Below, one piece after another: positions 1-45,168 of a DNA stretch of 45,168 nt; positions within the stretch are counted from its first letter, which is position 1; every line of letters begins with the position of its first letter. The notes under the pieces were generated by a model. The model was not told where the DNA came from. It did no database searches and saw only the letters and a program-made list of their open reading frames with translations. The stretch is taken from the UHGV virus genome UHGV-0041136. One strand, given 5' to 3'. The stretch is from a virus. Made by a program: the position numbers and the translations under genes.

Positions 1-304
1 ACAGCTTAATAATTGGGATAGTGACGCCGATGTGTAAGGCGAAGCGGGCCAGTGACGGGGGTTTATCCTGAATCAGTGGGCGTTCGTCGCCCTTAGACGT
101 AGGCACAAGTTCCCATGACGTGCGGTCGAAGAACTCGATTAACGCATCGCAATAGTCCGGGTCCCACAACGCGGCGGAATTACGGGATGATTGATAAAGG
201 CTCTGTTTGCCGCGTGGTCGTTTACGGCGACGGTTTGCGCTAACAGCTTCTTCATGTGCAGCTTGCACCACCTCTGGCGATGGCTGCTTGAGTTTCAGCT
301 TCAT
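1..304 (-). CDS. terS: terminase small subunit, N-terminal part (runs off window start; continues in frame at window end)
   Basis: ATG at 304..302 preceded by AAGGGGA; frame open to position 1; translation MKLKLKQPSPEVVQAAHEEAVSANRRRKRPRGKQ...DKPPSLARFALHIGVTIPIIKL has a basic N-terminus and HTH-like segment; lies just upstream of terL across the junction. Confidence 0.5.
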   Translation of the reverse strand, partial: MKLKLKQPSPEVVQAAHEEAVSANRRRKRPRGKQSLYQSSRNSAALWDPDYCDALIEFFDRTSWELVPTSKGDERPLIQDKPPSLARFALHIGVTIPIIKL

Positions 305-321
305 AGAATCCCCTTGCGTAT

Positions 322-363
322 GCGTCTGACCATCAGAGCGCATCAGACGCGCCCTACGCGTCT
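322..363 (-). repeat. repeat cluster in terS 5' leader (GCGTCTGA, CATCAGA x2 spaced 10 bp, TCAGACGC inverted copy, ACGCGTCT)
   Basis: read directly: tgcGTCTGAccATCAGAgcgcATCAGACGCgccctACGCGTCT between a TATAAT-like hexamer (375..370, minus) and the terS ATG. Confidence 0.4.
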
Positions 364-403
364 AAATGGATTATATAAGGGGATTGGGCGGGATGTACAG
401 AAA

Positions 404-421
404 AGCCCTCCGTAGAGGGCT
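404..421 (-). terminator. stem-loop AGCCCTC-cgta-GAGGGCT followed on the minus strand by TTTCTGT; candidate terminator separating the leftward small-gene operon from terS
   Basis: 7-bp perfect stem, 4-nt loop; U-rich tract only moderate. Confidence 0.35.
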
Positions 422-523
422 TGTATCAGTTATATAGGCCGTGTCGCGGTGCTCTTTTACCGTCGCCGCCGTAATGGTCGTTAGCTACGGCGATAGCCCA
501 GGCGTTGGAGATTATTAGTAGTC

Positions 524-703
524 TCATTTTAAGAATCTCAACAGGGCGTCCGCGATACCAGACGCCACTAGCCCGAAAAACATAGGCCACCAGATATATC
601 CAGGCAGATTGGTAAATGTTTCTGGCTTAGTACAGAAAGCCAGTAAAAACGCGAACCAAAACACCACGTAACTGATGTTGTTAATTAATTCTAAGATAAT
701 CAT
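524..703 (-). CDS. small hydrophobic protein (59 aa, about 2 predicted TM segments)
   Basis: ATG at 703..701 overlaps the upstream TGA (ATGA coupling); translation MIILELINNISYVVFWFAFLLAFCTKPETFTNLPGYIWWPMFFGLVASGIADALLRFLK; below the ORF-track size cut-off. Confidence 0.3.
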   Translation of the reverse strand: MIILELINNISYVVFWFAFLLAFCTKPETFTNLPGYIWWPMFFGLVASGIADALLRFLK

Positions 704-936
704 TCCCCGCTCTCCCCTTTAGCAATGCGTTGCTCTGTTTTAGTGATACCACGGCGCGTGAATAACACCGGGCTTGTCTTAACGTGTGTCATCAGACGGT
801 TGTTATAAATTACGTGGCGCTCACAATCAACGTCTTTGCTGTACTTCGCAATCGTCATTTCGTTGATGCCAGTTTGTCGGCATGTCTCGGCCATCGTGCC
901 AAATTCTTTAATCAGGTTCGGAATGCTGGTAATCAT
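700..936 (-). CDS. small HTH-like protein
   Basis: track ORF 700..960 begins at GTG; in-frame ATG at 936; segment AETCRQTGINEMTIAKYSKD resembles a helix-turn-helix. Confidence 0.4.
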   Translation of the reverse strand: MITSIPNLIKEFGTMAETCRQTGINEMTIAKYSKDVDCERHVIYNNRLMTHVKTSPVLFTRRGITKTEQRIAKGESGE

Positions 937-1092
937 CCTAAGAAATTCCTTGTTGTCCACATCGCATTCGGATATTTGTTATCGCGGTCCTGCACTACGG
1001 CAACCATGTTCCCACGTTGCACCAGGCAGAAGTGCCGTTGTTGCTCGCCGTTGTAGCGACGCCAGATTGCCTCTTCGATTGCGGCGTTGATG

Positions 1093-1353
1093 TCACTGAA
1101 CATACCCGATACCCCACATAACTAACATCCCAACCGCTACACCAATCAGAATTGATACAGTGGTATTCGTCCACACCCGTTGGCTACGCAAAGTTCCTGC
1201 GTTCTCCAGAATGTCGCGAACACGCGTTAAGTGTTCAATCTCCAGTCTCGCGGCTATCAGTTCCTGGGATGCTTTTGAATACTTACAGTTAATCTTATCA
1301 AGCGCCTTCTTAAGGTCTTTGTTGTTCTTCTTGATTTGTTCAATCTGTTCCAT
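1093..1353 (-). CDS. tail-anchored membrane protein (N-terminal coiled coil, C-terminal TM helix)
   Basis: ATG 1353 with GAGGTAG SD; C-terminus TTVSILIGVAVGMLVMWGIGYV is hydrophobic; N-terminus is heptad-like and charged. Confidence 0.5.
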   Translation of the reverse strand: MEQIEQIKKNNKDLKKALDKINCKYSKASQELIAARLEIEHLTRVRDILENAGTLRSQRVWTNTTVSILIGVAVGMLVMWGIGYVQ

Positions 1354-1355
1354 AA

Positions 1356-1538
1356 CTACCTCACTATCTCATCGCCAAGCCACGCCGTTTCTCGTATATC
1401 GTCGACCACACAGGCGGCGTGCTCACGGCTAATTGCAAAAATGTAGAAGCTGAACTTCTTCCCGTCGGCGTCGATGTGGTTAACCGAGTAGGGTTTCCAC
1501 AGGACGCCATCGATAACTACTGGCTCAGGCGCTTTCAT
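1356..1538 (-). CDS. hypothetical protein
   Basis: ATG 1538 overlaps stop of an upstream 47-aa ORF; coding-like composition. Confidence 0.4.
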   Translation of the reverse strand: MKAPEPVVIDGVLWKPYSVNHIDADGKKFSFYIFAISREHAACVVDDIRETAWLGDEIVR

Positions 1539-1669
1539 TCTTCATGCGCTCAAGTAACAACTTAAACGCCTCCAGTTGAAACTCACCGTTAATCGACAAT
1601 TGCCCGCCTAACGTCTGTTTCTCCGACTCAAGCACCATAATACGGCGCTCAAGTGATGCGATTGTGATT

Positions 1670-1855
1670 TTAGGCATTTGTGTCACCTTTGTTCAGGTTG
1701 AAGCGGTTAATTAGCTCACGGCGTGTCTCGTAAAGCGACTCGACCATTTGCTCAGCTACTGCGATTTTAGTATTCAGGACGTGCATCACATGGCTGATGT
1801 CTACGCCGCTGTTAACCGCCTCTACCATCATCTTTTCGTATTCACGGTCAGTCAT
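1670..1855 (-). CDS. hypothetical protein
   Basis: ATG 1855; packed in the minus-strand small-gene array. Confidence 0.4.
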   Translation of the reverse strand: MTDREYEKMMVEAVNSGVDISHVMHVLNTKIAVAEQMVESLYETRRELINRFNLNKGDTNA

Positions 1856-2009
1856 TTTTACGCTCTCCCCACATGCGATTGAGGTACTTGTTTTTGTCTG
1901 GCCCCAGGAAACTGTTACGTTTCATCAGTTCCTCGCGTGTCGGGAACGGGGTGTGACTGACTTTACGACCTACACGTAATGGCTGGCTTACTGGACCTTG
2001 TTCGCTCAT
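1848..2009 (-). CDS. hypothetical protein (53 aa from ATG 2009)
   Basis: track ORF starts at GTG 2051; internal ATG 2009 has AGGAGA SD 6 nt upstream. Confidence 0.35.
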   Translation of the reverse strand: MSEQGPVSQPLRVGRKVSHTPFPTREELMKRNSFLGPDKNKYLNRMWGERKND

Positions 2010-2023
2010 TTCTTCTCTCCTGT

Positions 2024-2239
2024 TTAGCATGTTATGTGTAATTCTAGCCACTCGACATCAGACTCAAGCTCTTTAATACGCGCCTCTAGTTTAGCTATTA
2101 AAGAGTCTCGGTACGCCAACTCAGCCGCTATTGCGCTTTTTGAGTTAAGGCCTTCGACCGTCATCGCATTGATATGCGCTGTGTAAAACCCGCCCTCTTC
2201 ATCAAGGACATCGATTTCTCTTTCCGCGTACAATTTCAT
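2024..2239 (-). CDS. hypothetical protein
   Basis: ATG 2239 overlaps TGA of the upstream small ORF. Confidence 0.4.
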   Translation of the reverse strand: MKLYAEREIDVLDEEGGFYTAHINAMTVEGLNSKSAIAAELAYRDSLIAKLEARIKELESDVEWLELHITC

Positions 2240-2385
2240 TTCTTCTCTCCTGCATAAGCGGCTTTCAGTGCCTGCATTGCAGCGGACCAGAACGCGTCCG
2301 CGGGAATGCTGTTGCTCAGGTTACTAACGGCGATGCGTGCCATCAGTTGTGCGTCTTCGAATGCTTCGATATCTGTGATTTTCAT
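2236..2385 (-). CDS. hypothetical small protein (49 aa)
   Basis: ATG 2385 with AGGAG SD; [49 protein letters not shown]; stop overlaps next ATG. Confidence 0.3.
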
Positions 2386-2492
2386 TTCCCAAACACTCCT
2401 TTAGTTTTCAGATTATGACGATAGAACTGCATCACATGCTCATTATGGAAGTTACTCATCTTCTCTACTCCGTTCTCGTTGTCGATGGAGTA

Positions 2493-2521
2493 AATATAAT
2501 AGGGTCTGGAGTAATAGTCAA
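2493..2521 (-). promoter_or_regulatory. sigma70-like promoter, minus strand (-35 TTGACT, 17-bp spacer, -10 TATATT)
   Basis: reverse complement of 2493..2521 reads TTGACT-N17-TATATT; spacer contains a degenerate copy of the shared element (AATATAATAGGGT); sits just downstream of the lysis-operon terminator. Confidence 0.45.
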
Positions 2522-2543
2522 CTAGTCATTGCAGAAAATAGAT

Positions 2544-2573
2544 AAAAAAATCCCGGCTGGGTCAGGGCCGGGA
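2544..2573 (-). terminator. rho-independent terminator after the endolysin gene
   Basis: TCCCGGC / GCCGGGA 7-bp stem; the plus-strand A7 run (2544..2550) gives a U7 tract after the hairpin on the minus transcript. Confidence 0.6.
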
Positions 2574-2647
2574 TAAAACTGGAGAGCAGAGGGATGGAAC
2601 AGGAGGTGATTGAGATGATTTAAGTATCGTCGGATTGGTCTCAGGTG

Positions 2648-3136
2648 TCAACCTTTCACCGCGCGCCCAATAGCCTCTGCCTCCCGCCACGGTTTACCAT
2701 CGAACAGCGCCAGGCGACCGGCGGTACGACGACGCAGACCAAGTAATGGTTTGCCATTCTGGTTGATGAACAGCGCCAGCTTAGCCCGCAGCGTCGCAAC
2801 ATCACCAGAACGCAGCGCCTTACCAGTGCCAGTAGTAGCCGCAATCACGCCAGCGCCTGCGTTATAGACCAGGTCACACACTGCGTCGAACTGTGCCTGT
2901 GTCAGTGAATGGTGTGCCGCTGCATCAACCGCAGCTACGGCTTTAGCCATATCGCGATTCAGTAACAGGAGGCCCTGACCTGGGGTGATGGTCTTACCCG
3001 GTGTTACATCCGGCCCATAGTGACCGTACCCAATAGTCAGGTACTTCTCATTCGGCGTAGCGCGATACGCAGTACCGCGGAACCCCTCGAACGCAGCGGT
3101 AAAATGCAATCCATTATCTGATATATTTCGAGACAC
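2648..3136 (-). CDS. endolysin, T4-lysozyme-like (GH24) muramidase
   Basis: FEGFRGTAYRATPNEKYLTIGYGH matches the GH24 catalytic region; GTG start at 3136 with GGAGGA SD 7 nt upstream (track ORF begins at an unlikely TTG 3187). Confidence 0.8.
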   Translation of the reverse strand: MSRNISDNGLHFTAAFEGFRGTAYRATPNEKYLTIGYGHYGPDVTPGKTITPGQGLLLLNRDMAKAVAAVDAAAHHSLTQAQFDAVCDLVYNAGAGVIAATTGTGKALRSGDVATLRAKLALFINQNGKPLLGLRRRTAGRLALFDGKPWREAEAIGRAVKG

Positions 3137-3386
3137 GCTTATGTCCTCCGTATGACAACCACGCCTGGCGAATCTGACGCAGCGCAACTAATGTGATTAA
3201 TGTTTCTGGCAGCGTCGGCGACATGCTGCCCTGTAGCAGGTGGATGCATCCGGCGGCGCAGACAATAGCGGTCAGGATATAGAGCACCCGACCAAATAGC
3301 CCGTCGTCAACACTCGGATGATACACATTAAACAGCGATGCGCCCCCGATTGCCAGCATACCGCCGAACCAGAATAACTCATTCAT
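3114..3386 (-). CDS. 2-TM membrane protein between holin and endolysin (second holin / antiholin candidate)
   Basis: ATG 3386 with GGAGG SD, overlaps holin stop; MNELFWFGGMLAIGGASLFNV...LYILTAIVCAAGCIHLL has two hydrophobic helices. Confidence 0.45.
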   Translation of the reverse strand: MNELFWFGGMLAIGGASLFNVYHPSVDDGLFGRVLYILTAIVCAAGCIHLLQGSMSPTLPETLITLVALRQIRQAWLSYGGHKRVSKYIR

Positions 3387-3687
3387 CCGGGCCTCCTCGA
3401 CGCGAGATGTATTCTCCGGCGACGATACCGGAGAGGCGGGAATAGATAGGCATCCAGAGGACAGCAATAATAAATCCGAGGCCAGCTATCTCACGTTCGC
3501 CGGTAATGCCAAACCATTGAGCAGCAAGAGGTGCGCCAAATACGGCGCAAGTGAAGCCGGTTGCGATAAAGCAGAAGCCATCGATAGGGCCAGAAATAAC
3601 GGACTTATGTTGCCGCAGTCCGATTACCCCTCCGGCTAGTGCGGCAGCGAGAAGCCACCCCGTCACTGTTTCAGTAAATTTATCCAA
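3379..3687 (-). CDS. holin candidate (about 3 TM segments)
   Basis: TTG start at 3687 with GGAGGA SD; three hydrophobic segments and charged C-terminus; first gene of the lysis cassette. Confidence 0.5.
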   Translation of the reverse strand: MDKFTETVTGWLLAAALAGGVIGLRQHKSVISGPIDGFCFIATGFTCAVFGAPLAAQWFGITGEREIAGLGFIIAVLWMPIYSRLSGIVAGEYISRRGGPDE

Positions 3688-3692
3688 GATGA

Positions 3693-3732
3693 ATCCTCCA
3701 GGTGCGTATTAAGTATGCAGTAACTGGAGGAT
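3693..3732 (-). promoter_or_regulatory. stem-loop that sequesters the holin Shine-Dalgarno
   Basis: perfect 9-bp inverted repeat ATCCTCCAG (3693..3701) / CTGGAGGAT (3724..3732), 22-nt loop; the 3' arm on the mRNA contains the GGAGGA SD of the holin. Confidence 0.45.
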
Positions 3733-3762
3733 AGCACGGTTAGGAATTATCTTAATAACGGT

Positions 3763-4056
3763 TTATTTATGACGCCAGATGTACTGTCGTCTCTGCGGTT
3801 TCGTTGGAATATCCTCGTATCCCAGCGATTTCCAGTAATTAAATAACCGATTAGCGATAGCTGCGCGTTCCTGTGTTTTAAACTCACCGAGATTCACAGC
3901 CTTCCCGTTCTGGAACCCACAGGCGCGGACGGCTTTGCGTCTGGCCTGAATCTCGGGGTACAGCGCATTACGGCGGCGCTTGTATATCTGTGTTTTAGCT
4001 CTCGGTGCCAGCGGCGCAAGGCCGCTTCGTTTCAGGATGTCAGTTGCTAGGTTCAT
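3763..4056 (-). CDS. hypothetical basic protein
   Basis: ATG 4056 overlaps upstream TGA; R/K-rich 97-aa product. Confidence 0.45.
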   Translation of the reverse strand: MNLATDILKRSGLAPLAPRAKTQIYKRRRNALYPEIQARRKAVRACGFQNGKAVNLGEFKTQERAAIANRLFNYWKSLGYEDIPTKPQRRQYIWRHK

Positions 4057-4235
4057 AAGTCGAGAATCTCACGCGCTAATTCATACGTCTTCCAGTCGCA
4101 CTGGCGGTCTATCACCTGTTTAGCAAGCCTACGTAACTTAAGCTCAAGTTTTACGTAGTCCGCGTAGGTCACGACCGCGACCCAATCCGCCCCGCTTCCA
4201 ATTTCACTCCCCCTAACCTCATATCTCTGTACCAT
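4053..4235 (-). CDS. small protein, MVQRY family copy B
   Basis: ATG 4235 with AGGAG SD; N-terminus MVQRYEV...YADYVKLELKL is paralogous to the neighbouring ORF. Confidence 0.4.
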   Translation of the reverse strand: MVQRYEVRGSEIGSGADWVAVVTYADYVKLELKLRRLAKQVIDRQCDWKTYELAREILDL

Positions 4236-4420
4236 CACTTCACTCCTTCCACATGTGTATCCGTCCCACAATTCGCACACTCGACGTAATCCGGGAACTG
4301 GTCTTTGTATTTCTGTAACTCGGCTTCGAGTTTCACGTAATCGTTATATAAGACCCAGTGCCCTTCATCACACGGGGCGACAAAACCACCCTGGAATAAG
4401 TATCTCTGTACCATAATCAC
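4235..4420 (-). CDS. small protein, MVQRY family copy A
   Basis: MIMVQRYLF...YNDYVKLEAELQKY shares the MVQRY...DYVKLE pattern with 4053..4235. Confidence 0.4.
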   Translation of the reverse strand: MIMVQRYLFQGGFVAPCDEGHWVLYNDYVKLEAELQKYKDQFPDYVECANCGTDTHVEGVK

Positions 4421-4620
4421 TTCTCCTGTTTACCAAGTCGCTTAGGTGAGCAGATAGCGCGTACCTCTGAATCGTTAGGCTTGTCACCCTGAAACAGAAA
4501 GTGCGCGTTCTCTGCGGCGCGTGCCGCTGACTGGCACGCCTCCATCGAGTAAAACGTTTCTGTTGCCGCCAGGTGCATATGGCCTGCGGACAGTATCCAT
4601 ATAAATAAGATGCTGGTCAT
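4417..4620 (-). CDS. small protein with hydrophobic N-terminus (possible signal peptide)
   Basis: ATG 4620 overlaps upstream TGA; MTSILFIWILSAGHMHLAA... (track ORF extended to 4677). Confidence 0.35.
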   Translation of the reverse strand: MTSILFIWILSAGHMHLAATETFYSMEACQSAARAAENAHFLFQGDKPNDSEVRAICSPKRLGKQEK

Positions 4621-4979
4621 GTCGTTTCCCCACATCTGCGGCGCACAAAATAATCCTCGTCGGCGTCTAACACCCAATCATGCTCACCTATTTGGCAACC
4701 GGATTGCTCCCGTTCGCGGATAAGTTTGTACAGCTCTTCGCTACCCGTAGCTTTGACCAGTGCCATGTGTAGCTCCTTAACTTGTCCTGTCAGGTGCGAT
4801 ATGTGCTCAGATTTCTTAATGTTGTCTTTCTGCAACTCGCCCACCAGCTCCGACGCATCACGCAACTGGTTCTTAAGTGACTGCACCTCGTGCGCCAGGT
4901 CTTCGCACTGGTTGCTGTTTACCTGCTGCCGTAGCTGGTCAATCAGGTACTCGAATACTTCGTTTTTGCTATTCATCAT
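4617..4979 (-). CDS. hypothetical coiled-coil protein
   Basis: ATG-ATG at 4979/4976; first gene downstream of the promoter at 5118..5146. Confidence 0.5.
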   Translation of the reverse strand: MMNSKNEVFEYLIDQLRQQVNSNQCEDLAHEVQSLKNQLRDASELVGELQKDNIKKSEHISHLTGQVKELHMALVKATGSEELYKLIREREQSGCQIGEHDWVLDADEDYFVRRRCGETT

Positions 4980-5117
4980 CCACCCCCATCATTACTTCAC
5001 AGTTATCACCGTCGCACGCCGAAGTGCTGCGACTTGTTTCATAGGCGTCAACCAGTTCACCTAAAGTAAATTCACAATAGCTGTTCACTCTGTCTCTCCT
5101 CTCGTTTGAGTAAATGA

Positions 5118-5146
5118 ATAGTAGCCTATTCTATCTTAGTGTGCAA
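5118..5146 (-). promoter_or_regulatory. conserved promoter element, minus strand (-35 TTGCAC, 17 bp, -10 TACTAT) with AATAG-N4-CTATT inverted repeat
   Basis: plus strand tgAATAGtagcCTATTctatcttagtGTGCAAg; the same core recurs at 6468, 30060, 39165 and 41829. Confidence 0.5.
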
Positions 5147-5221
5147 GTTAATTTTATTGGTGTTTGTATTGTTGCATCTCCTGCAATAGTCGCTCCGATT
5201 GTTGCGTTTGGTGAAATAGAA

Positions 5222-5260
5222 CAAAAATGAGAAAAATGATACGCTGCTGGGTAGCAGCGT
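5222..5260 (-). terminator. rho-independent terminator after the DUF551 pair
   Basis: ACGCTGCT-gggt-AGCAGCGT 8-bp stem; minus transcript then reads ATCATTTTTCTCATTTTTG. Confidence 0.55.
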
Positions 5261-5274
5261 AAGTCACAAAGCCA

Positions 5275-5288
5275 AATAGTAACCTATT
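5275..5288. promoter_or_regulatory. additional AATAG-N4-CTATT operator-like site
   Basis: AATAGtaacCTATT followed by TTGACC; between the DUF551 gene end and the terminator. Confidence 0.3.
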
Positions 5289-5306
5289 GACCTGTTACAC
5301 CACCTG

Positions 5307-5504
5307 TTACACCAGCGATGGCGGCTCTGGTAACGGCATCCAGTGGGTAACATCGTCACTACTGATATTCGAGTTACGCGGCGCCCAACAATCCCAGAAG
5401 CCATCGCAATCCCGCCACATCACCTCAACGTTACCCCCATCCGAAACCAGCACATCTTCAAATTCTTCCGGCATCCGTTCACTACACTCAATCCACTTAC
5501 CCAT
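5307..5504 (-). CDS. DUF551-like small protein, copy 1
   Basis: MGKWIECSERMPEE...VTHWMPLPEPPSLV; WMPLPEPP C-terminus as I recall for DUF551 phage proteins. Confidence 0.5.
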   Translation of the reverse strand: MGKWIECSERMPEEFEDVLVSDGGNVEVMWRDCDGFWDCWAPRNSNISSDDVTHWMPLPEPPSLV

Positions 5505-5514
5505 ATCTCACCCC

Positions 5515-5700
5515 TTATTCATCACACTTCAGAGACTCAGGTAACGGCATCCAGTGTGTTACGCCAACACACTTAACGTATCCATCACAAACAAAGTCAC
5601 CGATGTATCTTGCTATAAAGCCATACCCGGCGCGGGCATAAACAATTACGTCCTCACCCTCTTCCGGCATCCGTTCACTACACTCAATCCACTTACCCAT
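5515..5700 (-). CDS. DUF551-like small protein, copy 2 (tandem paralog)
   Basis: MGKWIECSERMPEEGEDV...VTHWMPLPESLKCDE; identical first 14 residues and shared C-terminal motif with 5307..5504. Confidence 0.5.
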   Translation of the reverse strand: MGKWIECSERMPEEGEDVIVYARAGYGFIARYIGDFVCDGYVKCVGVTHWMPLPESLKCDE

Positions 5701-5850
5701 AAATCACCTCTGATTCGCGATAAACAACACACCAGCTTTCCACGCCCGCCACGCGAGACGCGTCTTAACGTTCAGGTACTCTTTCTTCGAACCCTTGTTA
5801 ACCGGCAGACCCTCGACGACGGCCCACCGTTCAAATGCTTCTCTCATAAC

Positions 5851-6042
5851 TTAGTCCTCCAGAACTTCGCATTCAGAATTACGGACGAACAAATACTCAA
5901 GGCAATGGTTTACGACAAACCCATACTCATTACGAATCACCACGTCAAATTCATCCCCAACGGAGACACCAAAGTACGCAAGGCTAACGTCCAGGTATTC
6001 CTCTGAGCATGTCTGCTCGATGTCAGTTATACGAATTCTCAT
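5851..6042 (-). CDS. hypothetical protein
   Basis: ATG 6042 overlaps upstream TAA; track start 6051 is TTG. Confidence 0.35.
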   Translation of the reverse strand: MRIRITDIEQTCSEEYLDVSLAYFGVSVGDEFDVVIRNEYGFVVNHCLEYLFVRNSECEVLED

Positions 6043-6242
6043 TAACGGCAACCTCCCTCAGAGTCGTCGGCACGAGCATCATGATTCGATGCCGTTCGTA
6101 TGGAGCGCAAACTGTGAAGCATTCTTCCCGCGGAACTGGTGATAATTGTTATCCCATCTAAAATAACAACCTCGTACCGGTTTACTTGAAAATACACTTT
6201 CTCCAGTTCATGATGTTTCAGTTCTTCAAATAATTCTTCCAT
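6042..6242 (-). CDS. hypothetical protein
   Basis: ATG 6242 shares one base with the upstream TGA. Confidence 0.35.
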   Translation of the reverse strand: MEELFEELKHHELEKVYFQVNRYEVVILDGITIITSSAGRMLHSLRSIRTASNHDARADDSEGGCR

Positions 6243-6433
6243 CACTTCGCCCCTTTGAATTTAAAATTGTTGCCGATGAGCTCTAAATTATCGCGTAAGG
6301 CGAACCCAGTTTTCTTTCTTACCAGACCCCATACGTCAACCAGATTATCCTGGTCATACTCGTTCTCGTCCTGCAACACTAATACATATTGCCCTCCACG
6401 TTTAGTTTTAGCCAATTGACCCTTCTTAAACAT
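6242..6433 (-). CDS. hypothetical protein, first gene of the leftward operon
   Basis: ATG 6433 with AGGAG SD about 25 nt downstream of the promoter at 6468..6496. Confidence 0.45.
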   Translation of the reverse strand: MFKKGQLAKTKRGGQYVLVLQDENEYDQDNLVDVWGLVRKKTGFALRDNLELIGNNFKFKGAK

Positions 6434-6467
6434 AACCCTCACTCCTCTGTCTCGTTCCGATAAGTGA

Positions 6468-6496
6468 ATAGTATCCTATTATGTTGGGGTGTGCAA
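6468..6496 (-). promoter_or_regulatory. conserved promoter element, minus strand (-35 TTGCAC, 17 bp, -10 TACTAT) with AATAG-N4-CTATT
   Basis: plus strand gtgAATAGtatcCTATTatgttggggtGTGCAAg; near-identical to the element at 30060..30089 in reverse orientation. Confidence 0.5.
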
Positions 6497-6568
6497 GAGA
6501 ATAGTTACGTTGCCGTTGTGATTCTTCAGGGAGGGTTGTGCCTTTATTCTTATTACTTGGTAACTAAA

Positions 6569-6589
6569 GGGCAGGCCTTAAGCCTGCCC
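6569..6589. other. perfect 8-bp stem-loop GGGCAGGC-cttaa-GCCTGCCC in the divergent control region
   Basis: read directly; lies between divergent promoters so not obviously a terminator. Confidence 0.35.
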
Positions 6590-6866
6590 GGTAATCGTTA
6601 CATTTTTACGGTTGCGAATCTACGGCACTTTAAGAAAATCAGATACTTAAGAGATATGCTGCCGATGAGAATAGAGCTTGCCCAGAGCAACCGGAGATAC
6701 TAAGGAAGGAAAGTTACGATAATTCTCGTGTTCAGTAAGCCTGTGTTTAACCCTTTGCTTGACGCACGTGTTAAACATTCTTACAAGGTGAACAGGAATC
6801 AAAGTAACTAAGATATAGAAGCACCTTAAACGAAGATTTTCATAATGTCAATAGGTGCAATTATGT

Positions 6867-6895
6867 TTGATTTCCCATTATTCGCAATGTATACT
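6867..6895 (+). promoter_or_regulatory. candidate rightward promoter for the replication operon (-35 TTGATT, 17 bp, -10 TATACT)
   Basis: AT-rich region about 30 nt upstream of the HTH gene ATG 6928. Confidence 0.35.
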
Positions 6896-6927
6896 CGATT
6901 TTGTTAACTGATAATGAGGGTTTGAGA

Positions 6928-7098
6928 ATGACACAGAATGAGGTAGCTGAGCGTATCGGGGTTACTCGTCGAACGCTGAATAACTGGTTAAAGAGTGGGA
7001 AGTTCCCGGATTGTTGTATCCGCATTATGGGCCGCCGTCAGCCAGGTACTTTTGACCGGGAGAAAGTGGAAGCGTGGATTAAGGAGAATGTAAAATGA
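6928..7098 (+). CDS. small HTH DNA-binding protein (AlpA / excisionase-like HTH)
   Basis: ATG 6928 with GAGGG SD (track begins at TTG 6901); NEVAERIGVTRRTLNNWLKSGKFP...REKVEAWIKE resembles AlpA/Xis-type HTH. Confidence 0.55.
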   Translation: MTQNEVAERIGVTRRTLNNWLKSGKFPDCCIRIMGRRQPGTFDREKVEAWIKENVK

Positions 7099-7328
7099 CC
7101 GAGTTCCAGTCACGTGTATTTACGGCGGTCGTTTCGTTAACACGTAAAAAAGGGTCGTGCAGCGTTATCGACTTGCGCCGTAGTTATTTTAAGTACTATA
7201 GTTCAGCCATTATTGAAGGGTCGTTAAAGGTACTGGTTAAATCCGGTGTCGTGAAAAACGTTGGCGGGAAATATAGCGCCGTTGCAGAAGTTCGCGGAAT
7301 GGCAGCCACTTTAGAAGACCTGGAATAA
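7095..7328 (+). CDS. hypothetical protein (C-terminus ...ATLEDLE)
   Basis: ATG 7095 with AGGAG SD, ATGA overlap. Confidence 0.5.
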   Translation: MTEFQSRVFTAVVSLTRKKGSCSVIDLRRSYFKYYSSAIIEGSLKVLVKSGVVKNVGGKYSAVAEVRGMAATLEDLE

Positions 7329-7386
7329 AAGAAAGCCCCGACGCGGTGAACGCCGAGGCCAAATTACTTGCTGAAGGAAATACAAC

Positions 7387-9627
7387 ATGTCCGATGTAAT
7401 TTTATCCTACTCGTGGTCACGTCGCAACGCGCGGGCGGAGAAAAAGGATATAAACGTCAGAACCACGCATACGGCAACACTGGATGACCTGAAAGAGTTA
7501 ATCCAGCCACTGGATGCCGTTCGTGGCGGAATTAACCCTAAGACTGCGCCTGGCTATATTACTGCCGCGTGCGACTCGACGCACAGCACCGTAAAAGACC
7601 CGGAAACCGGTGACTTTAAGCAAGCGCGCAAAGGCTTCTTTTATCGCTGCGACGCGTCTGTAAGCAAATCGTCGCTGGCGTATCTTGACTTCGACAGCGC
7701 AACGCCGGAAGAGTATCAGGAAGCGGTGCGCCTGGTTAAGCGCAGCCGCCATGCTATGTGCCTATACACTACAGCGTCACATACCGATGAGTCGCCGCGC
7801 TTTCGCGTCGTCATGCCGCTGGCCCGCCCGGTCGAAGGCGGCAACATCATCCGTGTTCGTCATGGATTGCTCGAGCACTTCTTCAAAGGCATGGGCGCTG
7901 ACCGCAGCGGGTTCACTCTGTCGCAGCCGATGTACCTGCCGCCGGTCGGCTCACAGGTTATCTGGTCGCGTCGCAACGACCTGATCGACCCTGACGAGTT
8001 ACTGGAAGGCGTACCGGATTACGAGGTGAGCAGCGCATCTGACTATCAGATACCAGAAGAACTGCGCACTGCATTTACTGATGCGTTCGAAGCGCTGGCG
8101 TTTGAGTACGGAGGTATCATGACGCCCCGCGGCCTTAAGATGCCAGCTACGCCGGAACACGCAGAGAACTACAGCGACCCGACACCTCGCCCGGACGACT
8201 TCCTGCTGTGTTTCCCGCGTGAAGGGTACGAAGCGCCGAACGTAACCATGATTCACGACACCGACATTACAGCAACCGAAGGCATGTCGCCGAAAGAGGT
8301 GTGGAAATACGCGTGCGATGCGACCGGGCTGCCGTTCAGTGAAGTCGCCGAGGCTATCGGATGGGGTGCGCGTGAGTCAGTTTCATGCAGCCTCGACGAC
8401 CTGGAAGACGAGGATGACTCCGAGGAGGACGAGCTACCGGAACCGGTAAAGGCTGATTTCGTCGTTGAGGGGTACATGCCGTCGGATTGCATCTGGGATA
8501 TCGTCGGGGAATCTGGCACGTACAAATCGTTCTATACGCTGGGGATGATGTACCTTAGCGCCTCCGGATACCGGTTTGCGGGCGCTGACACACAGCGTTG
8601 CCACCACTTCTATATCGACGGTGAGGGTGGCGCAGCCACACGTACACGTATTGACGCGCTCGCGGCTAAATACGGCGCAGAGGGTAAAGATTATGTACAC
8701 GTCATCGACATGGGTGAAGTCGGCAAACTTAAAAGCCTGATTAAGTTAATGCGTGAAACTGCGGGCGATGAACCTATTGGCATGGTCGCGTTCGACACCC
8801 TCAACCAGACGCTGGCCCTGACGATTGATAAGTTTGACGAGAACAGTTCATCAACGGCAATCGGCATGGGTAAAGTTATCGCCATCCTGAAAGAAGTACG
8901 CGACGCGACTAAAGCCGCGGTAGGTGTTGTCCATCATACGCCGAAGGGGGGAAAGAAAGCCCGTGGCAGCGGGGCACTGTATGCAGGTGTCGACGTGGAA
9001 CTGACAATCGAACGTGCAACCGACCGTCAAATAAATGTATACCACTCTAAATTTAAGCACGGGCCTCAACAGAAAACTGTCGGTATGGTTCTGGAGTCCG
9101 TACAGTTCCGTGAAGCCCCGCCGCCGAAAGAATACCGTGCTGTTGAGTTCCTGGGTAGCACCGAGGAATATGGCACAATCGTAAACCTCGACCTGCCTGA
9201 GCCTCACAAGGCGCTTGTGCTGATGCCGTGGGGCTTCGAGCCGTTCAAGATTGACGAGGAGAAAGAGCGGGAAGAAGGGCTGACGAAAGAAGGTAAAGAA
9301 AACGTAAAGAATGCTGTAAAACGCGGGAAGGATGAAGGGCGTAAGGAATCAATACTCGCCGCGCTGGAAGACCTGCAACAGTCTAACGACACCGGACGAG
9401 GTTTTACCCAACGGCAGATAGTAGCGAACTCGGGCGACCACGCCATCACCAACCACCATCTCGAGAAGATGCTGAAAGACGGGGAGTTGATGCTCGGGTG
9501 CGATGTTAACGGTGAAGTTATGCCAGGCACATACCGGATACCGGAAAAGATGGGTGACAGATTAAGACCGAAGACAATATACGAACCAAATGAAATGCTA
9601 ACAGTGACAGAGGAGGATTTGGAGTAG
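7387..9627 (+). CDS. primase/helicase-type replication protein (N-terminal primase-polymerase-like, C-terminal RecA-like ATPase)
   Basis: YLDFDSATPEEY (DxD) in N-terminal half; acidic linker; Walker A GESGTYKS and VVHHTPKGG motif in C-terminal half; ends VTEEDLE. Confidence 0.7.
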   Translation: MSDVILSYSWSRRNARAEKKDINVRTTHTATLDDLKELIQPLDAVRGGINPKTAPGYITAACDSTHSTVKDPETGDFKQARKGFFYRCDASVSKSSLAYLDFDSATPEEYQEAVRLVKRSRHAMCLYTTASHTDESPRFRVVMPLARPVEGGNIIRVRHGLLEHFFKGMGADRSGFTLSQPMYLPPVGSQVIWSRRNDLIDPDELLEGVPDYEVSSASDYQIPEELRTAFTDAFEALAFEYGGIMTPRGLKMPATPEHAENYSDPTPRPDDFLLCFPREGYEAPNVTMIHDTDITATEGMSPKEVWKYACDATGLPFSEVAEAIGWGARESVSCSLDDLEDEDDSEEDELPEPVKADFVVEGYMPSDCIWDIVGESGTYKSFYTLGMMYLSASGYRFAGADTQRCHHFYIDGEGGAATRTRIDALAAKYGAEGKDYVHVIDMGEVGKLKSLIKLMRETAGDEPIGMVAFDTLNQTLALTIDKFDENSSSTAIGMGKVIAILKEVRDATKAAVGVVHHTPKGGKKARGSGALYAGVDVELTIERATDRQINVYHSKFKHGPQQKTVGMVLESVQFREAPPPKEYRAVEFLGSTEEYGTIVNLDLPEPHKALVLMPWGFEPFKIDEEKEREEGLTKEGKENVKNAVKRGKDEGRKESILAALEDLQQSNDTGRGFTQRQIVANSGDHAITNHHLEKMLKDGELMLGCDVNGEVMPGTYRIPEKMGDRLRPKTIYEPNEMLTVTEEDLE

Positions 9628-9636
9628 GTAAAAAGA

Positions 9637-9655
9637 AAGGGGCGTTAAGCCCCTT
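9637..9655. terminator. bidirectional hairpin terminator between convergent genes
   Basis: AAGGGGC-gttaa-GCCCCTT; A-run upstream on plus strand gives a T-run after the hairpin on the minus transcript. Confidence 0.5.
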
Positions 9656-9860
9656 CACCGAACGCCAGCCACTTGGCGTCTACTTGCAGCACTTCCGCCA
9701 GTTTAAACAGCGTCGCCGGGCGGACGTCCTGAGTTACCCCGAGCGCAAGCTGGTTAATTGCGCCCTGGGAAACGCCAGCCAGAACAGCCAGACGGCGCTG
9801 GGAGATGCCGAGTTCTTTACGGCGTTGTTCTACACGGATGCCTAGTTCAGATGGTTGCAT
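9645..9860 (-). CDS. XRE-family HTH regulator (Cro/CI-type)
   Basis: ATG 9860 with AAGGAG SD; RRKELGISQRRLAVLAGVSQGAINQLALG is a classic HTH_3 segment; only minus-strand gene inside the plus-strand module. Confidence 0.75.
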   Translation of the reverse strand: MQPSELGIRVEQRRKELGISQRRLAVLAGVSQGAINQLALGVTQDVRPATLFKLAEVLQVDAKWLAFGEGA

Positions 9861-9888
9861 GTCAATTACTCCTTAGTTAGTTGATATG

Positions 9889-9905
9889 TGAATAGTACCA
9901 TATTA
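9889..9905 (-). promoter_or_regulatory. operator copy (AATAGtaccATATT) overlapping the extended -10 (TGgTACTAT) of the regulator promoter
   Basis: minus strand reads ...aatatggTACTATtcacatatc...AAGGAG...ATG. Confidence 0.45.
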
Positions 9906-9924
9906 ATTATTTTAGAAAAGCCCA

Positions 9925-9953
9925 TTGACATAATGAATAGTTAGCTATTATAG
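9925..9953 (+). promoter_or_regulatory. class II promoter: -35 TTGACA, operator AATAGttagCTATT overlapping -10 (TATTAT/ATTATA)
   Basis: cccaTTGACAtaatgAATAGttagCTATTatag, 35 nt upstream of ATG 9986; same arrangement at 12629..12656. Confidence 0.5.
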
Positions 9954-9985
9954 TTAGCCCATACCAAACGAGAGGAGAGAAACAA

Positions 9986-10480
9986 ATGTTAGACCAATTC
10001 TTAAAATTACTGGAACGTTTCGTAGTTGCACATGAACTGATTGCCGCGAACAGTGCGAAACAAGTTGTCGTTGCTGAAGTAGATGGGTTAACCGCAGAGA
10101 CTAAAGAACAGGTGAAAGAAAAAGTAGTTAAAGCCGAAACAAAAGAAATCCCGGTGGAAGGCGAAGGCATCGTTGACACTAAACAGGCGGAAGAAGAGAA
10201 GCCTAAACGCAAGCCGCGTAAAGCTAAAGTAGAGGAGCCGACGCCAGAACCGGAAGAAGAGAAGGAAGAAGTTGATTACCAGTCTCTGCGTGACCAGATT
10301 CAGGCTATCGACGATGCGATTAACGAAGGTCCAAGCGATGCCGCGTGCGATGATTCTGATGAACTGCTGGAAGAGTTCACCGGTAAGAAAATGAAGATTG
10401 CTGCGATTAAAGACGAAGACCTGGCTGAATACCTGGAACGCCTCACAGCAATCAAGAACAAGTATTTCGAAGAAGAATAA
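9986..10480 (+). CDS. acidic/lysine-rich protein of unknown function
   Basis: ATG 9986 with GAGGAGAG SD; long E/K/P-rich segment, ends KYFEEE. Confidence 0.55.
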   Translation: MLDQFLKLLERFVVAHELIAANSAKQVVVAEVDGLTAETKEQVKEKVVKAETKEIPVEGEGIVDTKQAEEEKPKRKPRKAKVEEPTPEPEEEKEEVDYQSLRDQIQAIDDAINEGPSDAACDDSDELLEEFTGKKMKIAAIKDEDLAEYLERLTAIKNKYFEEE

Positions 10481-10488
10481 TTATCCCG

Positions 10489-10507
10489 GCGGCCTTCGGG
10501 CCGCTTT
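10489..10507 (+). terminator. hairpin GCGGCC-ttcg-GGCCGC followed by TTT
   Basis: UUCG tetraloop stem-loop directly after stop at 10480; short T tract. Confidence 0.4.
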
Positions 10508-10524
10508 AACTGAGGGTCGGAAAT

Positions 10525-10914
10525 ATGAAATACGAAGCTATGAGCGATTTTGAAATTAATTGTGCAGTGGCAGTCGCATTAGATTTGAATGAACATTTGT
10601 TCTTTCCATCTGGCGTCGATGACTTTGATAGTGATACTGATGATTCAGATATGGGGCCAGTGTGGCAAACACGAATGCCGTTTGTTAAAGGTTTTAGACC
10701 ATCTAATGGTAATTTATTCAACCCGTGCAACAACATAGATATTGCGTGGCAAATTATTACTCGAAATCATATATCGATTGAATGCGTTACGGTTAACCGA
10801 CATACGTTTACGTATAGGGCGTATCACTCGGCATCGTTCACCAAAAGTACGCACGAAAACCCACTCCGCGCCGCCATGATTGTATTTCTGAAAATGCAGG
10901 AGATGGCGCAATGA
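10525..10914 (+). CDS. hypothetical phage protein (possibly DUF2591-like)
   Basis: ATG 10525; motif LFNPCNNIDIAWQII; family assignment from memory only. Confidence 0.4.
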   Translation: MKYEAMSDFEINCAVAVALDLNEHLFFPSGVDDFDSDTDDSDMGPVWQTRMPFVKGFRPSNGNLFNPCNNIDIAWQIITRNHISIECVTVNRHTFTYRAYHSASFTKSTHENPLRAAMIVFLKMQEMAQ

Positions 10915-11183
10915 TTTACCAACTCTACCGCGCCGTCGACAGGCGGGATAACACGGAGGCGTTATGGCTATTGCGTGCGCCGTCCGGTGCGCACCAGATG
11001 GAAGAGATGGCGTACTTAGGCAAAGCACCGCGGCCTAAAGATATCGGCCGTCACGTGTCGCAGATTAAGCGCACGACTTTCGCCAAACCTGACTTTTATG
11101 TCTTCGAGTCGATGTATAGCTGGGCCTTACATTGTGACCACAAGACCAGACATTTAATTGACCAGTGGGAGAACAGGGCATGA
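10911..11183 (+). CDS. hypothetical protein
   Basis: ATGA overlap with upstream gene. Confidence 0.45.
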   Translation: MIYQLYRAVDRRDNTEALWLLRAPSGAHQMEEMAYLGKAPRPKDIGRHVSQIKRTTFAKPDFYVFESMYSWALHCDHKTRHLIDQWENRA

Positions 11184-12454
11184 TTCTAAAAGAACGCGGT
11201 GGCAATAACGATGTGCACGCCTTACTGTCGCCGTCTGGCGCTAAAAAGTGGCTAAGCTGCGCCGCATCACTGGCCTGTGAGAAAGATATTCCTAACACAT
11301 CCGGTAAAGCTGCGGTATTAGGCACGGCTATGCACACCATAGCTGAGATGCACCTTAACCAGTACATCAAAGGCACTGCGTTGCCGTTAGAGCGTGAAGT
11401 TGGTGCTTATGTTCTGGATGAGGGTAGAGGCCAGATTAAGGCGCTAATCAGCCCGATGAAAGGCGCGGTACTGATTACGGCTGACATGATTGAACAGGTT
11501 CGCAAGTACACCGACTACTGCAAAGCGATTATCGATGTAGCGACTTACGCCAAGCTGGAAATGCGCGTCAATCTTACTGAGGTATTGCATCCGGGTTACG
11601 AAGGCGTTGAGACGTTCGGGACCGCTGACCTTGTTGCCGTACAGGAACTGGCGAACACCGACGAGCACATGTTAATTATCGGTGACCTGAAAACAGGGCG
11701 ACATCGTGTTGAAGCAAAAGAAAACAAGCAGCTTATGCTTTACGCTCTCGGTGTTTATCGCCGACTCAAGAGACGTTACAACATCACAGTTGTGCGTCTG
11801 GTTATCTTCCAGCCGTATGCTGGAGGTGCGTCGGAGTGGGACATCTCGGTTGAAGGTCTGGAACTGTTCGCTAAGTTCGCACAGAAACGTGCGCTGTTAG
11901 CGCTTGATGCTTATTTCCGTGGCAAGAAGAATCTGAAAGCATCTGACTTCAGGCCGTCGGTAGATGGTTGTCAGTGGTGTCGGTTCGCTGAACAATGCGC
12001 TGCGCGTACAAAAACCGTTAACTCGGTACTGGCGGAAGAACTGGAAGACGACTTTGCGCTGGAACTGACGCCTGAGCAACTCGTAGCTGAGTATGAGAAG
12101 TTGCCGTTGCTGCGACAGCACATTGATAAGGTCGAGAAAGCTATGGCTGCCGCGTTGCATTCCGGTAAGAAAGTGCCGGGGTACAAGTTGGTAGAAGGAC
12201 GCCCAGGCAATCGTGCGTGGAAAGATGAAGACGCCGTAAATAAATTCAGAGAAAACCATGTAAACGGCTACTTATTAGATAAACTAGTGCCAGTTACCCC
12301 AACAGAAGCAGAAAAAACCATAGGTAAAATTGACCCAGAACTGTGGGAAGAATTGGCTAAACTCGTGACCCGTAAGCCAGGCGCGCCATGCGTCGCAACG
12401 GCAGATGACAAACGTCCTGAGTGGATTCAGGTAACAGAGGAGGATTTAGAATGA
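11180..12454 (+). CDS. PD-(D/E)XK nuclease, Cas4-like / DUF2800-type
   Basis: ATG 11180 (track starts at GTG 11165); N-terminal LLSPSGAKKWLSC; C-terminal cysteines DGCQWCRFAEQC typical of Cas4-like Fe-S nucleases; ends VTEEDLE. Confidence 0.6.
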   Translation: MILKERGGNNDVHALLSPSGAKKWLSCAASLACEKDIPNTSGKAAVLGTAMHTIAEMHLNQYIKGTALPLEREVGAYVLDEGRGQIKALISPMKGAVLITADMIEQVRKYTDYCKAIIDVATYAKLEMRVNLTEVLHPGYEGVETFGTADLVAVQELANTDEHMLIIGDLKTGRHRVEAKENKQLMLYALGVYRRLKRRYNITVVRLVIFQPYAGGASEWDISVEGLELFAKFAQKRALLALDAYFRGKKNLKASDFRPSVDGCQWCRFAEQCAARTKTVNSVLAEELEDDFALELTPEQLVAEYEKLPLLRQHIDKVEKAMAAALHSGKKVPGYKLVEGRPGNRAWKDEDAVNKFRENHVNGYLLDKLVPVTPTEAEKTIGKIDPELWEELAKLVTRKPGAPCVATADDKRPEWIQVTEEDLE

Positions 12455-12624
12455 TGGTTTATATTCTCACGCGGTATCACCGCCGATATTCTATTCAAGA
12501 ACTTGATATTGTTTCTGTTCACGCTAAACGCGCCGACGCCGACAAAATTGCAGAAGAGAAGAACTCAAAGCATGAGGCGGTGCAGCCTTATATTTATAAG
12601 GTAGTTCCGAAGAAACTTAAATAA
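12451..12624 (+). CDS. hypothetical small protein
   Basis: ATG 12451 with AGGAGGA SD, ATGA overlap (track starts at GTG 12421). Confidence 0.45.
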   Translation: MMVYILTRYHRRYSIQELDIVSVHAKRADADKIAEEKNSKHEAVQPYIYKVVPKKLK

Positions 12625-12628
12625 AGTG

Positions 12629-12656
12629 TTGACACCTGAATAGTTAGCTATTATAG
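12629..12656 (+). promoter_or_regulatory. class II promoter: -35 TTGACA, operator AATAGttagCTATT, -10 TATTAT
   Basis: gtgTTGACAcctgAATAGttagCTATTatagtt, same arrangement as 9925..9953. Confidence 0.5.
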
Positions 12657-12725
12657 TTTTAATCACTGGCCGGGCAGCTTCCCGGAGTAAACTTTGAAAT
12701 ATAAACTGAAAAGCGAGAAATCACG

Positions 12726-13355
12726 ATGGGTATTAAACTGAATCTGCGTAAAGTAAACACTGCATGGGTTAACGTATTCGAACGCGCTGCTGATTCTGAG
12801 GACAAGAAAACCGGTAAACTGATTAAGGGCAAATATCAGGTTACGGTTCTTATGCAGCCTGACCATCCTCAAATTGATGCGCTTTATGATACCGCGTTGG
12901 AAGTTGTAACAGAGGCGATCGGGGCAGCTGCTGCTGAGAAATGGATGAAGGCGAACTACGGCGAAGACCACCATGCTGATAAATGCTGCGTCCGTGACCT
13001 GGCAATGCGCGACAATCCGATTGAAGATTTTGAAGAAGGTCTGTATTTCCGCGCTACTAACAACCGACAACCTGTGATTATGACATCGGCTAAAGGCGAA
13101 AAACAAACCGAGCCTGATTTCAACATCGACGGGAAGGAAATAGAAGGCGAGCAGGTATATAGCGGATGTGTCGCAAACGTATCTGTAGAGTTATGGTGGC
13201 ACAAAGATTGGAAAAACCTGTGCGCTACCATCCTCGGCATCAAGTATATGGGTGAAGGTAAACGCTTCGGCGGCTCCAGTGTAGTAGCGAGCACTGACGA
13301 CCTGGAAGACGACGAAGAAGATGCTGCACCACGCCGCGAACGTCGTCGCCGCTAA
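12726..13355 (+). CDS. ssDNA-binding-like protein (DUF2815-type)
   Basis: position between Cas4-like nuclease and DNA polymerase as in PolA-type phage modules; acidic C-terminal region DDLEDDEEDA then RRERRRR. Confidence 0.5.
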   Translation: MGIKLNLRKVNTAWVNVFERAADSEDKKTGKLIKGKYQVTVLMQPDHPQIDALYDTALEVVTEAIGAAAAEKWMKANYGEDHHADKCCVRDLAMRDNPIEDFEEGLYFRATNNRQPVIMTSAKGEKQTEPDFNIDGKEIEGEQVYSGCVANVSVELWWHKDWKNLCATILGIKYMGEGKRFGGSSVVASTDDLEDDEEDAAPRRERRRR

Positions 13356-13374
13356 TATCTGAATCAATTTAACT

Positions 13375-13396
13375 AGGCCCTTTATTGGGCCTTTTT
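13375..13396 (+). terminator. hairpin AGGCCC-tttatt-GGGCCT followed by TTTT
   Basis: directly after stop at 13355. Confidence 0.5.
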
Positions 13397-13414
13397 ACTA
13401 AGGGGTCGAAAATA

Positions 13415-13570
13415 ATGTTTTTCTGTAAGCACGTTTACCGCTATATGAAACCGCTTCCGTGGTATGCAGATGAGTACCGGGCTGGGTACAGGCATGTGTG
13501 GATTTGCCGTGATTGTATGAAAATAAGATTAAGCGAAACGAAGGCACTGGATTTAAGGAAAAAGAAATGA
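13415..13570 (+). CDS. small Cys/His-containing protein (51 aa)
   Basis: ATG 13415 with AGGGG SD; FFCKH...WICRDC; stop overlaps polymerase ATG. Confidence 0.35.
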   Translation: MFFCKHVYRYMKPLPWYADEYRAGYRHVWICRDCMKIRLSETKALDLRKKK

Positions 13571-15768
13571 GCTACTTATACCTGGACTTTGAAACATTCT
13601 CCGAAGCCGATTTAAAGAAAGTCGGCTCCTACGCTTACGCCGAACACCCGTCAACCGAAGTGCTTATCTGCACATATGCTTTTGACGACGAGCCTGTGCG
13701 GGTATGGGATTGCACCGACGGCAGCGACATGCCAGGTGATTTACACCGCGCGCTACGCCGTCTGGTTAAACCGAACAGCCGCATCAAGATGGTATGGCAC
13801 AACGGCTCAATGTTCGATAGGTTAATCATGAAGCACTGCTGGGGTTTTGACATCCCGGTAAGCAACACCATTGATACGATGATTTGGGCGTTTCGCCACG
13901 CGCTGCCGGGTTCACTTGATGCATTGTGCGAAGTGCTGGGTGTATCTGCGGACAATGCAAAAGATAAACGCGGCAAGGCGCTGATTCAGCGTTTTTCTAA
14001 ACCGACACCGAAGAACTACAAAATTCGCCGCTATACCGCCGAAACGCACCCGGACGAGTGGGCGCTGTTCATCAAGTACGCCGTCAGCGACATCACCGCA
14101 ATGCGTGAAGTCTTCCATAAGCTACCACGTTGGGGTAACTCCGAGTTCGAGGACCTGGTACTGGAACTGGACCAGTTAATCAACGACCGAGGGTTTAAGG
14201 TTGACGTCGCACTGGCGGAAGCCGCGATTGAAGCCGTAGAGAAGCACAAGACACAGTTACAGGAAGAAGCCCAACGCAAATACGGCGGCTCGCTTACGGG
14301 TAAGGACTTTCTGCCGATTCTGCGTGAACTTGCGCCAGCGCACCGAATCCACAACGCGCAGAAGTCGACGCTAAATGACCTGTTGGCGGATGATGATTTA
14401 CCGGGCGACGCACGCACGATTATCGAAATGCGCCTCGGGGCCGCGTCCACAGCGTCAACGAAATATAACCCGCTTCTGTTGGGCCGCTCGTCTGACGACC
14501 GCCGTCGTGGTTGCTTGCAGTACGGCGGGGCAAAACGCACTCTGCGATGGGCGGGTAAAGGCTTTCAGCCGCAGAACCTGGCGCGCGGTTACTATCACGA
14601 TGATGAACTGGATAAAGGCATTTCAGCGTTACTTAAGGGTCGAGCTCATCGCCGTTTTGATGTAGCCAAGCTAACGGCATCGACGGTTCGTAGCTGCATC
14701 ATTCCGGAAGCAGGGCATAAGTTTGTCGTCGCCGATTACTCGAACGTTGAAGGCCGGGGGCTTGCGTGGCTGGCTGGTGAAGAAACCGCGCTCGATACTT
14801 TCCGCGCTGGACTGGATATTTACTGTGTAACCGCGGGTAAGATGTTCGGCATGGACCCTGACGATATTAAGAAAAACTTCAAGGAAATCAGACAGATAGG
14901 TAAGGCATGCGAACTGGGCCTCGGCTATGAGGGGGGCGTCGGAGCGTTCGTTACGTTCGCTAAAAACTTAGGTCTTGACCTTATCGAGATGGCAAAAACA
15001 ATGGACGGTACATTCCCTGACCACATCTGGGCCGCTACCGCACGTGGGTATGAGTGGGCGCGTATTCAGGAAGCCAAGCGACCGCCGCATCCCGGTGAAA
15101 AGGATGACCGACCGTCATATATTCTGGACAAGAAAGTGTGGCGTACTTGTGACGCTATCAAGCGTATGTGGCGCGAGGCACACCCTGAAACAGTAGCGTT
15201 CTGGCGCGACCTTAAAGACGGAATTTTAGCTGCTGTTCGTAATCCTGGTCGTGAATTTTGGGCGGGGGCACACTTGCGCAGGAATGGGGAAAGGGCCATC
15301 CGCATATGGCGTACTGTTGAATTTGATTCGTCCGGTAGGAAGGTTCCCGGTTGGTGGTTGTGTATGGAGTTGCCGTCGGGTCGTATCCTCTCGTATCCGG
15401 GAATCGGGGTTAGTGTGACAAAGGAAACAGATGAAGACGGACGGGTGAACACAAATGTGCGAATCAAGTATCAAGGCGAAAACCAGTTAACCCGCCAATG
15501 GACTACCCTGTACACACACGGCGGCAAAGCCTGTGAAAACCTGGTCCAGGCACTGTGTCGTGATTTACTTGCGTATGCGATGATTAACGTTGAGCGGGGT
15601 GGGTATCCTATCGTACTTTCGGTACACGATGAACTGGTATGTGAAACTCCAGACACACCTGAGTACACGGTGTCTGAACTGGAAAAATTAATGTGTGAGT
15701 TGCCAGAGTGGGCGGAGGGTTTTCCTCTTGTAGCAGAAGGGGCGGAGATGAAGCGTTATGCTAAGTAA
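13567..15768 (+). CDS. DNA polymerase, family A, with 3'-5' exonuclease domain
   Basis: ATG 13567; exo motif LDFETFS; motif A VVADYSNVEGR; motif B KKNFKEIRQIGKACELGLGYEGG; motif C LSVHDELVCE. Confidence 0.9.
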   Translation: MSYLYLDFETFSEADLKKVGSYAYAEHPSTEVLICTYAFDDEPVRVWDCTDGSDMPGDLHRALRRLVKPNSRIKMVWHNGSMFDRLIMKHCWGFDIPVSNTIDTMIWAFRHALPGSLDALCEVLGVSADNAKDKRGKALIQRFSKPTPKNYKIRRYTAETHPDEWALFIKYAVSDITAMREVFHKLPRWGNSEFEDLVLELDQLINDRGFKVDVALAEAAIEAVEKHKTQLQEEAQRKYGGSLTGKDFLPILRELAPAHRIHNAQKSTLNDLLADDDLPGDARTIIEMRLGAASTASTKYNPLLLGRSSDDRRRGCLQYGGAKRTLRWAGKGFQPQNLARGYYHDDELDKGISALLKGRAHRRFDVAKLTASTVRSCIIPEAGHKFVVADYSNVEGRGLAWLAGEETALDTFRAGLDIYCVTAGKMFGMDPDDIKKNFKEIRQIGKACELGLGYEGGVGAFVTFAKNLGLDLIEMAKTMDGTFPDHIWAATARGYEWARIQEAKRPPHPGEKDDRPSYILDKKVWRTCDAIKRMWREAHPETVAFWRDLKDGILAAVRNPGREFWAGAHLRRNGERAIRIWRTVEFDSSGRKVPGWWLCMELPSGRILSYPGIGVSVTKETDEDGRVNTNVRIKYQGENQLTRQWTTLYTHGGKACENLVQALCRDLLAYAMINVERGGYPIVLSVHDELVCETPDTPEYTVSELEKLMCELPEWAEGFPLVAEGAEMKRYAK

Positions 15769-15971
15769 ATTAATTATCACGATACTGGCGGGATTTGCTG
15801 CCGGTGTCTACTGTCACGAGGGTCAATACGGCATGATGGTTGCCATATTGGGCATGTTCATCGCAATTTATCTGTGGGTGCTGGAATGAAAATTTACTGG
15901 TTTTATGAAGAAGACTGCCGAATCTGTCCGCGCTGTGGGATTGAGCATACAAAACGTGAGGGGTGCGTGTT

Positions 15972-16124
15972 ATGACAATGCTCGTATTCTGGTCGATAGT
16001 AACCATGCTCGCACTGTTACTCGGTGCGGGAATAGCCGCAATGTTCTGTTATGGCCTGTTCTTTAAGTTTGTCGGCGTTGCCGTTCTAGGTGGTGCTTTT
16101 CTTACTTGGGTTCTGCGCTCATGA
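15972..16124 (+). CDS. small hydrophobic protein (50 aa)
   Basis: MTMLVFWSIVTMLALLLGAGIAAMFCYGLFFKFVGVAVLGGAFLTWVLRS; ATGA coupling at both ends. Confidence 0.3.
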   Translation: MTMLVFWSIVTMLALLLGAGIAAMFCYGLFFKFVGVAVLGGAFLTWVLRS

Positions 16125-16405
16125 CCCCAGAAGGCAAGATTCAGAAATACGCAAAAGAGCGATTCGAGGCCATTGGCGGCCTCGTTCGTAAACTTTCCTA
16201 CGAAGGACGTTCCGGCGCTCCTGACCTGCTGGTAATTCTCCCCGGCGGCATCGTCTGGTTCGTTGAGGTTAAGAAAGATGAAAACACGAAGCCCGACCCC
16301 CACCAGTTACGCGAGCACGAGCGGATGCGTAAAAGAGGTGCAAATGTTTTTGTCGTCGGTTCGTTTAAACAGGTTGACGACCTAATAGCGAACTATTATA
16401 GTTAG
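16121..16405 (+). CDS. VRR-NUC domain nuclease
   Basis: ATG 16121; GAPDLLVILPGGIVWFVEVKK...RGANVFVV matches the VRR-NUC pattern. Confidence 0.65.
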   Translation: MTPEGKIQKYAKERFEAIGGLVRKLSYEGRSGAPDLLVILPGGIVWFVEVKKDENTKPDPHQLREHERMRKRGANVFVVGSFKQVDDLIANYYS

Positions 16406-16435
16406 TCCTACACCAACAATATAAGGAATTGAGAA

Positions 16436-16627
16436 ATGAAACACGAATACGACCGCAAACCAGCACGTGACATCGTACCGGGCGACATGATTTTCAACGT
16501 TAAAACCCGACAGCCGGTTGCCGTTGATACGGTGTACGTCGAGTCGAACGGTAAACTGGTTATCGAAGACGTAACTGGAAACGTTACGGCGTTCGGGCGT
16601 AAAGAGTTAGTTCTGGTGCTGAAATGA
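16436..16627 (+). CDS. hypothetical protein
   Basis: ATG 16436 with AAGGA SD. Confidence 0.5.
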   Translation: MKHEYDRKPARDIVPGDMIFNVKTRQPVAVDTVYVESNGKLVIEDVTGNVTAFGRKELVLVLK

Positions 16628-17307
16628 TTGTCTGGTCATTGTTTGACGGTTCGGGCCTCATGGCCCAACCGTGGGCGGAAGCGGGCCATACGTGCTATTG
16701 TTTCAACTACGACGGTGCTGACCACGGCGACTACGCACGATTGGGTGCAAAAGTTGAACACGATAACATTCACTATATAAACGCGTGGATTGATAATAAG
16801 TTCGACTTCGAGGTTGCACCGGATATTATTTTCGCGTTCCCTCCGTGCACAGATTTAGCCGTTAGTGGCGCTGCGCATTTCGAAACGAAGCGGAGAAGGA
16901 ACCCAACGTTTCAGGTGGAGGCCGTGATTACATGCAAAGTGGCTGCGCGTCTGGCTAAAAAGTACAACGTACCCTATATGATTGAGAACCCTGTTAGCGT
17001 TCTCTCGTCTTTGTGGCGTAAGCCTGACTACGCGTTCAATCCATACGAATACGGCGGCTATTTACCCGAAGACGACACGCACCCAATGTTCCCCGAATAC
17101 ATAAAACCGCGGGACGCGTACCCTAAGAAGACATGTATTTGGGCGGGTAACGGTTTTGTGATGCCTGTTAAATCATGTGTCGCCGTGGTTGGCGGTTACT
17201 CTGACCAACACAATAAATTAGGCGGTAAATCGGTGAGGACAAAAACAATCCGCAGCCTTACCCCGCGGGGTTTCGCAAAAGCAGTTTATGAGGCCAATCA
17301 TGTCTAA
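16624..17307 (+). CDS. DNA (cytosine-5)-methyltransferase-like protein, unusually short (227 aa)
   Basis: motif I-like LFDGSG, motif IV-like FPPCTDLAVSG (Pro-Cys), motif VI-like MIENPV; no room for a canonical target-recognition domain. Confidence 0.5.
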   Translation: MIVWSLFDGSGLMAQPWAEAGHTCYCFNYDGADHGDYARLGAKVEHDNIHYINAWIDNKFDFEVAPDIIFAFPPCTDLAVSGAAHFETKRRRNPTFQVEAVITCKVAARLAKKYNVPYMIENPVSVLSSLWRKPDYAFNPYEYGGYLPEDDTHPMFPEYIKPRDAYPKKTCIWAGNGFVMPVKSCVAVVGGYSDQHNKLGGKSVRTKTIRSLTPRGFAKAVYEANHV

Positions 17308-18724
17308 GTTTCAAAGGCGCGAATACCAGAAGCTCATGACTTCGTTCATGTTGCGGCACCATCGCTGCAACATATGGGCAAGCATGGGCGCTGGGAAGAC
17401 TGGCAGCGTACTGTGGGCATTAAACCGACTGTTCCGCAACGGTCAACTTACGGACGACGACCGAGTGCTGATACTCGCCCCGTTACGTGTTGCATCTGGT
17501 ACGTGGCCCGCAGAACAAGAGAAGTGGCGGTTCCCTTGTCTGCGTGTCGTCGATGCTACCGGTTCAGAGAAGCGCCGTATCGCGGCGCTGGAGTCTGACG
17601 CTAACGTGGTATGCACTAACTACGAAGTTATCGAGTGGCTGATTGACTACTACGGCAAAGACGACTGGCCTTTTACCGTTATCGTTGCCGATGAAAGCAC
17701 GAAGCTTAAATCATTCCGCAGCCGTTCTGGCGGAAGCAAGCGTGCAAAAGCGCTTAGTAGAGTGGCGTTCGGAAAGGTTAAGCGTTTCATCAACCTGACG
17801 GGTACACCGTCGCCAAATGGCCTCAAGGACTTGTGGGGGCAGAACTGGTTTATCGACGCTGGCGAGCGCCTTGGTTCTTCATACACGGCATTCACAGACC
17901 GCTGGTTTAACTCGGTACAGAAAGGTAAGTCGGCGATGGCGCGTGAGTATCATGCACGCCCTGGCGCGGATAATGAGATCCACCAGAAGATGAAGGACAT
18001 TAGTCTCACGATTGACGCCGCTGAGTGGTTCGGCTGTGAAGCACCGATTATTGTACCGGTTGAAATCGACCTGCCGAAGAAAGCACGTCAGGCGTACATC
18101 GATATGGAGGAGAAGCTATTCGCGGAACTGGAGAGCGGAGAAGTTGAAGCGGCTAACGCCGCAGCGAAGACGTCGAAGTGTTTGCAGATTGCTTCCGGTG
18201 CCGTGTATGTTTCGGGGCCAGACGGCGAAGCAACGAAAGACTGGGAGAAAGTGCACGACACGAAACTGGATGCGCTGGAATCGATTGTTGAGGAGTTACA
18301 GGGTGCGCCATTACTGGTGGCCTATCAGTTCAAGCACGAACTTGAGCGCATCCTTAAGCGATTCCCGCAGGCACAGGCGTTTGCCAAAGGTGCGAAGGGT
18401 AATAAGCAGATGGAAGCGTGGAACCGTGGCGAAATCGAAATCCTATGCGTACATCCTGCGTCAGCCGGTCATGGTTTGAACTTACAGGATGGAGGACATC
18501 ATCTGGCGTTCATCTCGCAAGGCTGGAACCTTGAGCACTATTTGCAGGTCGTGGAGCGTATAGGGCCTGTACGCCAGAAACAGGCAGGCCACGAGCGCCC
18601 GGTGTTTCTTTACCATATAGTTGCTAAAGACACGCTGGACGAGGTTGTTGCCGCGCGTACCGACGAGAAGAAATCTGTACAGGAAGAGTTACTTAATTAC
18701 ATGAAGAGACGAGGTAAGAAATGA
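17288..18724 (+). CDS. SNF2-family helicase / ATPase
   Basis: Walker A GAGKTG, DEST box, LTGTPSPN motif; alternative ATG at 17300 has a better SD. Confidence 0.75.
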   Translation: MRPIMSKFQRREYQKLMTSFMLRHHRCNIWASMGAGKTGSVLWALNRLFRNGQLTDDDRVLILAPLRVASGTWPAEQEKWRFPCLRVVDATGSEKRRIAALESDANVVCTNYEVIEWLIDYYGKDDWPFTVIVADESTKLKSFRSRSGGSKRAKALSRVAFGKVKRFINLTGTPSPNGLKDLWGQNWFIDAGERLGSSYTAFTDRWFNSVQKGKSAMAREYHARPGADNEIHQKMKDISLTIDAAEWFGCEAPIIVPVEIDLPKKARQAYIDMEEKLFAELESGEVEAANAAAKTSKCLQIASGAVYVSGPDGEATKDWEKVHDTKLDALESIVEELQGAPLLVAYQFKHELERILKRFPQAQAFAKGAKGNKQMEAWNRGEIEILCVHPASAGHGLNLQDGGHHLAFISQGWNLEHYLQVVERIGPVRQKQAGHERPVFLYHIVAKDTLDEVVAARTDEKKSVQEELLNYMKRRGKK

Positions 18725-18858
18725 ACATCATAGCCCCGATTCCAGCACTGCAAAAACGTATCAAGGAGCTTGAGGAGGAGGTTATACGACTACGGCAGCA
18801 GAGAGATGCCGCTAATGCGCAACTGGCGTTTGTACTGGAGAAGTTATCAGAAGAGTAG
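18721..18858 (+). CDS. small coiled-coil protein (45 aa)
   Basis: ATGA overlap with SNF2 stop; followed by hairpin at 18864..18880. Confidence 0.3.
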   Translation: MNIIAPIPALQKRIKELEEEVIRLRQQRDAANAQLAFVLEKLSEE

Positions 18859-18899
18859 AGAAAAGGCCCCGTTTGGGGCTACTTTCAGGAGCAAATACA

Positions 18900-19220
18900 A
18901 TGAAACGTATTACCGCAATTGCAATCACTCTGGCCGCTGTTCTGGGCTGCTCGTATGTGGGGTCCGCCGCTGCCGTCACTCCGGTCGAAATGTGCCAGGA
19001 GCTGGCCGAAATGGGAGGCGTTATTGTCGACGCCCGCAACCGTGGCGACTCGCTGGAAAACGTAACCAGCATTATCAACGGCAGCGATATGACCCCGAGC
19101 CTTAAAGCGGGCATGACGCGCATCGCCATTACGATCTACAGCAATCCGTCGCTGAAACGCGCCGATGTTGTGGCGTATGGGTTTAAGGGCTGTATCGACG
19201 GAATGTCGGAGGATATGTGA
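18900..19220 (+). CDS. putative lipoprotein / secreted protein
   Basis: ATG 18900 with AGGAG SD; signal peptide MKRITAIAITLAAVLGC with lipobox-like VLGC. Confidence 0.5.
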   Translation: MKRITAIAITLAAVLGCSYVGSAAAVTPVEMCQELAEMGGVIVDARNRGDSLENVTSIINGSDMTPSLKAGMTRIAITIYSNPSLKRADVVAYGFKGCIDGMSEDM

Positions 19221-19388
19221 AAAACTGGAAGTGGTCTTTCAAATGGTGAAGTAGGTTTGACCTACTATTTGCCTTGTATATTGGGCATTTAATAGAAAAA
19301 TACCATCCAGAGCTTACAACTGACAACATGTTAAGAGTGGCGGTGATTTTCTTTATTGTAATCGGCATAAATATTCGGGGTAAGAGAA

Positions 19389-19757
19389 ATGACTGAGAAA
19401 GAATTACGCAAAGCCGCGCTCTTATATTTGGAAATGGCTGCGCTATCCTGCGCCAGGGGTGCGTACTACGATACGCTAAGTGGTTACAGAACATACATTA
19501 TAGGAGCCACACTAAGAGACGGAGGGGCGCGTACAGATAATCACGCTGATAATATGTTCCAGGCTGAAGAGAATGCCAGAAAAGCATTACAATCCTTAAT
19601 TGGAGAAAGAACGATATCAGTATTTGAAGAACATCATGGCGCAATCAGGGTAACTATTTGGCATGGCGAAAAATTAATAGGGCATTATTCTATTGAACAA
19701 AAATCCGTAAATGTTTTTGACGGTGAACCGCTAACTGCGGAAGGCGAACAAAAATGA
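19389..19757 (+). CDS. hypothetical protein
   Basis: ATG 19389; lies in AT-rich accessory segment. Confidence 0.45.
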   Translation: MTEKELRKAALLYLEMAALSCARGAYYDTLSGYRTYIIGATLRDGGARTDNHADNMFQAEENARKALQSLIGERTISVFEEHHGAIRVTIWHGEKLIGHYSIEQKSVNVFDGEPLTAEGEQK

Positions 19758-19965
19758 CTGAAGAACAACTGAAAGAGTGCGAGGCATAAGCAAACACCAT
19801 GTATACGTATCTACTGATAGGATTTGTGTTCTATTTGTGGTCAATATTACGTTGCCCAATAGCATTCTCAATACCCGTGAATATAGTGTTAATGATAATC
19901 TACACAATATTTTACCCTTTTATATTGTTATTCGCTGCGATAGCGCGATGCAAGGAGATATTGAA

Positions 19966-20223
19966 ATGACAAAATTAGTAATTCGCAAGAAAGAAGCACA
20001 ACCATGTGTGTTTATATTTCGGGCTGATGGTTCTTGTTACACTGAGTTGTTGCCCGGCATGGCGCCATCGAATCTTGACGTTGACCATATTAGCATTACT
20101 GGCCCTTACGATGCCGATTTGCTGAGAAAAGCTGCATACTTCGCCAATCTCATAGCTTGCACCGAAAAATTAAGAAGTAATTTTAATGAGTTGGGCTGCG
20201 ATATAGAGGTTATTTGTAAGTGA
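19966..20223 (+). CDS. hypothetical protein (85 aa)
   Basis: ATG 19966 with AAGGAG SD; track ORF from GTG 19777 extends through AT-rich non-coding-looking DNA. Confidence 0.4.
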   Translation: MTKLVIRKKEAQPCVFIFRADGSCYTELLPGMAPSNLDVDHISITGPYDADLLRKAAYFANLIACTEKLRSNFNELGCDIEVICK

Positions 20224-20226
20224 AAG

Positions 20227-20248
20227 ACGGGGCGTGACAGCGCCCCGT
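20227..20248. terminator. bidirectional hairpin terminator at the junction of the replication and structural modules
   Basis: ACGGGGCG-tgacag-CGCCCCGT 8-bp stem between convergent gene ends. Confidence 0.5.
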
Positions 20249-20255
20249 GTTAAAA

Positions 20256-20558
20256 TTAAATTACATCTTCTGTGTTCGCAAAATCCGGCAAAGTTCGAAG
20301 ATGCGCATAAGCCTGGTCTATTAAGTTAACTGTGCTATTCCAGTCCGGTGTAAATTGTACAGACTTGAAAACACCAGGCGCTGTTTCATCAACAATGTTA
20401 AAACCGTTAGTCTCAACGATCCATAAATCAGAGAGAAACACATCAAGACTAACAGAATTAACACTTCCTCTGAAAGTCTGGATGATGGCATATTTATAGC
20501 TAACATCACCATTTGAGGTTGTTGCATTAAAGGCGCCCTTAAGTGCTTTAATTGCCAT
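20256..20558 (-). CDS. hypothetical protein, last gene of structural operon
   Basis: ATG 20558 with GGAGGA SD overlapping the tailspike stop. Confidence 0.5.
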   Translation of the reverse strand: MAIKALKGAFNATTSNGDVSYKYAIIQTFRGSVNSVSLDVFLSDLWIVETNGFNIVDETAPGVFKSVQFTPDWNSTVNLIDQAYAHLRTLPDFANTEDVI

Positions 20559-20560
20559 AA

Positions 20561-22936
20561 TTATTCCTCCAGCGTATAACGCCATTGTGGGTTGGTTACG
20601 GTTCCGCTGGTAAGCGCAAATGTAACTTGTTCCTGGTATTTTAACTCAAGATTTATGTTATGTGTACCTACGGCAGTTGTCTGGAACACCGGAAAACCGT
20701 TTTTATTAACAGAGCATGAGCCTCCGCCGGATGGAATTGTTACCGACACGAAGTATTTCCCTGGACGTCGGAATGAGTAACTATAGGTGCTGCCGTCTGT
20801 CGGTATTTGCGCTGTGCCGTTATCGTGTGACGCCTCTCGCATCGCAAAAGAAGACTGCGACCCATCATTGGTGTAGCGCACACGGCAGAAGTCCGTTTGA
20901 CGGGTGCGTACCTTACCCAGCTGGTTTTTGTTCGCCAGGCGAACAACATAGTTTGTGGTATTACCCTCTAATTTGGCATCTTCACCAAATGATACAGTGC
21001 CAGTTGCACTGGTTGAAGCCACAGACACAATAGCAAGATTAGCCTCGGATTCCGACCCATAGCCCGCATGAACATTGTTTGTCCAGCAGTTCCAGTAAAA
21101 TTTAAAATCACCGCCGACAGTTGAATCAATTTCAATTGGGGGTGTGCAAGCCCATCCAAACTGGGAAGCGTTAAGATTCTGAGCAAAACCACTCTTAACG
21201 AAAATTCTGCTCGGATCTCCAGTAATCGCCTGGCGCTGCCCTCTATACTTAAGCTTGCTTAAGTCGTTTGTCATCAGGAAAAGCTTTGATACATCCCAGC
21301 AGGTAAGATGATCTATAGTCAGTTGAGAGTTAAACCCTACGCGTGCGAAACGCCCGGAGTTTTGAGCATGGACACCGCCCATGTGCACCTCTGAGTTACA
21401 AATCTCCAGCGCATAAAGATCATCGGTCTGGTTAGACGCTGCCCACGTGGTATTGCCACAGATAGCGATATGGCGGTTCATATGAACGTTGCGGCAGTCC
21501 CATATAGCTAGATGCCCTATACCACCTGCGCCAATTAAAATATTTTCCAGAGATAAAGTTCCGCATTCACTAAATACCAGGCCACCTGATTTTTCATTGT
21601 GGGGCACGTAATCTTCAAACGTCATCGTTAAATCATAACAGTTAGAAATATACCCATACGTGCGGTTATTTTGCGTCCACACCGAATGGAAATGGCCCAT
21701 ACCAGAACCAGTATTTGACAGCTTAAAGTCACGACCGCAGGTTTTGATATTGAAGGCCGCTTTACCAACGTTCTGGATTGATGGTAGGACAGAGGTAAGA
21801 TCTGGCCATTGGGCTGTTACTGCTGAGTAGTCTGATTTACCTGTACTGAAAAGCACGGTGCCAGGGTAGTTTCCTACCTGAACATCAAATTCAGGAGCAT
21901 TCACCATTGACTCTAGCCGTAGAATATAGTTTGTGTCTACTAACGATGCTATTTGAGTATCGGTATAATTGCCAGTTCTAAAAGCTATCTGCGTATTATC
22001 AATGCGAAGTTTGAATAGCGGATTATTGGCTTGCACGACAAAAAAGCCGCCATTCTCACCAATAGCAAAGTTGCCGTCTATTCCGAAACGATCTCCACCA
22101 CCAGAAGCAGGAAGCATCCACGATAATGATTCAGGAAATGTACCACAGCGGATATAGTGACGTTGTGCAAGATATACCGTGCCAAAATCAAGACCCTTAA
22201 TAATGCTTTGTGGGTATCCAGAATTAGATAATGACGCGGCTGCTTTTAAACAATTTTCAAATGCCGCATCTTGTGCTGCTGATGTTTGAAACTGATTTTT
22301 TGCACCAGCCCAAGCCATACGGATTTCATTATTTTCAAATGACCGCTTCCATAAACGGCCAAGACCATCACGAAGATGGACGCAATCATCGTCGGGTGTT
22401 GTAGTATCCCCATCTACCCGAAAAAATACGCCTTGCGCCCCATCGTATGACGCGGTTCTACCCCCGCAGAAAATAGATTTTAAAGGACCGTTGTATGCTC
22501 TGATTGCCGAATAGAAAGGCTGGCCGAGGAGCGACAGACCGGCGGTTCCCGATAATTCCTGCCGTAAAAGCTGGTCCGTTCTTGGTTTCCAGTTACTATC
22601 CGCGGTCGGGTCTGTCCCCGGGCTAACAACATGCGGCAGCGCCCCGGCCCATGAGTACCAGTTATTGTCCGCTGGGTTAAAAACCACAGTATCGCGTGAA
22701 GATACCGTGCCCCCGGTGGTGAAATCAAAAGACGCAGGGTCATAGCCTATGTCCCGTAGAATAGCGGGCAAAGTTTTTTGTGTTTGCCCGGTTACCTGGT
22801 TGGTGGCAAAATCTATAGGAGACCCTGACGAAACTCCGCCAGTGAGTCCAGTGATAACTTCGGCCTCAAAGGTCTGGTGCTTCTTGGCCGTTTTCAGATC
22901 TTCCAGCGATAAGACGTCGCCGCATCCGCTTGACAT
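20561..22936 (-). CDS. tailspike protein (conserved N-terminal anchor, probable beta-helix depolymerase body)
   Basis: 791 aa; ATG 22936 with AAGAGGA SD; G/N/S/T-rich repetitive core typical of beta-helix tailspikes; position after the J-like gene. Confidence 0.6.
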   Translation of the reverse strand: MSSGCGDVLSLEDLKTAKKHQTFEAEVITGLTGGVSSGSPIDFATNQVTGQTQKTLPAILRDIGYDPASFDFTTGGTVSSRDTVVFNPADNNWYSWAGALPHVVSPGTDPTADSNWKPRTDQLLRQELSGTAGLSLLGQPFYSAIRAYNGPLKSIFCGGRTASYDGAQGVFFRVDGDTTTPDDDCVHLRDGLGRLWKRSFENNEIRMAWAGAKNQFQTSAAQDAAFENCLKAAASLSNSGYPQSIIKGLDFGTVYLAQRHYIRCGTFPESLSWMLPASGGGDRFGIDGNFAIGENGGFFVVQANNPLFKLRIDNTQIAFRTGNYTDTQIASLVDTNYILRLESMVNAPEFDVQVGNYPGTVLFSTGKSDYSAVTAQWPDLTSVLPSIQNVGKAAFNIKTCGRDFKLSNTGSGMGHFHSVWTQNNRTYGYISNCYDLTMTFEDYVPHNEKSGGLVFSECGTLSLENILIGAGGIGHLAIWDCRNVHMNRHIAICGNTTWAASNQTDDLYALEICNSEVHMGGVHAQNSGRFARVGFNSQLTIDHLTCWDVSKLFLMTNDLSKLKYRGQRQAITGDPSRIFVKSGFAQNLNASQFGWACTPPIEIDSTVGGDFKFYWNCWTNNVHAGYGSESEANLAIVSVASTSATGTVSFGEDAKLEGNTTNYVVRLANKNQLGKVRTRQTDFCRVRYTNDGSQSSFAMREASHDNGTAQIPTDGSTYSYSFRRPGKYFVSVTIPSGGGSCSVNKNGFPVFQTTAVGTHNINLELKYQEQVTFALTSGTVTNPQWRYTLEE

Positions 22937-22948
22937 ATCAGAATCCTC

Positions 22949-25504
22949 TTATGAAAAACCGTTGCTGAATCCGTCGGAGAAACCGCGACCTAAAGGCGCG
23001 ACACCGTCGTATTTGTAGAAATCTTCATCGTAGTTGTATCCTGTAATCTTAACTGTGCGGTCATCGCCCGGGGCGATTGAAGAAACAACTATCTTCTGAG
23101 CATTATGCCTTGCTTCGTTGCCAAATGAAAACTCAGTTTTTAGCGCACTATTCCCTGTGTAGATTGCCTCCTCCGGCGCAGAGAGCATAATCACCTCGCG
23201 GTCGTGGCCTCCTTTGATAACTGAGATGCTTTGTACTGAGCCGTCGCGCTTCTTGAGAATGATGGAATGGTCGTCACCGGGGGTAAACATAACAGGCTGA
23301 GACAGCGTAAGTGTAAGCCCATTAACGGCGACAACATAGCCATCCTGTGGCGCGATACGTGAGCCCTTAACTACGCTGATTACCCCGCCGGGAGTAGCGA
23401 GAGCGCCTTCTTCGGTAGCCTCAAACTCTACGACAACTTTACTTAACGCATTGCGCTGGTAGCGGCGCCACGCTAACCAATAGGCCTGTTGGTAGTTTCG
23501 CACACCCTTCGATTCGTATTCCTCGGTGTTTGCGCCGAGTTCTTCTGGGATATAAATAGTTTCCTGTACGTTCGTATCAGGGTCGATGTACGAGAATGAC
23601 AGACTATCGTAGGTTGTCGAATCGTTGAACGTACGGGACCATTTCTCCGTCCCGGTAGTTTTGCTGCGGTGGGTGAACACCATCTCTGGTCCAGCGACTG
23701 GGCGGTCGAATCGCAGCATAATATCTGCGCCTTTACGGTACGCGGTGCAGAACACGGCTTCCGCTATAGTCTGAACGATGTCCTGCATCGTGGTGTCGTA
23801 GTCGTCGAACGTGTAGCAGAACTGCCCTGCCAATTCACTTCCGAAATAGGACTCAATTTCTTCCTGCACGGATAGTAACTTATCCATGTTTGACGTTGTC
23901 AGTTCCAGATTACCAACTGCGGGGTCGCGGGCCAGTCTGATTAGCGACTGCACCGCCTGCGTATTAGGTGTCATTACCGTAGCGAATACACCATTACCGA
24001 GATATTTGTAGCACATCTCGGTTGCAATCATACGCAGTTCCGGGTTATCGATACTGGCGGCCCGCGGCGTCTGTTTACGCGCGCAATGCACGGTAGTTCT
24101 GTTGCCGTAGTGGGGGGTAGTGTCCAGTGACTGCCCATACAGGTTGGTGAAGGTTATCTCGTCACTTACCGTACCGTCGAAATCTTTATCAGAGTTACTA
24201 ACCCGTCTAGCTCTTACGCGGACCCTGCTTGCCATTGGAAGGTAGCCGTAGGCGCTTGTTCCAGTGTAATCGGTGTTGCGACCAGTTACTACAACCCGTG
24301 TCGTGTAAATATCGCCAATCGGCTGTCTTTGTTCGTTTACTGCTTGAAATTGCAGCTCTATCGTGGCGCTTGCAGTGCTGTAGCTGCCGTTGTAACGGTA
24401 CATGCCGTTTGCCCCTGCAAAGTTGGCCAGGACTCGGTCAACACTTCCTCTGGTGATGTAGTACCAGTCTGTTAGCGACTTGTTGTATGTGTCCTGCGGG
24501 CGCATAGAGTTCTCCGCATCGTTGCCGCGGATAGCGTAGCCGACGGCAGCGTTCCAGTCAGATGTACGCCCTGTAATATCCAGTGTCACCGTATTTTCTG
24601 ATACGTCTAAAACCTGGTAATATCCGGTAAGGGACACGTTGTTTGTCGTCCACATAGGGTCGCAAACTACGATGTCACCTACGGATATATCTTCACTAAA
24701 ATCTACCGCTGACGAAGTTTCGGTAAGAGTGCCCGTGTTGCCAGATACAGATACGAATGCGGTTTCACCGTCAAAAACTACGCCTAAATCATTAGGCGCC
24801 TTAAGCACAACACCGTCAACGTCATCGTTCATAAAAGTAACGTATAACCTTTGATTTATAACGTCGCCGATTTGCAGTTGCGGTGTAGCTGTGTTGTTGG
24901 GGGAAGTGTACGGCGCGTACACGGCAACGGACGAGCCAGTAATATCACTAATCCTTGTATCACCTTCAGTAACACCATCCGCTTCGATATGCAGATGCCC
25001 GCGCCCTGCGTCGTAGTACGAATACTCCAGCAAAGCGCCCGTGGAGTTAAACGCCTTGTACGTCTGCATCAGGTCATTAGGAATTGTCTGTACAGTCCCG
25101 CATATGTCATAAGAGCGTTCGTAAGGGCGCGGCTTGTTGGAACGGTCGGTAAGGCTGTTGTTCGGTGACGTTGTCTGATTGTTAGTCGCCGTGTAGTCGG
25201 CATTAGGTGCCCTGTTAAGACCAAACAACTTAGCGATTGGCTTAAGGATAAAACCAAACACCTTCCCAATAGCGTTACCTATCCCGCCGCCCGCACCCTC
25301 GATAATGTGATATACAGCGTCTTCATCTTTAAGTGCGTCGAAGTCGTCCGTTACGTCGGTATCGTCACCAATCTCACCGAGGTAGACGCGCACCGGCACG
25401 CCGTCGGGGATACGGTTAATGACAAACTCCATCGGCATCCCGACGTGTTTTGTATGGTCGAAAGCCCCGTCGGCATTTCGCGTGTAGTGCAGGATTATCG
25501 CCAA
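22949..25504 (-). CDS. central tail fibre / tail tip protein (gpJ-like position)
   Basis: 851 aa following K/L/M-like genes; TTG start at 25504 with GGAG SD (alternative ATG 25438). Confidence 0.55.
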   Translation of the reverse strand: MAIILHYTRNADGAFDHTKHVGMPMEFVINRIPDGVPVRVYLGEIGDDTDVTDDFDALKDEDAVYHIIEGAGGGIGNAIGKVFGFILKPIAKLFGLNRAPNADYTATNNQTTSPNNSLTDRSNKPRPYERSYDICGTVQTIPNDLMQTYKAFNSTGALLEYSYYDAGRGHLHIEADGVTEGDTRISDITGSSVAVYAPYTSPNNTATPQLQIGDVINQRLYVTFMNDDVDGVVLKAPNDLGVVFDGETAFVSVSGNTGTLTETSSAVDFSEDISVGDIVVCDPMWTTNNVSLTGYYQVLDVSENTVTLDITGRTSDWNAAVGYAIRGNDAENSMRPQDTYNKSLTDWYYITRGSVDRVLANFAGANGMYRYNGSYSTASATIELQFQAVNEQRQPIGDIYTTRVVVTGRNTDYTGTSAYGYLPMASRVRVRARRVSNSDKDFDGTVSDEITFTNLYGQSLDTTPHYGNRTTVHCARKQTPRAASIDNPELRMIATEMCYKYLGNGVFATVMTPNTQAVQSLIRLARDPAVGNLELTTSNMDKLLSVQEEIESYFGSELAGQFCYTFDDYDTTMQDIVQTIAEAVFCTAYRKGADIMLRFDRPVAGPEMVFTHRSKTTGTEKWSRTFNDSTTYDSLSFSYIDPDTNVQETIYIPEELGANTEEYESKGVRNYQQAYWLAWRRYQRNALSKVVVEFEATEEGALATPGGVISVVKGSRIAPQDGYVVAVNGLTLTLSQPVMFTPGDDHSIILKKRDGSVQSISVIKGGHDREVIMLSAPEEAIYTGNSALKTEFSFGNEARHNAQKIVVSSIAPGDDRTVKITGYNYDEDFYKYDGVAPLGRGFSDGFSNGFS

Positions 25505-25860
25505 AATTCAATCTCCGTGTACGTGTCTCTGATGTCCGCCAGCCTGTCAAGCCGTACCTGACGGGACGCAAGCTCGCAATGGCTCACCATCCCGTCGAAG
25601 TAAACTCCTGCGTGCCACACGATACGACCCCCGCGGCGATACCCCATAAGCACCGCACAGAAGTTTTCAGGCTTATCAATTTTTGTAAGCCCCTTCGTGT
25701 TGCGATGTCCTTCGTCAAACGCGTCGTTAATTGCCGTTGGGCTTGTAACGTCGAACGCCGGGGTTTCTAACCCGGCATCCGCGCGGACAATGCGCACATG
25801 GTGCCAGCAATTACGTTTGCGAAAGTCGTAAGGTATTCCCGTGTAGTCGTTAATATTCAT
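25495..25860 (-). CDS. tail assembly protein, NlpC/P60-like (gpK-like)
   Basis: Cys/His motifs RNCWHHV and WHAGVYFDGMVSHC; ATGA coupling; synteny. Confidence 0.45.
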   Translation of the reverse strand: MNINDYTGIPYDFRKRNCWHHVRIVRADAGLETPAFDVTSPTAINDAFDEGHRNTKGLTKIDKPENFCAVLMGYRRGGRIVWHAGVYFDGMVSHCELASRQVRLDRLADIRDTYTEIEFWR

Positions 25861-26372
25861 GTGGTCAACAGGCCGCGCAATAACGGTATCTCTTTAGGTG
25901 TCATCAGTATACCAGTGCTTCGTTGGTTCAGCATAGGCGTACCGACATCCGCAGAGAACTCGCCTTTCTCCTGGTTGATAGCCTGTAACTCGTACACGAC
26001 CGGGCCGTCAGCCGGATAAGACAGGTCGGTGCTGACGTAACGGCGGAAGATGAATTTCGGCAACTCAGTGTTACTCATCGGGATTTTATCCATCTCATCA
26101 TCAAGTTGATTGAGAATATCCGGTAAAGTAAACGTGGTAGTCTGGTCCATATCACTGTTGTTAGAGGCCCCCGACGCCTCCATCGGGGTAGGCTCGAACG
26201 TGATAGTTTCGCCTGTCTCCAGTGTTGCCGTAAGTTCCTGTAACCCGCGCACAAGATAGTACGTCTTTGACAGCAACGGGTGACTGATTTGCAACGTGAT
26301 GTAGTCCATCTCGCCGTCTGGGTTTGAGGCCAGCTTACGGCGATAGGCTGCTTCTACTGATTCCTGGCTCAT
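25857..26372 (-). CDS. minor tail protein (gpL-like position)
   Basis: ATG 26372 overlaps upstream TGA; synteny only. Confidence 0.4.
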   Translation of the reverse strand: MSQESVEAAYRRKLASNPDGEMDYITLQISHPLLSKTYYLVRGLQELTATLETGETITFEPTPMEASGASNNSDMDQTTTFTLPDILNQLDDEMDKIPMSNTELPKFIFRRYVSTDLSYPADGPVVYELQAINQEKGEFSADVGTPMLNQRSTGILMTPKEIPLLRGLLTT

Positions 26373-26869
26373 TGCATCGGATCCCAAATTCGTGGAAACG
26401 TTGATTGTGCGGTTCCATAGGCTTTAAGCAAACAGCCCAGCCCATCACCATAACAGCCATACAAATCTGGCAGATTATTAATCAGGCACTGGTTCTCAAG
26501 GTCCTGGAACGGCGATTTCTCAGCGGTTGCCGTGAAAGTGATTGTCCAGTTAATGCCGTCTTCGGTGGACTCCGCGATGGTGGACGTGATGGTTACCTGA
26601 TAATCCTCGATACCCATGCCGAAGTCGTGCGCCATCCAGAAACTTGACGCACCACCATCGACTTTTTCGAGGAACGACAGAAACGCCTGCCGCCCCAGCG
26701 ACGATGTAATCAGGGTTACACTTATCGGGAACACGTCGTAATACGTGTCACGCCCCTGGCGCACCCCACCACCTGCTAAATCGACGCTCCAGACGTTGTT
26801 GCGTCTGGTCATTGAGTAGCCTTTTGACACCACCGGCTTAAGGCTACGTGGGAAGTATAAGTCAGTCAT
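26369..26869 (-). CDS. minor tail protein (gpM-like position)
   Basis: ATG 26869 overlaps tape-measure stop; synteny. Confidence 0.4.
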   Translation of the reverse strand: MTDLYFPRSLKPVVSKGYSMTRRNNVWSVDLAGGGVRQGRDTYYDVFPISVTLITSSLGRQAFLSFLEKVDGGASSFWMAHDFGMGIEDYQVTITSTIAESTEDGINWTITFTATAEKSPFQDLENQCLINNLPDLYGCYGDGLGCLLKAYGTAQSTFPRIWDPMQ

Positions 26870-29181
26870 TATTTGAACCCCGGCGCATTTCTTGTGGCCT
26901 TGCGGGCCTTGCTAATCTTACTGTTGCTGTTCTGCAAAGATGCCGCCACTTGCTCTTCGATGATGATACGCAAACGGCCTTCATCATCCTGCTCAGTGGA
27001 TACGTGGCCAATCTGACTCGATGTGTTATTTACAATGGTAACATTAGACGGACCGGAAGAAGACCCGTTTTGCCCCATAATTTCTTTCATCTGCTGTGCG
27101 GTGCGCACACGCGACGCGCCAGCTGGCATGATAACTTCTGGTTTACCGCGTTCAGCGATGGTGGAAGCCTGCCCCGCGGATAACTGACCGCCCTGTTCGC
27201 GTGCGGACCTGATAGCGGAAACCTGCGCCATACCTGCTCCAACGGCAGCAGCAGCGGCTACGGGAGCCAGGAACGGACCAACTACAGGGATAGCAGCCGT
27301 TGACTTGTACGCCTCAATAGCCGCGGTGTATGTGGCGATAGTGGCCTGCACGATAGCGAATGCCTTATACGCACCAGAAGCCTCGCCCAATGCGGATCCG
27401 ATGTTTGAAGCCATATTACCAAAGGCCGTTGCCGTTGCGTCAGCCCGCTTGGTTGCGTATTGCTCATTGATAGCGTTAAGTGCCGCCTGATACTGTTCCT
27501 CGTTAATAAGCCCCTGTTCTCGATACTTATCGGCGACAGCCAGTTTCTGCTGTTCCTGGATGTCGAGAAGCTCAAGCTCAGTAGCGTTCTGGCCCATAAT
27601 CTGAGCCATGAAGTCATCACCTTTCTGCTGCTTTTCCTGCCGGTCTTTCTCTCGCTTATCCAGCTCTTCCTGTCTGGCCTGCTCAGCTGTGAGCATAATT
27701 TGAGTTTTGGCGTTTTCGTACTGCTGCTGGCTTATAGTTCCGGCGCGGTTGAACTCTTCAAGTTTCGCCAGTTTCTGCTCTTCTGCCGCCGTGATGCGAG
27801 AAATTTCATCCCCCGTTGTGCGGTCGACAGTAGCCAGGAAATCTTCGGCGGCTTTCTTCTGACGTTGCGCCGCCGTTTCTTCGCGTTTGGCTTGTGCCGC
27901 CAGGCGTTTCTCGTTCGATTTAGCCTCACGGTCTGCCTTCTCTTTTTCTGCCTTGTCGATGCGAGCGATGTCTTGCTGTGCTTCCGTGTCGCGGGCGGCG
28001 TTATATGCGGCTATCTGTTCTTTGGTGACAGCTTCACGTTTAGCGAACGCCTGCTTATCCAGTTCAGCTTGCGCCCGGATGCGCTCACGGTCACTTAAGA
28101 TGGCGATTTGCTGATTCTTGACGATAGCTTCGTTCTGTTCCTGGAATCTCTGCGTGGTTGAGTTGACGTTACGGCCGAGATTCTTTTGGGCCTCCGCCGC
28201 TGCGTTTGCGGACTTCTCCGCGTTCTCCAGTGCTGTGGCGTTCTTGTTGGCGTTGTCTGTCAGGCGGATAAGTTCCGGGTTCAACTGTTTTGTGTTACCG
28301 AGCCAGTCGGTAAACACATCGGCGATGCGACGGGCATTCTCAGCGGTTGGCTCTTTGTTAAACGCGCTCTGCGCCGCTATCATCTCCAGCGCCTGGTCAC
28401 GGTTAACCCCGAACTTATTGCTAAGCTCTGCGATATTCTGCGCCAGCATGTTGACGCCTACGATGTTGCCCTCGTAAGTGCCTCCGAGTTTTTCTAATGT
28501 GTCACCTACATCTGCACCCTTAGACACCAGTGCATCATACTGGCTAATCGCCGATGCCGTGGAGGCTTTCCACGTTTCCCATGATTCTGCGTCTTCTCGC
28601 ACGGCTTTAGCTGTTTGCTGGGCGATAAGGTCCGCGTTAGCCTTAGCCAAAGCAAGCTGCGTCTCTGCGGCCTCCCGGCTGATTTGGGTAAGCTGGATAA
28701 GGCCGTCTGTCAGTTCGAGAGAGCCGGACGCCGTTTGCTGGAAGGTGTCCTTTAACTGTTTCTGTGCGGCTTCGAGGTCTTTTGAACTGCCTTCTGCTTC
28801 GGTTAGTGATTTGTACAGGACGCCGCCAACAGCTGATGCAAGAGCAATTACAGCCCCAAGCACCGCGCCGCCAGGGCCGAAAGCACCCGCAAGCTGTGAA
28901 CCTTGTTGCCCGATTGCCACGAATGCGGACGTGCCGGATTGCAGCTGGACTACCATGTCCTGCACCTGGAAGCCAACCTGCCCAGCGGCGTTACGGAACT
29001 TAGCGAAACCATCAGAGGCCGCTTTAGACGTAGCGGAGTTTACTTTATTAACATCAGGAGTCAGCTTGTTTACTGCGGTATCCGCACGGTCTGCAGACGA
29101 CGCCATAGCGTCAAGCTGTTTGGCAGCTACGTCAGCACCTTCTGTTTTTACTCTGGCAATTAGGGAAGCCGTATCAGCCAT
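26869..29181 (-). CDS. tail tape measure protein
   Basis: 770 aa, Ala/Gln/Glu-rich coiled coil, follows G/GT chaperone pair; ATG 29181 with GAGGG SD (track begins at TTG 29196). Confidence 0.8.
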   Translation of the reverse strand: MADTASLIARVKTEGADVAAKQLDAMASSADRADTAVNKLTPDVNKVNSATSKAASDGFAKFRNAAGQVGFQVQDMVVQLQSGTSAFVAIGQQGSQLAGAFGPGGAVLGAVIALASAVGGVLYKSLTEAEGSSKDLEAAQKQLKDTFQQTASGSLELTDGLIQLTQISREAAETQLALAKANADLIAQQTAKAVREDAESWETWKASTASAISQYDALVSKGADVGDTLEKLGGTYEGNIVGVNMLAQNIAELSNKFGVNRDQALEMIAAQSAFNKEPTAENARRIADVFTDWLGNTKQLNPELIRLTDNANKNATALENAEKSANAAAEAQKNLGRNVNSTTQRFQEQNEAIVKNQQIAILSDRERIRAQAELDKQAFAKREAVTKEQIAAYNAARDTEAQQDIARIDKAEKEKADREAKSNEKRLAAQAKREETAAQRQKKAAEDFLATVDRTTGDEISRITAAEEQKLAKLEEFNRAGTISQQQYENAKTQIMLTAEQARQEELDKREKDRQEKQQKGDDFMAQIMGQNATELELLDIQEQQKLAVADKYREQGLINEEQYQAALNAINEQYATKRADATATAFGNMASNIGSALGEASGAYKAFAIVQATIATYTAAIEAYKSTAAIPVVGPFLAPVAAAAAVGAGMAQVSAIRSAREQGGQLSAGQASTIAERGKPEVIMPAGASRVRTAQQMKEIMGQNGSSSGPSNVTIVNNTSSQIGHVSTEQDDEGRLRIIIEEQVAASLQNSNSKISKARKATRNAPGFK

Positions 29182-29545
29182 CTTCTCTGCCCTCAAATAT
29201 TCCGTCTAAGCCCATGATAACCTCGGCTTCGAACAAACTTATGCCGTAACCGGCGACATCACGAAACGCTACCAAATCTTGCCATTTGAGCGCATCGCGC
29301 GGGATTATAACGATAGTATCATCTGTTTCGCGCTGTAGGAATTTAATGGCACGGTATTTCTCGAACACGTCGATAAGAGAAACGGGGCATTCTGGCCCCG
29401 TCGCTTCTTTCATCTGCGGTTCTTTAATCACACCCATTGCGACCAAAGCTGCTTGATGCCCCGCCGCGATGTCGTCGAATTGCTTACGTTTCTGGCGGTC
29501 GACAAAGCACCATTGCGCAAATTCATACAGCGCTTTTACTTTTCC
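29174..29545 (-). CDS. T segment of tail assembly chaperone GT (reached by -1 frameshift from G)
   Basis: -1 frame relative to G is open from GGAAAAG (29545..29539) to stop at 29174. Confidence 0.4.
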   Translation of the reverse strand, partial: GKVKALYEFAQWCFVDRQKRKQFDDIAAGHQAALVAMGVIKEPQMKEATGPECPVSLIDVFEKYRAIKFLQRETDDTIVIIPRDALKWQDLVAFRDVAGYGISLFEAEVIMGLDGIFEGREDG

Positions 29546-29952
29546 GAGAGTTTCTCACGGCTATCGGTGTGGTGTTTAACTACGGCTTCTGCCAGCCCGC
29601 TGTACTGGTCGAACAGGTTAGCCAGCGCCTCTTTGCTGAACGGTTCGTCGAATGACCAACCGGTGACGATTTCCACGGCAAGCTGCTTGTTAAGGTCCAT
29701 CACCCGCCAGCCCTTCTCGTCATTATAGCGCGCCCAGTTATTCAGCGCCTCGCACTCTTTATCTAATGGCGCGAGTTCTTCCGTAAGGCGTCGAATTGCC
29801 GTTGTGTAGGCGCGGCCTGCTCGAACGCCAGCATCGCAGTCTGGGCCAATGACTTGCAACCATTCGCCGGAGTCTTTACCACTCGGCAGAAGGATAGGCA
29901 TTTTAGTGCCGGCAGCGTGGCGGTCCGCAAAATAAAAATCAGAAAGTTTCAT
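29536..29952 (-). CDS. tail assembly chaperone (gpG-like)
   Basis: 138-aa ORF immediately upstream of tape measure; ends at slippery-like GGAAAAG-UAA. Confidence 0.5.
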   Translation of the reverse strand: MKLSDFYFADRHAAGTKMPILLPSGKDSGEWLQVIGPDCDAGVRAGRAYTTAIRRLTEELAPLDKECEALNNWARYNDEKGWRVMDLNKQLAVEIVTGWSFDEPFSKEALANLFDQYSGLAEAVVKHHTDSREKLSEK

Positions 29953-30059
29953 TCTTTAATCCTTTGGTTAAGAGGTTACAGGTTAAGGAAAATGCGCCAG
30001 ACGGGAACCACCCGCTTTTCGTGTGCGACACTAGGCGCAAACTTATTCTAGCACACTAC

Positions 30060-30089
30060 TTGCACACCCCAATATAATAGGGTACTATT
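30060..30089 (+). promoter_or_regulatory. conserved promoter element, plus strand (-35 TTGCAC, 17 bp, -10 TACTAT) with AATAGggtaCTATT
   Basis: cTTGCACaccccaatatAATAGggTACTATTcac, 28 nt upstream of ATG 30117. Confidence 0.5.
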
Positions 30090-30116
30090 CACCTGTAACT
30101 TACTGAGGAAATAATT

Positions 30117-30443
30117 ATGCGTAAATTAGTATTAGCTCTGGGGTTTATGTCTTTTGCTACTTTTGGGTCCCCGTGCGAACAGGTATTTAGTGAATCTGTT
30201 CTTATGGCTTCTGGTGCGCTTGAGAAAGCCGACCCTACTATTGTAAAGGCATTTAAGGACTCTACAGTTCGCGAGTGTGAGGCCGCCGTAGATGTCGGTA
30301 AATCGGGCCTACCCCCGCAAGCCGTAACATACACGGTAGTACGTTCGGTAGAGCAAAACGGAGACGCGTTTTATAGCCTACTGACAGCCACCCGTCTGCA
30401 AATGGTGATGACTGGATGGGCGATAGGCGCGGAAAGTAAATAG
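30117..30443 (+). CDS. secreted small protein (signal peptide)
   Basis: MRKLVLALGFMSFATFGSP... cleavable signal-like N-terminus; first gene of cassette A. Confidence 0.55.
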   Translation: MRKLVLALGFMSFATFGSPCEQVFSESVLMASGALEKADPTIVKAFKDSTVRECEAAVDVGKSGLPPQAVTYTVVRSVEQNGDAFYSLLTATRLQMVMTGWAIGAESK

Positions 30444-30507
30444 TCGCCTTTATTTAAAGGAATCCACTGTGGTTAAATAGGACAAATCCTAAGCACGAGG
30501 AATAAGC

Positions 30508-31638
30508 ATGGCCCGGAAGAAAATAACCGACGAACAGTTGCAGGAAGAATTGAACGCCGGTATGAAGAATATCGACATCGCCCGTAAATACGGCATCTCA
30601 GACCGCGTAATTCGCATCCGTAAAGCGAAGCTGGCTAAGAAAGGCGTAGGCCACGGGCGCGACGTCAGCCACCTTGTGCCAGATGGCTACAAGATTAAAG
30701 GAACGTCGTCCCTGGTGGACGAGTTTGGCAACACTAAGTTGCAATGGGTTAAGACTGACACCGATGCTGAACGTCAGGTCGAGTTGATGAAAGCCGTAAT
30801 TGAAGGCATGAAGTCAGAGATTACCCCCGTTGCGCCTGTTAAAGCGACTCGAGCCAAACGTGACGATAAACTGCTCAATCTTTACACTGTATCTGATTTC
30901 CATCTCGGTATGCTGGCATGGGCCGACGAGAGCGGCGACGACTGGGACATGAAGATTGCGGAAGACCTGTTCTCTCGATGGTTCGACGCTGCGTTTCAGA
31001 AGGCACCAGACGCCGGGACAGGGGTTATTAACCTGCTGGGCGACCTTGCGCACTTCGATAGTCTGGACGCGGTTACCCCCGCAAGTGGTCACGTTCTTGA
31101 CGCCGATACCCGCTACCAGAAACTTGTCCGCTACATGATTCGCATGGTCCGTCGTGTTGTTGATATGGCCCTTGTTAAGCATAAAAATGTTCGCTTGCTT
31201 ATTGTGCAAGGTAACCACGACGAGAGTGGCATGATTTGGTTGGCTGAGATGTTCAGTACGCTATACGACAACGAGCCGCGTGTGTTTGTCGATACGTCGC
31301 CGGATGTTTACAAAATGGTGCAACACGGCAAAACGACGCTGTTCTTTACACACGGGCATAAATGCCGGTTTGAGGTGGTCGAACCCATTATGATAGCTAA
31401 GTTCAGAAAAGCATTTGGCGAAAGCGAGTACAGTTACGCACATGTCGGGCATCTCCACCACCAAAAGATTGTAGAAAGTAGGAATATGGTGGTGGAGCAG
31501 CATCGCACTCTCGCGGCGAAAGATGCATATGCTTCTCGCGGCGGGTGGATGTCTAAGAGGTCCGCTAATGTCATAACCTATAGTTCAGAGTTCGGGGAAG
31601 TAGGTAGGCTTTCAATCTCACCGGAGATGCTAAGATGA
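30508..31638 (+). CDS. HTH-domain protein fused to calcineurin-like metallophosphoesterase
   Basis: N-terminal NIDIARKYGISDRVIRIRKAKL (HTH-like); MPP motifs VSDFHLG (DxH), GDLAHFD (GDxxD), GNHDE, FTHGH, GHLHH in canonical order. Confidence 0.7.
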   Translation: MARKKITDEQLQEELNAGMKNIDIARKYGISDRVIRIRKAKLAKKGVGHGRDVSHLVPDGYKIKGTSSLVDEFGNTKLQWVKTDTDAERQVELMKAVIEGMKSEITPVAPVKATRAKRDDKLLNLYTVSDFHLGMLAWADESGDDWDMKIAEDLFSRWFDAAFQKAPDAGTGVINLLGDLAHFDSLDAVTPASGHVLDADTRYQKLVRYMIRMVRRVVDMALVKHKNVRLLIVQGNHDESGMIWLAEMFSTLYDNEPRVFVDTSPDVYKMVQHGKTTLFFTHGHKCRFEVVEPIMIAKFRKAFGESEYSYAHVGHLHHQKIVESRNMVVEQHRTLAAKDAYASRGGWMSKRSANVITYSSEFGEVGRLSISPEMLR

Positions 31639-31865
31639 CTTCAAAATACAACCGAACAATGACAAATATTCACGGCAGCACTATGACGGTAGACGTTTAT
31701 GATGTGCTGCGTGCCTTCGATATCCGCGACCCGGCGTTACAGCACGCATTGAAGAAACTATTGTGTATGGGCCTTCGCGGACACAAAGACACAGGAACCG
31801 ACTTAGCAGAAGCAATTGAAAGTTTGGAGAAGTTACGGGAGTATAGAAGCAATATTGATGAGTAA
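31635..31865 (+). CDS. hypothetical small protein translationally coupled to the phosphoesterase
   Basis: ATGA overlap at 31635..31638. Confidence 0.45.
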   Translation: MTSKYNRTMTNIHGSTMTVDVYDVLRAFDIRDPALQHALKKLLCMGLRGHKDTGTDLAEAIESLEKLREYRSNIDE

Positions 31866-31869
31866 GAAA

Positions 31870-31889
31870 AAGGCCCCGAAAGGGGCCTT
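31870..31889 (+). other. stem-loop AAGGCCCC-gaaa-GGGGCCTT (GNRA loop) without T tract
   Basis: between 31865 and HNH gene. Confidence 0.35.
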
Positions 31890-31908
31890 ATCGCGATAGG
31901 AGATAATT

Positions 31909-32397
31909 ATGGATTGGAATGAATTTTTCATATACGACTTAATTTCAGGAAGGATATTTAACAGAGTAACACGGTCCGGGAGGGCTAAGGCTGGAGAGGA
32001 GGCGGGTACTATACAGCGAGACGGATATAGAAGGATATTTTTCAGAGGCAAATGGCACGCGGCGCACCGTATAGCATGGGACTTAAACAATCCTAACGAT
32101 AAGCTAACGTCGTCAGATCAAATAGACCATCTAGACCATAACCGAATAAACAATAGACCGCTTAACTTAGCTAAAAAGTCCAATGCGGAAAACCATAAAA
32201 ATATGTCAAAACAGCGTAATAATAAATCAGGAGTAACTGGGGTTTACTGGAATGCAAAAGAAAGGTTGTGGTATGCACAGATATTCAACAATAACGTAAA
32301 AACGCATATAGGGTGCTTTAAGACGCTACTAGATGCAGTTGCCGCGAGGAGAGTTGCTGAAAGAGATTTGGGGTTCCACAATAACCACGGCAAATAG
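31909..32397 (+). CDS. HNH homing endonuclease with AP2-type DNA-binding domain
   Basis: HNH core GKWHAAHRIAW...IDHLDHNRINNRPLNL...NH; C-terminal GVTGVYWNAKERLWYAQIFNNNVKTHIGCFKTLLDA resembles AP2; AT-rich codon usage. Confidence 0.7.
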   Translation: MDWNEFFIYDLISGRIFNRVTRSGRAKAGEEAGTIQRDGYRRIFFRGKWHAAHRIAWDLNNPNDKLTSSDQIDHLDHNRINNRPLNLAKKSNAENHKNMSKQRNNKSGVTGVYWNAKERLWYAQIFNNNVKTHIGCFKTLLDAVAARRVAERDLGFHNNHGK

Positions 32398-32399
32398 TA

Positions 32400-32425
32400 A
32401 GGCCCCGTTATGGGGCCTTTTTCTT
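32400..32425. terminator. bidirectional terminator AGGCCCC-gttat-GGGGCCT + T-run
   Basis: ends cassette A on plus strand and follows the major tail gene stop on minus strand. Confidence 0.55.
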
Positions 32426-33593
32426 ACGCGTAACTAATCCGCTGTATTACAATAGAGGATTGATATTGATTGCCTGTGGACTGTCCTTCTATGCTTTGAG
32501 TGATTGACTCAGGCCCCCCGATCTCTGGTGTAACCGCTGTGAGTTCCGCGCGTTTCAGACTGAAAGACATAGCCCCGTTTACCCCCGCCAGAATAGAGTT
32601 AATCTCTACCTGCTGTTCGTTGATAAACTTCTGAATCATCGCCATGTCGTACAGCTTACCAGAGATAGAGAAGGTGTTGGCCGCGCGACCACGTTCCACG
32701 AACGCCACGCTACTGTTGCCAAGTTCGAACTGCGCGGAAGCACCGTTGTCGTTGGTGATGGTCAGGCTATCGCAACGCAACGGGGTTGCGCCGTCGAACA
32801 CGGAAACGTCAACCGAAGAGAACGGCTCGTCGCCAAACGTGACAGAGGAGAAATCAGAACCAGACGGCGGCGCGGTAAGAATTTCCTGGCTCAGACCGAT
32901 GAACGGGAAGCTGCCGGTTACCATAGCGTTTACGGCCTGCTCGATGGTGAAACCGGAGATTTCCACGCCTTTGGTCAACATGTACGCGTCCGGGTTCCCG
33001 CACTGCCCTTTGAACCATGTCAGGATGGAGAACGTCTTACACGCGTTACCGGTTTCCAGTTTATCGCCAGTTTTACCGTCGGTCTCGATAGGTCCTTCGG
33101 CGGTCAGGGTGTGTTGAATACCCGCACCCGTAACCACAGTAGCAGTTACTGCGGTAACGATGAACGGCTTAGAGTTATCACCGGTTAAAGCGTCAAAATA
33201 CAGAAGGTCCCCGACCTCTACGCCGTCAGTAATGAAGCTGCCGGTGGTGCGGGTAAAGGTTTTAGCCACAGGGTCTACCGTAATGCCAACAGCGGATAAG
33301 GTTACCCCATCCTGCCACGTAGACGTCATCGCGCCCGCGAGGAAATCATCCTGGCTACGGGAGCTAAGTTCGATGGCATACTCCCCGCTAACCTGCTTGT
33401 TACCGGTTCGGATGGATGTAGTTTCACGGCTGCCGTCCAGCTCGTTGGAAGTCAGCGCATCGCGGGTTACCGCAGGAACGCCGCCAGTGTTGCGCAACGG
33501 CGACCAGACCGGGTTACTTGGGGTTACGCCCGGGGTCACTTCCGCCACATAGAATTGCGCGGTATTCGCGCCCTTAAAAGGAGTTGTAGCCAT
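32424..33593 (-). CDS. major tail protein
   Basis: about 390 aa, T/S/G-rich, upstream of chaperone/TMP; ATG 33593 (track GTG 33599). Confidence 0.6.
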   Translation of the reverse strand: MATTPFKGANTAQFYVAEVTPGVTPSNPVWSPLRNTGGVPAVTRDALTSNELDGSRETTSIRTGNKQVSGEYAIELSSRSQDDFLAGAMTSTWQDGVTLSAVGITVDPVAKTFTRTTGSFITDGVEVGDLLYFDALTGDNSKPFIVTAVTATVVTGAGIQHTLTAEGPIETDGKTGDKLETGNACKTFSILTWFKGQCGNPDAYMLTKGVEISGFTIEQAVNAMVTGSFPFIGLSQEILTAPPSGSDFSSVTFGDEPFSSVDVSVFDGATPLRCDSLTITNDNGASAQFELGNSSVAFVERGRAANTFSISGKLYDMAMIQKFINEQQVEINSILAGVNGAMSFSLKRAELTAVTPEIGGPESITQSIEGQSTGNQYQSSIVIQRISYA

Positions 33594-33595
33594 AT

Positions 33596-34012
33596 TCACA
33601 GCCTCTTGGTGAATGCAATAAAGTTAATTGACAATGGTCGTTTGGCCCATCCGTTTTCTACAATCAGCGGCCCCAGGCTAACCGATTGAACCTCGGCGCA
33701 GATGTCGTTACGTGAAAATGACTTACCTGCTTTAAACGCCGTGTTAAGTAAGTCTGCCATTTTATTGATTGGCGCGCTACCTTTCACCGATGCGTAGTTA
33801 ATGTCGACCTGATAGACGCCAGCGCGTTGTTCCGTGAAGAACAAATCCGCTTGCTCGGTATCCGCAAGTAACATGTAACTTGCCAGATACGGCGTATCGG
33901 TTGACGTCGGTGCGTCGATATTTTCGAGCGCGACCTTGATGCCGTTGGCGGATCCGAAAGCTACCAGCGGCACGTCGAACGCTTTGGTTAAGTCCTCAAA
34001 GTAGCCCATCAT
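33596..34012 (-). CDS. tail terminator / tail completion protein candidate
   Basis: synteny immediately upstream of major tail gene. Confidence 0.4.
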   Translation of the reverse strand: MMGYFEDLTKAFDVPLVAFGSANGIKVALENIDAPTSTDTPYLASYMLLADTEQADLFFTEQRAGVYQVDINYASVKGSAPINKMADLLNTAFKAGKSFSRNDICAEVQSVSLGPLIVENGWAKRPLSINFIAFTKRL

Positions 34013-34404
34013 TTCACCTTGTTGGCTTCTTCGTTAATGAGTTGCTGGAAGCGGGACACATTCACTCGTACAAATCCTTGTGGTGCCTGTTGCGACCAAC
34101 CATACTCCAGTCGTTGTGCATACGGCAGATTATTTGTCAGCGTGAACTCGCGCCAGTCTGGGGCTTTCAGTACGAAACTTGTAGCGTTTCCGATTGCTAT
34201 GTTTCCTGATTTATCCGTAGCGTCTGTAGTTCCGGAGGCAGGAGTCCCCTCAGAGGCCATCCAGTTCATACGAAACCGACCAGTATCTACCGGACTCGCC
34301 TTTATAATAGCGGAAAACAGCTTGATAGACACCTGACGCATCACCGTCTCAGGGTTCTTCTTCGCCTTTTCCACGAACTTAGAGACATAAAGCGCGAAAC
34401 TCAT
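34009..34404 (-). CDS. head-tail connector protein, HK97 gp10-like
   Basis: motif SPVDTGRFRMNW; ATGA coupling. Confidence 0.45.
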   Translation of the reverse strand: MSFALYVSKFVEKAKKNPETVMRQVSIKLFSAIIKASPVDTGRFRMNWMASEGTPASGTTDATDKSGNIAIGNATSFVLKAPDWREFTLTNNLPYAQRLEYGWSQQAPQGFVRVNVSRFQQLINEEANKVK

Positions 34405-34760
34405 TTTCTCACCTGAATAAAGTATGCCACTACATCATCGTTAACCATCTTCTTCTCGATAGCTACGACGGACCATTGCTCGCCGCCTAATTGCACCTTG
34501 TCTTCCATCTTCGGAACGACACTGCAATCGGCTTTAACAATCACGTCACCGGCCTGAATCGTTGTACCGTTCACCAGTCCTGCGTTCACCGGAACCGGAA
34601 CAGCCCTCAACGGCAGCACTTCATCCGCGGACCAGACGTACTCACCGAGAACCTCATCCCACACTTTCGAGCCAGCACGAACCAGAGATACTGTGCTCCC
34701 GAATTTGGTTAGCAGGCGTGTGCCAACGCCTTGCATACGTTTACTGAAAGCTGTTCCCAT
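34401..34760 (-). CDS. head-tail joining protein candidate
   Basis: ATG 34760 overlaps upstream TAA; synteny. Confidence 0.35.
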   Translation of the reverse strand: MGTAFSKRMQGVGTRLLTKFGSTVSLVRAGSKVWDEVLGEYVWSADEVLPLRAVPVPVNAGLVNGTTIQAGDVIVKADCSVVPKMEDKVQLGGEQWSVVAIEKKMVNDDVVAYFIQVRK

Positions 34761-35374
34761 TACGCGGCCTCCAGTCTCGAGATAACCAGTAATGCGGATG
34801 GGGCTGTCCCCCATGCAGTTACAGTAGCCGCTTGCGGGTATACGCCACCAAAGTTGCTTCCGGAACTATCACGCATAATCTGAACGGCAAACGTCTGGCC
34901 TGCGGTCGGGTTAATAACAACGCGAGACTCAATCGGAATCGTTACGTCGGCGCTAACCAGTTTCGTGGCAGCCGGCGAGCCGTACTGAGCGCCGTTAATG
35001 AGGATACGCGACAACAGGATAGATGTACCGCTCGCTCCAGTGCGCCCTGCCTGTAACTTGATGCGAACGGCGTAGTTACCCGCGGTGTTGAACGTAACAA
35101 GCCCCGCCGCATTAATCATTACCGGGTCAGACGCGCTTCCCTGAGCGGAGCCGAAAGTTAACTGCAATGCCGTATCTACTGCAGTGGGCGCTTGGGTTAC
35201 GGTAGACGCAGCACGGAGAACTTCAACCTCTTTAACACCAGGCGTGGCGTAAATAGGTGAGTCCGCCATCTGCATCATTACCTCGCGTAACTTCTCGGGT
35301 GTGATAAGCCCGGTGGTGTTATCGGGAAGATTCGCTCCGATAAGGGTAAACATCTCTGTTTTAGTCTTCGCCAT
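34760..35374 (-). CDS. structural protein of unknown role
   Basis: 204 aa, T/A/G-rich; between capsid and tail genes. Confidence 0.4.
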   Translation of the reverse strand: MAKTKTEMFTLIGANLPDNTTGLITPEKLREVMMQMADSPIYATPGVKEVEVLRAASTVTQAPTAVDTALQLTFGSAQGSASDPVMINAAGLVTFNTAGNYAVRIKLQAGRTGASGTSILLSRILINGAQYGSPAATKLVSADVTIPIESRVVINPTAGQTFAVQIMRDSSGSNFGGVYPQAATVTAWGTAPSALLVISRLEAA

Positions 35375-35376
35375 TT

Positions 35377-35889
35377 TTAACCCCGGTACACGTTAAATGA
35401 GAAGCCATTGTTAAGACCGCCACACAGTAACGGGCGTAAGGCGTCGTCGGCGGCAGTAATAGCTGTAGTAGCGCCACTGTTGCCGTTGTTGAAGTACGTC
35501 ACTGTCACCGCGCCCTCGACACGCTCAGTCTGCACGGAGCGCCCATCAGAGTTAGCCCGAACCTCAGTACCCGCGCCATATGTAGCGGCGGCAGTTACCT
35601 GCGCAAGAATCACCTGCTTCGGGATGGCATTGTTAGCTACCGGGAATCCATTCAACGTTACACCAGTGCGAGGGTACGCCAGAGACTGTTCAGCGGATAC
35701 ACGACGACCGCACATCTGCGGCTCTGCAAGCCCGACATAAGTAGCGCCGTTTCGCAGGGCGACCTCTGCGACGGTATCGTCAGCGGGTAACTCCAGACCA
35801 TAATTAGCCGCTAACGCGCGGGCGTCGGCCAGACTAATGTAACTGTCGGCATTCGGGACGATTGCCCCAGTTTCCACGATTAGCGGCAT
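35377..35889 (-). CDS. structural / head-tail adaptor candidate
   Basis: ATG 35889 with GAGGAA SD; synteny. Confidence 0.4.
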   Translation of the reverse strand: MPLIVETGAIVPNADSYISLADARALAANYGLELPADDTVAEVALRNGATYVGLAEPQMCGRRVSAEQSLAYPRTGVTLNGFPVANNAIPKQVILAQVTAAATYGAGTEVRANSDGRSVQTERVEGAVTVTYFNNGNSGATTAITAADDALRPLLCGGLNNGFSFNVYRG

Positions 35890-35892
35890 AAA

Positions 35893-36072
35893 TTATTCCT
35901 CTGACTTACGGCGACGACGCTTAGTACCACCGCCGTTGTTGTGCGCTTCTTCGTTGTCTGGTTGAGTCGCAACCAGTTCATCCGCTTCTACCACACCGCG
36001 AACAGGCATCACCTGACCATCAACAACATCAACGTGGGTGTACTTTTCGCGGATTACATAATTATCTGCCAT
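35893..36072 (-). CDS. small protein (59 aa) with basic C-terminus
   Basis: MADNYVIREKYTHVDVVDG...GGGTKRRRRKSEE; stop provides the SD for the next gene. Confidence 0.35.
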   Translation of the reverse strand: MADNYVIREKYTHVDVVDGQVMPVRGVVEADELVATQPDNEEAHNNGGGTKRRRRKSEE

Positions 36073-36108
36073 GACCTTTCCTTATTACGGCCCCGAAGGG
36101 CCGTTGTA

Positions 36109-36453
36109 TTAAGACACAGTTGCTACAGTGCTGCTGGAGATAATATTACCATACACATCGTGAACAACCACTTTATACGTGCCGGAATCGGTAGATGCGA
36201 CAGTGGTGGACTTGGTGTACGTAGCCTCGGTAGCGCCCGCGATGGCGTTGTTATTCTTATACCACTGGTAGGAATAAGGCGCCAGACCGCCAGTTACCAC
36301 AACGGTGAGAGTCAATGCGGCGGGTGCGGTAACCTCTGTAGTAGCGTTAAGTGGGGTAGAAAAAGACGCGGGAGAAATAGTCGCCATGTCAATCTTAGCG
36401 CCCGGGGCGTCAGCGGAGACGCCGGTGATGCGTCGCTTCAATACGTCTGCCAT
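36109..36453 (-). CDS. Ig-like domain protein (head decoration candidate)
   Basis: LTLTVVVTGGLAPYSYQWYKNN...TYKVVVHDVYGN fits an Ig-like pattern; follows capsid gene. Confidence 0.5.
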   Translation of the reverse strand: MADVLKRRITGVSADAPGAKIDMATISPASFSTPLNATTEVTAPAALTLTVVVTGGLAPYSYQWYKNNNAIAGATEATYTKSTTVASTDSGTYKVVVHDVYGNIISSSTVATVS

Positions 36454-36469
36454 TTAGGAATCCTCTTAG

Positions 36470-36497
36470 TAAATGAAAAGAGGGACCGAAGTCCCTC
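36470..36497 (-). terminator. hairpin GAGGGAC-cgaa-GTCCCTC + T-run just after the capsid gene (attenuator)
   Basis: minus transcript reads the hairpin then TTTTCATTT. Confidence 0.45.
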
Positions 36498-36514
36498 TCG
36501 ATTATAGCTTAACC

Positions 36515-37564
36515 TTAAGACCCGACACCAGTTACCAGGAAGGCAATCGGTACGTGCTTACGCTCAACCACACGGTTCCAGTTGGAGGCATTCGCCAGGT
36601 CCTGCCATGAAGCAGAGCGCGGGGTGGTCTCAGTACCGTTACCAGTGATTACCTCGCTTGTGAAGCTGTAGCCAAACGGATGCAGCAGCCAGGTCTTACG
36701 GGTCCACAGGGTTTCAACACCACCACCGTTGCCGCGAGACGCTTCGCGTTCGTATTCCAGCGGGTTGGACGGATTGCCTTCACCGTAACCGATAGCGCCG
36801 TTGCCGAAGATGATGGAGATGAACTTACGGGTCGGGCCAGTGCCGACTACGGTCATGCTGTCGTCAACAATCACGCGGTAGCCCTGGTAGGTGGCAAACA
36901 TGGTGTTGTTGTCAGCGTCACGGATGAAGTCGATAAGCTGCTGCTTACGTGCCTGCGCATAAACGAAGCTGTGCATCGCGATAGCACCCAGCACTTCCCC
37001 GCCGTTGCCCATCAGCGCATCGCCCATAGTCTGGGTAGCGTCGATAAACGCGCCGGAGTCGAAGCCCAGAGAAGCAGACACGGCTACAACCATGTCGTTC
37101 TGCTCGTGGTAGGCATCGGTAGCGGCTACGTTGTCATTGTACAGACCGAGCGCGGTGGCGATCAGACGGCGTTGTGCCTGGCGTTGCCAGAAGTTATCCA
37201 GGCGAGAAGCCACGGATTGCAGCGGGTTCTGGCTGGTAAGTTCTACAGTCAGGTCCGCCTGACCGAAACCTTCGTTCAGGTACGCAACGCGCGCCATCAT
37301 CTCGCCGTTTTGGACATTACGCGGGGTTGCGATGTCCTGGTATACGTCGTTCGAGTAGTTAGGCTCGATGGAAGTGTCAATCGCTTTCCAGAAAGGAATA
37401 TTAGCGACGTTGGACGGGCCGCGGGCAATCTCGGCAGCGTATGGAGTCGGGGTCAGAATACCGGACTGGAAGAACGCGGTTTTTTCTACCGGGTCCTCGG
37501 TCATATAAGACGCCAGGACCGGGATGTTGCCAGTTACGATATCGCCGATAGTGGTAATTGCCAT
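36515..37564 (-). CDS. major capsid protein
   Basis: 349 aa directly after scaffold gene with GAGGAAA SD; followed by attenuator hairpin. Confidence 0.65.
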   Translation of the reverse strand: MAITTIGDIVTGNIPVLASYMTEDPVEKTAFFQSGILTPTPYAAEIARGPSNVANIPFWKAIDTSIEPNYSNDVYQDIATPRNVQNGEMMARVAYLNEGFGQADLTVELTSQNPLQSVASRLDNFWQRQAQRRLIATALGLYNDNVAATDAYHEQNDMVVAVSASLGFDSGAFIDATQTMGDALMGNGGEVLGAIAMHSFVYAQARKQQLIDFIRDADNNTMFATYQGYRVIVDDSMTVVGTGPTRKFISIIFGNGAIGYGEGNPSNPLEYEREASRGNGGGVETLWTRKTWLLHPFGYSFTSEVITGNGTETTPRSASWQDLANASNWNRVVERKHVPIAFLVTGVGS

Positions 37565-37566
37565 TA

Positions 37567-38268
37567 TTATTTCCTCAGGGCTTTAAGTTGCCGTTCAAAT
37601 TCGGCAGGGTTCGATTTATACAGAGCTAAACGCTCCGCTTCACTCATGTCTTTAAACGCTGGTGCGGCCCCGCCGCCTTTGCTACCGGAAGCCCCGCCGC
37701 CGGAAGCTGCATTTGCTTTAATCAAATGCGAAAACGCTTTGTGTTCACGCAGGTATTTGCGGAACTGTTCCGGGTCAGTCGTGATTACATTACCGTCTGC
37801 GCCGACAAACTTAGTAACCACATCATCACCTTCGAACTCAGTCTTAACGAACGGAGCAAGAATGTCCACTGCTTCCGGGGTAATAAAGTCACCCGCGAAA
37901 GAGCCTAACACCGCTTTACGTTCGCTGCCGAGGATGCGCTCCGCCATTCTGGAGATACGACCATCTTTCTCAGCTAACACCGGGTCATACTGGCTACGAA
38001 TCGTTTTTTCGAACTCGTCCATCTTACCGGCGGCTTTTAACGCCTCCTGGTGTGCGCGCTGCCGTTCTTCTTCGGCCTCTTTCGCTTTACGAGCGGCTTC
38101 TTTCTTCTCCGCCAGCAATGCGTCCTGATTGGCCTTAAGCCCGGCGACTTCTTTCTCAATCAGCGCCTGAACTTCTTCAGCGGTGAACATTTTCGGCGCA
38201 TCACCGCCGCCAGCTTTATCTTCTGCTCCAGCTTCTTCCTGGAACGGATAACGTAAAAAACGATTCAT
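37567..38268 (-). CDS. scaffolding protein
   Basis: ATG 38268 (track begins at GTG 38322); charged alpha-helical A/E/K-rich 234 aa upstream of capsid gene. Confidence 0.55.
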   Translation of the reverse strand: MNRFLRYPFQEEAGAEDKAGGGDAPKMFTAEEVQALIEKEVAGLKANQDALLAEKKEAARKAKEAEEERQRAHQEALKAAGKMDEFEKTIRSQYDPVLAEKDGRISRMAERILGSERKAVLGSFAGDFITPEAVDILAPFVKTEFEGDDVVTKFVGADGNVITTDPEQFRKYLREHKAFSHLIKANAASGGGASGSKGGGAAPAFKDMSEAERLALYKSNPAEFERQLKALRK

Positions 38269-38350
38269 AGTCAGTATGTCCCCTGGACGTTGGAACCCGG
38301 GCCACCCGGATTTACATGTCAAGAATAAATTATTCCAACATGCAAGGCAA

Positions 38351-38614
38351 CTATTCCAGAATATTCCTCACGTAATCCTGCAACATGAACACTTTCAGGC
38401 GCAATTGCCGTACACATTCGGCGTTCTGAACGTCGATAGCCAAATCCTCGTCGGCGTCGCTACTTGGCGGGGCCAGTTTGCACGGCGGCTGCATCATCGT
38501 CGTATCCGGGGATGGAATTGGCGTTTGCGACGGCGCGGGACTTGAGCTGCACGCGCTCAGGGTCAAAAGTGCACATGCTGCGACCAGGCGTTTTAATGTA
38601 CTTAACGACTTCAC
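38351..38614 (-). CDS. o-spanin candidate (outer-membrane lipoprotein, Rz1-like)
   Basis: GTG 38614 with GAGGTGA SD; signal + lipobox ...ALLTLSAC; proline-rich mature part; overlaps the i-spanin gene in another frame. Confidence 0.55.
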   Translation of the reverse strand: MKSLSTLKRLVAACALLTLSACSSSPAPSQTPIPSPDTTMMQPPCKLAPPSSDADEDLAIDVQNAECVRQLRLKVFMLQDYVRNILE

Positions 38615-38846
38615 GGGTGATCACCTCTGATTTCGTCTTGCCTTCGTTGTCAGCGGCGGCGGCCTTTGATTCGTCCTGCTGCTGCCGTTGTGTTTTCTTC
38701 GCTAACTCGGCCTGGGCTTTTTGCTGTTGCTGCGAAACGAGATTCGCCCGACCCTCGTTCCAGCCGATGCGATACTGGTAGATGCCGTGTGCGTAAGCCA
38801 GGATGATGAAACATGCTCCCGCTACGACAGTTGCTTTAAGATTCAT
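38460..38846 (-). CDS. i-spanin candidate (Rz-like)
   Basis: ATG 38846 with AAGGAG SD; N-terminal TM helix then Q/A/K-rich periplasmic helical region. Confidence 0.55.
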   Translation of the reverse strand: MNLKATVVAGACFIILAYAHGIYQYRIGWNEGRANLVSQQQQKAQAELAKKTQRQQQDESKAAAADNEGKTKSEVITREVVKYIKTPGRSMCTFDPERVQLKSRAVANANSIPGYDDDAAAVQTGPAK

Positions 38847-39096
38847 GTTTCTCCTTTCTCGATAAGTAAAGCCCCGCCATAAAGCGGGGCGCTAGTCCTT
38901 ATCATTTAAACATAGAAACGGCGTAATCTCAGTAAACCAGTTACTTTTTACACAAGCAATAGAGTATGGCCCTTCCGAACGCGTCAGCGTAACTACACTC
39001 AGGACTTACGTCCCGCTCCGTTACCTGCCCGCGCCGCGGTCGCTTGCGATATCTCACAAGCTCAGGTGGAGCTTATCATATTTTTAGTGAAAAGTC

Positions 39097-39112
39097 AACT
39101 ATTCGAATAGTT
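39097..39112. repeat. perfect 16-bp palindrome AACTATTCGAATAGTT
   Basis: read directly; contains the CTATT/AATAG half-sites in everted arrangement, about 55 bp upstream of the promoter at 39165. Confidence 0.45.
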
Positions 39113-39163
39113 TATTCCAACATTTACAATTGAGCGGAATAACTGGAATAGGTAAACAAATAG

Positions 39164-39215
39164 TTTGCAGACACCAATATAATAGGGTACTATTCAGTTA
39201 ACTTAAACAGGAGGT
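39164..39215 (+). repeat. 52-bp direct repeat, copy 1 (promoter + leader + SD of cassette B)
   Basis: identical by eye to 41828..41879. Confidence 0.6.
39165..39194 (+). promoter_or_regulatory. conserved promoter element (-35 TTGCAG, 17 bp, -10 TACTAT) with AATAGggtaCTATT
   Basis: TTGCAGacaccaatatAATAGggTACTATTcag then AGGAGG and ATG 39221. Confidence 0.5.
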
Positions 39216-39220
39216 AGTAT

Positions 39221-40033
39221 ATGCAACATGTGATCAGTTTTTCAGGCGGCAGGACATCAGCGTACACAACCCTTGAAGTGCTTAAACTTCACCCCGATGC
39301 TGAGGTCATCTATATGGACACCGGGGCGGAGCACCCCAAGACCTACGAGTTCATCCGCAATTTTGCTAAGCACTTTAATATTGCAGTGACGTGCCTCAGG
39401 GTTGTTCCTAACCCGGAGATGCGTAAGGCCAGCACCTATGAAGTCCTTAGCGTAGATGAAATAGGTCCTGACCTGGAGCCATGGCGCAGAATGCTGCGCA
39501 AGTACGGCCACCCATACGTCGGTGGCGCGTTCTGCACAGACCGGATGAAGACGGTGCCGTTCACCAAATACTGTGACGAGAAATACGGTAAAGGCAAATA
39601 CGACAGATGGCTTGGCATCCGCTGTGATGAACCTAAGCGCCTGGTAAACAGGAAAGAGGGGTTCCACTATCTTGCAGACATCAGCGACTTCGAAAAACAG
39701 GACATTATTGACTGGTGGGCAAACCAGGAATTTGACCTTGGTATAGAGGAGCACTTGGGTAACTGTGTTTTTTGTATTAAAAAGAGCCTACAAAAAGTAG
39801 CACTGGCCGCTAAGGATGAACCACAGTTGGCTGAACAATTTTGGGAAATGATTCAGGAAGAAGACATAAAGCGGGATAAGGTTATGTACCGGTCCAACAG
39901 AAGCCTCGGCGAGGTTATCGCGCTGTTCCGGGATGAGGGTAGGGGTGAGCTTGCGTCTCGTATGCGGTCAATGCGGCAGTACGACACAGGGTCATGTAGC
40001 GAAAGTTGTGAGGCGTTTGGGGGTGGCGAATGA
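39221..40033 (+). CDS. PAPS-reductase-like PP-loop ATP pyrophosphatase family protein
   Basis: PP-loop ISFSGGRTS at N-terminus, YMDTGAEHPKTYEF, GAFCTDRMKTVPF; Cys-rich C-terminus GNCVFC...GSCSESC. Confidence 0.65.
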   Translation: MQHVISFSGGRTSAYTTLEVLKLHPDAEVIYMDTGAEHPKTYEFIRNFAKHFNIAVTCLRVVPNPEMRKASTYEVLSVDEIGPDLEPWRRMLRKYGHPYVGGAFCTDRMKTVPFTKYCDEKYGKGKYDRWLGIRCDEPKRLVNRKEGFHYLADISDFEKQDIIDWWANQEFDLGIEEHLGNCVFCIKKSLQKVALAAKDEPQLAEQFWEMIQEEDIKRDKVMYRSNRSLGEVIALFRDEGRGELASRMRSMRQYDTGSCSESCEAFGGGE

Positions 40034-40251
40034 TTACCGAAAAGCACGACAATGGCTCCATTTCTATTGATACCAATGATGGAAGGCATTTCTTTGCCCA
40101 CTTCATTAATGGCTCGTACAACTTGATAGAGGTTGTATCTGGCGGTTGTGTGGGAATAGGCAGAATTAAAGACGAGGAAAACATTAATCGCATAATACTG
40201 AGATGGGTCGAGCTTAACAAAGAGGTTCCACTCGCAGAGCCACTTAAATAA
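40030..40251 (+). CDS. hypothetical small protein coupled to the PAPS-reductase-like gene
   Basis: ATGA overlap. Confidence 0.45.
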   Translation: MITEKHDNGSISIDTNDGRHFFAHFINGSYNLIEVVSGGCVGIGRIKDEENINRIILRWVELNKEVPLAEPLK

Positions 40252-40255
40252 AACT

Positions 40256-40280
40256 AAGGCCCCACTATGGGGCCTTTTAT
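40256..40280. terminator. bidirectional terminator AAGGCCCC-actat-GGGGCCTT + TTTT
   Basis: A-run on one side, T-run on the other; between convergent gene ends. Confidence 0.55.
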
Positions 40281-40741
40281 CATTCTGGCTTAGTAACCTT
40301 CGCCGCCTTGCTTACCGCCTCTACACCATCGGTATCGGTAACTTTAACGAAGTATTCGCCGACAGCATTAACCGTCAGAGACAAAGCCTCTTCAGGTGCG
40401 TTGACAACTTCCTTTCCGTCTTTGTACCAGGTCAGAGCATATGGCGCTTTCCCCGCTTTAACTTCGACAGTGATAGTTGCGCTGCCGTCGGTCAGTTCAA
40501 CGTCCTGCGGTTGCACAGAGAAGTACACGTCACCAGCGTCCGCCAGATACGGAATCTCGTAAAGCATGCCCGCCGCGGGTAGCGCAATACCGGTTTTATC
40601 CGCAAACGGCATATCGTCTACCGGTGTACCTAGTACACTTTCATCTTCAATAAACACCACGTTCTCGCCGGAGCCAGATACGCGGGCGTACTGGACTACA
40701 CGACGTGATGGCACATCAGTTACTTTGAAAAAGCCCATCAT
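40280..40741 (-). CDS. Ig-like domain protein
   Basis: ITVEVKAGKAPYALTWYKDGKEV...EYFVKVTDTDG matches the Ig-like pattern also seen at 36109..36453. Confidence 0.5.
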   Translation of the reverse strand: MMGFFKVTDVPSRRVVQYARVSGSGENVVFIEDESVLGTPVDDMPFADKTGIALPAAGMLYEIPYLADAGDVYFSVQPQDVELTDGSATITVEVKAGKAPYALTWYKDGKEVVNAPEEALSLTVNAVGEYFVKVTDTDGVEAVSKAAKVTKPE

Positions 40742-41784
40742 TAATCCCCTTTCAGATAATCAGCAACACGTTTATCGAGTTCCGCCATCTGCTTAAGCGT
40801 GAGCGGATTCCCGAAACCATCTACAGATATTACGCGAAACTCTTCCGGTGATATACCGCTGTTACGGAAAATCTTACCGCGAACAGGGCCGAGCGCTTCA
40901 TCCTGAAACCATGCGGGTTGTTGCTTAAGGAACTCGTAGTAAGTGGTGTCTGCGCTCACCTGAGTACCGCCATCCGCACCTTTAGCCGCTCGTTTCGCCC
41001 CTTTATCGAGGAAGTCGAACTCTGAACTGATTACTGGGGCCGTGGTACTTCGGCAATTCGGATGGGCGGGTGGCATTGGGCCTCTACCGATTTCCCACGT
41101 CATCCCGTCTCTGGCTCTGCAAATTGTACTAGTGCGGCTGTCCAGCGTTGACACCCACTCGTACTTCTCGATGATGTCGTCGTTCTGGCGATACGTCTCG
41201 TTACGTGCTTCGTTGGATATGTGGGACAGCGCGGTGCGGATTACCGTAGCTGCATTACGTTCAGTGATGTCCGCCAGCCCGCCGGCACCAACAACATTCT
41301 TAACAATCTGCCGTGTAGTCTGGCCTTGGACAAAGCCCATCTTAACGCCGGCTACCAGGCGCGATACTTCTGTTTCACCCCAGCCCGACATCAGCTTAGT
41401 GAAGTCAACCGGCTTATCACTTAGTGACAGAGGCTGAAACTCGGCAGCGGCCCACACTTGTTCCGCGGTGGGGGTAACGAATTCCGCGTTAACGTTGGCT
41501 GCCAGCGTTTTTACGTTCCACTCAGCCTCATACGCCGCCAGTTCCTTAAGGTCTTCTGTCAGCTTTGTTTGCCAGTCACCTGTAAGCCCTGTCAGTGCTT
41601 CTTCGAGGTCACGTAACAGTTTATTTAGCCGAGCAGTGCTTCGCCCGTCGTCGCCGAATAACAGCACCTGTCGTTTGATTTCGTCCCGCATTTCCTGAAT
41701 GAATGGTGCGAGGTCTTTCACTTCACCGGACGCGGTGCGTTGTAGCCATATCTGGTGACTGATTAAGGATGTAAGTAAGCTCAT
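40741..41784 (-). CDS. head morphogenesis protein (Mu F / SPP1 gp7-like minor head protein)
   Basis: ATG 41784 with GGAGGG SD (track extends to 41841 across the opposing promoter); motif STLDSRTSTICRARDGMTW...PPAHPNCRSTT. Confidence 0.6.
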   Translation of the reverse strand: MSLLTSLISHQIWLQRTASGEVKDLAPFIQEMRDEIKRQVLLFGDDGRSTARLNKLLRDLEEALTGLTGDWQTKLTEDLKELAAYEAEWNVKTLAANVNAEFVTPTAEQVWAAAEFQPLSLSDKPVDFTKLMSGWGETEVSRLVAGVKMGFVQGQTTRQIVKNVVGAGGLADITERNAATVIRTALSHISNEARNETYRQNDDIIEKYEWVSTLDSRTSTICRARDGMTWEIGRGPMPPAHPNCRSTTAPVISSEFDFLDKGAKRAAKGADGGTQVSADTTYYEFLKQQPAWFQDEALGPVRGKIFRNSGISPEEFRVISVDGFGNPLTLKQMAELDKRVADYLKGD

Positions 41785-41827
41785 ATGCCCTCCTGTGGTA
41801 TCGCCAGTGTAACGCATAAAAATAATA

Positions 41828-41879
41828 TTTGCAGACACCAATATAATAGGGTACTATTCAGTTAACTTAAACAGGAGGT
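41828..41879 (+). repeat. 52-bp direct repeat, copy 2 (promoter + leader + SD of cassette C)
   Basis: identical by eye to 39164..39215. Confidence 0.6.
41829..41858 (+). promoter_or_regulatory. conserved promoter element (-35 TTGCAG, 17 bp, -10 TACTAT) with AATAGggtaCTATT
   Basis: same sequence as 39165..39194; ATG 41885. Confidence 0.5.
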
Positions 41880-41884
41880 GAAAA

Positions 41885-42169
41885 ATGTCTCACAAATTTA
41901 AAGGTACGGACGGTGAATGGGTTAATCTCGGAACAGCTATCTGGGCGGGTGACGTTTATGTGGCGGAGGTAATGAGTATGCGGGAGAAGTCCTCAGTAAA
42001 ATTGGCTAACGCAAAACTTATCTCCTCGGCGCCTGAATTACTTGAAGCCCTTCGCCAGCTTCGCGATTACGTCGAGGATGTTTGCGCTGTATCTTCCGAT
42101 GATTGTCATGAGGATCACCCATTAAATCAGGCCAGCAGAGCAATCAAGAAAGCATTAGGAAAGCAATAA
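41885..42169 (+). CDS. hypothetical protein (cassette C cargo)
   Basis: single gene flanked by conserved promoter and bidirectional terminator. Confidence 0.5.
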   Translation: MSHKFKGTDGEWVNLGTAIWAGDVYVAEVMSMREKSSVKLANAKLISSAPELLEALRQLRDYVEDVCAVSSDDCHEDHPLNQASRAIKKALGKQ

Positions 42170-42173
42170 AACT

Positions 42174-42199
42174 AAGGCCCCTTTTGGGGCCTTTTCTTT
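42174..42199. terminator. bidirectional terminator AAGGCCCC-tttt-GGGGCCTT + T-run
   Basis: between stop 42169 (plus) and portal stop 42198 (minus). Confidence 0.55.
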
Positions 42200-43667
42200 A
42201 CTCCTGTTGCTGCGCCGACTGCGGAATCTCTCCGGCCACCTGAGTAACGGCACCTAACGGCAACGGTGCATCCTCAATAGCGTTCTGAATATCCTCATCA
42301 GTCCAGTCAGTTACGCCAGCTTTACGCAATGCCGCATAGTAGGCGGTAGCGGGTAACAAGCCGGCGTTGATATCCGCCATCCACTGAGCGCGGTCCTGAG
42401 CCGTCATCGGTTGCAGGAAGAACTCCATGTTAAGTTTGAACTCAATCTCTGTGCCTTCACGCAACCCAAGCATTGCCGCCGCCCAGCGCAACGCATCAGT
42501 GTACGCCATGCTTACGTTACGTGCGATTGTCGCCATAACTGACGTATCAGCGCCGCGTTGTAGGCGGGCCGATTCAGCGGTGATTTGCTGCGTCGGGGTG
42601 ATAAGCTGCGCGCCAATCTGGATAGCCTGATTCTCTTTATCAAGCATATTTTGTTTGGCAAGGTTGTTCTCTCCCGCCTGAACCAGAAACGCATTGCCGC
42701 CGTAGCCAATGTTATGGCCTGAGCGCGACCCCATGCGCACGCCGTGGGGGTTGGCTTCTTTCCATTGCTCCATGCTCATGTTTTCACCAGGAGCGATGAA
42801 TAAAGTGGGCTGGCCTACAACGAAGCTGGACTCCTCATTGTCTGCGCTGTTGCGGAAATGCCCGATATTAAGCTCAGCTAACGGCAGCAAAGGGGCGTCG
42901 TCGATGGTAGCATCGTTGTTGCTTGCCCCAATGAACGTGAACGGGATTTTGCCGCGCAACTGTTCACCAAGTTCCGGGAAGATTTCGATTACTTCACCCT
43001 GAGCACCACCCTCGGCATCGAAGCGGTAAATGCGCTGGCGGTAGCGCCCGTCAATCAAATCGAGAACGCGGTATTGTTCGCCGAACTTGGTTTCGAACTC
43101 AGCGCCCGGTTCTGCGTATTCCCACACCTCACGCAACACGACCATCATCACACGGTTAACTGAACCGATGCGGGTCAGTCGCCAGTTGATGATGTTCTCT
43201 GCGGTGTAGAATGCGATGACCGGGTTTAATAATCCCGCGTTCTGTTCTGCCGCCGTTGCCGCTGCTGTCTCCGGCGCGTCCACCAGCAACCCGCCACGCC
43301 CTACCGAGTCAATCTCCATCAGCGTATCCTGCGCATGCTGCCACAGCCCGACACCGGAGCCGTCGGCGTTACGTAACAGGTACTCCAGTTCAGGCGGGAT
43401 AATTTGCTCGGGGTCTTTGCGCATCACTGACCCGACCATCCCCGCCAGGGTGCGTTTAGTGAAGTTGTAGCAGATAGCGCCGTTCTCGTATTCTTCCTGG
43501 CGCTGGGCGGCGTAGGTCGGGTCAGGCTCGTTCTTCCCGACGTTGCGCAGGTAACGGATGAGGTCGCCTTCCAGCGCGTGGCGGACCTTCTGCCATTTAT
43601 CGAAGTGATGCAGCCATTCCCGGTGTTTAGTCTTAACACCCTGATTCTGACCGTTCATAGTTAACAT
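42198..43667 (-). CDS. portal protein
   Basis: 489 aa immediately downstream of terL with AAGAGGA SD; size and position. Confidence 0.65.
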   Translation of the reverse strand: MLTMNGQNQGVKTKHREWLHHFDKWQKVRHALEGDLIRYLRNVGKNEPDPTYAAQRQEEYENGAICYNFTKRTLAGMVGSVMRKDPEQIIPPELEYLLRNADGSGVGLWQHAQDTLMEIDSVGRGGLLVDAPETAAATAAEQNAGLLNPVIAFYTAENIINWRLTRIGSVNRVMMVVLREVWEYAEPGAEFETKFGEQYRVLDLIDGRYRQRIYRFDAEGGAQGEVIEIFPELGEQLRGKIPFTFIGASNNDATIDDAPLLPLAELNIGHFRNSADNEESSFVVGQPTLFIAPGENMSMEQWKEANPHGVRMGSRSGHNIGYGGNAFLVQAGENNLAKQNMLDKENQAIQIGAQLITPTQQITAESARLQRGADTSVMATIARNVSMAYTDALRWAAAMLGLREGTEIEFKLNMEFFLQPMTAQDRAQWMADINAGLLPATAYYAALRKAGVTDWTDEDIQNAIEDAPLPLGAVTQVAGEIPQSAQQQE

Positions 43668-43679
43668 TGAATAATCCTC

Positions 43680-44930
43680 TTAAAGTGCGAAAGTCACCGG
43701 GATGTTGATTACGGGTTTAACCACCGGCATCTCGTAAACTACAGGATAGCCGAGAGCGTCCGCCATATGGTCAATAACGCCATCTTTAGCAGGCTCTCCG
43801 TTATCGTCATATGCCTGCTGCTCCAGCGTCTTCGCTATCTCAGGGCATAAGTGGTCGTTAACCCACAGCTTACCTTTTTCCAGTGCGGTATTCACGGCTA
43901 AAACACGGTCTTTAACCGGAGGGTTGGCAGATTTAGCGCGAACATCAAACCCGGCCTGCTGGAGTAATGCAATATCAGAGATTGATGCTGAGTTTGTCTT
44001 GCGGTTCTTGCCGCTGGCGTCCGGGTAAACGACGATGCGGTGGCCTTGTGACTTCCACTTCTCCGTAATCACTCTCACGGTGTCCGGCGTATCGAACAGG
44101 CCTTTCAGTTCTGCTACCGCGTGCCAGCCGTCTTTGCGCTGTACGTATACGGCGCTTGCGTTCTTCGTAACGTTGAAGTCCTGCCCGATGTATAGCGTGT
44201 CGCCTGGTTGGATTGTCTCTTTGCTGCGGTGCTTGCGTCGGTCATACGCGTAATACACGCTGCCGGAGGTAAGGTTGACGAACTCACCATTCAAATACGC
44301 GTTAATCAGTTGCGCGGGGTAAGTCTCGGTCAGTGAGCTAATGTAGTCAGGTGGCAGGAATCTCGCGTTCTCGTGAGTGGATGCCTGCACCATCGAGTAA
44401 CTCGGCGTCGGGTTCTCTTTGAACTTGGCGTAGACGAACTTGAACCCTTCCGGTGTCGTGGTAACGGAGATGTGGTTAATTACGCCAGGGATAACAAGAC
44501 GCATACGGGCGACAATTTTGTTCCATGCCAGTTCCGCTTTCTCACGGCTAAGTACATCGAGCTCATCCACGACAGCGGCCGCGATTTTGAAACCGACTAT
44601 CGAGCCGGGGTTATCCATCGAACGGCAGATAACGGTCCCGAGCACAGTCTTACCGCGAGTAACCACGACTTCTTTGTCACCGGATTTAACCAGCACATCG
44701 AGGCCGAGCAGGTTAGCAGCTTCCTCGAATGTCGGGTAAAAGATGTCACGTATGGCCGGGTATGTCGGGCCGAAGTAGCCCAGGCGCGTACCGGGGTGCT
44801 TGAGCATAAACGTAAGCAGGTCAAGGCAGCCGACAAACGTCTTGCCGCTACCGAAGCCGCCGACATATGCCTTGTATTTGTTATCGCAATTCAGGAACAG
44901 CGCCTGAGGGGCGGATAGCTGAATACTCAT
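43680..44930 (-). CDS. terL: terminase large subunit
   Basis: Walker A YVGGFGSGKTFVGC near N-terminus; acidic nuclease-type C-terminal half; ATG overlaps terS stop. Confidence 0.85.
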   Translation of the reverse strand: MSIQLSAPQALFLNCDNKYKAYVGGFGSGKTFVGCLDLLTFMLKHPGTRLGYFGPTYPAIRDIFYPTFEEAANLLGLDVLVKSGDKEVVVTRGKTVLGTVICRSMDNPGSIVGFKIAAAVVDELDVLSREKAELAWNKIVARMRLVIPGVINHISVTTTPEGFKFVYAKFKENPTPSYSMVQASTHENARFLPPDYISSLTETYPAQLINAYLNGEFVNLTSGSVYYAYDRRKHRSKETIQPGDTLYIGQDFNVTKNASAVYVQRKDGWHAVAELKGLFDTPDTVRVITEKWKSQGHRIVVYPDASGKNRKTNSASISDIALLQQAGFDVRAKSANPPVKDRVLAVNTALEKGKLWVNDHLCPEIAKTLEQQAYDDNGEPAKDGVIDHMADALGYPVVYEMPVVKPVINIPVTFAL

Positions 44931-45168
44931 TCCTCTACCTCGCCCATGTTCGTTGTTACGATTTTACCTACAGGCTCTGCAACACTGAAAATAATCTCGG
45001 TAGGGGTTGTTTCTTCGGTCGATTCAACTGGTTTCTCTTTGCCGAGGCCCAGCTTAGCTGCGGCAAACGTAGCAGAGATGCCGGCCGCGCCTGTCTCAGT
45101 GAAGTACGCCTCTTCCAGCGCCTGCGCGGTCTCCCAGGCTTCGGCAAATGCGGGAATCTCGCGCAGCC
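44927..45168 (-). CDS. terS: terminase small subunit, C-terminal part (starts beyond window end; joins 1..304 in frame if circular)
   Basis: minus frame open from 45168 to TGA at 44929..44927; ...LREIPAFAEAWETAQALEEAYFTETGAAGISATFAAAKLGLGKEKPVE...NMGEVEE. Confidence 0.5.
   Translation of the reverse strand, partial: LREIPAFAEAWETAQALEEAYFTETGAAGISATFAAAKLGLGKEKPVESTEETTPTEIIFSVAEPVGKIVTTNMGEVEE

What the first reader, a model, noticed from the sequence alone, without database searches (positions are those of the whole stretch)
38351..38846. Overlapped i-spanin / o-spanin pair located about 10 kb from the holin-endolysin cassette, inside the head gene cluster
ORF 38460..38846 has an N-terminal TM helix and a helical periplasmic domain. 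ORF 38351..38614 starts inside it in another frame (GTG with SD), has a lipobox (LSAC) and a proline-rich body, and extends past its end; this is the overlapped spanin architecture. It sits between the scaffold gene and cassette B, far from the holin and endolysin at 2.6-3.7 kb, so the lysis functions are split between early-promoter and late-operon contexts.
Basis: partly seen in the sequence, partly recalled or inferred. Interest (0 to 1): 0.45.

Follow-up and report, generated by a model that had tools for sequence, protein, structure and literature searches.

The report
Known overlapped spanin gene pair

Summary
On the minus strand, a 128-aa ORF (38846..38460) has an N-terminal membrane helix. 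An 87-aa ORF (38614..38351) starts inside it in the +1 frame at a GTG with its own Shine-Dalgarno. It has a lipoprotein signal (L-S-A-C22), a Pro-rich linker, and runs 109 nt past the first ORF's stop (155-nt overlap).

The second frame is a real gene. In 47 related loci plus the window (48 pairs) it is open with a lipobox (seven variants). Its non-overlapped part shows third-codon-position wobble in its own frame.

The window is a circularly permuted Kagunavirus genome (Guernseyvirinae). The pair is 96-97% identical in DNA to K1ind1 gp06/gp07 ("Rz-like spanin") and belongs to the "Jersey" overlapped spanin family of Kongari et al. 2018. That family has the same 155-bp overlap and the same constant o-spanin Cys45/Cys67. 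Its position between the Hoc-like decoration gene and the scaffold gene, about 9 kb from holins and endolysin, is conserved in 46/46 loci and already published.

The "early versus late promoter" clause is untested.

Verdict: real, correctly interpreted, already known. The most interesting item is incidental: a conserved promoter plus a roughly 220-nt structured leader directly upstream, with no Rfam match.

The parts
38460..38846 (-). i-spanin gene (128 aa; ATG at 38846; type II inner-membrane protein)
   Evidence: ORF listed. phrog_2536 'Rz-like spanin' E=7.6e-56. Same length as K1ind1 gp06. 60-98% aa identity to 47 homologues, with periplasmic Cys92 invariant in 48/48.
38778..38834 (-). Coding region of the i-spanin transmembrane helix (residues 5-23)
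   Evidence: Kyte-Doolittle 19-residue mean of 1.72. AlphaFold2 single-sequence helix 3-63, pLDDT 78-91 over the first 30 residues.
38351..38614 (-). o-spanin gene (87-aa precursor, GTG start, +1 frame; 66-aa mature outer-membrane lipoprotein)
   Evidence: ORF. phrog_5672 E=4.5e-30 and phrog_1267 E=9.9e-21. Same length as K1ind1 gp07. Wobble periodicity in its own frame in the non-overlapped part.
38549..38614 (-). o-spanin signal peptide (residues 1-22), with lipobox L19-S20-A21-C22 encoded at 38549-38560
   Evidence: PROSITE-type lipobox rule met at C22 only. A lipobox is kept in 48/48 relatives despite sequence turnover. No Asp at +2 in any of them.
38460..38614 (-). 155-nt region read in two frames (i-spanin C-terminus; o-spanin signal peptide and Pro-rich linker)
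   Evidence: The same 155-nt overlap occurs in all 37 Kagunavirus-type loci where my first script called the o-spanin ORF. Kongari 2018 reports 155 bp for phage Jersey.
38622..38627 (-). Shine-Dalgarno GAGGTG for the o-spanin, embedded in i-spanin coding sequence
   Evidence: Read directly from the sequence; 7-nt spacer to the GTG.
38851..38856 (-). Shine-Dalgarno AAGGAG for the i-spanin
   Evidence: Read directly from the sequence. Conserved as AAGGAG or AAGGGG in 20 aligned leaders.
38871..38890 (-). GC-rich hairpin (terminator-like, weak U-tract) ending 24 nt before the i-spanin ATG
   Evidence: Terminator scan. Seven pairs are 100% paired in 19 distinct leaders, with CG<->GC and GC<->AU compensatory changes.
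38847..39069 (-). Conserved, structured 5' leader of about 220 nt for the spanin-scaffold-capsid unit (inferred, not mapped)
   Evidence: MFE -85.4 kcal/mol, z=-4.13. 31 consensus pairs are 97.8% paired, against 32-48% for slid controls; 8 pairs have compensatory changes. A covariance model finds one copy directly upstream of the i-spanin in each of the 49 related loci that hold the gene (50 with the window). No Rfam match.
39070..39098 (-). Sigma-70-like promoter: TTGACT (39098-39093), 17-nt spacer, extended -10 TGaTAAGCT (-10 at 39075-39070). Inferred.
   Evidence: Read from the alignment. The TGNTA[AC]GCT motif is present at the same offset in all 46 loci examined. The generic promoter scan did not pick it up.
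3379..3687 (-). Holin 1, part of the distant lysis cassette
   Evidence: phrog_2359 holin E=5.9e-29. K1ind1 gp44 is its counterpart.
3114..3467 (-). Holin 2 (longest ORF; the PHROG match starts at residue 28, so the true start is probably near 3386)
   Evidence: phrog_2508 holin E=2.6e-33. K1ind1 gp45 is 273 nt.
2648..3187 (-). Endolysin (longest ORF; the true start is probably near 3133)
   Evidence: phrog_7 E=1.8e-39 and phrog_33703 E=3e-47. K1ind1 gp46 is 486 nt.

Best explanation
The locus encodes a two-component spanin of the 'Jersey' family. This is the third functional class of lysis proteins in phages of Gram-negative hosts.

Shown from sequence:
- One mRNA segment is translated in two frames.
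- The i-spanin is made from ATG 38846. Its features are a short cytoplasmic N-terminus, a TM helix at residues ~5-23, and a ~105-residue periplasmic domain that starts as a long helix and has one invariant Cys (C92).
- The o-spanin is made from an internal GTG at 38614 with its own SD. Its signal peptide ends in lipobox LSAC. The features indicating outer-membrane sorting are C22 with Ser at +2/+3.
- The 66-residue mature o-spanin has a Pro-rich linker, two invariant Cys (C45, C67) and a highly conserved acidic/helical C-terminus.

Inferred from the established Rz/Rz1 model (Summer 2007; Berry 2012; Rajaure 2015; Kongari 2018):
- C22 is lipidated, LspA cleaves the signal peptide, and Lol sorts the protein to the inner leaflet of the outer membrane.
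- The C-termini of the two proteins bind, and disulfide-linked dimers form a bridge across the periplasm through the murein mesh.
- When the holins at 3.1-3.7 kb trigger and the endolysin removes the peptidoglycan, the complexes are freed. They collapse and fuse inner and outer membranes, completing lysis.

Genomically, the pair is the promoter-proximal cargo of the scaffold-capsid transcription unit rather than part of the holin-endolysin cassette. This placement is fixed across Guernseyvirinae.
For: - Exact ORFs, start codons, SDs, 155-nt +1 overlap, TM helix, lipobox, Ser at +2.
- PHROG 'Rz-like spanin' hits: 7.6e-56 for the i-spanin; 4.5e-30 and 9.9e-21 for the o-spanin.
- 96-97% nt identity to more than 70 phage records, many of which annotate the two genes as spanins. 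K1ind1 gp06/gp07 have identical lengths.
- Kongari 2018 places K1ind1-3, K1G/H, SETP3 and Jersey in one overlapped spanin family, with a 155-bp overlap and constant o-spanin Cys45/Cys67. These are the same positions as here.
- 48/48 pairs keep an o-frame lipobox (seven variants), the Cys pattern and i-spanin C92.
- Codon-position diversity shows each frame is protein-coding in its unique part.
- A naturally 'separated' version (L037, 14-nt overlap) and an HNH-split version (fEg-Eco19) both keep two complete genes.
- No other spanin candidate exists in the genome. The only other SD-preceded lipoprotein ORF (18900-19220) is unpaired and of unknown family.
- Synteny Hoc-like, spanins, scaffold holds in 46/46 loci.
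- The genomic separation from the holins and endolysin is published.
Against: - I found no experimental test of any Jersey-family spanin. The function rests on features and on analogy to lambda, P2 and T4.
- There is no detectable similarity to the lambda Rz/Rz1 Pfam families. Only a sub-threshold DUF2514 hit appeared (E=0.011, below the gathering score). NCBIfam has no spanin model hit.
- The C-terminal 45 residues of the i-spanin were not confidently modelled.
- SignalP, LipoP and TMHMM were not available. Signal and TM calls rest on a PROSITE-type rule and hydropathy.
Confidence: 0.93

Rival explanations
1. Only the 128-aa ORF is a gene. The 87-aa +1-frame ORF is a chance open frame in GC-rich sequence, and its 'lipobox' is fortuitous.
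For: Many GenBank records omit it, call it hypothetical, or annotate only a 48-aa C-terminal piece. An example is fBC-Eco01 gp11 at 147 nt. Alternative-frame ORFs of similar length are common in this window.
Against: The frame is open with a lipobox in 48/48 relatives, down to 53% mature-protein identity, and the lipobox sequence and position change while the motif is retained. In the 109 nt outside the overlap, diversity is 0.095/0.039/0.271 by codon position in that frame. It has its own SD at correct spacing. In L037 and fEg-Eco19 it exists as a free-standing gene.
Confidence: 0.02
2. The pair is an envelope membrane protein plus lipoprotein with another role, for example superinfection exclusion or receptor masking like T5 Llp or Cor, not outer-membrane disruption at lysis.
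For: The pair is not next to the holin-endolysin cassette. No member of the family has been tested experimentally, as far as I could find. There is no Pfam Rz/Rz1 match.
Against: The full two-component spanin feature set is present: type II TM partner, +1 overlapped lipoprotein, Pro-rich linker and conserved periplasmic Cys in both proteins. Exclusion lipoproteins are single genes. The genome has no other spanin candidate, although a phage with a holin and a soluble endolysin in E. coli is expected to need one. Spanins unlinked from the holin and endolysin are known, as with T4 pseT.3/pseT.2. There is weak similarity to other spanin PHROGs: 8821, 1152 and 456.
Confidence: 0.04

Closest known systems
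'Jersey' i-spanin/o-spanin families of Kongari et al. 2018 (BMC Bioinformatics 19:326; PMC6139136). Examples: Escherichia phage K1ind1 gp06/gp07, K1G, K1H, Salmonella phages Jersey, SETP3, SE2, wksl3.
   Same: Sequence: 96-98% aa identity to K1ind1-type i-spanins, with PHROG 2536 and 5672/1267 hits. Overlapped architecture with a 155-bp overlap. o-spanin Cys45/Cys67 and i-spanin Cys92. The position between the Hoc-like decoration gene and the scaffold gene. Separation from the holin/endolysin cassette.
   Different: Nothing of substance in the genes themselves. The only local difference is upstream: a 1.05-kb + strand cargo (a PAPS-reductase-like gene plus a 73-aa ORF). None of the 46 IMG/VR loci, and no record in the phage collection, carries it at nucleotide level.
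Phage P2 LysB/LysC (prototype of the overlapped spanin architecture)
   Same: The o-spanin gene starts inside the i-spanin gene in the +1 frame and runs past its end. The same protein topologies are predicted. (Architecture as described in Kongari 2018.)
   Different: P2's pair sits in the lysis cassette next to the holin and endolysin (my own knowledge). Kongari 2018 lists it as a different sequence family. I did not compare the sequences directly.
Phage lambda Rz/Rz1 (Pfam PF03245 / PF06085)
   Same: Same inferred mechanism and the same two-component logic: a type II inner-membrane protein plus an outer-membrane lipoprotein, periplasmic Cys residues and a Pro-rich o-spanin.
   Different: Lambda Rz1 is fully embedded in Rz, whereas here the genes overlap. 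There is no Pfam match at E<=0.1. The lambda genes are contiguous with S and R. The o-spanin here has a conserved, probably helical, C-terminal domain; Kongari 2018 predicts helices for the Jersey o-spanin.
Phage T4 PseT.3/PseT.2
   Same: [quoted passage not shown]
   Different: T4 has the separated architecture and belongs to a different sequence family.

Membership tests
Two-component spanin (functional class; criteria of Summer 2007 / Kongari 2018) | i-spanin: a small protein with a single N-terminal TMD (N-in, C-out) and a largely helical periplasmic domain | tested here: met
   KD19 = 1.72 over residues 5-23. AlphaFold2 helices at 3-63 and 69-83; the C-terminal 45 residues have low confidence.
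Two-component spanin (functional class; criteria of Summer 2007 / Kongari 2018) | o-spanin: a small lipoprotein with a signal peptidase II lipobox and no inner-membrane retention signal (Asp at +2) | tested here: met
   A PROSITE-type rule matches AACALLTLSAC with C22, and +2/+3 are Ser-Ser. 48/48 relatives keep a lipobox and none has Asp at +2. LipoP and SignalP were not available.
Two-component spanin (functional class; criteria of Summer 2007 / Kongari 2018) | The o-spanin gene is embedded in, overlapping, or immediately downstream of the i-spanin gene | tested here: met
   155-nt overlap in the +1 frame, extending 109 nt beyond the i-spanin stop.
Two-component spanin (functional class; criteria of Summer 2007 / Kongari 2018) | Periplasmic cysteines available for intermolecular disulfides | tested here: met
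   i-spanin C92 is invariant in 48/48. Mature o-spanin has two further invariant Cys, at precursor positions C45 and C67.
Two-component spanin (functional class; criteria of Summer 2007 / Kongari 2018) | Required for outer-membrane disruption; complements lambda Rz/Rz1 mutants; the two proteins bind through their C-termini | not testable with these tools
   This needs genetics and biochemistry. I found no published test for this family.
'Jersey' overlapped spanin sequence family (Kongari 2018) / PHROG 2536 + 5672/1267 | Sequence homology of both proteins to family members | tested here: met
   phrog_2536 E=7.6e-56; phrog_5672 E=4.5e-30; phrog_1267 E=9.9e-21. 98% i-spanin identity to the K1ind1-length contig L002. 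96.5% nt identity to K1ind1.
'Jersey' overlapped spanin sequence family (Kongari 2018) / PHROG 2536 + 5672/1267 | 155-bp overlap; o-spanin Cys at positions 45 and 67 | tested here: met
   paper; window.
'Jersey' overlapped spanin sequence family (Kongari 2018) / PHROG 2536 + 5672/1267 | Conserved genomic position: Hoc-like decoration gene, then spanins, then scaffold, unlinked from the holins and endolysin | tested here: met
   46/46 loci with enough flank. K1ind1 and wksl3 annotation. Published statements.
Lambda Rz / Rz1 sequence families (Pfam PF03245, PF06085) | Match to the Pfam HMMs at or above the gathering score | tested here: not met
   No hit at E<=0.1. There was only DUF2514 at 16.2 bits against a cutoff of 26.
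Lambda Rz / Rz1 sequence families (Pfam PF03245, PF06085) | Fully embedded o-spanin gene | tested here: not met
   The o-spanin extends 109 nt beyond the i-spanin stop.
Unimolecular spanin (T1 gp11 type) | A single protein with an N-terminal lipobox and a C-terminal TMD | tested here: not met
   The o-spanin C-terminal hydropathy maximum is 0.37, so there is no TMD. No such ORF exists anywhere in the window.

The most novel reading that the evidence does not exclude
The spanin pair may be the first cargo of a late transcription unit that is gated at the RNA level. A conserved sigma-70-like promoter (39098-39070) is followed by a ~220-nt leader with covariation-supported helices. The leader ends in a terminator-like hairpin 24 nt before the i-spanin ATG. 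This resembles lambda pR'-6S-tR' logic, or a put-like or processing element. It matches no Rfam family, occurs once per genome directly upstream of the spanins across Kagunavirus and Jerseyvirus, and has a paralogous copy in the early region of at least one relative. If it is a genuine cis-regulatory RNA, outer-membrane disruption and head/tail synthesis would be timed by a device separate from the holin-endolysin cassette.
Probability: 0.25. Interest if true: 0.45.

Novelty: already known. Interest (0 to 1): 0.1.

Why it matters
For this window it matters only for annotation. The genome does have a complete lysis set: two holins, an endolysin and a two-component spanin. The o-spanin should be annotated as the full 87-aa lipoprotein precursor. 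Many GenBank relatives instead list a 48-aa fragment or nothing.

Biologically, the unlinked position of the spanins is a known, fixed trait of Guernseyvirinae. It is a useful reminder that searches restricted to the lysis cassette miss spanins.

The untested question of how spanin expression is coordinated with the distant holin clock could be approached through the conserved promoter and leader noted here.

Tried and rejected
- Pfam and NCBIfam scans of both proteins gave no Rz/Rz1 or spanin model hit. The only hits were sub-threshold: DUF2514, and a spurious LppU lipoprotein hit at 21.9 bits against a cutoff of 135. Membership of the lambda families is rejected.
- My first loose lipobox regex picked LVAAC14. 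I rejected it because the h-region would be only four residues, and K8/R9 violate the PROSITE rule. C22 is the lipidated Cys.
- An Rfam scan of 38200-40400 at E<=1 found nothing relevant.
- A second copy of the leader in the window was sought with blastn (word size 7) and with the covariance model run with filters off. There is none.
- The pattern scan ACGCRTTCGGAAGGG in IMG/VR gave 75 loci. Of these, 34 had no leader similarity and are probably chance hits. The scan added only the paralogous copy in L126.
- I tested whether the 38-aa ORF in the leader (39057..38941) is a conserved peptide. It is open in all 19 leaders, but its amino-acid sequence is frame-shifted in L016 and L029, so RNA-level conservation is the better reading. 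This remains unresolved.
- I tested whether the leader sequesters the i-spanin ribosome-binding site. This is seen in the window's MFE, but the Jersey-type leader folds weakly (z=-1.46) and I could not show covariation for it.
- A literature search for Jersey- or Kagunavirus transcriptomics found nothing.
- Single-sequence AlphaFold2 of the i-spanin was informative only for the N-terminal two-thirds.

Full report
**1. What is in the sequence**

The 128-aa ORF runs 38846..38460.
- It starts at ATG, preceded by AAGGAG.
- Its only strongly hydrophobic stretch is residues 5-23 (Kyte-Doolittle 19-mer mean 1.72).
- A polar, Gln/Lys/Ala-rich sequence follows.

The 87-aa ORF runs 38614..38351.
- It starts at a GTG inside the first ORF, in the +1 frame, 7 nt after GAGGTG.
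- It shares 155 nt with the first ORF and continues 109 nt beyond that ORF's stop.
- Its N-terminus is MKSLSTLKRLVAACALLTLSAC. This meets a PROSITE-type lipoprotein rule at C22 only.
- Residues +2/+3 are Ser-Ser, so there is no inner-membrane retention signal.
- The 66-residue mature part has 9 prolines, all within its first 30 residues, and two more cysteines at C45 and C67.

Single-sequence AlphaFold2 models i-spanin residues 3-63 and 69-83 as helices. The last 45 residues are unresolved.

**2. Is the second frame real?**

I fetched 48 related loci from IMG/VR with the i-spanin as query; one of them (L049) carries only a C-terminal fragment of the gene.
- With the window, that gives 48 pairs. 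In all 48 the +1 frame is open and carries a lipobox.
- The lipobox itself varies: LSAC 18, LASC 14, LNGC 10, LSGC 3, and MSAC, LTSC, ITGC once each. The Cys position shifts by one in some.
- The three-Cys pattern of the mature protein and i-spanin Cys92 are invariant.

Nucleotide diversity across 45 distinct sequences, by codon position:

| Segment | Frame used | Pos 1 | Pos 2 | Pos 3 |
|---|---|---|---|---|
| i-only | i-frame | 0.137 | 0.105 | 0.272 |
| o-only | o-frame | 0.095 | 0.039 | 0.271 |

Each frame therefore behaves as coding sequence where it is alone. In the overlap the i-frame pattern dominates (0.164/0.131/0.242). This fits a tolerant signal peptide and linker in the o-spanin.

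Two natural variants keep both genes as separate entities.
- L037 has only a 14-nt overlap and an ATG-initiated o-spanin with lipobox ITGC.
- Phage fEg-Eco19 has an HNH homing endonuclease inserted between the two genes. Its o-spanin carries a new signal peptide.

The 'chance ORF' rival is effectively excluded.

**3. What the window is and where the pair sits**

- The locus is 96-97% identical to many Kagunavirus records (K1ind1-3, Bas70-76, 536P11 and others). It is 71-82% identical to Salmonella Jerseyvirus records.
- The right-hand 25 kb of the window (20169-45168) is about 89-90% identical to the closest records over about 77% of that stretch.
- The window is a circularly permuted complete genome. 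A 194-aa terS ORF spans the junction, and the junction is colinear with K1ind1.
- Minus-strand gene order: holin, holin, endolysin (3687..2648), small genes, terS, terL, portal, head morphogenesis, Hoc-like decoration (40741..40280), [+ strand cassette 39221-40251], i-/o-spanin, scaffold (38268..37567), major capsid protein.
- The circular distance from the endolysin stop to the i-spanin start is 8,969 nt; in K1ind1 it is about 7.7 kb.
- In 46/46 loci with sufficient flank, the order Hoc-like, spanins, scaffold is kept.

**4. Comparison with what is known**

- PHROG assigns both proteins to 'Rz-like spanin' families: 7.6e-56 for the i-spanin, and 4.5e-30 and 9.9e-21 for the o-spanin.
- RefSeq K1ind1 annotates two 'Rz-like spanin' CDSs of identical lengths at the same position. 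One is flagged 'overlapping gene'.
- Kongari et al. 2018 define a 27-member 'Jersey' family as the largest overlapped spanin family. It lists K1ind1-3, K1G/H and SETP3. The paper reports a 155-bp overlap for Jersey and notes constant o-spanin Cys at positions 45 and 67, exactly as found here. It also describes the FSL_SP-031 'separated' relatives.
- The fBC-Eco01 paper says the same for a Kagunavirus.
- There is no Pfam match to lambda Rz/Rz1. The pair is a functional analogue of lambda's, not a detectable sequence relative.
- A genome-wide scan found no unimolecular spanin and no second paired lipoprotein.

**5. Mechanism**

The following are shown: the two-frame coding, the signals for membrane insertion and lipidation, and the conserved cysteines.

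The rest is inferred from the established spanin model:
- LspA/Lol processing sends the o-spanin to the outer membrane.
- The C-termini of the two proteins bind to each other.
- Disulfide-linked dimers span the periplasm within the murein mesh.
- Inner and outer membranes fuse once the endolysin removes the peptidoglycan.

I found no direct experiment on this family, so confidence that it is a functional spanin is high (0.93) but not absolute.

**6. The 'early versus late' clause**

All lysis genes are on one strand. Different promoter-like elements precede them.

A module with consensus TTGCA(G/C)-17 nt-TACTAT contains the inverted repeat AATAG-N4-CTATT. It occurs at five sites:
- 39165-39193(+)
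- 41824-41879(+)
- 30060-30091(+)
- 6496-6461(-)
- 5134-5098(-)

The last copy lies about 1.4 kb upstream of the holins, with no predicted terminator in between. It corresponds to the 'phage promoter' consensus reported for fBC-Eco01.

The spanins are preceded by a different element (see section 7). Separate transcription units are plausible. Timing is unknown, and I found no transcriptome data.

**7. Surroundings worth noting**

Promoter and leader:
- Directly upstream of the i-spanin lies TTGACT-17-TGaTAAGCT (39098-39070, minus strand). The extended -10 motif is found at the same offset in all 46 loci examined.
- A leader of about 220 nt follows. It folds far better than shuffles (z=-4.13).
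- Across 19 distinct Kagunavirus and Jerseyvirus versions, 31 consensus pairs are 97.8% paired, against 32-48% when partners are slid. Eight pairs show compensatory changes.
- The leader ends in a GC hairpin (38890-38871) with a weak U-tract, 24 nt before the ATG.
- It has no Rfam match.
- A covariance model of its 5' domain finds one copy per locus, always at this position. It also finds one paralogous copy in the early region of one relative (L126).
- Its function is open: attenuator or antitermination target, 5' stabiliser, processing site or sRNA.

Insertion hot spot:
- The space between the Hoc-like gene's terminator and this promoter varies from 321 to 1121 nt in relatives and is 1433 nt here.
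- The inserts are + strand cassettes that share the repeated promoter module.
- The window's cargo is a PAPS-reductase-like gene (phrog_33262, 5.7e-104) plus a 73-aa ORF. It has no nucleotide match in 50,697 phage records.

**8. Verdict**

The feature is already known and routinely annotated, so interest is low. The leader RNA and the insertion hot spot are the only items here that might repay further work.

Noticed in passing
window 38847-39098 (minus strand): A conserved sigma-70-like promoter (TTGACT-17-TGaTAAGCT) is followed by a ~220-nt structured leader, ending in a GC hairpin 24 nt before the i-spanin ATG. The window's leader folds with z=-4.13. Across 19 leaders, 31 pairs are 97.8% paired and 8 pairs show compensatory changes. 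There is one copy per genome at this position, in each of the 49 related loci that hold the i-spanin. It has no Rfam family. Function unknown.
   Followed up: partly
L126 8440-8760 (IMGVR_UViG_3300033074_000010): A second, paralogous copy of the same promoter plus leader 5' domain (93 bits with model R1). Its inner hairpins differ but still pair. It is followed by its own terminator-like hairpin and lies just upstream of the counterpart of the window's 6496(-) promoter module. Several GenBank relatives also showed two matching places for the leader query.
   Followed up: partly
window 39221-40276 (+ strand): A moron-like cassette is inserted between the Hoc-like gene and the spanin promoter. 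It holds a PAPS-reductase-like protein (270 aa; phrog_33262 5.7e-104; Pfam PAPS_reduct N-terminal part only), a 73-aa ORF, and a bidirectional terminator at 40256-40276. There is no nucleotide match in the phage collection, and it is absent from all 46 IMG/VR relatives. This intergenic site varies from 321 to 1121 nt in relatives, so it is an insertion hot spot.
   Followed up: partly
window 39159-39215(+), 41824-41879(+), 30060-30091(+), 6496-6461(-), 5134-5098(-): A repeated promoter/operator module, TTGCA(G/C)ACxCCAAyATAATAGGrTACTATTCA (-35 TTGCAx, 17 nt, -10 TACTAT), contains the inverted repeat AATAG-N4-CTATT. It precedes three + strand cassettes inside the structural region and two leftward early-region units, one of which leads to the holins. 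It equals the PHIRE 'phage promoter' consensus published for fBC-Eco01.
   Followed up: partly
window 39097-39112; 39137-39152; 38331-38367: There is a perfect 16-bp palindrome, AACTATTCGAATAGTT, overlapping the -35 of the spanin promoter. An invariant TATTCCAGTTATTCC lies upstream of it. A similar TATTCC cluster (three copies), including TATTCCAGAATATTCC, sits at the o-spanin 3' end and in the spacer just downstream of its stop, before the scaffold gene. These are possible regulator binding sites that share half-sites with the repeated promoter module.
   Followed up: no
L050 3052-4116 (Escherichia virus fEg-Eco19, OL539727.1): An HNH homing endonuclease is inserted between the i- and o-spanin genes. 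This converts the overlapped pair into a separated one, with a new o-spanin signal peptide (MRLPILLLVIWCYGC...) and an altered i-spanin C-terminus. It parallels the T5/Shivani case in Kongari 2018.
   Followed up: partly
L037 4001-4589 (IMGVR_UViG_3300045988_013393): This phage has Kagunavirus-like flanks but a 'separated' spanin pair: a 14-nt overlap, a 118-aa i-spanin and an 81-aa ATG-initiated o-spanin with lipobox ITGC. Only the o-spanin C-terminal domain resembles the window's.
   Followed up: partly
window 18900-19220 (+ strand): The only other SD-preceded lipoprotein ORF in the genome: 106 aa, MKRITAIAITLAAVLGC..., phrog_2315 of unknown function. It lies next to a helicase in the replication region and is unpaired. 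It may be a superinfection-exclusion-type lipoprotein.
   Followed up: partly
window 38941-39057 (minus strand): A 38-aa GTG ORF lies inside the leader; some relatives annotate it as a hypothetical protein. It is open in all 19 leaders and shares an AFGRA.LYC core. In L016 and L029 it is frame-shifted, and it coincides with conserved RNA helices, so it is probably not coding.
   Followed up: partly
GenBank relatives, e.g. L053 2164-2310 (fBC-Eco01 gp11): Many deposited genomes omit the o-spanin, call it hypothetical, or annotate only a 48-aa C-terminal fragment that lacks the signal peptide and lipobox. The phrog_5672 profile is itself only 47 positions long.
   Followed up: no
window 1-343 joined to 44927-45168: The window is a circularly permuted whole genome. 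A 194-aa small-terminase ORF spans the window ends, and the junction aligns colinearly with K1ind1.
   Followed up: yes

Follow-up and report, generated by a model that had tools for sequence, protein, structure and literature searches.

Morons, as defined by Hendrix and Juhala for the late operons of the lambdoid phages HK97, HK022 and lambda, are accessory genes with their own promoter and factor-independent terminator, which are inserted between two genes that lie adjacent in relatives and vary in their presence among close relatives. Early promoters in lambda, 434 and P22 are subject to Cro/CI-type repressor-operator control. T4-type phages have PeSL (promoter-early stem-loop) cassettes, in which variable ORFs of unknown function are flanked by repeats of sigma-70-like early promoters and of GC-rich stem-loop terminators; recombination between these repeats accounts for the insertions, deletions and replacements seen among close relatives, and the terminators shield late genes against early transcription (PMC2839356, PMC4122927). 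The 45,168 nt window analysed here is the complete genome of a Kagunavirus coliphage (Guernseyvirinae), opened within terS. Its late structural operon contains three hot spots, whose bracketing promoter core and terminator recur in more than 25 related genomes, where cassettes are carried on the opposite strand in the gaps between the tail tube and tail chaperone (site A), Hoc-like and spanin (site B) and portal and MuF genes (site C) (Table 1). The three cassettes are probably moron-type accessory units which are shuffled by recombination at their boundaries and belong to a palindrome-marked regulon, with the late transcript ending at or leaking through their hairpins and then restarting. Phages are known to shuffle accessory genes in this way, and the window is a clear and well-documented new example.

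Table 1. Positions of the cassettes and of the putative regulatory features associated with them in the window
Feature	Position	Strand	Details
Strong predicted leftward promoter	2493..2521	-	TTGACT-N17-TATATT; -10 block ACCCTATTATATT
Early-region promoter of the same type as in the cassettes	6467..6480; second copy 5117-5130	-	TTGCAC-N17-TACTAT
XRE/Cro-type HTH_3 regulator, 71 aa	9645..9860	-	Pfam HTH_3 PF01381, E 1e-12; candidate palindrome binder
Cassette A	30060..32419	+	Promoter TTGCAC-N17-TACTAT 30060-30088; terminators 31870-31889 and 32399-32419
Cassette A genes			108 aa; 376 aa (SbcD-like exonuclease); 76 aa; HNH endonuclease
Highly conserved non-coding element	38800..39150	-	Between cassette B and the spanin gene
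Cassette B promoter	39165..39193	+	-35 TTGCAG 39165-39170, 17-nt spacer, -10 TACTAT 39188-39193; distance to Shine-Dalgarno and ATG fixed
14-bp palindrome AATAGGGTACTATT	39181..39194		Overlaps -10; putative operator
Cassette B leader	39194..39220	+	Shine-Dalgarno AGGAGG at 39209-39214; leader type also at sites B and C elsewhere
NinC/PAPS-reductase-family PP-loop protein, 270 aa	39221..40033	+	Cassette B cargo 1
73-aa ORF	40030..40251	+	Cassette B cargo 2; translationally coupled (ATGA)
Bidirectional intrinsic terminator, cassette B/Hoc-like gene	40256..40276	both	Predicted; -15.8 and -18.4 kcal/mol; flank AAAACTAAGGCCCC identical in relatives
Cassette C promoter	41829..41857	+	TTGCAG-N17-TACTAT; palindrome 41845-41858
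94-aa ORF	41885..42169	+	Cassette C cargo; phrog_1273, E 8e-17
Bidirectional intrinsic terminator, cassette C/portal gene	42174..42193	both	Predicted; -16.5 and -19.2 kcal/mol

The 52-bp promoter-leader which the original prediction had reported as identical in cassettes B and C is so on exact alignment, with both 39164-39215 and 41828-41879 reading TTTGCAGACACCAATATAATAGGGTACTATTCAGTTAACTTAAACAGGAGGT; the identity breaks at 39163/41827 on the left (G versus A) and at 39216/41880 on the right (A versus G). The window matches the 29-mer TTGCAG-N17-TACTAT at three places, as against none in 100 shuffles. Two of the matches are exact, and the third (30060-30088), with two mismatches, is the near-identical promoter that had been proposed for cassette A. 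Five copies of the TTGCAC/G-N17-TACTAT type occur in the window. The cassette B and C promoters score only 7/12 against the sigma-70 consensus, and a generic sigma-70 scan did not flag them since the -35 hexamer TTGCAG fits the consensus at just three of six positions. Within the core there are also a perfect plus-strand TATAAT and good minus-strand -10 hexamers, which leave alternatives to the predicted plus-strand direction and start point. Gene content and spacing are likewise as described, with the 270-aa PAPS-reductase/NinC-like ORF overlapping (ATGA) the 73-aa ORF in cassette B and a 94-aa ORF in cassette C, the cargo stop codons at 40249-40251 and 42167-42169, and the convergent Hoc-like and portal genes ending at 40280 and 42198, respectively.

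The cassettes are closed by four AAGGCCCC-N4/5-GGGGCCTT hairpins, matching the earlier description: the pattern AAGGCCCC-N{3,6}-GGGGCCTT occurs four times in the window (31870, 32399, 40256 and 42174) and is absent from shuffles. Folding on both strands yields -15.8 to -19.2 kcal/mol (z-scores of -2.7 to -3.5) with U-rich tracts on either strand, and a terminator scan flagged both strands. The 8-9-bp GC-rich stem and U-tract lie 4-5 nt past the stop codon, with folds of -15.8 and -16.5 kcal/mol, suggesting a factor-independent terminator of the cassette's own, as is typical of morons, and the tracts on the plus strand (UUUUAUCAUU and UUUUCUUUAC) and the minus strand ((UU)AGUUUUAUU) suggest that it is bidirectional. 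Each unit would comprise a lineage-standard sigma-70-type promoter (TTGCA(C/G)-N17-TACTAT) with a 14-bp palindrome, a short leader with a strong Shine-Dalgarno sequence, the variable cargo and a GC-rich hairpin with U-tracts on both strands, which would stop both the cassette and the convergent late transcripts and so keep them from colliding.

An exact scan of IMG/VR recovered 46 instances of the 22-nt promoter core from 42 loci and, of those analysed, only two fell outside the three site contexts; the same core is present in 64 GenBank phage records. Among relatives it was counted in 53 instances, in each of which TTGCA(C/G)-N17-TACTAT is followed by a Shine-Dalgarno sequence and ATG at a fixed plus-strand distance, so that at the sequence level the cargo has, like a moron, its own predicted promoter directly upstream. 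Between these boundaries the cargo differs widely, with at least nine unrelated cargos at site B and at least ten at site C, including a DNA methylase, a clamp-like protein and NinC, or none at all. In site A the exonuclease occurs in every complete cassette read, and the first and last genes are variable. The same cargo is also found at different sites: a 173-aa clamp-like protein (at least 89% amino acid identity) is encoded at site B in four loci and at site C in two, a 57-aa ORF occupies site B in some phages and site C in others, and NinC is located at site B in the window and at site C in Jerseyvirus S4lw. Site-B and site-C copies of the same cargo are approximately 40% identical outside the unit and more than 90% identical from just 5' of the -35 up to the hairpin, and the NinC cassettes have the same homology boundaries. 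Insertion between genes that are adjacent in relatives, as in morons, is evident from the empty sites, with the scar at site C of Snoke and Bas70 consisting of a palindrome/-10 remnant fused to the hairpin and that at site B of S4lw and FSL SP-101 of the hairpin only. At one site B (locus L073) two cassettes are stacked in tandem and the internal promoter copy is kept. Flank similarity shows no relation to cargo identity.

The reused modular promoter-gene-terminator unit put forward in the original prediction is thus strongly supported by the many cargos within the same boundaries, the same cargo at sites B and C and the scars at empty sites, and the comparison among relatives that had been suggested as a check revealed the expected swapping of cargo. 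Together with the shared boundary homology, this swapping points to cassettes of the moron type, exchanged at standard boundaries. Simple vertical descent of promoters and terminators typical of the lineage, with the cassettes as fixed rather than mobile genes, would accommodate the use of the same promoter type for early-region genes and the constant presence of the exonuclease within site A. It is, however, very improbable given the sites that are empty or stacked and the uncoupling of cargo from flank similarity, and for sites B and C it is contradicted by the occurrence of the same cargo at both sites with homology stopping exactly at promoter and hairpin. These homology breakpoints suggest recombination at the cassette boundaries. 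Since the boundaries hardly differ from site to site or among the genomes of the subfamily, homologous recombination there could replace, move, stack or delete cargo, and this exchange would explain why unrelated genes share identical regulatory boundaries. The promoter-leader of cassette B in the window is closest to site-C promoters elsewhere (exact runs of 49-52 bp, versus 39-45 bp for site-B promoters), while B-C exact runs within other genomes span just 23-32 bp. The unusual length of the 52-bp identity is therefore attributable to the NinC and 73-aa ORF cassette at site B bearing a site-C-type promoter-leader.

The cassettes resemble the lambdoid morons in their own predicted promoter and terminator and their variable presence, and the GC content of some cargos may likewise be atypical. 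They differ in that promoter and terminator are standardised, their sequence varying little across the three sites and dozens of genomes, that the promoter belongs to the phage's own palindrome-bearing set, and that the units are on the opposite strand with two-way terminators. Unlike the carriers of lambdoid morons, the phage is virulent, and expression from a prophage is thus not the point of these cassettes. By analogy, they also appear close to the PeSL cassettes of the T4 group, as a repeated sigma-70-like promoter motif lies upstream of variable ORFs and the motifs mark the end points of replacements, with breakpoints at the -35 and the hairpin. PeSL is, however, one composite motif of less than 100 bp with the stem-loop inside or beside the promoter, whereas the hairpin of occupied cassettes is 0.3-2.3 kb from the promoter, hairpin and promoter remnant adjoining only at the empty site C, and the palindrome in the promoter has just 5-bp AT-rich arms in place of a GC-rich stem-loop. 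PeSLs are located in the hyperplastic regions of myoviruses, whereas the present cassettes are opposite-strand units in the late operon of a siphovirus, where they fill three gaps.

The palindrome AATAG-N4-CTATT has nine perfect sites in the window, against 0.05 expected, and eight of these overlap the -10 or spacer of predicted promoters; the one at 5275 lacks a clear -35. The arms are invariant and the central four nucleotides variable, the palindromes are set against the hexamers in three different registers, and sites are kept at the same promoters in two genera (Snoke, Bas70 and S4lw). The nine palindromes, and two further promoters of this type on the minus strand of the early region, show that the promoter also occurs outside the cassettes, a correction to the original prediction that leaves its reused module standing. 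The HTH_3 gene adjoins the palindromes at 9891 and 9936 and is conserved in Snoke, Bas70 and S4lw, that is, in both genera; another HTH protein of the window (HTH_17, 6901-7098) could be the binder instead. A phage HTH_3 gene and palindromes overlapping core promoter elements are what a repressor-operator regulon would display in sequence. The small gene beside likely sites and the 14-bp palindromes with invariant arms that overlap the -10/spacer of sigma-70 promoters resemble Cro/CI-type control, but the phage is virulent and about nine putative sites are spread genome-wide, accessory cassettes included. The palindrome at early promoters and the XRE gene beside two of the sites suggest that the cassettes probably belong to the early regulon of the phage. 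Host RNA polymerase would fire the cassette promoters early, together with the palindrome-bearing replication and early-left genes, and the XRE-family repressor would later probably bind the palindrome and shut the set down. RNA-seq of the Kagunavirus K1B4, in which cassettes B and C are without annotation, shows the first gene of cassette A peaking with the DNA polymerase and methylases and not with the neighbouring structural genes (PMC12645636), which is weakly consistent with early expression. In fBC-Eco01, PHIRE identified seven copies of tgAATAGTa-ccTATTat-T, the same palindrome, and the motif was stated to be the promoter of a phage-encoded RNA polymerase (PMC9825357). This is scarcely conceivable here, as neither the Snoke nor the Bas70 annotation includes an RNA polymerase gene, and the motif is embedded between recognisable -35/-10 hexamers in three registers. 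Its perfect palindromic symmetry around a variable centre is also what a dimeric repressor site would show.

It had also been argued that the late leftward transcript must pass the hairpins, implying attenuation or antitermination. This does not follow, as the hairpins are also found at empty sites and a leftward promoter-like element lies beside site B. This promoter-like sequence (TTGACT-N17-TAAGCT, 39103-39075) is strongly conserved and forms part of the non-coding element downstream of the cassette on the late strand, which also holds a palindrome (AACTATTCGAATAGTT, 39097-39112) and a terminator-like hairpin (38890-38871). At least 80% of a 263-nt query from the element is covered in 180 phage records, with at least 94% identity among the records listed, and the element is 96% identical in Jerseyvirus SP-101, versus 77-85% for the flanking genes. 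Its minus strand folds at -100.9 kcal/mol (z -3.8), and some relatives have a second copy in their early control region. Site B is thus situated between a terminator and a conserved leftward promoter-like element, and dedicated antitermination is therefore not required. Most likely, each hairpin ends late leftward transcription or lets it leak past, and transcription would then restart at leftward promoters adjoining the cassettes.

A single long late transcript crossing the hairpins by means of a Q- or N-like protein or put-like RNA would suit the leftward gene order (lysis, nin-like, terminase, head and tail), which resembles the lambda late operon, the U-tract hairpins facing the late strand at every site, empty ones included, and the conserved structured element just after cassette B with its second copy in early control regions. 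It is nonetheless quite unlikely, since a scan of ten small leftward ORFs and the annotations of Snoke and Bas70 revealed no antiterminator family, RNAalifold on the element gave no convincing covariation, and candidate leftward restart promoters are located at 39103-39075, 30099-30071 and 399-370. By sequence, termination and restart or plain leaky read-through is at least as likely as antitermination.

The conserved core could alternatively serve mainly the minus strand, as a late restart promoter past each hairpin or a truly bidirectional one, with rightward cassette expression secondary. The 13-mer ACCCTATTATATT, the -10 block of the strong predicted leftward promoter at 2521-2493, is also the minus strand of all three cassette cores, the minus strand of cassette A reads GTTACA-N17-TATATT (9/12 in the scan), and the spacer is conserved far beyond the needs of a plain sigma-70 promoter. 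This role is unlikely, however, as the minus-strand -35 hexamers are poor at B and C (2-3/6), site B already has its separate leftward promoter-like element, the minus-strand -10 is not kept in the site A core of Jerseyvirus S4lw, and a Shine-Dalgarno sequence and ATG follow every core at a fixed plus-strand distance. It also seems doubtful that the cassettes represent a standardised, self-insulated mobile siphovirus unit, PeSL-like outside the T4 group, with the core as a two-way promoter that drives cargo rightward under the XRE repressor and late restart leftward, a hairpin that stops both transcripts, and the approximately 300-nt element as a new cis-acting leader, small RNA or promoter governing the spanin-scaffold-capsid block.

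The cargo of cassette B appears by sequence to be a member of the PAPS-reductase/NinC family. It matches Pfam PF01507 (37.3 bits, cut-off 22.5), with only the N-terminal 60 residues fitting the model, phrog_33262 (E 6e-104) and, over residues 5-66, the APS reductase 2goy in the PDB, and has an N-terminal PP-loop-type motif (SFSGGRTS) at residues 6-13. In tblastn it shares 91% amino acid identity with the site-C gene of Jerseyvirus S4lw. Genes annotated as NinC in P22-like Salmonella phages share 66% amino acid identity with it, and the PF01507 match and PP-loop-like SFSGGRTS fit that family, but the cassette B gene, unlike lambda/P22 NinC, lies outside any nin region and forms a two-gene unit with a 72-79-aa partner ORF. 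NinC and its partner also constitute an opposite-strand insert in the packaging/head module of several unrelated siphoviruses. The 73-aa partner had no match in Pfam, PHROG or phage tblastn; five homologues (79-95% identity) are always immediately 3' of the PAPS_reduct gene. A PDB search returned no relative of the 94-aa protein of cassette C, which is also encoded at site C in two other loci (L001 and L045). The GC content is 41% in the 73-aa ORF, 47% in the 94-aa ORF and 50.6% in NinC, compared to 50.6% for the genome.

The window is ~90% identical to Escherichia phages of the genus Kagunavirus (Guernseyvirinae), the aligned share of a 3.5-kb query being only 60-70% because the interiors of the cassettes differ. 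Its gene content and order are those annotated in the Kagunavirus relatives Snoke and Bas70, read in the opposite orientation, and the division of terS between its two ends indicates that it represents a complete, circularly permuted genome. Just upstream of terS is a promoter-like element, TGTACA-N18-TATAAT. The minus strand encodes, in order, small early-left genes, holins, endolysin, nin-like genes, terS, terL, portal, site C and MuF, followed by the Hoc-like gene, site B, spanins, scaffold, capsid and onwards to the tail tube, site A, tail chaperone, tape measure and onwards to the tailspike, while the replication genes are encoded on the plus strand. The GC skew tracks gene orientation and does not point to a replication origin close to 39 kb. 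Two adjacent small paralogues (65 and 61 aa, phrog_924) in the early-left region contain a 77-nt direct repeat of 84% identity, a tandem duplication on a local scale.

Sites A, B and C are the gaps in the minus-strand late structural operon which hold three plus-strand promoter-cargo-terminator units, the cassettes A, B and C. Cassette B encodes a 270-aa PAPS-reductase-family protein with a PP-loop-like SFSGGRTS motif, named NinC in P22-like phages, and a coupled 73-aa ORF with real homologues. A 94-aa protein (phrog_1273) is encoded in cassette C, while cassette A codes for a 108-aa protein, an SbcD-like exonuclease, a 76-aa protein and an HNH endonuclease.

Positions of the cassettes, their boundaries and associated features in the window
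Feature	Position	Strand	Remarks
terS	1-343 and 44930-45168	minus	divided between the window ends
Promoter-like element of terS	399-370	minus	TGTACA-N18-TATAAT
Terminator and promoter past endolysin gene	2493-2590	minus	promoter at 2521-2493
Palindrome sites	5117, 6467	minus	TTGCAC-N17-TACTAT type, driving early-left genes
Palindrome site	5275		no clear -35
Small paralogues	5307-5716		phrog_924
Second HTH gene	6901-7098
Replication genes	6.9-20 kb	plus
HTH_3 (XRE/Cro-type) gene	9645-9860		adjoins sites 9891 and 9936
Palindrome sites	9936, 12639, 16384		strong TTGACA-N17/18-TATAGT promoters of replication genes
Cassette A	~30060-32419	plus	promoter 29-mer at 30060-30088
HNH endonuclease gene with hairpins	31870-32419		gene at 31909-32397
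Terminator hairpins	31870, 32399, 40256, 42174		convergent stops at 40280 (Hoc-like) and 42198 (portal)
Conserved non-coding element	~38800-39150	minus	between cassette B and spanin gene
52-bp promoter-leader, cassette B	39164-39215	plus
Cassette B cargo	39221-40251	plus
52-bp promoter-leader, cassette C	41828-41879	plus
Cassette C cargo	41885-42169	plus

The original prediction that cassettes B and C are preceded by the same 52 bp holds exactly on direct reading, with the identity stopping at 39163/41827 on the left and 39216/41880 on the right. This stretch comprises TTGCAG (-35-like), a 17-nt spacer, TACTAT (-10-like), a 15-nt leader and AGGAGG. The 29-mer TTGCAG-N17-TACTAT has three matches in the window and none in 100 shuffles, one of the three, with two mismatches, being the near-identical promoter that had been claimed for cassette A. 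TTGCAG agrees with the -35 consensus at only 3/6 positions, and the cassette promoters were not flagged in a generic sigma-70 scan of the window, the total counts of which were at chance level and which was relied on for single strong sites only. Of the phage records in GenBank, 64 contain the 59-bp promoter-leader, and every one is a member of the Guernseyvirinae of Escherichia or Salmonella. In five other genomes having both cassettes the exact B-C run is only 23-32 bp, while the site-B promoter-leader of the window shares 49-52 bp with the site-C promoters of other genomes, as against 39-45 bp with their site-B promoters. Most simply, the NinC cassette would have reached site B already bearing a C-type promoter-leader, which would account for the 52-bp length in the window.

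The hairpin family proposed to close the cassettes is likewise shared, with AAGGCCCC-N3-6-GGGGCCTT occurring four times in the window and in none of the shuffles. Only 4-5 nt separate the hairpins from the preceding cargo stops, and 3-4 nt from those of the convergent Hoc-like and portal genes. Folding energies for the two strands range from -15.8 to -19.2 kcal/mol, with a 3' U-rich tract on both. Two-way terminators are already marked in the Snoke GenBank record, and almost all cassettes whose 3' ends were read in relatives close with TAAAACTAAGGCCCC-N4/5-GGGGCCTTTT directly past the last stop codon. Rfam searches (gathering threshold for the whole window; E-value mode for 38700-42400) and tRNA scans gave nothing relevant, the sole Rfam matches being two sub-threshold sraL matches on terminators. 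The HNH endonuclease gene of cassette A (41.5% GC) is flanked by two copies of the hairpin, and relatives have one, abutting the tail-tube gene; judging from this arrangement, the HNH gene looks to be an insertion that came with a terminator or duplicated one.

Exact matching of the 22-nt promoter core CCAATATAATAGGGTACTATTC to IMG/VR located 46 places in 42 loci, and with the window and GenBank loci added the number of core instances is 53, of which 51 occur in three flank contexts matching sites A, B and C. The comparison among relatives revealed the cargo swapping at fixed sites that had been anticipated, with unrelated cargos at sites B and C. By protein clustering, at least nine unrelated cargos are found at site B and at least ten at site C, including an N6/N4 DNA methylase, site C also being empty in some genomes. 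A 376-aa exonuclease is encoded in all site A cassettes read that far, with a first gene that differs among genomes (superinfection-immunity protein, 108-aa or 97-aa protein) and variable last genes (PNKP-like phosphatase and kinase-like protein, Rha/ANT protein, or HNH). The flanks are 88-97% identical, the genus background, irrespective of whether the cargo is shared, and a strict search found no near-identical flanks (>93%) with different cargo.

The same cargo also occurs at different sites. A 173-aa clamp-like protein is encoded at site B in four loci and at site C in two (at least 89% amino acid identity), a 57-aa ORF at site B in one genome and site C in another, and NinC at site B in the window versus site C in Jerseyvirus S4lw (91% amino acid identity). 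When the B and C copies of the 173-aa cassette were aligned with their flanks, identity was ~40% outside the unit and >90% between a point just upstream of the -35 and the hairpin, and the NinC cassettes of the window and S4lw follow the same pattern (~87% identical from promoter to NinC stop). With homology confined in this way, the mobile unit extends exactly from promoter to terminator. The proposal of a modular, reused promoter-gene-terminator unit is thus supported and extended. Empty site C in Snoke and Bas70 consists of AATAGCATACTAT joined to AAAGCCCCTTTCGGGGCT, and only a hairpin remains at empty site B of the Jerseyviruses S4lw and FSL SP-101. At site B of one compared phage, L073, NinC and orf79 are followed by a degenerate second promoter-leader, another ORF and a terminator, which reads as two cassettes in a tandem stack. 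The NinC gene, paired with a 72-aa ORF, was also observed in unrelated siphoviruses (L071/L072 2129-3219; L048; L049). In these phages the pair is again inserted on the opposite strand, with terminase on one side and portal-side genes on the other, and both its promoter and its hairpin (AAGCCC...GGGCTT) differ from those of the cassettes. This cargo crosses phage lineages, adopting local boundaries.

The cassettes conform to the sequence-level definition of morons, having their own promoter and terminator and being inserted between genes that are adjacent in relatives. Like the promoter-early stem-loop (PeSL) cassettes of T4-type phages, which shuffle at repeated promoter/terminator sequences (PMC2839356), they shuffle at repeated promoter and terminator sequences. 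Their promoter and stem-loop do not, however, form one composite motif, empty sites excepted, and they are encoded opposite to the siphovirus late operon that holds them. As one defining PeSL feature is lacking, they are classed as morons whose boundaries are standardised and which function in a PeSL-like way, rather than as PeSLs. The feature is real and non-random, and represents a new, well-documented case of a known way of accessory-gene carriage; a literature search found no paper on this cassette system in Guernseyvirinae. It yields a specific rule, open to test, on the sites and manner in which Kagunavirus and Jerseyvirus gain or lose accessory genes. Guernseyvirinae find use in phage therapy, biocontrol and the building of synthetic phages, and engineered payloads could be placed in the three safe-harbour gaps, with the standard boundaries as existing landing pads. 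The boundaries also flag unannotated cargo, including methylases, NinC, clamp-like proteins and superinfection-immunity genes, which may affect host range and defence evasion.

Within the promoter core lies the palindrome AATAG-N4-CTATT, which occurs nine times in the window (0.05 expected), or 15 times with one mismatch allowed (1 expected). The perfect sites include the three cassette promoters as well as early-left and replication promoters, and in Snoke, Bas70 and S4lw the palindrome is kept at the same promoters. Its arms are invariant, the central 4 nt are variable, and it takes three different registers relative to the hexamers. As read from the sequence, this pattern is characteristic of the binding site of a dimeric protein, not of contacts made by RNA polymerase. 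Seven PHIRE motifs in phage fBC-Eco01 (tgAATAGTa-ccTATTat-T) have been attributed to a phage RNA polymerase (PMC9825357); no such gene is present in the annotations of the group (Snoke, Bas70), and this published assignment is here corrected. The predicted binder is a 71-aa HTH_3 protein, the gene of which is conserved in both genera and is encoded on the opposite strand beside two of the sites, with a second HTH protein as the alternative candidate. This virulent phage has a shared set of palindrome-bearing promoters, and binding of the protein would wire the cassettes into one early/middle regulon. In an RNA-seq study of phage K1B4 with coarse time classes and with cassettes B and C unannotated (PMC12645636), expression of the opening gene of cassette A is highest at the same time as that of the DNA polymerase and methylases, and out of step with the structural genes around it. 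This timing fits co-regulation.

The original prediction further held that the late leftward transcript must pass the hairpins by attenuation or antitermination, which the evidence does not force. Hairpins are present at empty sites too, so that the late operon is punctuated regardless of cassettes. Leftward promoter-like elements are also available: site B is positioned between the Hoc-like terminator and a conserved non-coding element with a leftward TTGACT-N17-TAAGCT, the minus strand of every cassette core reads ACCCTATTATATT, identical to the -10 block of a strong predicted leftward promoter (2521-2493), and that of cassette A contains GTTACA-N17-TATATT (9/12). A PHROGs scan of ten small leftward ORFs gave no match to an antiterminator family, all ten being of unknown function. 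On these grounds, terminate-and-restart or leaky read-through appears at least as likely as dedicated antitermination, and the latter is not needed. The strong predicted promoter, TTGACT-N17-TATATT (10/12), follows a terminator past the endolysin gene and stands ahead of the nin-like and terminase genes, with an operator-like site overlapping its -35.

The conserved element beside cassette B is 96% identical to that of Jerseyvirus SP-101, where the flanking genes are 77-85% identical, and 180 GenBank phage records cover at least 80% of a 263-nt element query, with at least 94% identity among the records listed. Besides the leftward promoter-like sequence it contains the palindrome AACTATTCGAATAGTT and a terminator-like hairpin just before the spanin gene. 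Its minus-strand fold has a z of -3.8. RNAalifold, on an alignment of low diversity including one sequence with wrong coordinates, gave no convincing covariation; on inspection by eye two hairpins stay at the same positions with different stems, and no structure is claimed. A 36-aa ORF annotated here in some records is doubtful, being retained in the window solely via a different start codon; third-position changes occur in its C-terminal AFGRA-LYC, and other conserved stretches lie in different frames. The element may be a leader, small RNA or promoter element. A match to its core in IMG/VR locus L069 falls within a 437-aa ORF belonging to an unrelated phage and was treated as a chance or coding match. 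A diverged second copy is found in the early control region of some relatives (L005 8450-8790; L073 1660-2200; Snoke L046 37681-37757), adjoining the early-left promoter. The L073 copy continues directly into the site-B promoter, which may reflect either recombination of the genome or a join made across the repeat during assembly.

Several annotation problems were observed in relatives. Product names are off by one gene in OQ660438 (S4lw), and OR594180 (SHAK7693) is classified under Autographiviridae. Site B is covered by a run of tiny minus-strand ORFs in PQ436005 (K-02), while in OQ696342 (K1B4) stretches of ~900 nt at both site B and site C bear no annotation.

Follow-up and report, generated by a model that had tools for sequence, protein, structure and literature searches.

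A lambda NinC-family gene with a small coupled partner as exchangeable cargo of a promoter-terminator slot in a Kagunavirus-like phage genome

Introduction

The NinC family has been on record ever since lambda was sequenced, and the literature still calls it poorly understood; its lambda member, which lambda does not need on K-12, has gone without explanation for decades. Relatives of NinC are among the commonest "auxiliary metabolic genes" of viromes, where they are usually read as genes of sulfate assimilation.

The PAPS-reductase fold is also that of SspD, DndC and BrxP, the sulfur-transfer subunits of phosphorothioate (PT) DNA modification. SspD and DndC are ATP pyrophosphatases, DndC is an Fe-S enzyme, and the installation of PT normally needs an ATPase (DndD or SspC) and a DNA-recognising subunit (DndE or SspB) as well.

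That the NinC family may act against PT systems is an earlier proposal from the literature and not new here. The genes p0018 and p0019 of the Vibrio crassostreae phage 44E38.1, put in a sensitive phage, allowed its growth on a Dnd-bearing host (Piel et al. 2022); two genes replaced four in this exchange, so the anti-Dnd effect is not pinned on the PAPS domain alone. DgiS1 prophages of A. baumannii with an "sspD" HMM match (E about 1e-14) are associated with Ssp-bearing genomes, and a 2026 study of Aca-regulated operons placed phage PAPS reductases among the candidate anti-defence genes of variable regions. Against such a role, lambda is restricted by three Dnd systems with an EOP of 0.016-0.3 (3- to 60-fold), the reference lambda carrying ninC and the genotype of the stock being unstated.

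Results

Family assignment

The window analysed here, a stretch of 45,168 nt (virus genome UHGV-0041136), carries on its + strand an ATG-started gene (39221..40033) preceded by the Shine-Dalgarno sequence AGGAGG (39210-39215, +). The 270-aa PAPS-reductase-fold product, which begins with MQHVISFSGGRTSAY, is almost certainly, as judged from sequence comparison, a member of the lambda NinC (Orf-290) family. This assignment follows from the full-length BLASTP match to lambda NinC (NP_040635, Orf-290; 49% identity over aa 1-268, E 2e-94), from the profile matches and from the number of homologues. PHROG 33262, labelled "phosphoadenosine phosphosulfate reductase", matched aa 1-265 with E 5.7e-104, and phrog_424, with the same "PAPS reductase" label, gave E 7.6e-63; the Pfam family PAPS_reduct (PF01507) scored 37.3 bits (cut-off 22.5, E 3.5e-9), the aligned part covering only aa 3-64, and in the homologues this match reaches profile position ~120. 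Homologues numbered 2582 in a large protein database at E<=1e-5, many of them from enterobacterial prophages, and tblastn found 548 phage records with homologues. The top tblastn match was Salmonella phage S4lw (Jerseyvirus; 91%), followed by two other siphophages (83-84%) and Klebsiella phage SBP (76%); identity was 66% for P22-like phages, in which the gene is annotated NinC, and ~50-59% for Vibrio phages, which matched by the hundreds.

The initial annotation had described a PAPS-reductase-like enzyme, a view borne out, far beyond chance, by the Pfam match above its cut-off, the PHROG matches and the fold of the structure model. It had overlooked the lambda NinC family, however: the protein is no novel stand-alone enzyme and is an ordinary new copy of a well-known family, not a new kind of system. 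The antisense ORFs at 39257-39754 and 39915-40220 found no support, the + strand genes having homologues and being under purifying selection, and an Rfam and tRNA search of the entire window gave no RNA gene matches.

Conserved motifs and fold

The N-terminal SFSGGRTS, singled out at the outset as a PP-loop, is present at aa 6-13 (39236..39259, +), and alignment pairs it with the P-loops of both CysH and APS reductase. It needs one correction, in that it is a Thr-for-Asp variant: the PP-loop of the NinC family reads SGGRTS, with Thr always at the position where the canonical SGGxDS has Asp, and S6, S8, G9, G10, R11, T12 and S13 do not vary across 44 homologues. The family motifs that were invariant in alignments of 13 and of 44 members comprise, besides this loop (S6-x-S8-G-G-R-T-S13), M32-D-T-G-x-E-H-P-x-T-Y, F104-C105-T-D-R-x-K110-x-x-P, Y117-C118 and G132-x-R134-x-D-E-P, and towards the C-terminus L179-G-N-C182-x-F-C185-I-K-K and G257-S-C259-S-E-S-C263-E.

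Eight Cys residues are found in the protein (58, 105, 118, 135, 182, 185, 259 and 263), six of which (105, 118, 182, 185, 259 and 263) are invariant in the 44 homologues. Cys105 (39533..39535, +), located in FCTDRMKxxP and aligned to DINKVEP of CysH, and the pair C182-x-x-C185 in GNCVFC (39764..39775, +) are candidate cluster ligands. The Cys-rich C-terminus remarked on in the initial annotation corresponds to the tail motif GSCSESCE (aa 257-264, with Cys259 and Cys263; 39989..40012, +), invariant in the phage NinC proteins and among the 44 homologues; in the structure model the tail (aa 254-270) has pLDDT < 50 and is disordered. A homologue from an Acinetobacter plasmid, 33% identical, keeps the PP-loop, C105 and the CxxC pair and is without C118 and the tail. 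The retention of C105, C182 and C185 at 33% identity makes them the deepest conserved Cys triad of the NinC family.

HHalign to E. coli CysH (probability 90.7%) paired the P-loop, the DTG motif and FCTDRMKTVP (with NDINKVEP), as well as WLGIRCDEP with the Arg-loop FAGLRREQS and the strand DISDFEKQDI with PIIDWDNRTI. By eye GNCVFCIKK corresponds in position to VGDTHTTRK of CysH, where HHalign and MAFFT both placed gaps, and in the MAFFT alignment the tail C263 faces the catalytic Cys in the CysH motif ECGLH. Fe-S APS reductases presumably carry their CxxC cluster ligands at the position equivalent to GNCVFC of NinC. The AF2 model matched PAPS and APS reductases and other PP-loop enzymes, the closest solved structures being assimilatory APS and PAPS reductases; the tRNA thiolases TtuA, NcsA and ThiI, and also TilS and QueC, are among its fold neighbours.

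So, NinC has the adenine-nucleotide alpha-hydrolase/PAPS-reductase fold with a PP-loop-type nucleotide site. The three-Cys site C105/C182/C185, joined in the phage clade by C118, can be read from these alignments as a putative [4Fe-4S] site. ATP pyrophosphatase activity is a prediction only, and the invariant Thr in place of the PP-loop Asp means that it is not assured. Taken together, a nucleotide-binding core, a three- or four-Cys metal or cluster site and a mobile Cys arm would make up the anatomy of a sulfur-handling enzyme.

Comparison with curated families and PT systems

The initial annotation had likened the protein to CysH/DndC-type enzymes and had listed QueC as a further candidate family. 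The likeness to CysH stood as far as the PAPS-reductase fold and the alignable motifs are concerned, and membership did not: the CysH models NF002537, TIGR00434 and TIGR02057 gave 24.7, 19 and 17.8 bits against cut-offs of 154, 165 and 254, and the tail reads SCSESCE instead of the catalytic ECGLH. The Fe-S APS reductases (TIGR02055, with CC...CxxC ligands) fared no better, the curated CysH/APS models as a group remaining at 18-25 bits against cut-offs of 154-254. The DndC part of the comparison fell away, as no DndC family matched in NCBIfam at E<=1 or in PADLOC at E<=10, and QueC had to be dropped, giving no significant sequence match.

Among the PADLOC defence models only SspD (E 4e-12) and BrxP (6e-5) matched the 270-aa protein. 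The SspD match pairs aa 2-146 with profile positions 1-129 of 277, PADLOC setting no cut-off for this model. Since only the N-terminal half of the protein is covered, NinC is SspD-like in its nucleotide-binding half and has a C-terminal half of its own.

The earlier remark that partner enzymes are absent nearby holds, the surrounding genes being spanin-like, Hoc-like, head-morphogenesis and portal genes. No dndD or dndE (nor dndA or dndB) partner was found among the neighbours or in the annotation names listed for related genomes, and no sspA, sspB or sspC in the slot or its flanks. A search of the longer NinC homologues for fused domains found none except the Dam fusion of Vibrio phages. Of the parts of a 44E38.1-type cassette, neither a Dam domain nor a homologue of p0019, a DUF6475 protein, is present here.

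The coupled 73-aa gene

The coupling to a 73-aa ORF, described in the initial annotation, is a recurrent arrangement. The partner gene (40030..40251, +) is joined to the NinC gene by translational coupling via a 4-nt ATGA stop/start overlap. Five close homologue clusters were found for the 73-aa ORF in a large database, and at every locus checked the homologue directly follows a NinC-like gene, which it overlaps by the same 4 nt. Among these loci are a Guernseyvirinae-like contig (L007) and L004-L006, with another siphophage backbone carrying Terminase_3 and Portal_3. Pairwise dN/dS was 0.09-0.14. The existence of homologues, their conserved position after NinC and these dN/dS values show that the ORF is a real gene.

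At the same time, the product had no match in Pfam, PHROG, NCBIfam or PADLOC and no tblastn match in any phage record. An exhaustive profile search returned its own cluster (P0122), two 68-aa relatives and 12 longer proteins; the latter (358-1829 aa), mostly with several short matched stretches each, were taken as spurious. One of the 68-aa relatives, 38% identical, abuts a NinC gene (76% identical NinC) in a third backbone. The recurring adjacency, which extends to this remote relative, indicates that NinC and the partner are linked and that, of the two, the partner changes far more rapidly. The other 68-aa relative sits on a 619-bp contig, too short to be informative.

The partner is optional, as NinC occurs alone in S4lw, L017, AB4P2 and SBP. 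In the metagenomic locus L016 NinC is followed by a different, 113-aa gene (phrog_4848), which in L007 forms a separate cassette. A role of the 73-aa protein as a sulfur carrier was considered and rejected, its single Cys (C40) not being kept in the remote homologue.

The cargo slots and their genomic surroundings

The initial annotation had placed the gene as cassette cargo behind an early-type promoter in a virulent phage; the comparison of cassettes agreed with it as to cassette cargo behind a repeated promoter. Upstream of the NinC gene lies the promoter/5'UTR block of a cargo slot (39164..39215, +), with TTGCAG at 39165-39170, TATAAT at 39178-39183, TACTAT at 39188-39193 and AGGAGG at 39210-39215; TTGCAG and TACTAT are separated by a 17-nt gap, within which the perfect TATAAT is located. 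This 52-nt block, TTTGCAGACACCAATATAATAGGGTACTATTCAGTTAACTTAAACAGGAGGT, occurs in identical copies at 39164-39215 and 41828-41879, the latter preceding a 94-aa ORF that is flanked by the head-morphogenesis and portal genes. The promoter core box is present seven times in the window against 0.02 copies expected, and five of the seven share TTGCA...TATAATAGGnTACTATTCA; of these, three precede cargo on the + strand, and the - strand carries the other two, at 5.1 and 6.5 kb. The box is kept upstream of NinC in L007 and S4lw. Note that a stringent sigma-70 scan called no + strand promoter upstream of 39221 and the repeated box was found solely by the comparison of cassettes; the 52-nt block is thus a predicted promoter.

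The right border of the slot is a bidirectional intrinsic-terminator hairpin, AAGGCCCCACTATGGGGCCTT (40256..40276), called on each strand. The terminator element TAAAACTAAGGCCCC-loop-GGGGCCTTTT also ends the second slot (42167-42196) and the cassettes of S4lw and L007. In slot 1 the cargo CDS starts at an identical position in S100, fEg-Eco19 and Bas70, where it encodes a Dam-type adenine methyltransferase, a clamp-like "DNA polymerase III beta"-like protein and a 67-aa ORF, respectively. NinC occupies slot 1 in L017 (93% identical) and slot 2 in S4lw and in L016, the L016 protein being 96% identical. NinC therefore moves between the slots, and the pair is exchangeable cargo of a promoter-terminator slot.

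Many genomes of Kagunavirus and Jerseyvirus (Guernseyvirinae) match the flanks of the NinC region at ~93% identity, the middle not being common to them, and the first 25 kb of the window show 88-89% identity to Kagunavirus genomes over about two thirds of their length. The neighbouring genes (spanin-like, Hoc-like decoration, Mu-F head-morphogenesis, portal and major capsid genes) all lie on the opposite strand. From this similarity and these structural neighbours, the window is essentially a Kagunavirus-like genome of a virulent E. coli siphophage, in which NinC is opposite-strand cargo within the structural module. In the Guernseyvirinae NinC is sporadic and mobile and is not a core replication gene. 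In lambda ninC lies between NinB/Orf and NinG/Rap, and in Klebsiella phage SBP and in L014 the NinC gene is located between the helicase and primase genes. Additionally, NinC-like genes were found on P1-like phage-plasmids and in 137 Acinetobacter plasmid records, mostly conjugative; in the one conjugative plasmid examined, H84, the gene adjoins an orphan N6 methylase, H-NS and a thermonuclease.

Discussion

The evidence obtained argues against the sulfate-assimilation reading of NinC and for DNA-directed counter-defence. The latter is favoured by the failure of the CysH/APS models, the SspD-like half of the protein, the Dam fusion together with the sharing of a slot with Dam methylases, the anti-restriction context on plasmids and the anti-Dnd phenotype, the only genetic one linked to a homologue. 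The initial annotation had suggested that the protein could modify DNA or interfere with a host system, which would fit the best evidence for the family, namely the anti-Dnd genetics of p0018 and the SspD-like N-terminal half.

More specifically, the NinC cassette may serve as counter-defence against PT-based restriction of the Dnd, Ssp or BREX type 4 kind, the most probable of the roles considered and one to which we would give slightly less than an even chance. In addition to the phenotype of the Vibrio phage genes, the contexts counted for it are the slot shared with a Dam-type methylase, the plasmid copy beside an N6 methylase and the recombination or replication modules in which the gene lies in lambda, SBP and L014. 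Such counter-defence might take the form of self-marking, although this particular mechanism is on the doubtful side. NinC would then perform ATP-dependent sulfur-transfer chemistry of the SspD/DndC kind, with sulfur drawn from the host cysteine desulfurase and passed via the Cys arm and the [4Fe-4S] cluster; it would act on the replicating phage DNA and give it, or mimic, the "self" mark of the host. Targeting to DNA would be provided by a partner, which in Vibrio phages could be the fused Dam domain and here the Dnd/Ssp partners of the host and/or the 73-aa protein. Against an anti-PT role stand the restriction of lambda by Dnd systems and the dispensability of ninC on K-12, the lack of a gene for an ATPase (DndD/SspC) or a DNA-recognising subunit (DndE/SspB) in the window, the lack of a DndC match, the restriction of the SspD match to the N-terminal half and the change of the PP-loop Asp to Thr.

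Another reading is that NinC works on nucleic acid or nucleotides apart from PT immunity. A thiolation- or adenylation-type change might then affect DNA ends, tRNA, the nucleotide pool or the intermediates of recombination or replication. The position of ninC in lambda, that of the SBP and L014 copies, the fold neighbours TtuA, NcsA, ThiI, TilS and QueC, and the fact that lambda with ninC is not immune to Dnd would all fit this explanation. We nevertheless consider it unlikely, since the Dam fusion and the slot shared with Dam methylases point to restriction evasion, the anti-Dnd effect is the only genetic phenotype linked to the NinC family, and in the Guernseyvirinae the gene is sporadic mobile cargo instead of part of the core replication set. 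NinC could also interfere with PT systems without catalysis, as a decoy or sequestering look-alike of SspD/DndC that binds IscS/DndA/SspA, DndD-E, SspB-C or the restriction module and so disables sensing or cleavage, with the 73-aa protein as a second inhibitor. Such a role appears improbable, as the nucleotide-site and Cys motifs do not vary at all across the family, which favours catalysis over mere binding. Moreover, the weak fold matches of the 73-aa protein cannot be relied on, and many NinC copies are without the partner.

The reading implied by the database label, in which NinC is an auxiliary metabolic APS/PAPS reductase that makes sulfite and raises the cysteine supply in infection, seems very improbable. 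Some papers do read the phage copies as sulfur-assimilation genes, from fold similarity to CysH, and the closest solved structures are indeed assimilatory APS/PAPS reductases. By eye, the Cys...CxxC pattern also resembles that of the Fe-S APS reductases, and the tail Cys263 is set by MAFFT opposite the catalytic Cys of CysH. However, the scores of the curated models lie far below their cut-offs, the sequence similarity to CysH ends at ~aa 70 and the ~100 C-terminal residues are specific to the NinC family. In E. coli, the host, cysH, cysI and cysJ are present anyway, and the Dam fusion and the anti-restriction and replication-module contexts are hard to square with sulfate assimilation.

A further idea goes beyond the reading favoured here: NinC and its partner might be a self-sufficient mobile two-gene counter-defence module, independent of host Dnd/Ssp, that adds or removes a thio-modification of a new kind, either on phage DNA or on some signalling or nucleotide substrate. 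The likelihood of this is low; if it is true, lambda NinC, and with it the thousands of phage "PAPS reductases" labelled metabolic, would gain a biochemical function.

Beyond the existing proposals, the present analysis describes a slot whose promoter and terminator arms are duplicated and a small partner that recurs and evolves fast. It also tells the deep Cys triad apart from the tail of the phage clade and gives negative membership tests for CysH, APS reductase, DndC and QueC. The identical 52-nt promoter arms and the matching terminators at two sites show how Guernseyvirinae phages shuffle their cargo. A compact promoter-to-terminator slot in a virulent coliphage can easily be deleted or swapped and is a convenient test case, for which lambda would serve equally.

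Among known systems, the [4Fe-4S] PP-loop sulfur transferases TtuA, NcsA and LarE have the fold in common with NinC but no detectable homology in sequence, and its Cys residues are ordered and spaced as in the PAPS_reduct family. From APS reductase (PDB 2goy) and CysH (1sur, 6vpu) it differs by an identity of 18-20%, by ~70 additional, helical residues ahead of the tail, and by a tail with CxxxC in place of ECGLH. SspD, DndC and BrxP have in common with it the superfamily, the N-terminal nucleotide-binding half and the richness in Cys, whereas the C-terminal half of NinC is unmatched by the SspD profile and NinC has no genes for a desulfurase, an ATPase or DNA recognition beside it. In p0018 of Vibrio phage 44E38.1 the NinC module shows 54.8% identity over aa 1-267, has all the invariant motifs and is likewise located in a variable, anti-defence region; p0018 carries a C-terminal Dam domain (PF05869) and has p0019 as its neighbour, whereas the protein of the window is stand-alone with another small neighbour. 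The NinC of lambda and P22-like phages is a full-length orthologue, with the PP-loop variant, MDTG, FCTDRxK, GNCxFC and the GSCSESCE tail common to both, but the lambda gene lies in the nin region of a temperate lambdoid phage and is followed by NinD, whereas here it is cargo of the structural module, followed by the unrelated 73-aa ORF.

Second cargo slot and further copies of the putative promoter box

A second cargo slot was found at 41828-42196, between the head-morphogenesis and portal genes. Its putative promoter/UTR block (41828-41879) is 52 nt long and identical to the block of slot 1, the cargo slot that carries the NinC gene, and the terminator, TAAAACTAAGGCCCC...GGGGCCTTTT, is likewise the same in both slots. 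The cargo here is a 94-aa ORF on the plus strand (41885-42169), assigned to phrog_1273, of unknown function. In Salmonella phage S4lw and in the related NinC locus L016, the second slot is occupied by the NinC gene instead.

The core of the block, the promoter box, recurs elsewhere in the window. Within 30060-32397, a third copy (30073-30089) stands ahead of plus-strand genes encoding a 108-aa ORF product (phrog_14165), a calcineurin-like metallophosphoesterase-type protein of 376 aa (30508-31638) and an HNH endonuclease (31909-32397). These plus-strand genes sit inside the minus-strand structural region. Two leftward copies, TTGCAC...TA(G/T)AATAGGnTACTATTCA, were located on the minus strand at 5117-5133 and 6467-6483, each ahead of small ORF(s); their presence suggests that the small leftward ORFs at 5.1 and 6.5 kb and the cargo slots share a single promoter class.

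Upstream of slot 1, a perfect 16-bp palindrome, AACTATTCGAATAGTT, lies at 39097-39112, approximately 50 bp ahead of the promoter block (start at 39164), and is immediately preceded by a terminator-like hairpin on the plus strand (39058-39074). The palindrome, which may be an operator, is also kept in the related NinC locus L007.

NinC homologues and their neighbors in related phages and plasmids

Directly after NinC, L016 (4314-4655) encodes a 113-aa phrog_4848 protein, whose function is unknown. In L007 (5240-5700) the gene for this protein makes up an additional cassette, equipped with a separate promoter-box copy, downstream of NinC and its small partner; the protein is therefore a second recurrent neighbor of NinC. 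In Escherichia virus fEg-Eco19, a related Kagunavirus, an HNH homing endonuclease gene (598-1104) is inserted immediately beside the slot corresponding to slot 1, adjoining a spanin-like gene.

Product names in the S4lw record (GenBank OQ660438, 1855-5312) appear to be offset by one gene, with "portal protein" given to the NinC homologue, "PAPS_reduct domain-containing protein" to the Mu-F-like head-morphogenesis gene and "terminase" to the portal. According to the alignment, some NinC homologues, including P0021 and P0088 (Erwinia phage Midgardsormr38), carry an insertion of ≈ 60 residues in the loop that follows DEPxR, beyond aa ≈ 141 of the window protein.

Outside phages, 137 Acinetobacter plasmid records matched the query. 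The conjugative A. baumannii plasmid NZ_CP131887 carries, in its 5983-8773 region, a NinC-like gene (33% identity) without the Cys tail, near genes for an orphan N-6 DNA methylase, H-NS and a thermonuclease, a setting that resembles an anti-restriction or leading-region island.
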